Below are positions 1 through 58,244 of a stretch of 58,244 bases of DNA, piece by piece. Each line of letters begins with the position of its first letter. Position 1 is the stretch's first letter. Origin of the DNA: Pocillopora damicornis (Eukaryota); assembly GCF_003704095.1 (NCBI RefSeq), contig NW_020844169.1, positions 310,001 through 368,244 of the forward strand, given 5' to 3'. A model generated the notes under the pieces. That model ran no database searches. It was not told the origin of the DNA and saw nothing but the letters and a program-made list of their open reading frames with translations. The translations under genes and the position numbers were made by a program.

Positions 1-13412: not shown

Positions 13413-14873
13413 TCACTTGGACACATTGATTAGTTCAATTGCTGAGAATACCACTCCAAGGATTCCAACAACAATTCCAAAGATGGTGACAGCCACTCTA
13501 CATGCAATCTGCAACCAGTTTAACTTCTTCCACTTCAGCTTCAGATGGAAAACGCATGGGAAAATGAAACACAGACTGGTTCCCGTTAAGCTGCCAAGCA
13601 GACCCATGACTAAGCCAAAATGAGGTACGGTGATGGCCAGGAAGACACCAAACATAAGGAGCAATGGACGCGTCAGGATCAACCAAAACCAGTGAAAACT
13701 TGAATCCTTAGAAAGGTGAGGAAAGTGAGGAAGCATTTTTTTATCCCATGTCTCCAAAACAACAAACATGACAAGAGGAAAGGCAAGCACAACATTACCA
13801 ATAACAAAAACATTGGACAGAATGTAAAAGACTGGACTGGTTTTGATATTAACTGTTATTGCCTGATTAAGTTCCTGCCCATATCGAAACACACCCAGTA
13901 GGCCCAGAGCTAGTTTAGTGATTATTGAGTTGGCAAAGGCAACTTTCAGCATCATGGGGTACTGTTCAGGATGACGCATGCTTCCTTCCACTCCTGGGAA
14001 TACTGCGTGTGCTGTAAAGCTGAATACAATGATGCCCAAGCCAACCAGGAAAGAGTTTAGGTGGAAACTTGGCATGTTGCTGAAGCTCATCTTCTGATAC
14101 TGTGTAATGCAGTAGATTATGATGGTGAAGACACCAGAGAACAAAGAGAAGACAGAAATCATGCTGAACCAGGCGATGAGTGACACGCGGGTGATAAAGA
14201 TTGCTGGAAGGACAACACAACCAACCACAACGGTCCAGTCATAAACATCCATACTCTTGTTGTGGAAAAGATCAAGGAAGATGGTGGCCATCAAGACAAC
14301 ATAGGTGACGCCTATGCCAGACATCTCAACCACTTGCACAATGCTGACAATCCTGTTTCCCCACACGGGCCAGCAGGCTTCGCCAACATCAGGGTAATTC
14401 ACCCTTACTCGTTTCCTTTGACCTGTCCGCTTGGAATCTTCGTACAAACAGTCGATTAGAATCTTGCCCGTGTAACAACAAAGAATACCGCAGACAAAAA
14501 TACAAACAACAGCAGCCCACCCACCGAGCTTCACAGCGTACGGTATTCCTAGAATCCCCGTTCCTTGAATGAGATTTGTTACGTTCCAACCTGCAAGAAA
14601 CGCTGAGGCTCGGCGATCATTTGAAGGCTTTTCGATTAACGACACAGTCATCGTGGCGGAACGCAATCTCATTAAACTCCGCGACAAATTCATCCTTGAT
14701 AAACTAAGTCCAAGAAGACTTTTTCCAACTTCATGTTCACCCTGGATCAAAGGAGCTTTCTCTCCCAGGGGCACAATAGTAGGCTTTGATTGAGTTGTTC
14801 CGAAAGCTGCCTCTTCGGCAGGCTGCCTAATTGACGAACTCGGCGAAGACACCAAAGGCACACTTTCTGCCAT
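13413..14873 (-). CDS. VIAAT/SLC32-like amino acid transporter, copy 2 (486 aa, intronless CDS)
   Basis: Same motifs as copy 1 (AGWNVTNLIQGTGILGIPYA, CCYTGKILIDCLYE, FSFTAHAVFPGVEGSM). Confidence 0.92.
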   Translation of the reverse strand: MAESVPLVSSPSSSIRQPAEEAAFGTTQSKPTIVPLGEKAPLIQGEHEVGKSLLGLSLSRMNLSRSLMRLRSATMTVSLIEKPSNDRRASAFLAGWNVTNLIQGTGILGIPYAVKLGGWAAVVCIFVCGILCCYTGKILIDCLYEDSKRTGQRKRVRVNYPDVGEACWPVWGNRIVSIVQVVEMSGIGVTYVVLMATIFLDLFHNKSMDVYDWTVVVGCVVLPAIFITRVSLIAWFSMISVFSLFSGVFTIIIYCITQYQKMSFSNMPSFHLNSFLVGLGIIVFSFTAHAVFPGVEGSMRHPEQYPMMLKVAFANSIITKLALGLLGVFRYGQELNQAITVNIKTSPVFYILSNVFVIGNVVLAFPLVMFVVLETWDKKMLPHFPHLSKDSSFHWFWLILTRPLLLMFGVFLAITVPHFGLVMGLLGSLTGTSLCFIFPCVFHLKLKWKKLNWLQIACRVAVTIFGIVVGILGVVFSAIELINVSK

Positions 14874-15737
14874 TGTTCCACTGCTCAGTGCTTCACTGTT
14901 TAAGCTTTGCTACCCACGTGCTGTTTTATACGGTAAACAGAAATCGCTTTGAAAAGCAATCAAGTACTTGAGACTCACTACTACCGTCCCGTTCGCGGAT
15001 TGTTGTTTTTGTTGTGATAATCAGTACGTGGGTTAGGTAATAATCACGTGTACCACACGCCTTTCCTGGGTACATTAGGGTCAAGGGTACCCAATCAACG
15101 AGCCAAAACTAATTTTCTTTTGTAGCAGAAGATCAACGGATGATTGGTTTCCCATTGTTTAGGGGAACAGCAGGTTAAACAGTGCGATGTACATTTTAAA
15201 TTGGTGCTAATCGATACACAGTACACTCCTTCGAGTTTCGTTTAAGATGTCACACAACGCTCTGAAAGTGCTGCGTGACTTCAAGATTTTGAAATTACGA
15301 TCGGCTCGATTCTTCACTGTACACCATTAATTTGCAAATTACTGATGAAAGTGTTTAACGCATACTCTTTGGACTTAAATTAAATTTATTTCGTTTAGGG
15401 AGTTTCTAGAAATAAACAATAATCTCAAGTTAAAACAAAGCAAGCTATGAGAGATAGAGACTATATTTTGTGTAGAAATAAGACTTTTAATAGGTTTCTG
15501 TATTTCTTACAGTATTGCATAAAAAAAATCACCTAGAAGCTATTATAAATTTGTAATCATACCATTGTCACATGTATGACTAAAAGTGTCCAATCGAACC
15601 AGCTTCACACCAAATTTTGTCTTACTGGAACAAGACCAGCTCTGACTATATATAATTACATGAATAATTAATTAAAAACATATCACCACTTAAATACAGC
15701 ATAGGAGTCAATTGAAATATTGCACCTTGACATTTCC

Positions 15738-15950
15738 TTAAGCTTTTGACCCTTAAGAGTGATTAGCATCTAATTTCTCCTTACAATATCACCCCTGAAT
15801 CATGTAGTAAGGTCATGAGAAAAAAAGGAAATGATCACCAACTAAATAAGGTCTTGATTGTTAAACAAATTCTCCTTGTCAGTACCTTGGGAAATGTATA
15901 GAGAACAATATGGAGAATATGCATGCTGATGTTAGGGCGTAAAGAGTTAA
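15738..15950 (+). mobile_element. piggyBac-like MITE, subfamily A
   Basis: TTAA at both ends; CATCTAATTTCTCCTTACAATATCACCCCTGAATCA core shared with other copies. Confidence 0.75.
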
Positions 15951-16449
15951 TTCTGCTATTTGATCGCTTAGATGAAAAATCAGAAACAGAGCCAATTCTT
16001 ATTTATTTTAGATTACCCTTGCTAGGCAGAGAATGGGGAGAGATTCTTAGTGGTAATGGTCTAGTGGAAGACACTCAGGAAAATATTATTCTTGAGTTTG
16101 TTTGTTTGTTTGTTTTTTTTTGCCTACAAAAATCAAATAGCGATTGATTGTGTCTTTAAGAGGTAAAATGAAAGGATTTTGGCTGTGACCAAAAACAAGG
16201 CTTGATCTCTTGGTTGTATTTACAGTCCCCAGCACTTGATTGACAACTGTAAGCCTTATGTTGCACTTCCTCTGTCCCTGACTTCTCTAAAAAACACTAG
16301 TTATACTGAACTCAGACAAGCTGCTCACATGAAAATAACTCACTACAATGATAATCAATTTTAAAATTTCTTTGAATAACTGTCCACTGATCACAGTGTG
16401 ATTGTTTCCATAGTCACCTAAGGAGATAAGGAGACAACTTTAAAAACAG

Positions 16450-17880
16450 TCAACCAAAAGAGAAAGCTCTTGCAAGCTCCCTTCCTGAGAACACCAGACC
16501 AAACCCACCACAGACCAACCCAAATATTGTCACAAATATCTTTGTTAAAATGCTGTACCAAGGAGTGGTTTTCCATTTCAAGATCATGTGGAAAACACAA
16601 GGGAAAACAAATGAAAGGCAAGTGCCTGTAAAACTGCCAACAAAACCCATCAGAAGACCAAAGTGTGGTACAATAACTGCCAGGAACAAAGCAAGTGTGA
16701 GAAGCATGATTCTGGTCAGAAGCAACCAAAACCAATGGTAACCTGTTTCCTTGCCAAGATGCGGGAAATAAGGTAAAACCTTTACATCCCATGTTTCCAA
16801 CACAACGAACATGCAAATAGGGAAGGCCAGGAACACATTAGTGACAACAAGTACTGTGGCTACTATGTTGAAAACTGGACTGATGCGCATATTAACTGTG
16901 ATGACTTGTTCGGTAGTTTGACCAAACCTGAGAACTGCTAACATACCAAGCAGCATCTTAACTACTGCGGCCAAGGTAAACGCGCTGTTCATCATCATAG
17001 GGAATTTTTTTGGCTCTCTCATGCTGCCCTCGACGCCTGGAAACACTGCGTGTGCGCAGTAGCTGAACACAATAATACCAAAGCCAATGGGAAACTTCTC
17101 TGGGTCGAAGCCAGGAATGTTTGAGACGGACATGTCGCGGTACTCAGTGATGCAGTAGATAATAATGGTGGCGATGCTAGAAAGCAGCGCAAACACGGAG
17201 ATCATACTGATCCAAGCGATTACAGAAACGCGCGTTATGAAGATCCCTGGTAACGCAACATACGCGCATACGACTGCCCACTGATAGATGTCCAGGGGCG
17301 TCAGCTCGTTCAAAATGTCGCTGAATACCGTAGCAAGAAGCACAATGTACATGATTACACCGCCATACATCTCGCAAACTTGCACAACGCTGACAATTCT
17401 GTTCCCCCAGCCTGGCCAAGCAGCTTCTCCAACCTCTGGGTAGTTAATTCGAACTCGCTTGCGCTGACCGGTTCGCTTCGACTCTTCGTACAGGCAGTCG
17501 ACCAAAAGCTTGCCGGTGTAGCAGCAAACAGCAGCTACTGCAACGATTGTAGCTACAGCAGCCCATCCTCCCATCAGGACGGCATATGGAACGCCGAGGA
17601 TGCCGGTTCCCTGAATTAGATTGGTAACATTCCAGCCGGCCAGCCAAGCAGACGCGTTGCGATCATCCGAAGGCTTCTCCAAAATCGAAACTGTCATGGT
17701 AGCGCCGCGTAGTTTTCTGATGCTCTCTGCAAAACCCGACTTCCTCAGACTCACGCCATGATCGTCGGTGTGAGTGAAAATAAGAGGTGTTTCTTCTGCA
17801 CCTGATTGGAAGGACGGTTTGTTCAGTGGGATCGTTTCGCCGTCGTTGTTCGGTTTAGAACCAGCAGAACCACCATCCAT
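16450..17880 (-). CDS. VIAAT/SLC32-like amino acid transporter, copy 3 (476 aa from ATG 17880, intronless CDS)
   Basis: Same family motifs. The ORF-track start at 18084 is non-ATG. ATG 17880 (MDGGSAG) gives an N-tail comparable to the paralogs; an in-frame ATG at 18018 is an alternative. Confidence 0.9.
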   Translation of the reverse strand: MDGGSAGSKPNNDGETIPLNKPSFQSGAEETPLIFTHTDDHGVSLRKSGFAESIRKLRGATMTVSILEKPSDDRNASAWLAGWNVTNLIQGTGILGVPYAVLMGGWAAVATIVAVAAVCCYTGKLLVDCLYEESKRTGQRKRVRINYPEVGEAAWPGWGNRIVSVVQVCEMYGGVIMYIVLLATVFSDILNELTPLDIYQWAVVCAYVALPGIFITRVSVIAWISMISVFALLSSIATIIIYCITEYRDMSVSNIPGFDPEKFPIGFGIIVFSYCAHAVFPGVEGSMREPKKFPMMMNSAFTLAAVVKMLLGMLAVLRFGQTTEQVITVNMRISPVFNIVATVLVVTNVFLAFPICMFVVLETWDVKVLPYFPHLGKETGYHWFWLLLTRIMLLTLALFLAVIVPHFGLLMGFVGSFTGTCLSFVFPCVFHMILKWKTTPWYSILTKIFVTIFGLVCGGFGLVFSGRELARAFSFG

Positions 17881-18558
17881 CTTGCTCTTTTCTTCTGATA
17901 CTCTAAATGTTCCTTTTGCACTATCTGCTACAAATTTGATGCAAGCTTGGACGGCTTTCAGTGTTCGCGCGATGGCCTTATCACTTGTCTTAAACAAGAT
18001 TCCTAAATTTCGTACCATGCGTGTTTGTTGTTCATTTTTAAAGCTTCTTTTGCGTAACAGAACTATTGTCGTTCGACTGACCAATCATGAAGGAGAATAT
18101 GGACCGGATGTAACAGGAGCGTGACATGCCCCGACGACTGTGCCAAGAGTCAATTTCACCGATGAGATAATCGCAAGAAAGCTATTTCATTGCTATTATT
18201 ATTTTACTTTGAAAATATAAAAACGATCATCGGTACAGAATAGTAACTCTCGTAGAGATGATACGTGTTGCCATTTAGTTTGTTGTTGTTCGACAGAACA
18301 CCGAAATTGGAGGCGGTACTAAATCCATTCGACCAATCAAAGAGAGATTCCAGGTTTACGACGTGACGAAAACGCCACGACTAATCCAGCTGCAATCAAA
18401 GTTGTTTACCTTGACCTCATTCGTCCCTGTGGTTTAATTTTGCCGAATCGTACATTTCCACACCAGTGCCCCTTTGAAATGAACTGTCCCACGTGTAAAA
18501 ATGCTTAGCGCGATCTTTTGTACTTAAGGCGGATCAACGGTATTTTCCGGCTTCTCGA
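17881..18558. promoter_or_regulatory. Probable bidirectional promoter of transporter copies 3 and 4
   Basis: 678 bp between divergent ATGs; CpG-rich; GACCAATCA CCAAT boxes at ~18079 and ~18331; CACGTG at 18490-18495. Confidence 0.6.
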
Positions 18559-20052
18559 ATGGCGGACGAACCCGAATTCGGTGAGCATGATGTACAGCTC
18601 GCTTTATCGAACTCTTTGACCCTGGGAAACACTGAAAACGAGACCGAGAAAGATCCAAGCTACGAACTGGTGAGCAGGAACAAGGAATCACAGAAGAATG
18701 AACGAACACCTTTGGTGCGCACCGTGGACCCAGAAGAACAGGAATCCCCATCCGCGTGGAGTACAAATTTTAAACGATTTCGCTCGTTTACCATGTCTCA
18801 TTTCACAGTATCGTTGGTAGAAAAGGAATGTCGCGATAGGCAAGCTTCTGCTGTTCTTGCCGGCTGGAATGTGACTAATCTGATTCAAGGAATGGGAATT
18901 CTTGGAGTTCCCTATGCCGTGCGGGAGGGAGGAATTGCGGCAGTTATTTGTATCTTCATTGTAGCTGTGTTCTGCGATGTGACTGGAATTCTTCTGGTCG
19001 ATTGCTTATACGAAGTCTCTCCCCGTAGCAAGCTGAGGAAGAGGATTCGTAGTTCTTACCCTGATGTAGGTGAAGCAGTGTGGCCTGGTGTGGGAGGGAG
19101 GGTGGTTAGTGTTGTCCAGACAATAGAACTGTATGCGGCTGCCATCCTTTACTTAGTGCTCTTAACGACCATGTTTTATCAGATTACAAACAAGTTTTTA
19201 CCTCTCACTCTAAATGAATGGGCCGTCCTCTGTTCTATAGCTGTCCTGCCAAGTGTCTTCATCACAAGATTGTCGCTTATTGCCTGGATGAGCATGCTGG
19301 CAGTGTTCTCCCTAATGTCTGCGCTGGCTGTTATGGTAGCCTACTGTGTTGTACGATATGATCAGTGGACTGTGGACAACATCCCATCCTTTGATATAAA
19401 TACATTTCCTGTTGGGTTTGGTATCGTGACATTCAGTTACTGTGCTCATGCAGTTTTCCCTGGAATAGAGGGCAGTATGAGGGAACCAAAGAAATTCAAC
19501 AAAATGATGCATGTTTCCTTCTTCATCTCAGCTGCTGTTAAAGCTTTGTTTGGTGTATTCGCTGTCCTAACATTTGGCTTGGCTACAGAACAAGTATTTA
19601 CCATAAACTTGGCAGGCAATGTAGGTTTCAACACAGCAGCAACAGCTTTTGTGGCAACAAATGTATTCTTTTCATTCCCACTACCACTGTTTGTAGTGGT
19701 GGAAACATTTGACAGTACTGTTGGGCCATACTTTCCTCATTTAAAGAAAGGTACAAAGTATCATTGGTTCTGGTTAGTACTAACAAGGACCTTGCTTGTA
19801 ACATTTGCCCTTTTCATTGCCTTGGTTGTGCCCCATTTTGGCCTGTTGATGGGTTTTGTGGGCAGTTTCACTGGCACATGCCTATCTTTTGGATTTCCGT
19901 GTATAGCTCATCTTAAGTTACGGTGGAATTCCCTGCGCTGGTATCACATTATGGCGGAAATTCTTCTTATTGTGTTTGGAGTTTTAGCAGGCGGTTTAGG
20001 TTTTGTTTATTCAGGTAAAGCACTTGTGGACTCATTTAGGACATTTCAGTGA
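18559..20052 (+). CDS. VIAAT/SLC32-like amino acid transporter, copy 4 (497 aa, intronless CDS)
   Basis: AGWNVTNLIQGMGILGVPYA, VVQTIELY (VGAT-like QxxEL), FSYCAHAVFPGIEGSM. Confidence 0.92.
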   Translation: MADEPEFGEHDVQLALSNSLTLGNTENETEKDPSYELVSRNKESQKNERTPLVRTVDPEEQESPSAWSTNFKRFRSFTMSHFTVSLVEKECRDRQASAVLAGWNVTNLIQGMGILGVPYAVREGGIAAVICIFIVAVFCDVTGILLVDCLYEVSPRSKLRKRIRSSYPDVGEAVWPGVGGRVVSVVQTIELYAAAILYLVLLTTMFYQITNKFLPLTLNEWAVLCSIAVLPSVFITRLSLIAWMSMLAVFSLMSALAVMVAYCVVRYDQWTVDNIPSFDINTFPVGFGIVTFSYCAHAVFPGIEGSMREPKKFNKMMHVSFFISAAVKALFGVFAVLTFGLATEQVFTINLAGNVGFNTAATAFVATNVFFSFPLPLFVVVETFDSTVGPYFPHLKKGTKYHWFWLVLTRTLLVTFALFIALVVPHFGLLMGFVGSFTGTCLSFGFPCIAHLKLRWNSLRWYHIMAEILLIVFGVLAGGLGFVYSGKALVDSFRTFQ

Positions 20053-20100
20053 AAATAATTAATAGTTTAATTTAACTACATGAAGAGTACAGGAGCAGTC

Positions 20101-20318
20101 TTAACCTTTCATTCTAAAGATCGTATTAGTAATTCTCCTTACATTTTTTTCCCCCACCATACAATTATTAAGTTAGCTCAGATAAATTGCCATTGGCAGG
20201 ATCAACCAAGAATTCCTAATTGATTTTTTTCTTTATTCTTTTCACTTGTCTGCTTGATATTGGTTTGTTATGGAAGGAGGAATTCTTTCTTGGTAACTCA
20301 TTGGAGTTTAAGGGTTAA
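20101..20318 (+). mobile_element. piggyBac-like MITE, subfamily C, 48 bp after the stop codon of transporter copy 4
   Basis: TTAACCTTTC...AGGGTTAA; homologous to 46537-46737. Confidence 0.7.
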
Positions 20319-21549
20319 GAGATCTAAAATTCATTTCTAATTGTATCAGTTCAGAGTCTAGGTACTTTCAAAAAAATTATGATCATCTTTGGGAAATATT
20401 TTGCCATAGCCTCTACAATTATCACAAACTATTTAATTAAAAGATGTCAGGAAATTATATCATCAGGAAATTTATTTTATGATAAGCAAATAAATTTGAT
20501 GGCTACTGTTTGTTTTATTCTGTAAACTTGTCATGTATGAGTTAATAAATTAAATGTAACAGATAGTAGAGTGTTTAACTAATATGGAGAACCAGTTAGG
20601 CAAGAGTGAAAAAAGCCAATAATTGTAATGAGAGTGGAAAAAAAAAAAAAAGAATGGGACAAAATATACTTTACATTAAATTACAGTTTATACTGTTACA
20701 TTCTTTGTTTTAATTCATTGACTTTTGTCAGACTCTGTGGCTGAAGGAGCCATTAGGGGTGAGTTTCTTATTTTCTCAAATCTTTATTAAGGGATCTGAT
20801 GGATTTTTTTGTTTTTGTTTTAATGAACCTGAAATGAGATTACTGGACAGGTAATGTTTTAAATGAAGATCAATTTTAATAAGTTGTGTAGATGTGTTTT
20901 TTGAAAGCTTTGTTCAACACCCATTGACTTCAGGTGCATTGTGGTAATCAAGGTTGATGTTAGGATTTAGAGGTGATGTGAGTTTCTTTTTATTTTTAAT
21001 CAATGCGCAATGAGTTAAGGGGTGTTTTGCCTCTTTTGGGGGCCTAGAACTCCTGGCTGGAGTGTGAAGTGACTCTAGAAGACATGGTGAATGGTGACTT
21101 GAATTGTTACCAAAACATTAAGCTTCTAGGTGCCATGATATATGTAAAATTGAGAGGGTAGTTCTTATTCTGATTATACAATATTGGTCCAATATCAGTC
21201 CAATATTGGATATTTTTGTACTGATTTGAATAATGATTTATAATCAAGTTGTTCAAAATTGAGAACTATTAAAGTTTTTTTTATCAATTAGAATATTGTT
21301 TCAGCATTCTATTCTACTCATATGACCTCAGAATCTACTCTTGTGGGAAGAGTATAGGATTAAAGAGTCCTCTATCTGAACTCTCCCTCTCTTAGCACAT
21401 ATGTTATTGGACGACAGTGTTTATTAGTTGACCTGAATCAAGAAAAATTGTTGTCATGAACACTTGCACTTCTAGCTACTGCCTCAGTGATGTGCTTCCT
21501 GTCATCTCTAAGTTAAACCTTGTGGTATGTGAGTTACCCTAAAACCTAA

Positions 21550-22159
21550 CATGGTTGTCACAGGTCAGAAAAAAAGGTGAAAAAATTAAAATTCTTTAAG
21601 ATCAAGGATTAGTCAGGGAATTTAACTTTAAGTCAGGAAAACTTCACATCTTTTGAATAAGTCAGGGAAAAGCAAAATTTCCAGGGAATATGAATGATTT
21701 CTTCTTGTCTTGGCCCACTTCATGATGAGAGATGGTTCCACTTTTCTTTCTGTGATGCAGCTACTGTTTAGAACAATTGACAAACTCCTGTTGGTTTGTG
21801 AATGAAATCATACATTTTCTTTTTATTCTGTTTTCATCATTTTCTCATCCTTTTCACAAATTCTTTGGTTTATTTCATAGATGAGAAAGGTGTGGATCAG
21901 TAGAATATTGCTAAACGAAATTGGATGACAAACTAAAACTAATATTGTGTTTCAAAAAAATCTATCATTTTTCATGTTACCTAAATGAGCTATCAATTCA
22001 TATACACTGTAGCAGAAATTTATGGATAGCTGTGGGTGGAGGTTGGTGACTAATACATGGATTCGTTTGTGACAATGTAAATTCAGTTGATCTGGTAAAT
22101 GTTGTGTTTGTCAGGGAAAAGTTAGAGAATTTCGAAATCCTGTGACTGTGGAAACCATG
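21550..22159. mobile_element. Old non-autonomous hAT-like element
   Basis: TIR CATGGTTGTCACAG...CTGTGGAAACCATG; repeated GTCAGGGAA subterminal motifs; flanks CCTAA/CCTAT (possible 5-bp TSD, 4/5 match). Confidence 0.6.
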
Positions 22160-22509
22160 CCTATGGTGTAACTGTGACTAAGTTACTTTTCTTTTTTTGC
22201 GCATTCTTCACAGATGGTCACGCGAATTTGGAAAAAAAACTTTGTGAATAGTAGAAGTATTAAAATAATGATTCTTGTGCTCGTGCTGAAACGACAGGGC
22301 CATTTTGTTCAGAAAACCTTCGTTACTGTATATATTTTTTTGCACTCGATTTTATCGCTTTGCTGAGAGATCTATTCTTACAGTTTAGATTCCTATATTT
22401 TCACTCAAATCCTTCAGGACTAATACAAACGAAATTCAAACTAACCTCGATTTACGCTGAATGCCTCTCGAACTACAAGTCCTAAATACGGTACATGCAT
22501 TTCATAAGT

Positions 22510-22640
22510 AAAATATTACAACTCGCAACCGAGCTGCAACGGAACAACCCTGGAAAAAAAACACAGGCTTTGACAGGATTCGAACTCGTGTCTCACAGAA
22601 ACTAGTTGGACGTGCTACATAGAGCTACATGATCAGACAA
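22510..22640 (-). repeat. tRNA-derived SINE-like fragment
   Basis: B-box-like GAGTTCGAATCC on the minus strand at ~22576-22587; no complete cloverleaf. Confidence 0.35.
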
Positions 22641-23398
22641 AGGCGAATTAAAATGGATTCTTTATTTATTTCAGGCTTTTTTACTGCGATTTTGTAATCT
22701 TACTGCTCACCGGCTAGGATTTTATCTTTATTTGTTTATCATCGTCAGTTCAAACAGTTTAATTTATTTTCATTTCTTAGTTATCAGTACCTATTGTTGT
22801 ATTTCTTGCTATGCTAAGTATGCCGACGAGACAGAACTCGGTGTTCCTGTTTTCTATTGTTATTTCGGTCATTTATCGGTCAATTTCGAATACAAAAAAG
22901 TTATTAGAGGAACTTTTGAAGTGTAATTTTTTAGAGGATGCCGGACTCTTGCGCTGAATTTGCGGGGTTTTCTCTGTGCTGAACACGTGGTCAATTGTTG
23001 TAACATGGTATCAATATTTGCGTGACGTAGACCGCATGCAGCGATTTATGACATGTAATACGTGAACTGAGTTTTTCACAAACCGACGTTGTTTTGGTTT
23101 TCGATCCAATATGTCTTAAGAAATAGGCATAATCACTTTCAGTGCATAAAATGGTTCACGTTTTAAGCCTGGTTGTTAGGGGACTACACGCGAGATACAG
23201 TCGCGAAACTAGTAACGAAAACTTGGAAAACCAGTCTGACTTGGTGAACGTGCGACAAACCGGACCGATGGTCTCCGTATTTCCGCGCGTTCATCGTCGT
23301 ATCTCTATACAGAATCAAACAACCGTTGTGCCAAACGGAGTACTTGTTGCTCTTGTAAGGAGATAAAAGTCTGAGAAGAACAGTCCTCAAATCAAAGA

Positions 23399-25075
23399 AT
23401 GGACGAGGAGAGTACGGAAATGAACACGATTTCGGTGACTGCGCTCCCGTGTTCTAGCACAGCTCCATCGGCGACTACTGTGATAAAAGAACCAGAGTTA
23501 GTAACAATCCTCGAGGACATGCCTTTGACAAACGAACAGATCGAAGAAGAGCAAGATCTATTGGAAGAAGCCGAGGATGAGTTCGAGCCGAATGAAAACA
23601 CTCCACTCATTCGATCGCACGAAACTCTAGAAAAGAGTGACTCAAGTTTCTTCACACACAACAGCAAAAGTTTCACGACAACTTTCACAACGAGTCAGGC
23701 ATCCTTATTCATCCCTTCGTTCCAGTTTTCGTTGTATTCTAGCATAGTATCAATCTCGCGGTCTCTAAATCAACGATCTGTGGCCCTCACGATTGACGAC
23801 AGAAGTAGCCAAGACTCGAAATCGAAATCAACAACCTTGTTAGAGAAGTTGTCAGAAGATGGCCAAGCAACGACCATGCTTGCGCTATGGAACATGATTA
23901 ACATGATCTTTGTTAGCACTAGTGTTCTAGCTATGCCCTATGCGATCTTCCTGGGAGGATTCGCAGCTCTGTTCCTAATTTTATTCATTGGATTTCTGAC
24001 TGACATCACTTCAGTTCTTCTTGTTGGCTGCCTTTACGAAATCTCACCGAAAAGCCGGCTTCGCAAACGAGTCCGAGCGAGTTATGCCGAGATTGCAGCG
24101 CACGTTTGGGGACCAGTGGGTGGGTGGATAGTTGATTTCGTAACCGTGAGCTTGTCATACTGCAGCTGTGTTCTGATGGTGATGGTTCTCGGCAGTAGCT
24201 TCATGGAACTGTTCAAGGAACTGTTCATGTTAAACTTAAAGGAATGGTGCTTGATCTGTGCACTGGCCATGTTACCCACAGTTTTCATCAAAAGACTGTC
24301 CATTCTTGCCTGGCTAAGTATGCTAGCTGTAGTAGCAGTGTTTATTATTGCCTTTATTCTGTTAGGTTTTACTCTGGGGGATTCGAACTCTTGGACATTA
24401 GACAAAATTCCTTCCTTTAACATTAACACTTTTCCAGTTAGTTTAGGAATTATTATGTTTTCATACTGTGGCCATACAGTATTTCCTGGAATAGAGGGCT
24501 CCATGCAGAAACCCATGAAATATAAAAGTGTCACGCATCGGGCATTTATCTCCGTCACGGCAGTGAAATTTTTAGTTGGGCTTTTCTGCTGCCTCACATT
24601 TGGTAGCAACACCAAGTCAATTGTGATCATAAATCTCAGTTTGTCATATGGCTCAATTCTTAGCAAAATAGCAACAGTGTTGGTTATCATAAATATTTAC
24701 TTTTCATACCCTCTTAATATGTTTGTTGTAAGTGGAACATTAGATATAATTCTTTTGCCAAAGTTTCCCCTCTGCTACAATCACAAGCGTTACAATTATT
24801 TGTGGATTCTCTTCACTCGCACTTTCCTGGTCCTCTCAACACTTGGTATTGCTGTAGCTGTACCCCATTTTGGGCTGCTGATGAGTATATTTGGAAGCTT
24901 GTTTGGAGCTTGTATCACCATGATTTTCCCTTGCCTATTCCATTTGCAGCTTAAATGGAACAAGTTAACTTGGTATAAGAAATTTTGTGAGATGCTTATA
25001 GTGTTATTTGGGATAGTTGCAGGCACATTAGGTTTGAGTTATTCCTCTATTGCCCTGAAGAATGCCTTGCACTAA
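23399..25075 (+). CDS. Divergent VIAAT/SLC32-like transporter, copy 5 (558 aa, long acidic N-tail, intronless CDS)
   Basis: Aligns with copy 4 (CLYEISPKSRLRKRVRASY, FSYCGHTVFPGIEGSM, VPHFGLLM), but TM1 reads ALWNMINMIFVSTSVLAMPYA. Confidence 0.88.
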   Translation: MDEESTEMNTISVTALPCSSTAPSATTVIKEPELVTILEDMPLTNEQIEEEQDLLEEAEDEFEPNENTPLIRSHETLEKSDSSFFTHNSKSFTTTFTTSQASLFIPSFQFSLYSSIVSISRSLNQRSVALTIDDRSSQDSKSKSTTLLEKLSEDGQATTMLALWNMINMIFVSTSVLAMPYAIFLGGFAALFLILFIGFLTDITSVLLVGCLYEISPKSRLRKRVRASYAEIAAHVWGPVGGWIVDFVTVSLSYCSCVLMVMVLGSSFMELFKELFMLNLKEWCLICALAMLPTVFIKRLSILAWLSMLAVVAVFIIAFILLGFTLGDSNSWTLDKIPSFNINTFPVSLGIIMFSYCGHTVFPGIEGSMQKPMKYKSVTHRAFISVTAVKFLVGLFCCLTFGSNTKSIVIINLSLSYGSILSKIATVLVIINIYFSYPLNMFVVSGTLDIILLPKFPLCYNHKRYNYLWILFTRTFLVLSTLGIAVAVPHFGLLMSIFGSLFGACITMIFPCLFHLQLKWNKLTWYKKFCEMLIVLFGIVAGTLGLSYSSIALKNALH

Positions 25076-25509
25076 TTTGTACTAGAAATTGTTCAATATT
25101 GTATTACAGGAGCATAACTCCCCAGGAGCCTTTCTTACCCTCTCCTTTCCCCCCCCCCCCCCCCAACCTTTATGAGTTCATTTTTCTTCATAGTCAACAA
25201 TGTACAAAGTTAGTGGAGGGAGGATACAGGATGTGTTTGGCATCTTGTGCAGGAGGTAGATCATAGGATTTGGTATCACTTCAGGCACTCATTTGAAATG
25301 TTGATATTCAGCTCTAGTACAGGTATTGGATGGAAAGCCACTTTGTTTTTGGCTCATGTAACATACAGCCATCTTACTTTGCTGCAGGTTTCAGCATCTG
25401 AATCATTGGAATAATTTTTATAATAAAAAAATTTTGTAAAGCATATTATTTTTGTTTCATAGATAAGTAATATGTACACAACTGAGGAATATTATGTTAG
25501 AATATGTGA

Positions 25510-25815
25510 TAATCAACAACTACTTCACTTAAGTGGAGGTGGCTCGTGGTGGATATTTACCAGGCCACAAAGTGGTGAGGTAAATATCTACTGCTAGCAA
25601 CTGACAATGAGGTGAATATATATAATTGTTTTATAGTATATACTAAAACAGTGAGATACTATAGCACAAAGAGATGATTTCCACTCATTTATCTAGGCAA
25701 CGATAACAATATATAAAGGTGCAGGTCCAGTGTGAGTTGCTTGGAGGTAAATTGCAAAGGACATTTGAAGTTAGAGCAGCCTTAAATGCTATCCACTGTT
25801 TTAGTATATACTAAT
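25510..25815. repeat. Dispersed repeat with internal hairpins
   Basis: GGATATTTACC...GGTAAATATC hairpin; TAGTATATACTAAAACAGTG and CACTGTTTTAGTATATACTA inverted arms. Confidence 0.45.
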
Positions 25816-26119
25816 ACAGTTTATCAATCAGATGAACACAGTTTTTCAAAATACATAGGTCTCCTCAGTTAAATAATATTATATTACTGATAACATTTTT
25901 TGAAAGCGTCAGAACATGAAAAGATGTACAATATATGCAAGCTCGATATTTATATAAGACTTGCACATGAACTGGACTAACATTTATTATAAGAAAATGT
26001 ATTAGAGGCAAGCTACAATATATAATTTTTTTTTGGCATATAAAAATTTACATGAAGAATAAAAAGTATTCGTTCTTTATCATAATACATGGCCTTTCTT
26101 CCTTAATCAATGCAATGTA

Positions 26120-26959
26120 CAGTCAAACCTGTAATGATTTTTTTAAGCAGCACTGTATTAAGAGGTCACATTTAATAAGCAGTCAGTTTTCAGTCCCCAA
26201 TTTTTTCCCCTTTAGCCTTTAGTCCTTAAGAGTGACTGGCATCTAATTTCTCCTCACTATACCACCTCTGAATCAAACATGAAAGTCATGAAAATAAATG
26301 AGATGATCACCTACTAAAGCAGCTCTTGACTGTTCAACAAATTCTCCTTATCAGCCTCTTTGCAAATGTTTTGAGGACAGTATGGAGAATATGCATACTG
26401 ATGTTAGGGTGTAAAGGGTTAAGTCATTATAATTTTTCACCTCTGTTAAGTGGTCACCTCTATTTAGCAGCCATGGTGACCCTTAACTGTGTGTATTTCC
26501 CTTTTCCTGTATTGAAAGGTCACAGATCTACTCAAATAGAACTAAGAAAAATCTTTCAAGTAAAACTGAATCTGTGTTTATTGCCAAAAATCAATTTACG
26601 AGTATTTTTGAGAAGTTTTTGTACATTTAGGGGAGGAAATAACACCCTTTTTCTTTTTTCATGATACCTACTTCTGTGGAACCTGTCTTCAAGGGTCAAC
26701 CTGTATCAACCCTTTAACCCTTAAGAGTGACTGGCATCTGATCTCTCCTTACCATATCACCCTGAATCAAACATTAAGGTCAGGAGAATAAAGGAGCTGA
26801 TCACCCACTAGAAAAGATCTTGATTGTTAGACAATTCTCAATGTCAGCATCTCAGGAAATGTTTAGAGAACAGTATGGAGAATATGATTTTAAGGTGTTA
26901 AGGGTTAAGCCGTCACCCCACCATTCCAGGTGGGTGACCACTTAATACAAGTCCAACTG
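26120..26959. mobile_element. Tc1/pogo-like non-autonomous element hosting two nested TTAA MITEs
   Basis: TA|CAGTCAAACCTGTA...TACAAGTCCAACTG|TA (TA duplication); repeated TAAG(C/T)GGTCAC-like motifs; nested subfamily A MITEs at 26211-26422 and 26707-26908. Confidence 0.6.
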
Positions 26960-28381
26960 TACTTCTGATTTGGTGGCTCCTTTTGTTCCCTCTTGTACTT
27001 GATAATTTTCAATCGCCTTCTTTCCACATTAGCCATAAACCCACCTGAGGAGCCCAGTCATTCACTTCTTGATCTCAGTATCGTTAACCCCTTTTTGGCT
27101 ATCATAAATTTCATTTAATGAATAGAGGGAAAACACATCAAACTGTGGTAATTAACAACAAAAAAGTGGCACTCGAGGAGCAGCTGAGTGTGTCACTGAT
27201 GTTCTGGCCACATTTTGATGTTGTATGTTTTTCATTACTGTACGGACCCAAGGCAACATTTAATCTGTCTATTTCATATGATAAAAAGAAAAATTTTGTT
27301 AATGTTTATGTCATTTGTACTTAGTTAAACCCTTGGGACAAGGTTCAATTCAAACCCACTCCCTTTTCTCTCCCAATTTTTAAAACTTTTCACACCCAAC
27401 ATCCAAATACAAATCCTTTGCATTGTCTGCCTGACATTTTGTATTATGTTGACTCTCAGTGTTAAATAAACAATACTGCCTTTTTGTTTACTTTCTCACT
27501 TCTCATTAAATGTTTGCTTGATAATGTAATGATTTTGTATAGTGAATTTCTTTCTTGATTATTCACACAGGTGAAGGGGCAAATTACCTTTTAGCAATTG
27601 AAACTGTTTAACTGATTATGCAACCTACCATTGATAGACTGGTTTCAACATAGTCCAAACACAGTCATCAATTCAAGGTGATTCTTCTTTTTTATTTTTC
27701 TCAGAAAAATCATTTTCTAACTCTCTACCACAGACACTCAGTATTCTCCTCTTTTCTGGATTTTCCATGGTGTGCTTGAACCTTAACCAACTAAAAAAGA
27801 GGTCAATTTTTGTGTTATTATAGAATGCTAGGAGACCACAAGTGCTGTGTCTTATTGTCATTCACAAGTGTTTATTAAATAGCTTTGAAACATATGGAAA
27901 AAATTCAAACTTAAGTCAAATTCTCAAATAGTGAAATACTAAACAATAAAGTTACATCGGCACAGTAAGTGAATAGTAGCTAAGTCTGAGAATCATCTAT
28001 TCGCTAATACAAAAATCATCAAACAGTGGATAGCGAGCAGTAGCCTCTGGTAAATAGGGAACTAAGATGGAAGATAGTAAAACTACTTGACAACATTCAA
28101 CATTTGAACATGAAAATTAGGCCATAAATTGTCCTCCTAAACAAAAACACTTCAGAAAATTTGTAAAATTGAAAATTGTAAAAAGACACATTTAAAAGAA
28201 AGAAACTGTTCAACACACTCAAGGTACGTGTAAATTACTGAATCAGAATGACTTGTTGGAAATGGCTCTCATTCTTTGGCAACTAATTTTGCAATTGTCG
28301 TTAAACATTAGCACATTAAAAAGGAGAACATAAGACTACTGGAACTCCTACAATTTAGCTCTGGTTTCAAAATTTTTTTGG

Positions 28382-31300
28382 TCAATGCTTCTTTTTGTTG
28401 TCCACCATATTGCCATCTGTATGGTTTGCGTCAGGCCTCTCATCCTCTGGACCTGACAGTTCATCATCACTACGTGTGTCTTTTTCCACCTAACAAAATT
28501 AAGAAAGCAAGAATAAGGAAAGAAAAGAAAACTTTACTGACTTGTACACTGCAAGGCAAACATACGTTGTCATGCCACATCCTTATTTCTTACACCTACA
28601 AATTTGAATCAATAACAAAAAGAAAACTAATAGGGCATCCACGATCAAGAACCACAACCACAAAAATTCGAATGGTATTCTCCTTCAACTGGCCTCACTA
28701 GAGGCAACTAGAATATTTTTGGGCCTATCCCTCTCTCCCTTTGGCCTGATTCAGTTTGGCCCATCCTCAATTCCCTTGGAAGTTATGATCTTCATTGACA
28801 TCAACCCCCACCCCCCTCCACCCTGACTTGGCACAAAAAGATTTATTACTCACCGTTCCCTTAATCAAAAACTGCATGGCCACCTCAGCAACTTTATATG
28901 ACCAAATAACATGTAGAACCTGAACATAGTGATCAAAATAAAAAGACAAAAGAACTTTTAGAGTGACAACAATTTGAAGGGTTGTTGCATGTATCACATA
29001 TTGAGATCTCAAGGAAGGTTTAAGTAGGTAACTCATGCTCATTTTCACACAGAATTTTCTCAAAATTTATACAGAATACATAATATTCTAAATTATCCTG
29101 CTGGCTTAAAAGAGCTGAAACCATTCTGCCAACCTTTTGGTTATCTGGGGCAAGCAGATTGTTGAACTAAACAAGTAACTTTCTTTGCTTACTTCACCAT
29201 TTGGCAAAACTCATACATGGCATGGTTCAATTAATTTTAAAAGCACAAATTGGAGTTCACATTGCTCGAGCCCTGGGCCAGGTCACAAGTTTAGCTGTCA
29301 AACTTCTCACTTGGGGCATGTAAACAATGGATTTAGCAGTACCTGCAGACATGACAACAAACCAAAGAACCATGACCATGCTTTAAAAGGACCCACATAC
29401 TCTTGACAGTGGTATACAACATGCAAAACCCTGTTTGAGTAAAGAAATACATTTGTGTTGTAAAATGTTGGGGTCAATTTTTAAATAAAATACCTACGCT
29501 GTCTGTCAGTCATTTGGCAAGTCCCTAGTTTGTTTAGTCAGTCAGATGGTTTGTCAATCAATCAGTGAGTCATGAAAATCATTCAGCAATTAATTTAGTC
29601 AAATGCACAGTCCATCATTGTGGGTTAATGTGGTCTCTCAATGTCGGAATCCTTCAACTCCTGAACAATTCTCCCCTTTCCAGCAATACATTACCTTTGC
29701 CTATTTTTTATTCTAATAATAAACACCCTTTACTTGATAAGTTTGTCTTTTCCTATCACCTCTCCACCATTACAATTGTAAGGGGACAGCAAACTTACCA
29801 GAATGGATAATAAACCAGCCTTGTAACATTGAATATCACAGCAAATAACACAAATATTAAGTTAGTTGTAGCTTCCCACTTGGCGTAATTAAACACTTTT
29901 GCTGACTGCAACAAAAACAAAAAAAAAACCCAGAATCAACAGTCACAGAATAAAATCTTTCAAACCAAAACCAATAACCCCTAACCCCCAAGATCTGATT
30001 GTTAGTTCTCACCTCTAGCTGCTACAAATTTCTTTGCAAATTAGTAAAGAGAAATTTGTGTTGGATCAAGATATCAATTTCTACCTGATATGTTTGAGTA
30101 TTCTCATTACCTGTTTGCCAGATAATTCACAGATATTATAGGGAGTGGTTACATGTTAATCACTTATAGGAGTTGAAGGGTTAAAGGAGAGTTATGCTCC
30201 AGATAATGATCATTATTATAGCGGAGCTCGCAGAGCATATCCTCATAATCATACAAAATAGTAGTAACCCAATCAAGCCGAAAAAATTTGGATGTACAAT
30301 TGTATGACTGTATGACCTTACAACTCTACAACCGTATGACCATACAAGGTGCTACTTTTAACATGCTTGGTCAACTGTACCACGGCACGCCAATGCCACG
30401 GCTTTGTCCAGTAGTCCAGTGGTCAGTGCACTGGGCTCCAAGACAGACGACCCGGGTTCTAGTCCTGGCCAGGGCAAGGCGTTGTGCAAGCTCCACTCTT
30501 AGGCTTGGCTAAATCTATATATTACATTCAACTCACTATCTCTTTTCTGATTGGCTGCAAGTCGACAGTGAATTTTCAAAATCAGCACCTAGGACGTCAT
30601 CTAGCTGCAGATTATATAATAATCACACCAAGGGCACTTAAGGTCATGGGTAATCATGTCATGTATGACCAGGATACATGATTTCTAAGGGTAATCATGT
30701 TGAGGTCATGCGCATTGTGTTGCTAACTGATTTGTATATTTTTACACATTAGGAAATTAATTACCTGTTCTTCTTACTGTCATGTTCATTTTTTTTGCTC
30801 AATGTATAACAAAACAATTATAAGATTTAGTTTTTGTGATATCCAGAAAAATCAAGGCCTTGGTAAGGGTTATCAGCCTCAGCCTCAGCCTTCCACTAAA
30901 GCTGATAACCCCTGCCTCAACCTTGATTATTCTGGATATCACAAAACCCTCATCCACTTATTGTTCATTAATAATGATATTTATTACTAACAACAATGAT
31001 TTTCTGTAGTAATTGTTAGTCAGAGCAGTCATTTGTGCACTTTTCTTGCTTCAATTTGTTCTGCCATTTGGCAAGTTTGACTAGTGTGCTAAGTTGTTTT
31101 ACAAATGCAAACTTGCATTTCAGTGATAGAGATAAAAGTTATATATGGTTTGTTCATCCCTTTACACCCTAACATCAGTATACATATTCTCCATACTGTT
31201 CTCCATACATTTCCTAAGGTGCTGACAAGGAGAATTTGTTGAACAATCAAGAGCTTCTTTAGTTGGTGATCATTTCCTTTATTCTTGTGACCTTAACGTG

Positions 31301-34300
31301 ATTCAAGGGTGATATTGTGAGGAAAATATTAGATGCTAGTCGCTCTTAGGGGGCAAAGGGTTATCATACTCCTCCACAAAATTTAAAATGAAAATGTCAG
31401 TAAGTTTTTGGTTGAAATGCTAAAAAAAGTGAAAAAAAGGCTTTTAATAATATTCCTCTCCCTCCTTATTTAGCATGAAGACTCACCTCCAGAAAAATAT
31501 CAGCCAAGTCATGCAAAAGCATTATCACGCTACCGATACGAAAGAAACCACTTGAGTATGAACATACTGTCAACATGATTGTAACTACATGGTGGATAGC
31601 CATTTGCCAAAAATCCTGAAAACAGAAAATTTTGGTTTGATTTTAAACAAAAATTAGGCATTTTTCTAATTATTTTGAATATGGAGACATTGCATCAGGG
31701 AACAGAAATAATGACTCCCTGATCTTCATCTAATTACCCTTAAACTTATCTCTTGACTTAATTAAGTTTCCTTTACCTGGTATTTAAAAAAGTAATCAAT
31801 CAATTAGAAAAACTTTTTTGGGTGACTTAGATTTCTTAATTAAATCTTATCATAAGTTACTCAATCCATCAGTAAATGAGTTCCTCCCATGTGCTCCTAT
31901 AACAGAAAGTTAAAAATTAAGAATGATAATTTTCAGAATACCACTTTGATCAGTACCAACTTCAGAGCTGCCCTCTTTTTTGTGTGCAAGTTACAACTTC
32001 ATACTTTGATGATGGAATCAATTTTCATCTCCATTTATGGCTAATAGAATCCACATTATAAACTGATTTGTAGTTTGAAGATTTTGGAGTTAGCAGAATG
32101 AAGCAATCATTAGCCTTGTACACTTGTGCATGCTTTGCTGATGACATGTTATCAACAACATGTGTTTGTGGCACAGGTTGCATGTAATTATACAACAAAA
32201 TATCAAAAGCTTCTTTGACGACTTTCCTTTCACTCAAAAGGGAACAGTTTTCTTGTATCTCTGTCACAAAGCACATTGTTTTGCATTTAATTTTTTCTAG
32301 TTTCAGCCTTAATTTAGAAGGAAATGAACAACAACAAGAAACAAAAGTCATAATGAATGAACCACTGCTTCCTTAGGCCACCAGTATATCAAAAAATACT
32401 TCATTCTTGGAAATGCAAATTAAGATAAAAATGTGGTGCTGTTAACTTCAAATAGTAAGTTTAATGATAAATTTGTGATCAGAAAACATAAAAGTTACAA
32501 ACCTTTCTTTTGACATCCACAAAAAATGAAACGAGAAGGGACATGTAGAAGGCTATTTCAACCACATAATAGAAAAATATTGCATCTGTAAGAGGCTGGA
32601 AAAAAAAGAGAGAAACCAGGAGTCAGTTGGAGACAACATGGATGAATCTACATGGTTAATAACTATCTCAAATTTACAAATGAATGAATGAATGATTTTC
32701 AAGTAGTTTTGCGTTACTAAAGTAATGCATCTGGAGAATATGATAATACAGAATAAACTAGTTGAAACTCAATGCGACCAACAATTAATTTGTTTACTGT
32801 AACACATGCACTGCTATACAAATTATGTTCTAGTTATGAGTTGTGCTGACAGATTTTCAAAAATATTTCATTTGCTATGGGACAAAGAAGTGATAATGTT
32901 CCCTTCATTTAATCACCCATTTTTTTCCAAATATTTCCAATCTTACTTTACAGTTCTTTTGTACAATACATAAAATGTCTAACCTGTTCTCCAAAACCAA
33001 CAAAACAGAGTCGCAGATCCCAAAGCCAAGGTTCCTGAAAATTTGAACATCTCAAAACTTTTTATTAATGCCACAACCTAATTATCTTCGGTTTTTTTTT
33101 CTTAAAATATCATCCAGGTCACCTCTGAAAAAATCTTGAAATGGTTATTTTTTCAAAAAAAAAATTAAGCTTCTATTAGAGAATGAGTTGCTCAAATATG
33201 TTGAAAACCATATGTTAAAATAAAATTACCTTGTATAATATAACTATCCCATAAATGGATGTCGCCAAATAGAACAAAAATCTCCAACTACAAAATAAAT
33301 GAAAAGATGAAAGAGTGTGCTGCCTAAAACAAGAATACATTTGACAGTCAGCCAGCCACTGATAGTCCTGGAATAGAACTAACCCAGAGGTTAACTTTAA
33401 TCAAGGTTTGGTTATTCTTTTGCTCAAAAGCCTTCTGTCAGAAAATTTTCTGTATTCTTTTTAAGGCATCTAATCATTAAATTGCAGACAAAGAGAATTA
33501 TACTGAATTTTTTTCAAGCTTTCAGATCTTCACACTAATCCTGGGTTATCCTAACCAAGCTTTGAACAACCCAGCCCTGGGTGGAAAGAGACACTGTGTG
33601 AATTAAGTATCAAGCCAAGGAACACAACACAATAGCTCAATCAGGTCTTGAGCTTAGACACCTCAAGTTCAGAGCACTAACTGTCATGCTACCATAGTCA
33701 CTAGATTTTGTAGCTTTAAGATTTTAAACCACTATTCTAAAACTCTAAGAGCACCTGTATAGTTTTGCTGTCTACATCCTGCAGATTCATAGAGATCACA
33801 ACTTCAAGTCCTGTCTCAGCCATGAATTCTTTGATTTAAAGTTTATTTTGGTCCAAAACAACAGTTCCCAGACTCATGGCACAACTAAGAAATAAAATGA
33901 CAGAGATCAAAATATTACACACCTGCTTTCAGTAGCCTTCCTCATAATGGATGGTTTTGATTGCTGTCGGCGATTTTTGAACCATCTTTTCACTTCACGT
34001 GGAGTCCAGCCAAGTTGTTTTGACAGTCCCTCTACTCGTTCAGCGTTAGGGCATTTGCTGATTGTTTGGTAAACCTTCTCACAAAATGTATTTTCTACAA
34101 AAACTATAGGTTCTTCTGTTACACCAAGGTAGCCTGCCAAAGGTGTTGCAATGAATCTAAAGAGCAGAGAAGGAAACCCAGCAATAAGGAAATCAGATGA
34201 AGAGAAAACAGGAACTGGTTCAAATAAAGTAATGTTTGTTCATTGGATAAATGAACCAACCTTCTGATGAAAGTGAAGACAAAGAATTTTTATGCATGAG

Positions 34301-37300
34301 CCTAACTAATTTAGTGTGCAGACCAAGAGCTAATTTCTAAGAGTACTTAATCTTGTGCACCATATAAAATCAGCTGGATTCACACCTCCAAAAATTCAAT
34401 TTTGTGTGTCTGTAACATCAATTCCCCTCTTGTTTTGGCTCTCTCAATGCAACTCATCCAATAAATAATCTGATCATAGCATATAATGAAAAGCTGGAGC
34501 AAAAATATCAGACATTTTTTGAAAATGGGGATCAATAATATTACAAATAGAATAAGAAAGAGGGTAAGTTTTGAGCTTGGTAAGGAAAAGGAAAAATATA
34601 TTCATGGTCTTGTCATAAGCATTAGACAAAGAAAGAATTCTAAGTCCCCATAAGGAATTGAACCTCACACCTTCAGATTCCGTGCTCCAATGCCCTACCA
34701 TTGAGCCACAGAGACTCTATGGTAAGCAAGGCCCAACATGAACTTCATATGTGACACGTATTCTGCAAACTGCTGGGATCAGCAATGTCCTTAGCATTAT
34801 GTTTATAAATAGAATATGAAAGATGGTAACTTTTGAACCTCACACCTTCAGATTCCGTGCTCCGATGCTCTACCACTGAGCCACAGAGACTCTACGGTAA
34901 ACAAGGCCCAACATGAAGTTCATATGTGACACACACTTTTGAACCACAGACCTTCATGGGGACTCCAAAGTTTTTCTTTATCTCATGCTCATGACAAAAC
35001 AAAAAACATTTTTATTTATCTATATCTATATCCTCTTGGGTAGTGTACACCGGAGGGTTATTTTTAATCTCTTCTATACCCTCTTAGGTAGTGTATACCT
35101 GAGGGTTATTTTTAATCTCTTGCATACCCTCTTGGGTAGTGTATACCTATATCTAATCAACACAGCTTCTGGACTTTAAAAGTTAAAGACCATGACCTGT
35201 ATAAAGAAGCAATTTCTTTTTCTTTCCCAATAAAAAAGTGTTAACTGATCCACTAGATCTGGCATTCTTTAACATCATTTTTTAAAAAGTTATTCATAAA
35301 ATTTAGGTCAGTTAGCCAATCCATGAAGGTGACAGAAACATTTGAAATAGTTGTCAAAATTTAGTGGCCACTCCATAAATACATACAAAGCAAACCAGTA
35401 CGACCAAATTTAAACAAAAAAATTAACTGCTTGATTTTAAAGTAAACCTATGAAGCTTACTGCTAAGTTTGGAGATATTCCTGTAGAGTCCTAGCCAAAC
35501 AAAGAAAAATTTGATAACAAAAGTAACCTCAAAAAACAACAAAAAAAAACAACAAAAAAAAAAATTACCATGTAAAATGAGGATGCATGAAATACTACAT
35601 TTGCCATTAGAGTGTTTGCTCTGCTCCACCTTAATAATGAAATTTCAACTACTATCAATAACACATCTGCTTGGAGGGTAAATAAATGCAAAAAGCTTTG
35701 GACAGCTGAGAGCTAGCATATATCTATATGTATTTGCCAAAATATACATAAAGCTTTTTAAGTCAGAGTGTTGTTTACACAACTGCAAAAAAATCATGAA
35801 GAAGCCCTTCACTATTACCAGATGAAGTTTGGTTTAGGCAAATAATTATCAAATGAATATGTTTGCCACTATAAAATCACAATCTTTTGTGAAAACTGAT
35901 TTTTTTTCAAAAATAATAATTAATAAGAGAAACTACCAAGCTTTATATTCATAGTCCTTTCTGGGAATTACCCTCTGACAGCTTAACACCTTGGAAGTGA
36001 TTAAAATGTAACTTCTCCATGTAATATCCATACATTATCCAGCAAACAGGTAATGAGAATACTCAAACTTATCAGGTAGAAGTTGTTATCTCAATCTAGC
36101 ACCAAATTCTCCTAACTAATTTATAAGGAAATGTGTGGTAGATGGAAGGGAGAATTGACAATCAGATCTTGGGAGTTAGAGTTAAGGAAGCAATCTCCCA
36201 ATGGAAAAGAAGAAAAATGCATTGAATGGTAGTGAAAGTTGGTTGAGAGAACATAGCGTCAGCATCAACAAACTTATGCTGCTTTACTGTCCACATAAAC
36301 AACAAAAAAAGATATTATAAAATATCTACTCAGAAGACACCTATACAAAAATATGTTTAGTTTACACTTACTGGTGGACAGATGTCATAAATGGCTTAAT
36401 ATATATGAAGACCTGTAACTAATATAAATAAAAAAAACCTGGAAATGGATTCAGATTTTGAAGTTATTGCTCAGCAATTATCTATTTATCAGATCTCACT
36501 GCATGATATCCAACATAAAGAAAAATGAACTCAACAGGGAACTCTTCAAGGTTTTTCTAGCTTATCGCTGAAAATAAATACTTTTAGCAACCAGAAAACG
36601 ATTGAACATGTTTGTCAAAAGAACGTATTGTTAATGTCCAGAGTAGTTCTCGACAAATGACATGCAAATCAGATCGGCTACGCTTTTTGTGGGAGAAAGA
36701 ACGGACCACTTAGTACAGCTACACAAAAATAGAACAGGTGTTTCCAAAGCAATGAATGTTATTAATTTTTTGGATACAAAACGAAATCATGTAAATTTCA
36801 TGCTTCTCATGTATAGGTCACACCTAGAGTTTAAAGCTTTGGTTTGACATTTTGTCTCAGTGGTTGTCAGAAACGTGCGGTTAATGTTAAATTTTGATAC
36901 AATAGGACGAAGAGGCCTTTAAACGTGGTTTGTTGGGGTCAATAGAATTTTGCTGAAGAAAAATTCACCACGGAGGGTGGTAACATCCGGAATAAAACGA
37001 AAAATCAGATGAACTACGACCTCATCTATACTTCACGTTGAAATGTTGACGTTTGACTGGATTTGTAAATAAATAAATATCAAATTCTTACATTAATGAA
37101 TTGACGGGAAATAAATTCATGCTCACGATATTAAATCGCCACCTCCTTAAAATTTTCCGGACGAATTTACTTTTACTACATTTGTAAAATCCAATGATCA
37201 CAGTCTACCTTGGAGAAAATACTGTCCCGCGCGTGCTTATCTCATCTGCTTGGACAAGTTAAGTTTTCAAAGCAAAATCGCATTGGATCACAATGATAAA

Positions 37301-37624
37301 CACTGCCAAACGAAATGTGAATTTTCATTCTCAGAAGTCTTGGTTAAAGACAGAACACGTCACACAAAAATAAAGCCGAGGTGTGAACCAAAATCTAACA
37401 CAACAACTATACGATCAAAGAGTGTGTAGTCCATCAACTAACCTCTCGAAGAGAAATCGTAGAGCGATCAACACCACAGCAAAGGGAAAGCATAGAAAAA
37501 GCTCGCCATTTTGGACCCACTTATGCTTTTTCGCTTCCTCTAAGCTCTCCCAAGTGGAATATTCTGGTAACCAGAAATTTCTGTCCCAAAACCACGCTCT
37601 CAGGCTCAGCAGCTGATCCGCCAT
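28382..37624 (-). CDS. CERS: Ceramide synthase with homeodomain (CERS2-6/Schlank type), 371 aa, 10 coding exons
   Basis: Exons 37443-37624, 33923-34156, 33230-33287, 32984-33034, 32503-32595, 31487-31615, 29799-29905, 29343-29430, 28854-28919, 28382-28489. Motifs: FWDRNFWLP N-terminus, homeodomain (WFKNRR), Lag1p motif RKDFWQMAIHH...LLHDLADIFLESAK, C-terminal DTRSDDE and a KKKH-stop dilysine ER-retrieval signal. Confidence 0.93.
29975..30184 (+). mobile_element. piggyBac-like MITE, subfamily B
   Basis: Homologous to 1776-1986; ends in GAAGGGTTAA. Confidence 0.75.
30215..30525 (+). repeat. Dispersed repeat containing a tRNA-like module
   Basis: A-box-like TAGTCCAGTGG (~30412) and B-box-like GGTTCTAGTCC (~30455). 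Confidence 0.45.
30835..30946. repeat. Fold-back palindromic repeat
   Basis: TGTGATATCCAGAAAAATCAAGG...GGGTTATCAGC / GCTGATAACCC...CCTTGATTATTCTGGATATCACA. Confidence 0.6.
31153..31364 (-). mobile_element. piggyBac-like MITE, subfamily A
   Basis: Reverse complement of the 15738-15950 family; CCCTTTACACCCTAAC...GGCAAAGGGTTA. Confidence 0.75.
33578..33695 (-). repeat. Decayed SINE-like fragment (related copy at ~43443-43530)
   Basis: GGGTGGAAAGAGACACTGTGTGAATTAAGTATC...ACACAAT shared with GGGTAGAGAGAGGCATGGTGAGAG...ACACAAT at 43.45 kb. Confidence 0.35.
34545..35020 (-). repeat. tRNA-derived repeat, two tandem heads plus an inverted fragment
   Basis: Minus strand reads TGTGGCTCAGTGGTAGAGCATCGGAGCACGGAATCTGAAGGTGTGAGGTTC (A box, anticodon-like stem, B box) at ~34650-34712 and ~34835-34890; an opposite-orientation tail begins ATGGGGACTCC at ~34956. 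Confidence 0.65.
35028..35150. repeat. ~47-bp tandem repeat x2.5
   Basis: CCTCTT(G/A)GGTAGTGTA(C/T)ACC(G/T)GAGGGTTATTTTTAATCTCTT repeated. Confidence 0.8.
35983..36185 (-). mobile_element. piggyBac-like MITE, subfamily B
   Basis: TTAA...CAGATCTTGGGAGTTAGAGTTAA; reverse complement of the 1776 family. Confidence 0.7.
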
Positions 37625-37786
37625 GACCAAGGAATCCCTATGATATGACACACTTGTTTCCCACAAAACCCTTCACGCCTTCTTGAGACAGTTCATTTAT
37701 TTTACATAGCCATCGTGTTTAAGTTCATAGGACGCCATGTTGGTTGTCAGGGAAAAATTGTGATTGCGAAAAATCTAGAATAGGAA
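37625..37786. promoter_or_regulatory. Compact bidirectional promoter CERS/BBS5
   Basis: Only 162 bp between divergent ATGs; YY1-like CGCCATGTT at ~37733-37741. Confidence 0.65.
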
Positions 37787-45406
<7,620 letters not shown>

Positions 45407-46536
45407 GTTTCATTCTCTTCATCCAATGAGTGGCTACAGAATTGACTTTGCCTTGGCTGTGTAAATATCTGTATTCAAATTAATCCAGTAAATTGAACAA
45501 AACCAATTTGTCAAAGGCCAGTCAAAAGGCTGGAACAAGTTCCTGTTCTTTAAATATTGTGTTAGTGTCTCCTAAGGTACAAACATGTTTCCTGTGACAT
45601 TTTTTATTATTTTCTTGTAAATAGCTTGCTAGCCAATGAAAACTGTTATGAGATGAGCATGTGCATATATCAAGTGGGATATTTCATAGTAATTGTAGGG
45701 TTAACAATCAACAGCTTTGACATGAAATTGTGGAAGTATTAATAGTGCGATGAAGTGATGCTGTGTCAAGCCTTAATTTATTTAAACTTAAAATAATAGA
45801 GACAATGGTTACATAGAGTACCAAGTTATCTGAAATAAAATTGCTGAAAAGTGAGCTATCACGAGCTGAATGGTGTTGGGGAATTATTAAGGTAGAGGGG
45901 TACTTACTGGTAACAGAGTTTGGATTTACTGGAGTGCCAATGTCTAAGAAAAAGTGATCTTGTTAGGAAGAACTTTAAATTCCTCCCAGGATTGATCTTC
46001 AATTCCTCAGTAATTACCTGATTCTTAATCAGGCAATATTCCACAAGACTGAGATTGATAGGAAATTTTGTCTCTAAAAATATGTGAATATATCTGTCCA
46101 CATTTTTGTTTCGCTTTGGGTTTTTTCTCTCATCTAACGGATCTATGCAAGTTATTGTATGTTGTTTACAGATAATGAATGTCAAGACTAGTACACCCAC
46201 ATGTGAACAGTATTAAGCATTGAATAATATTTGCCAATGGTGATTTTCAATCCCCAATAGTCCCATTGAAAAGTATATAGTCTCATTATCCAAAGTCACT
46301 TATATAATCGATAACCCAGTTATTTTTGCCTTGAAAACAGGATAAGATCATAACTGCTCATACCACCTTGCAAGTTTCCTACCAAATAACGAAAATAGAC
46401 TTCTGTTATAAAAGTCAAAAAAGGTTAGAGCAACTGAAAAGTTGATCTGCATGCTGCACAGAATTCTGGGAGTAGAAGGCATGGTGGACTTTGTCGAAAA
46501 AGGAAGGACTGCTCACAGTCTACTGACTGGGTGGGT

Positions 46537-46737
46537 TTAACCCATTAACTCCCACATCAAATTCTCCTTAATGTCAACAATACAACACTTATGTTAGTTT
46601 AGAGAATTTATTATTAGATCAACTAATTATCCCTAAATTGATATTTTTCTTTAATTTCATCACTTATCTGGTTGGTATAGTATTGATATTGTAAGGAGAA
46701 ATTCTGTCTTGGTCACTCATGGGAGTTCAATGGTTAA
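46537..46737 (+). mobile_element. piggyBac-like MITE, subfamily C
   Basis: TTAACCCATTAACTCCCA...TGGGAGTTCAATGGTTAA. Confidence 0.75.
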
Positions 46738-48666
46738 TACTGTTCTTTGATTTCAATTGGGAGAATGCTGTGCTTGGTGCTAGGTGACCCATTTCAGGCT
46801 TTTGTTTCTAGCAGTTTTTTCCTTGTGTCTAATGAGCAGTCACCAACTAAAGTTGTTCTAGAAAAGGAAAAATGCTAGTCCAAAACACTGAGCAAGTCAC
46901 AAACTAGACAACGTATCATGTTGACCACAACTTTTATTACAATTATGTTGATACAGGGTATATAATAAATATAATAACATTTCTTTATTAAAAAATCATG
47001 CAATTAGCAGTTACAGGTTATTTGTCAAATAATTAATCCATTACAATCACATCCCTTGATTTTGGTTATATGTTGTCTTGTCTACAGTAACTGGAAAAGT
47101 AAGAAAATGACTTGTATTTCCCTTGTCTTTATCGTAATCTAATAGCACTTTAAATCTACCAAAAATTGTAATTCTTGGCTAACAGAAGTCCAGGTTTTGT
47201 ATTTTCCGAAAACTTATGATAATTTCACCTAAGTAAACCATTATTTATTAAATAGGACAACTAACTCTGTGGTCCAAGGTGTGATATGATTAAATTGAAA
47301 ACTTATCTGAAATTAGTTTATCACTCTCCGCAATAGCAGTTTTTGATCAAGGTTAAATCACAACAAAATAAATGTTCATACTACAATCATATGCTTCACA
47401 GAATCACTCACAAGCATTCTCACAGTCATGTATAGGTTATGTTACTTCTTACAGCATCCTGACAACCATAACTTGTTACAATAAAAATCATTTTTCCTTT
47501 TGGTTACTGTTAGTTCACAGTAATCTCTACATGATTTGATCCAACTAGCAGAAATGCATTTTCATTCTCAACAGCCTTTTTTACAGACCAGCTGCAGTTA
47601 GTTAATGGCCAGCATTCACTACAACTTCAAGGAGCTGTTCTGCTATATTCCAAATTTAACCAGTGGACAAATCAGATATTCTTGCAGCACTGTTAATGTT
47701 CATAGTTACTATAAGTAAGAACCACTTGCTTTTCAATTGAGTCTTGCAAAACCAGCAAGAAACTAACAATTAAAGTTATCACAGCAGTTAATTTGAATAA
47801 AGAACTCAAAATGTGAAGCTGACAAGACAGCCTAAAAGCAGAAAGCACATTGGTATGACCAGGTAGCTAACGGCTCGAGTTTTGTACCAGATTGGTGGAA
47901 AGGATGGCACAATTTTTTGGACCAATCACTGAGCAGAGAAAAGCAAAAGCAATGCAGTGTAATCCTGCAATACGTTTGACACTAAAATGAACATTGCTTT
48001 TTGAGTTAGAACCTTGCAAGCATATGTGTATATGTATCTTTCAGTTTTTTTCCTAAAACAACAATATGATGAACTGAATCATGCTTTAAGCTTACCATTT
48101 AAGTGATTTGATCTAAATTAAGCTCCACAATTCATTTCACATAAGTACTTGTGGATTCTGCTACAGCTAAAAGCATGCTAACAACAACACGAAAGAAGGA
48201 CACTTGTCAACATCTCTAGGATTTTTAGTTCTTGTTTTTTTGTTGACATATCCTAATATAGTATCATTTCTTTACAATTGTACAATGGTTTTCCAAGACG
48301 TACCCACAACGACAATGTTTCCATCATAAATTTGTTAGTTATCTGCTACATATTAGATTTATAATAGTTGTAACCTTTGTGTACTTGAAATTGATTAAAG
48401 GAAGGAGCACACTTCTCAGCTACTTGATATCTTAAATTTACTTTGATCTCATTTCAAATAATTTTAGCTGCAAGAATATACAGCACTTAAATAAGTAATC
48501 ATCTAGAGAAGATACATTGTCTCTTCCTGTCAAAAAAGAATATTCTCTAAAATCATTTCCCTGGCAAACGAATTAGCACATGAAGAGAGGTTTAAGTTTC
48601 TTTTCCTTGTGAGCAGTTTTTCTATCATCCAGTGAATTCCTCATTACCAAGATGTTCTTCATGTTA

Positions 48667-48920
48667 TCAATACTTGTTCAGGCCAAACAACCTCACTTTA
48701 TACATCTGAGGAAACTTGGGAACCAGAGAGAGAAGAAGAAGGGATAGTGAGTTGAAGACAAAATGAATTCCGTCATACTTTGTGTAGAAGCTTGTCACCA
48801 TAAATCTGAAACCAAGTTTAAGAAAAAAAGCAATTAATAAACCTATAATGATAACTTTTTACATGGTAGCCCCATCCTTTTTTCACAGACTGCTATAATA
48901 AGTAATTGTTGGATAAGGTT

Positions 48921-48962
<42 letters not shown>

Positions 48963-51900
48963 GTATCTCTTTATTGCGCCGTACTCTCCAAAGGGAGATG
49001 TTAGTCTACTTACAATAAAGTTCAATAATACAATATGAATAACATAAAACGATAACTTTACCATATCCGAATACAATACGTTGATTGAAAAGCTATTACT
49101 GCTAAATTACATACACACACACACATAAGGTTGAGTATGATATTGTGAATTATGAATTATGGTCAACTCGCCGATGGTCCAACTTGCCGACGCCAACTCG
49201 CTGACGTATAAAATCGAGTAGAGACGTCGGCGAGTTGGTCCTCAATCCAATACAACTTATTAGGAGTTAAACATACAGAAAAGTAAACAATATTTAGTAA
49301 ACAAAACACTGGTGAACATTGGTGAACATCAAACAGAAACTTAAAGTTGGTGAACATTGGTGAACATCACCAATGACTATAACAGCTTAAGACACGAATG
49401 AGTTATTGTGCGACAACAACACCGTAAAGACTCATTATGTCAATTGCTCAGATTTTTTAATGAAAACTCGGCTTTCTAGACAAGATCTTTAGTAAAAAGC
49501 AATTCTTTTTATTTGCAACAAAACCGTGAATTATCACCACCAAGGTCTGAGTTATTTGCTGAAGCTTAAGACCAAGGCACACTACACAGGCATGTGGTTT
49601 GATAATTCATGATATCAGACAAAAGCCAAAATCAATCCAAAAGAACAAATCTGCTCTGAGGGAAAACTACACAAACAAGAGGCTCGCAAAACAGGCAGAC
49701 TTTGATCTTGACATGATAAATGCAATATCCGCTGCAGATCTTGCATTAATTCCATCATGTCAACCTTGCATGCTATTGTGTATTAATAGGTCTTGACTAA
49801 TTAACCTCTGGGAGAGACTAACATCTAATTTCTATATATGTTATCACTACTGAATCAAACATTAAGGTTACCAGAATAAAGGAAGTGACCACCCACTCAA
49901 GAAGCTCTTGATTGTTAAAAAACCTCTCCTTGTCAGTAACAAAGGAAATTTGTAAAGAACAGTATGGAAAATATTCCCATATTCTCCATCCCTTCCCCCT
50001 CCCCCCACAAGAATTAAATGGAAAGTCCTCCTTAAAAACTTTGAGACTTTCTGTGAAATTATCAACCTTGAACAGACTCACAAGAAGATTGGCACCAAAG
50101 TAAAGAACTTTCTTGTTTCTGTGAATTGTTCACCATTGTTAAGTTGCTCCCAGTGTGTCAGCCTTCGGGCTTTTCCTTGATCAGCTGTTTGAAATGGTGT
50201 TCCCTTCAGGTAATGTAAGAAGATGAACATACTCTGAAACAAGAACAGAGTATTCCACAGTGTTATATCTTGTGCTGTACTGAAGCAATGTTCAATGTAG
50301 TGTACACTAAACTATAGTGCAGAGTGCAAGGTTGCATTGCCAGACTTTAGACAAGAGAGCTCAAAGATCTTTAGACTTTCTCGTTCTTGTCTTTTTATTT
50401 AGTCCAATCTCAATTGGTTGACACTCCACATAACATTTCCCTAATTGGGCTCCATCCACACCCATACACAAATACTATCCCTAGATACAATCTACATGGC
50501 TCACAACTAAATCTGTTCGTTTTAAGACCCAACACTGAAGCCCTTAAATAGAGCTTGCAATACAGGGGTGCTCTTACTTGGAACAATCACTCAAACGAGG
50601 CTGAGCAGGCCACTAGTTCAAACATTTTTTATGCAAGAATTACAATATATATTGAATAGAATTTAATCTAAAATATTTTAATGTAAATTTAATGAACTCT
50701 TTTAAGTAATGAAAGTTACAGTGCTATTTTGAGTTGTTTATAGTCCAACGGCTTTATTTTACATGAATTTCTAAGAAGTCAGGAAGAGCCAAGCATATAG
50801 AGAAGCATAGCACTCACAGCCAACCTGTTAAACAGGTATTTTAACCCTTTAACTCCCAAGATCTGACTGTTAATTCTCTCTGCTTGCTGCTATACAATTC
50901 CTTCTAAATTGGTTGTAAGAATTTGATGTAAGATCAAGATTTAAAACTTCTTCTTGATAAGTTTTAGTATTCTCATTAACTGTTTGCTAGAAAATGTGTA
51001 GATATCATAGGAAAAAAGTTACATGTTAGTCACTTCTGGGAGTTAAAGGGTTAAAGTACAAAAAAACCAACTGTTCAATATCACAGGATATTTGTATCGA
51101 CCTGCACATCACTTGTACTTTACTTAGTACAGTGGGATATTAAATAAATGTAAAGTAACTGGGAGTGAAAGGGTTTAGATTACATTGCCTACTTTTACAA
51201 TGTTTTTAAGGGTTTAAACTTTTATTCTGTGTGCCTGAAAATGCCTGGTCCACAATCCATTTTATTCAGATTCAGTTGATTGTTCCACAATAGTATATGA
51301 TTAATTCAAGTAACAATTTACTATTCATGGACAGTAAATGAAACCTGTATTGATTCAACAACCCTAATTAAGAGGAGATGAAACTCCTGAAGTTGACAGC
51401 TTAAAGATGAGGTCACTCCAGATTAAAACAAATTTGTCTCCATGAACATGAATTTGAGCCAAGGATTATTGTAACACATAGCAAGGTTTCCTTTTAGACG
51501 CTATGAAGCATTACCACATCATTGAATAAAAGATAACTGAAAAGTTAATGGGTACCAATGACAGATTTTAAAAATCATGAAAACTTTTATAACTACAAGC
51601 TCAAAAATTCATTAACAAACTAAGCAATTAATCCCACAAGACATCCACAATTTTTCTTCTTAGATATTTCTGCATGATCAATTAAAAAAAATTTAGAAAA
51701 AGCCATACATTGATTATCAATGGCTTCTCTGAATTTACTTGTGGAAGAAAATATTCTTGCTAACCCTCTCAGAAAAAACAAGATCACTTATTGCAACAAT
51801 GCTATTATTACTTATTAATAACAATGGCTAAATGAAACCACTGCATGAAAAATAACAAATCTGATGTTTGTGTAGCAAATTTAGAACATAACTTACAGTT

Positions 51901-52702
51901 CACAAAACTAAATTGCTATAACACAAAGAAATTTTACTATCTGAAAATTACCCGACGAGCAAAGGCTATAATTACCTTAAACCTGGAGTGATGTGTTTAA
52001 TTGTAAAGCCATATCAAATTAATTCAAGATAAAGTTTATCTTTGATAGCATCAAGCCCTATACATGGAAATAGTGTTTCCACATGGAAATAAAAAATAAA
52101 AAAAAGCTACATTTATACTTCCTTATGATCATTTTCTCCAAATCGCAATATAACCGTGTTTATTTCAAACTAAAATCCTAAATATTCAAAAGGTATTTAA
52201 CAAGCTCAAAATGTCGAAACCCAGTATATGATTTTCTGTCTGCTTTTAAGAGTTCTCTGGACCTCATTGATAGAGGATACGATTGGTCCCATTAGTTGAA
52301 GTTCGATGTACACATTAAACTCGTATGTTTCCTTGTTGCTGTATTTTCGTGACAACTAATTCTCCGTATCATCTTTCGTCACATCAAATCCGTATTACAC
52401 TTCTTTAAAAAAAACCCAGAAGGTTTTATAATGTTACCTTTTTCCGTCAAATTCACTTATAACATTAAATAATAAATTTCAGCGCGAGATGCTTCAGAAA
52501 GAGAAAAGAATCAAAACGTTCAACTCACCAAATTGTGGAAGGTATTTGTCAATGTCCATGCCGTTGGCGTATCAAAGAAGGGAACACTGAGGATAACCAA
52601 ATGGCCAATCGTGATTAACAACACGTATGTGAACCATGTACCTTTGCTTTCAAGCCACGACTCATTCGGATTATTGATACTGAGGCCTCTCTCAGTCTTC
52701 AT
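48667..52702 (-). CDS. ORMDL: ORM1-like protein (regulator of serine palmitoyltransferase), 154 aa, 3 coding exons
   Basis: Exons 52529-52702, 50082-50233, 48667-48805. Motifs [73 protein letters not shown]-stop. Confidence 0.96.
48925..49124 (-). mobile_element. Young 5'-truncated poly(A) retro-insertion with 12-bp TSD
   Basis: ATAAGGTTGAGT at 48913-48924 and 49125-49136; pure T35 run (48924-48958); minus-strand AATAAA at 48970-48975. Confidence 0.85.
49801..49985 (+). mobile_element. piggyBac-like MITE subfamily A, right end eroded
   Basis: TTAACC start and the subfamily A internal sequence. Confidence 0.65.
50841..51054 (+). mobile_element. piggyBac-like MITE, subfamily B
   Basis: Perfect TTAA-CCCTTTAACTCCCA...TGGGAGTTAAAGGG-TTAA ends. 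Confidence 0.85.
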
Positions 52703-53334
52703 TTTACGGTCGTTAATCCCACAGATATCGAAATCTGTTCACTTGAGGAAATTTCCTCCACGCAGCAAAGAGTAAACTCGAATCATGACGCTTTAATACG
52801 CATGTCATAGAAGGCGTAAAGTTAACCGCTGAACAACATAATATCTGACCCGACGGGCTCTCAAGTCTAGCCCTGCCGCCCGGGGAGGTGTCCATAAATA
52901 AAGTATGAAAAAGGAAGGGGGCTAAGTAAGGCTGGGGTGGGGAGAGGGGTTAAGTCGGGGTGGGGGAAGAGGCTACTCAAGTATTCATGTAACCCCTTCA
53001 TGAGAGAGATATTATTTTTCCTATTTATATAATTTTCATTTTTTTCTGCTGCCACATCCTCTTCTAGCCGCGTGAATTCGAACCCGCGGATACACACAGC
53101 AGAGCGGCGTTTTGTTTTGTTTTGTTTTTTTTTTTTAGTTTGGTTGATTTTTGTTGACGTTTATCTGGTTCATAGACATCAAAAATGTTCAGAGGTAGAC
53201 GACAAATCGAGTCTTTCAACTTTTGACTAAGTTACCTTTAGAGAAAGCGATCATTTTTTGTGGTAGTTCATTGGTTGGTTTATAAAAAAGGCTGACTGCG
53301 TCATTGACTACAGGGGTAAAATTTCCCTGGTCAT

Positions 53335-56300
53335 CTTTTAAACGACTTTCAGAAATTTCCAAGCTACACAAGAATTCAAGAAATATGATTTTTCCAGGCA
53401 AAGTGCTGTTTCATTTGGCTAATTTACCGCTTAAATATTTAATCTCATCAAGGCAGTTTTTAACAGCCCTGTTTAAATCTAATAAAGCTGTGCAAATACA
53501 AAAAAATGCTTCCCTTATCTACGACTACATAAAGGATAAAGGAATATGTTATTCTATTCGTTAATTCAGAACAATGGGGCGAAAATCTAATTCTCCCTAC
53601 AAGGAATCGAGCCCTAGAATTTCGGATTCGGCGCTCCGATGTTCTACAATTAAGCAGCAGAGAATTCTAGGGAGAGCCGGCCGAGCTATTACTGCGTTCA
53701 AATGTAACACGTGTCTTAGATACTCCAGATCCGTTCGAATGCATTACAGACGGAGAACTAATCACAGTGCGGAAAATATTAGAAGTGTCACTAATAAGTG
53801 ATTCATGAGCCCAGGGATAAAGCGCAGAGTAAGGCGTGGAAGGGTGAACAGGGTGAATGAAGTGAGGAGTTTTAAATCGGAGTGCAAGGGAAATAAACTT
53901 TAGATCTGCGGCATTGCAACGCATTCGAAGGTGTGGTTGATGTAAAAGGTCAATGCATGGGGAACCATTATCGAATATCCCTGTTGAGTAAGATCACGAT
54001 CAACTTAAAAGAAAGTTTAATTTCCAGCTGAGTAGTGTCGAGAGCTGCCTAAGTAGCTCCAGGTAACATTTTGCTAAAATATTTTCTCCAGTGTCAAGTG
54101 TATTTTACTATCAGCTCACTCTGAGAAAAGACGAATAAAAATCAAATGAGGAAGTAGTAGCGATCACGATCACAAAATCGTCCGATTCTCTGTTGATTTT
54201 AACGACTTTCAGCAATTTCCAAGCTACACGAGAATTCAAGAAATATGATTTTCCCGTTCATTGGCAATTGCTTGTCTGGGAGGAATATGAACCAAGTTAA
54301 CCTCGTATTTCCATGTTAGAATTGCTGAAAAGAAAAACAGGCACAGATTACGACAGGGAAGTAAATCTGACTAGGAAATTGACACCAGCACGATTCACTT
54401 TGCATGAGGTCGAATCTCCTTCCATCTCTGTCAGACATATTCGAGGTAGGTTATCATTTCTTACTTTATTCACATAGGTTATTCTCTATTTCGTAAGTTG
54501 GATTACTCCTGCTATAACATATGACGATAAAACAAAACAATAGTGTTTAGAACTGTACTGACCTCCGCCGAGCCTCGTCATCAAAAAATCAATTGACATC
54601 TGTAAAGTTTGATTTAAATCAAGCAAAGCAGCTCTCATCCAAGGTGCTCTTTCATTTGGCTAATTCACCGCTAAGTGTATCCAAAACTGAGAGGAAAGAT
54701 TAATTTTCAGCTGAGTAGTGTCGAGAGGTATCTAGGTACCTCCAGGTAACATTTTGTTTAAATATTTTCTTCAGTGTCAGGAGAATTTTGCCATCAGCTG
54801 AGTCTAAGACAAGAAAAAGAAAGCTGATACGGGGAAGTAGTTGCGATCACGATCACAAAATCGCCCAATTACTCTGTTAGTTTTAACGACTTTCAGGAAT
54901 TTCTAGGCTACACAAGAATTCAAGAAATATAATTTTTCCGTTTATGAGCAAGTCTTTATCAGGGAGGAATATGAACCAAGTTAAACTCATATTTCTATGT
55001 TAGGATTGCCGAAAAGAAACATAGGCGCAGATCACGACAGGGAAGTTAATCTGACTAGGAAACTGACACCAGCACGATTCACTTTGCATGAAGTCGAATC
55101 TCCTTCGATCTCTGTCTGACATATACGAGGTAGGTTATCATTTCTTCCTTTATTAACATAAGCTATTCTCTATTTCGTAACTTGGATTACTCCTGCTATA
55201 AAATATGATGATAAAACAAAACATTAGTGTTTAGAACTGTACTGGCCTCCGCTAAGCCTTGTTATTAAGAAATCAGTTGACCACTGTAAAGTTTGATGTA
55301 AATCAAGAAAAAGCAGCTCTTATCCAGAATGCTGTTCCATTTGGCTAATTCGCCGTTTAAATGTTTAGTCTCATCAAGGCGAGTATAAACGACCCCGTTT
55401 AAATCTAATAAAGCTATGCAAATACAAAAAAATGCTTCTCTTATCTACGACTTTATGACGGGTAAAGAAATTTGTTATTCGTTTATTCATAAGAATGGGG
55501 CAAAAATCTACTTCCCTACAAGGAATCGAACCCCAGATCTTCGGATTCGGCACTCCGATGTTCTACAACTAAGCTGCAGAGTTCTATGGAGAGCCGGCCG
55601 TGCTATTACTGTGTTCAAATGTAACACGTGTCTTTAGACTTTTAGGATTGCTGAAAAGAAACACAGGCACAGATTACGACAGGGAAGTAAAGCTGACTAG
55701 GAAATTGACACCAGCACGATTCACTTTGCATGAAGTCGAATCTCCTTCTATCTCTGTCTGACATATACGAGGTAGGTTATCATTTCTTCCTATATTTGTA
55801 TAAGTTATTCTCTATTTCATAAGTTGGATTACTCCTGCTATAAAATATGGTAATAAAACAAAACATTAGTGTTTAGAACTGTACTGGCCTCTGGTGAGCC
55901 TTGTCATTAAGAAATCAGTTGACCACCGTATGGTTTGATGTAAGTCAAGAAAAAGCAGCTCTTATCCAGAGTGCTGTTTCATTTGGCTAATTTATCGCTT
56001 AAATATTTGATCTCATCAAAGCAGGTTTTAACAACCTTGTTTAAATCTAATAAAGCTGTGCAAATACCGAAAAACAATGCTTTTCTTATCTGCGACTTTA
56101 TGACGGATAAAAAATTTGTTATTAGTTTATTCATCAGAATGGGGCAAAAATCTAATTTCCCTTGAAGGAATCAAGCTCCAGATTTTCGGATTCGGCGCTC
56201 CGATATTCTACAACTAAGCTGCGTAGAATTCTTTGGAGAGCTGGCCGAGCTATTACTGCGTTCCAATATAACACGTGTCCTGGATACTCTACATCCGTTC

Positions 56301-58244
56301 GAATGCATTTCAGACAGTAAACTAAACACAACGGGAAATTAATGACAGTGTAACTAATAAATGATTCATGAACCCAGGAGTAAGACGCAGAGTAAGGCGT
56401 AGAAGGGAGAACAAATTGAATGAAGTGAGGAGTTTTAAGTCGGATTGTAAGGGGAATAAACTTTAGATCTGCGCTATTGCAACTCATTCGAAGGTACGGT
56501 TGATGTAAAAGGTCAATGCATGGAGGATTATTATCAAATATTCTTGTTGAATAAGATCACGATCAACTTAAAGGAAAGTTTAATTTCAGCTGAGTAGTGT
56601 CGAGAGGTGACTATGTAGCTCCAGGTAACATTTTGCTAAAATATTTTCTCCAGTGTCAAGTTTATTTTACTCTCAGCTCACTCTGAGATAAGACGAATAA
56701 AAATCATATGGGGAAGTAGCAGCGATCACGATCACAAAATCGTCCAATTCTCTGTTAATTTTAACGACTTTCAATAATTTCCAAGCTACACGAGAATTCA
56801 AGAAATATGATTTTCCCGTTCATTGACAATTGCTTGTCAGGAAAGAATATGAACCAAGTTAACCTCGTATTTCCATGTTAGGATCGCTAAAAAGAAAAAC
56901 AGGCGCAGATTCCGACAGGGAAGTAAATCTGACTAGGAAATTGACACCAGCACGATTCACTTTGCTTGAAGTCAAATCTTCTTCCATCTCTGTCAGACAT
57001 ATTCGAGGTAGGTTATCATTTCTTCCTTTATTCACATAAGTTATTCTCTATTCCGTAAGTTGGATTACTCCTGCTATAAAATATGATGATAAAACAAAAC
57101 ATTAGTGTTTAGAACTGTACTGACCTCTGCTGAGCCTTGTCACCAAAAAATCAATTGACAACTGTAAAGTTTGATTCAAATCAAGCAAAGCAGCTCTTAT
57201 TTAGAGTGCTGTTTTATTTGGCTAATTCACCGCTTAAGTGTTTAATCTTATCGAGGCAAGTTTTAACAGCCTCGTTTACATCTTATAAGCTGTGCAAATA
57301 CAAAAAATGCTTCTCTTATCAGCAACTATATGACGGATAAAGAAATATGTTATTCGTTTATTCAAAAGAATGAGGCGAAAATCTAATTTCCCTACAAGGA
57401 ATCGAGCCCCAGATCTTCGGATTCGGCGCTCCGATGTTCTACAACTAAGCTGCAGCAAATTCTATGGAGAGCCGGCCGAGCCATTACTGCGTTCTAATGT
57501 AACACGCGACTTGGATACACTAGATCCGTTGGTGAAAGCATTACAGACGGCAAACTAAACACAACGGGAAATTAATAACAGTGTAACTAATAAATGACTC
57601 ATGAGCCCAGGGGTAAGACGCAGAGTAAGGCGTGGAAGGGAGAATAAGATGAATGAAGCGAGGAGTTTCAGTCGAAGTGCAAGGGGAATATTAAAATTTT
57701 ACTGAGATATGCACCATGGCAATGCATTCGAAAGTTCGGTATATGTAAAAGATCAGTGCATGGAGAACCATTATCAAATATCCCTGTTGAATAAGATCTC
57801 AATCAACTTAAAGGAAAGTCTATTTTTCTAGCTGAACAGTGTCGAGAGGTGTTTAAATAGCTCCAGGTAATATTTTGTTTAAATATTTTCTTCAGTATTA
57901 AGAGATTTTGCCATCAGCTCACACTGAGACAAGAAAAAGAAACCTGATATGGGAAAGTAGTAGCGATCACGATCACAAAATCGTCAAATTTCTCTGTTAA
58001 TTTTAACGAATTTCAGAAATTTCTAGGCTACACGAGAATTCAAGGGATAGAATTTTCCCGTTCATTGGCAAGTCTTTGTCAGGGAGGAATGTGAACCGGG
58101 TTAAACTCGTTTCCATGTAAGGATTGCTGAAAAGAAACACAGGCACAGATTCCAACAATACCAAAGTAAAGCTGACTAGGAAATTGACACCAGCACGATT
58201 TACTTTGCATGAAGTCGAATCTCCTTCTATCTCTGTCTGACATA
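53335..58244. repeat. Irregular tandem array, ~1.24-kb unit, with full and deleted copies; runs off the right edge
   Basis: Marker GATCACGATCACAAAATCG at ~54162, 54845, 56724 and 57965 (full period ~1241 bp). Marker GACACCAGCACGATT appears five times. tRNA-like module on the minus strand at ~53593-53660, 55513-55580, 56158-56226 and 57389-57455. Confidence 0.9.

What the first reader, a model, noticed from the sequence alone, without database searches (positions are those of the whole stretch)
33923..34156. Ceramide synthase homeodomain keeps a canonical K50/N51 DNA-recognition helix
Seen: exon 2 encodes LSKQLGWTPREVKR-WFKNRR-QQ (WFKNRR at 33967-33984). Established: Asn51 is the near-invariant base-contacting residue, and Lys50 defines the Bicoid/Otx/Pitx TAATCC-binding class. 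As I recall them, human CERS2-6 read WFR[RSHQ]RR and lack Asn51, and Drosophila Schlank has been reported to regulate transcription through its homeodomain. Inference: this enzyme may retain ancestral sequence-specific DNA binding and act as a membrane-tethered lipid-sensing regulator. Caveat: the basic N-terminal arm of a typical homeodomain is absent.
Basis: partly seen in the sequence, partly recalled or inferred. Interest (0 to 1): 0.75.

Follow-up and report, generated by a model that had tools for sequence, protein, structure and literature searches.

The report
Coral ceramide synthase Hox-like domain
This exon encodes the homeodomain-like part of an ordinary, expressed and already annotated coral ceramide synthase; its textbook-looking Lys50/Asn51 pair arose within stony corals at the most changeable site of that helix and was lost again in Acropora and Montipora, so it is probably not an inherited DNA-reading device.

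Summary
Observation confirmed. Window 33923-34156 (minus strand) is exon 2 of a 10-exon ceramide synthase gene, Pocillopora damicornis pdam_00011665 / XP_027036885.1. It encodes a truncated homeodomain (Pfam PF00046, E 2e-9) whose helix 3 reads WFKNRR at 33984-33967. RNA contigs from 4 runs of 4 studies carry the exon with the predicted splice joints.

The reading is only partly supported. K50/N51 is not a one-species quirk: 9 of 15 named stony-coral species have it (Pocillopora x3, Stylophora, Desmophyllum, Porites x4). It is not ancestral on present sampling. Sea anemones read WFRHRR, the hydrozoan Clytia reads WFRKRR, and N51 occurs in only 2 of 173 distinct non-coral CerS homeodomains. Parsimony on a protein tree puts both changes on the stony-coral stem. 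Acropora (4 species) then replaced N51 by Ser and Montipora (2 species) by Thr.

Position 51 is the most variable helix-3 site in the family (11 states). Position 50 is nearly always basic, so K50 is a conservative R-to-K swap. In a published simulation of human CerS6 the equivalent Arg118 contacts a CoA-mimicking ligand group. The N-terminal arm, Tyr25, Arg31 and a hydrophobic residue 47 are missing.

DNA binding is untested. Interest is low to moderate.

The parts
33923..34156 (-). Exon 2 of the ceramide synthase gene. It encodes the whole Hox-like domain and the linker to TM2 (residues 62-138 of XP_027036885.1).
   Evidence: Translation. Pfam PF00046 E 2e-9. GT-AG limits and phases. RNA contigs of 4 runs with joints on both sides.
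33967..33984 (-). Helix-3 core W48-F49-K50-N51-R52-R53. K50 is AAA at 33978-33976 and N51 is AAT at 33975-33973.
   Evidence: Sequence read directly. Homeodomain numbering from the Pfam match and the alignments to the CerS6/LASS5/LASS6 structures.
37443..37624 (-). Exon 1: start codon, luminal N-terminus and TM1 (MADQLL...FLFER).
   Evidence: tblastn of the Pocillopora RefSeq proteins P0243 and P0375. Donor GT. RNA joint 34156|37443.
33230..33287 (-). Exon 3: start of the TLC domain / TM2.
   Evidence: RNA joints 33287|33923 and 33033|33229 in 4 of 4 runs.
32984..33034 (-). Exon 4.
   Evidence: RNA joints in 4 of 4 runs.
32503..32595 (-). Exon 5.
   Evidence: RNA joint 32595|32984 in 4 of 4 runs.
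31487..31615 (-). Exon 6: Lag1p motif with the catalytic His-His and Asp..Asp (IHHVV...LHDLADIFLE).
   Evidence: Own-genome PF03798 match at window 31421-31621, 53 bits.. H214, H215, D242 and D245 are invariant in alignment A2.
29799..29905 (-). Exon 7 (TLC domain).
   Evidence: PF03798 match, 25.1 bits.. One other GT-AG pair 4 bases off also fits the arithmetic; I chose the pair that fits P0243.
29343..29430 (-). Exon 8 (TLC domain).
28854..28919 (-). Exon 9 (end of the TLC domain).
28382..28489 (-). Exon 10: acidic C-terminal tail and the stop codon.
   Evidence: translation ends ...NKKKH*.

Best explanation
The exon encodes the Hox-like domain of the single homeodomain-bearing ceramide synthase of Pocillopora damicornis. 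This is a CerS5/6-like, multi-pass ER-membrane sphingoid-base N-acyltransferase with an intact Lag1p motif. Family-wide, helix 3 carries a fixed scaffold W48-F49-[R/K]50-x51-R52-R53. Its basic side chains most likely serve the enzyme, at the cytosolic mouth of the acyl-CoA cavity, and in some animals also serve nuclear import or chromatin association. On the stony-coral stem R50 became K, which keeps the charge, and the free site 51 became N. Asn is one of at least 13 residues seen at that site across the family (11 outside stony corals, plus Ser and Thr in Acropora and Montipora). Acroporidae later changed it again. The match to a canonical K50/N51 recognition helix is therefore most likely incidental. 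It is not a retained, and probably not a selected, DNA-reading surface. Shown: gene model, expression, domain identity, taxon distribution, site variability. Inferred: the role of the basic residues and the neutrality of N51.
For: Gene and expression: 10 GT-AG exons match the P. damicornis protein P0375 at 100% inside the exon limits. P0375's contig length of 368,244 equals the end coordinate of the window's contig. RNA joints are seen in 4 runs. This is the only CerS-type homeodomain exon in the genome: 1 match among 14 candidates. Distribution by named species: K/N in 9, K/S in 4 (Acropora) and K/T in 2 (Montipora) of 15 scleractinians. Nematostella and Actinia have R/H and Clytia has R/K. 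Among 173 distinct non-scleractinian CerS homeodomains, HD50 is R in 161 and K in 7. HD51 has 11 states (entropy 2.15 bits, the highest between HD48 and HD58), with N in only 2. W48 is 173/173, R52 166/173 and R53 167/173. In the tree, Scleractinia is sister to Actiniaria (support 99/98) and that pair is sister to the Clytia clade (100/96). Fitch gives 4 steps for HD50 and 14 for HD51 over 28 rows, with K and N arising at the scleractinian node. The Actinia-Porites differences are not concentrated in helix 3: by my hand count of the rows printed, 4 of 13 positions in helix 3 against 14 of 44 elsewhere. Role of the basic residues: in passages read from PMC11919693, molecular-dynamics simulations show CerS6 Arg118 and Arg121 of the last Hox-like helix contacting the fumonisin tricarballylic group, which the authors take to mimic CoA. 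By the alignment these residues are HD50 and HD53. The essential flanking Lys125/Arg131 align to K and K in the coral. Missing canonical DNA contacts: no basic arm, C/P at HD25-26, V at HD31, R at HD47 (with numbering).
Against: The N51 coral domains are the most canonical-looking of the 10 CerS I scored against Pfam Homeodomain: 33.8 and 36.0 bits, against 24.0-30.0 for the other eight. That includes 28.2 and 28.7 for the Acropora and Montipora-cluster proteins and 24.3 and 25.7 for the anemones. Three stem changes (E/Q46K, R50K, H51N) all move toward the canonical consensus. The Hox-like exon is the best-conserved part of the protein in 8 of 9 pairs and ties with TLC in the ninth (e.g. Pocillopora-Porites 84% against 74% for TLC), so the domain does something important. 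N51 has been kept in 20 of 22 distinct scleractinian-like sequences. Homeodomain-dependent transcriptional effects are published for fly, silkworm and zebrafish CerS. The CerS6 Hox-like domain is flexible, so helix 3 need not stay at the cavity mouth. Neutrality of N51 is inferred from its pattern and not measured: no codon-based test was possible because no coding DNA of other species could be fetched.
Confidence: 0.68

Rival explanations
1. Functional re-canonicalisation. Stony corals re-evolved a working K50/N51 recognition helix, so that their CerS, sitting in the inner nuclear membrane or after release, reads TAATCC-like sites and couples lipid state to transcription more directly than other CerS do.
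For: K50 and N51 together, with W48, F49, R52, R53 and K46, are held in three coral families. These domains have the highest Pfam homeodomain scores among the 10 CerS tested. The Hox-like exon is the most conserved part of the protein. Schlank and Cers2b precedents exist for homeodomain-dependent regulation.
Against: Acropora (S51) and Montipora (T51) dropped N51 while keeping the rest of the domain 76-86% identical. No N-terminal arm, no Tyr25 or Arg31, and Arg instead of Ile/Val at 47. The protein is a seven-helix membrane enzyme. The fly, which has the best evidence for DNA binding, has R50 (Table 1 of PMC4901127), so the canonical pair is not needed for the published effects.
Confidence: 0.1
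2. Ancestral retention. The founding CerS homeodomain had N51 (and perhaps K50). Stony corals kept it, and anemones, hydrozoans and bilaterians lost it independently.
For: The domain must descend from a canonical homeodomain, which would have had N51. N51 turns up sporadically elsewhere: the clam Mya arenaria (WFRNKR) and one wrasse (WFRNRR). Sampling of Octocorallia, other hexacoral orders, Placozoa and sponges is missing here. Passages of PMC6125248 say the history of the class is unresolved.
Against: It needs at least three independent losses (Actiniaria, the Clytia clade, Bilateria) against one gain on the tree (Fitch). The two other N51 cases are nested among R50/H51-type relatives (the wrasse inside fish cers4a). 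R50 is the state in 161 of 173 distinct non-coral sequences.
Confidence: 0.08
3. Schlank-like regulator without any special role for N51. The coral Hox-like domain has a second, nuclear-envelope or chromatin-linked regulatory function that depends on the basic R52/R53 cluster (the fly 'NLS2'), as reported for fly, silkworm and zebrafish. Residues 50/51 are bystanders. This is compatible with the best explanation.
For: R52 and R53 are kept in the coral and in 166-167 of 173 others. The mutations that abolish the transcriptional effects hit this cluster: Schlank R124A, together with R78A, and zebrafish Cers2b RR121-122WS. The Hox-like exon is more conserved than TLC even though it is dispensable for catalysis in mammals (statements in PMC4901127 and PMC11919693).
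Against: There are no data from any cnidarian. The zebrafish authors found the protein at nuclear membranes, not in the nucleoplasm, and favour an indirect mechanism. The same arginines may be conserved for CoA binding.
Confidence: 0.3

Closest known systems
Vertebrate CerS5/CerS6 (CERS-class homeobox genes; structures 8qz6, 1x2m, 2cqx)
   Same: Same architecture: TM1, a truncated Hox-like domain, and a TLC domain with the Lag1p His-His/Asp..Asp motif. Exon 2 aligns end to end with human CerS6 residues 58-134 (E 4.7e-14). The basic flank residues equivalent to CerS6 Lys125/Arg131 are present. Pfam PF00046 plus PF03798 hit the Pocillopora protein.
   Different: Helix 3 reads WFKNRR instead of WFRQRR or WFRHRR. 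HD46 is K, not Q/E. Whole-protein identity to a lizard CerS6 is 44%.
Drosophila Schlank (CerS with homeodomain-dependent transcriptional function)
   Same: A single homeodomain-bearing CerS in the genome, with the basic R52/R53 cluster that in the fly is called NLS2 and is needed for promoter binding.
   Different: The fly has R at HD50 (Table 1 of PMC4901127). No nuclear localisation, ChIP or genetic data exist for any cnidarian CerS. I did not retrieve the fly sequence itself.
K50 paired-like homeodomains (Bicoid, Otx, Pitx, Goosecoid)
   Same: W48, F49, K50, N51, R52 and R53 are identical to this class's recognition-helix core.
   Different: No basic N-terminal arm, no Tyr25 or Arg31, and Arg at 47. 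The domain is embedded between membrane helices. There is no special sequence kinship: Bicoid 1zq3 scores E 0.038 and Engrailed Q50K 2hdd scores E 0.032, against 4.7e-14 for CerS6.
Sea-anemone and hydrozoan CerS (Nematostella, Actinia, Clytia)
   Same: Orthologous genes. They share the cnidarian post-helix motif K-A-[TK]-E-S and have 52-54% (anemones) and 40% (Clytia clade) whole-protein identity.
   Different: WFRHRR and WFRKRR. Their Pfam homeodomain scores are lower: 24.3 and 25.7 bits for the two anemones and 24.0 bits for P0014, an unnamed member of the Clytia clade.

Membership tests
CERS-class (Hox-domain) ceramide synthase | TLC domain (PF03798) with the Lag1p motif: adjacent His-His and downstream Asp..Asp | tested here: met
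   PF03798 hits on window exons 6 and 7 (53 and 25.1 bits). Exon 6 encodes IHHVV...LHDLADIFLE. H214, H215, D242 and D245 are invariant columns in A2. The Pocillopora protein scores PF03798 E 2e-47.
CERS-class (Hox-domain) ceramide synthase | Homeodomain-like segment between TM1 and the TLC domain, truncated at its N-terminus | tested here: met
   PF00046 E 2e-9 covering profile positions 16-56 of 57 only. It lies at residues 87-128, before TLC at 134-324, in P0243.
CERS-class (Hox-domain) ceramide synthase | Two conserved basic residues flanking the end of the Hox-like domain (CerS6 Lys125 and Arg131), essential for activity | tested here: met
   By the alignment they correspond to Lys at exon-2 residues 67 and 73. 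Their essentiality is a literature statement (passages of PMC11919693).
CERS-class (Hox-domain) ceramide synthase | Acyl-CoA-dependent N-acylation of sphingoid bases | not testable with these tools
Activity is inferred from the intact motif and from orthology.
Canonical sequence-specific homeodomain, K50 class | W48, F49, N51 and R53, with Lys at 50 | tested here: met
   WFKNRR at 33984-33967.
Canonical sequence-specific homeodomain, K50 class | Basic N-terminal arm (Arg2/3/5) for minor-groove contact | tested here: not met
   The residues before helix 1 are GYLGVTEEPIVFVEN, with no Arg or Lys. The Pfam match starts at profile position 16.
Canonical sequence-specific homeodomain, K50 class | Backbone and base contacts Tyr25, Arg31 and Ile/Val47 (list recalled from established structures) | tested here: not met
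   By my numbering, HD25-26 is C-P, HD31 is V (R is at HD30) and HD47 is R.
Canonical sequence-specific homeodomain, K50 class | Asn51 held invariant among orthologues | tested here: not met
   S51 in 4 Acropora species and T51 in 2 Montipora species. There are 11 states among 173 distinct non-coral CerS homeodomains.
Canonical sequence-specific homeodomain, K50 class | Sequence-specific DNA binding (TAATCC) | not testable with these tools
   Needs EMSA, PBM or SELEX.
Schlank-type nuclear CerS regulator | Basic helix-3 cluster (fly NLS2) required for promoter binding | tested here: met
   R52 and R53 are present. The requirement itself is shown only in fly and silkworm.
Schlank-type nuclear CerS regulator | Inner-nuclear-membrane or nuclear pool and chromatin occupancy | not testable with these tools
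   No localisation or ChIP data for cnidarians turned up in searches.

The most novel reading that the evidence does not exclude
Stony corals outside the Acroporidae carry the only known ceramide synthase whose homeodomain has regained a complete canonical K50/N51 recognition helix. If so, it gives this membrane enzyme direct, sequence-specific (TAATCC-like) promoter reading at the nuclear envelope, with Acropora and Montipora as natural loss-of-function controls.
Probability: 0.08. Interest if true: 0.7.

Novelty: new variant of a known kind. Interest (0 to 1): 0.3.

Why it matters
Whether CerS homeodomains touch DNA is an open and debated question. [quoted passage not shown] Stony corals supply a natural series for testing it: N51 in Pocillopora and Porites, S51 in Acropora, T51 in Montipora, and R50/H51 in anemones. 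These sit on an otherwise highly conserved domain, so one could ask whether Asn51 makes any difference. My evidence predicts that it does not. If that holds, the practical lesson is that a canonical-looking WF[KQ]NRR core in a truncated homeodomain is not evidence of DNA reading. A second point is more solid. In anthozoans the 'dispensable' Hox-like exon is conserved as well as or better than the catalytic TLC domain. That argues the domain has a constrained role still to be defined.

Tried and rejected
Gene conversion or exon shuffling from a canonical K50 homeobox gene. Rejected. Outside positions 46/50/51 the exon is plainly CerS-type, with the cnidarian motif K-A-T-E-S-S-W and 60-61% identity to the anemone CerS exon. 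Differences from Actinia are spread evenly: 4 of 13 positions in helix 3 against 14 of 44 elsewhere, by my hand count of the rows. Non-CerS homeodomains score E 1e-4 or worse.

Pseudogene or unexpressed exon. Rejected.

An exon-2-skipping isoform. No such joint was listed in 4 runs. Contigs cannot prove absence.

A second homeodomain CerS paralogue in the genome. None found: 1 match among 14 candidates.

Naming the unnamed exon-level relatives (P0002-P0009, P0013, P0019, P0037, P0038). This failed, so their taxa stay unknown. They are counted only as 'scleractinian-like' (at least 70% identical) or 'other'. Rows with more than 5 gaps in the HD10-66 region were dropped before the counts (266 sequences gave 195 distinct regions). 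My first regex labels mis-picked N-terminal W-L-P strings for 8 of 28 rows. redid the extraction with hmmalign, and all counts given come from those calls.

The word search with the 14-sequence profile was swamped by fish: 120 of 268 hits listed. The search around P0014 found only 4 unnamed or uninformatively named proteins. Invertebrate sampling is therefore thin. There is no octocoral, corallimorph, zoanthid, placozoan, sponge, echinoderm or insect sequence in my set.

Papers. I read passages only, not whole texts, of PMC4901127, PMC2211742, PMC11919693, PMC13294678, PMC6125248, PMC11363265, PMC5650468 and bioRxiv 10.1101/2025.07.24.666377 (for the last, also the abstract and outline). Sociale 2018, Voelzmann 2016, Mesika 2007 and Noyes 2008 were seen only as citations inside these. 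Supplements were closed. The CERS alignment figure of PMC6125248 (supplementary fig. S10) and the Schlank motif figures of PMC11363265 could bear on the residue comparison and on the bound motif.

'Not in print' rests on searches. None returned a paper on cnidarian CerS homeodomain residues.
Full report
WHAT IS THERE. On the minus strand, 34156-33923 is an open 234-base exon bounded by AG and GT. Its translation ends ...LSKQLGWTPREVKRWFKNRRQQSKPSIMRKATES, and WFKNRR is encoded at 33984-33967 as TGG TTC AAA AAT CGC CGA. Pfam calls it a Homeodomain (E 2e-9, 37.5 bits against a cut-off of 22.9), but only over profile positions 16-56 of 57. The N-terminal arm and the start of helix 1 are absent. 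The best solved relatives are human CerS6 (8qz6, E 4.7e-14), LASS6 (1x2m) and LASS5 (2cqx). Their helix 3 reads WFRQRR, WFRQRR and WFRHRR. The observation and its coordinates are correct.

THE GENE. The window is G000:C804:310001-368244 of a 234.35-Mb assembly in 4393 contigs. A protein cluster returned by the tools contains 'hypothetical protein pdam_00011665 / ceramide synthase 5-like [Pocillopora damicornis]', which UniRef names 'Homeobox domain-containing protein'. It lies on a contig of 368,244 bases, exactly the end coordinate of the window's contig. That protein (P0375) matches the window at 100% inside ten exons. Its P. verrucosa orthologue differs at 3 of 371 residues.

The exons, all with GT-AG introns, are 37624-37443, 34156-33923, 33287-33230, 33034-32984, 32595-32503, 31615-31487, 29905-29799, 29430-29343, 28919-28854 and 28489-28382. 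Exon 6 carries the Lag1p His-His and Asp..Asp residues. PF03798 hits exons 6 and 7. The spliced step was left out, and whole-protein work used the database proteins.

Exon 2 is held at 100% of sampled words by 20 public runs, 11 of them on record as RNA. RNA contigs of 4 runs from 4 studies cover it without a differing letter. They show the joints E2-E3, E3-E4 and E4-E5 in 4 of 4 runs. The E1-E2 joint appears in 3 of 4, and the fourth shows the same 3286-base skip placed 3 bases off. It is the only CerS-type homeodomain exon in the genome: 1 match among 14 candidates. The gene is therefore real, expressed, intact and already annotated.

HOW WIDESPREAD IS K50/N51. I searched exon 2 alone against 1.84 billion representatives. 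I also ran word searches seeded with database CerS proteins and opened clusters for names. Helix 3 was extracted by hmmalign.

By named species:
- K50/N51: Pocillopora damicornis, P. verrucosa, P. meandrina, Stylophora pistillata, Desmophyllum pertusum, Porites lutea, P. lobata, P. harrisoni and P. evermanni. That is 9 of 15 named scleractinians, spanning robust and complex corals.
- K50/S51: Acropora digitifera, A. millepora, A. muricata and A. palmata (4 of 15).
- K50/T51: Montipora capricornis and M. foliosa (2 of 15).
- R50/H51: the anemones Nematostella vectensis and Actinia tenebrosa.
- R50/K51: the hydrozoan Clytia hemisphaerica.

Named bilaterians read WFRQRR (Priapulus, a millipede), WFFRRR (Solemya), WFRNKR (Mya), WFRKKR (Ciona) and WFRRKR (Macrostomum). 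The fly is listed with R at position 50 in Table 1 of PMC4901127.

Among 22 distinct scleractinian-like sequences, K50 is 22/22 and N51 is 20/22. Among 173 distinct other CerS homeodomains, HD50 is R in 161, K in 7, H in 3, F in 1 and A in 1. HD51 shows 11 states (H 75, R 49, Q 27, K 10 and others, N 2). W48 is 173/173, R52 166/173 and R53 167/173. Position 51 is thus the least constrained site of helix 3 (entropy 2.15 bits against 0-0.5 for positions 48, 49, 50, 52 and 53). Position 50 is simply 'basic'.

ANCESTRAL OR DERIVED. A maximum-likelihood tree of 28 full-length proteins recovers Scleractinia (support 100/99), with Pocillopora+Desmophyllum set against a Porites/Acropora/Montipora side. 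Scleractinia is sister to Actiniaria (99/98), and both are sister to the Clytia clade (100/96). The tree kept the trait's own columns, 2 of 382.

With the cnidarian clade rooted against the rest, Fitch parsimony needs 4 steps for HD50 and 14 for HD51. It assigns K and N to the scleractinian node and R to the cnidarian node. Retention from an N51 ancestor would need at least three separate losses against one gain.

An unnamed sequence (P0007) shares residues otherwise seen only in the Acropora/Montipora rows (F19, E28, plus Y43 with Montipora) but still has N51. This suggests that Ser and Thr arose separately from Asn. Each is one nucleotide away from AAY.

The scleractinian stem also changed HD46 to Lys. 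Differences from Actinia are no denser in helix 3 (4 of 13 positions) than elsewhere (14 of 44), by my hand count of the rows.

WHAT HELIX 3 PROBABLY DOES. I read passages of the CerS6 cryo-EM paper (PMC11919693). The Hox-like domain is flexible and non-essential for catalysis. In molecular dynamics, Arg118 and Arg121 of its last helix contact the fumonisin tricarballylic group, which the authors take to mimic CoA contacts at the cytosolic mouth of the cavity. By the alignment these residues are HD50 and HD53. The essential Lys125/Arg131 align to two lysines of the coral exon. A basic residue at 50 therefore has an enzyme-side rationale, and R-to-K preserves it.

The same cluster is the fly's 'NLS2'. 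The Schlank NLS2 variant (R78A and R124A) loses promoter binding and repression (PMC11363265; bioRxiv 10.1101/2025.07.24.666377). Zebrafish Cers2b RR121-122WS loses autorepression, although that protein was found at nuclear membranes and the authors favour an indirect mechanism (PMC5650468). All of these proteins lack the K50/N51 pair, so the pair is not required for the published regulatory effects.

FOR A FUNCTION OF THE DOMAIN, BUT NOT OF N51. The Hox-like exon is the best-conserved part of the protein in 8 of 9 pairwise comparisons and ties with TLC in the ninth. Pocillopora-Porites gives 84% against 74% for TLC and 71% overall. Pocillopora-Nematostella gives 60% against 54% and 52%. The N51 domains also score highest against Pfam Homeodomain: 33.8 and 36.0 bits. 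The other eight score 24.0-30.0, including 28.2 and 28.7 for the Acropora and Montipora-cluster proteins and 24.3 and 25.7 for the anemones (10 proteins). These facts keep the bold reading alive.

Against that reading, canonical DNA contacts are missing. There is no basic arm. HD25-26 is Cys-Pro, HD31 is Val and HD47 is Arg (the contact list is recalled from established homeodomain structures). Two coral genera discarded N51 without otherwise degrading the domain (76-86% identity in the core).

COMPARISON AND NOVELTY. The gene is a member of the CERS homeobox class. Every defining sequence feature that I could test is met. It is not a member of the K50 paired-like class. The arm, Tyr25/Arg31, a hydrophobic residue 47 and invariance of N51 among orthologues were all tested and not met. 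Its nearest non-CerS relatives are Engrailed and MATa1 at E 1e-4 or worse, and Bicoid scores E 0.038.

Reviews describe the class as highly divergent and note that its cnidarian history needs study (PMC2211742; PMC6125248). [quoted passage not shown] Five literature searches returned nothing on cnidarian CerS helix-3 residues. The K50/N51 state of non-acroporid stony corals, and its S/T replacement in Acroporidae, therefore appear to be undescribed details of a known family.

LIMITS. No octocoral, corallimorph, zoanthid, antipatharian, placozoan, sponge, echinoderm or insect sequence is in my set. Many relatives are unnamed metagenome fragments. No coding DNA of other species could be fetched, so there is no dN/dS test. 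Supplements were closed. DNA binding was not and could not be tested.

VERDICT. 'Ancestral retention' is not supported, and a DNA-reading role for N51 is unlikely (about 0.1). This is an ordinary orthologue with an interesting but probably incidental two-residue variant. Interest 0.3.

Noticed in passing
window 36010-36190 (intron 1 of the CerS gene): A short interspersed repeat of about 175 bases. The own-genome DNA search gave 4489 first-look candidates. The 40 that were scored are the window's own copy (100%) plus 39 copies at 86-90% identity on many contigs. RNA contigs pile up here to summed depths of thousands, with many loose ends. It looks like a high-copy SINE/MITE-like element transcribed from many loci.
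   Followed up: partly
window 34643-34715, minus strand (intron 1): A tRNA-like sequence (Rfam RF00005, 34 bits against a gathering score of 29, E 8.1e-05). It lies next to two neighbouring ORF fragments, 34474-34701 and 34745-34876, that share the peptide STESEGVRF. These are possibly two copies of a tRNA-derived SINE. RNA contigs cover 34524-35231.
   Followed up: partly
G000:C1708:~721000-724000 (loci L005 and L007): A second multi-exon TLC gene with a Lag1p-like His-His and LHDIADIFLE motif (PF03798 hits of 38.3 and 32.9 bits; tblastn). No CerS-type homeodomain exon was detected anywhere else in the genome. It may be a homeodomain-less CerS1-like paralogue. Other TLC hits lie on C4382 (single 237-aa ORF), C753 and C967.
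   Followed up: partly
proteins P0008, P0011, P0012, P0015 and others (one search hits): The exon-2 search also pulled in long proteins with many tandem homeodomains: 9 stretches in 1335 aa and 12 in 1666 aa. One 560-aa model carries three copies of a CerS6-type Hox-like segment (WFRQRR three times). They are unnamed, and may be assembly or annotation chimeras or true multi-homeobox genes.
   Followed up: no
protein P0131 (Mya arenaria 'CERS5-like'): One of only two non-coral CerS homeodomains with N51 (WFRNKR). The 440-aa model repeats the Hox-like segment twice and continues into unrelated sequence without a TLC domain, so the gene model looks chimeric.
   Followed up: no
window 33260-33711 (intron 2): Low-depth RNA-library contigs (depth 5-9) in 3 of 4 runs run through intron 2. 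They show 7-9 differing letters and a 3-base insertion behind 33355. This could be unspliced transcript, contaminating DNA or another haplotype. No exon-2-skipping joint was listed.
   Followed up: no
whole gene, window 28382-37624: In anthozoan comparisons the Hox-like exon is more conserved than the catalytic TLC domain, e.g. 84% against 74% for Pocillopora-Porites and 79% against 73% for Nematostella-Actinia. This holds although the domain is reported as dispensable for catalysis in mammals.
   Followed up: yes
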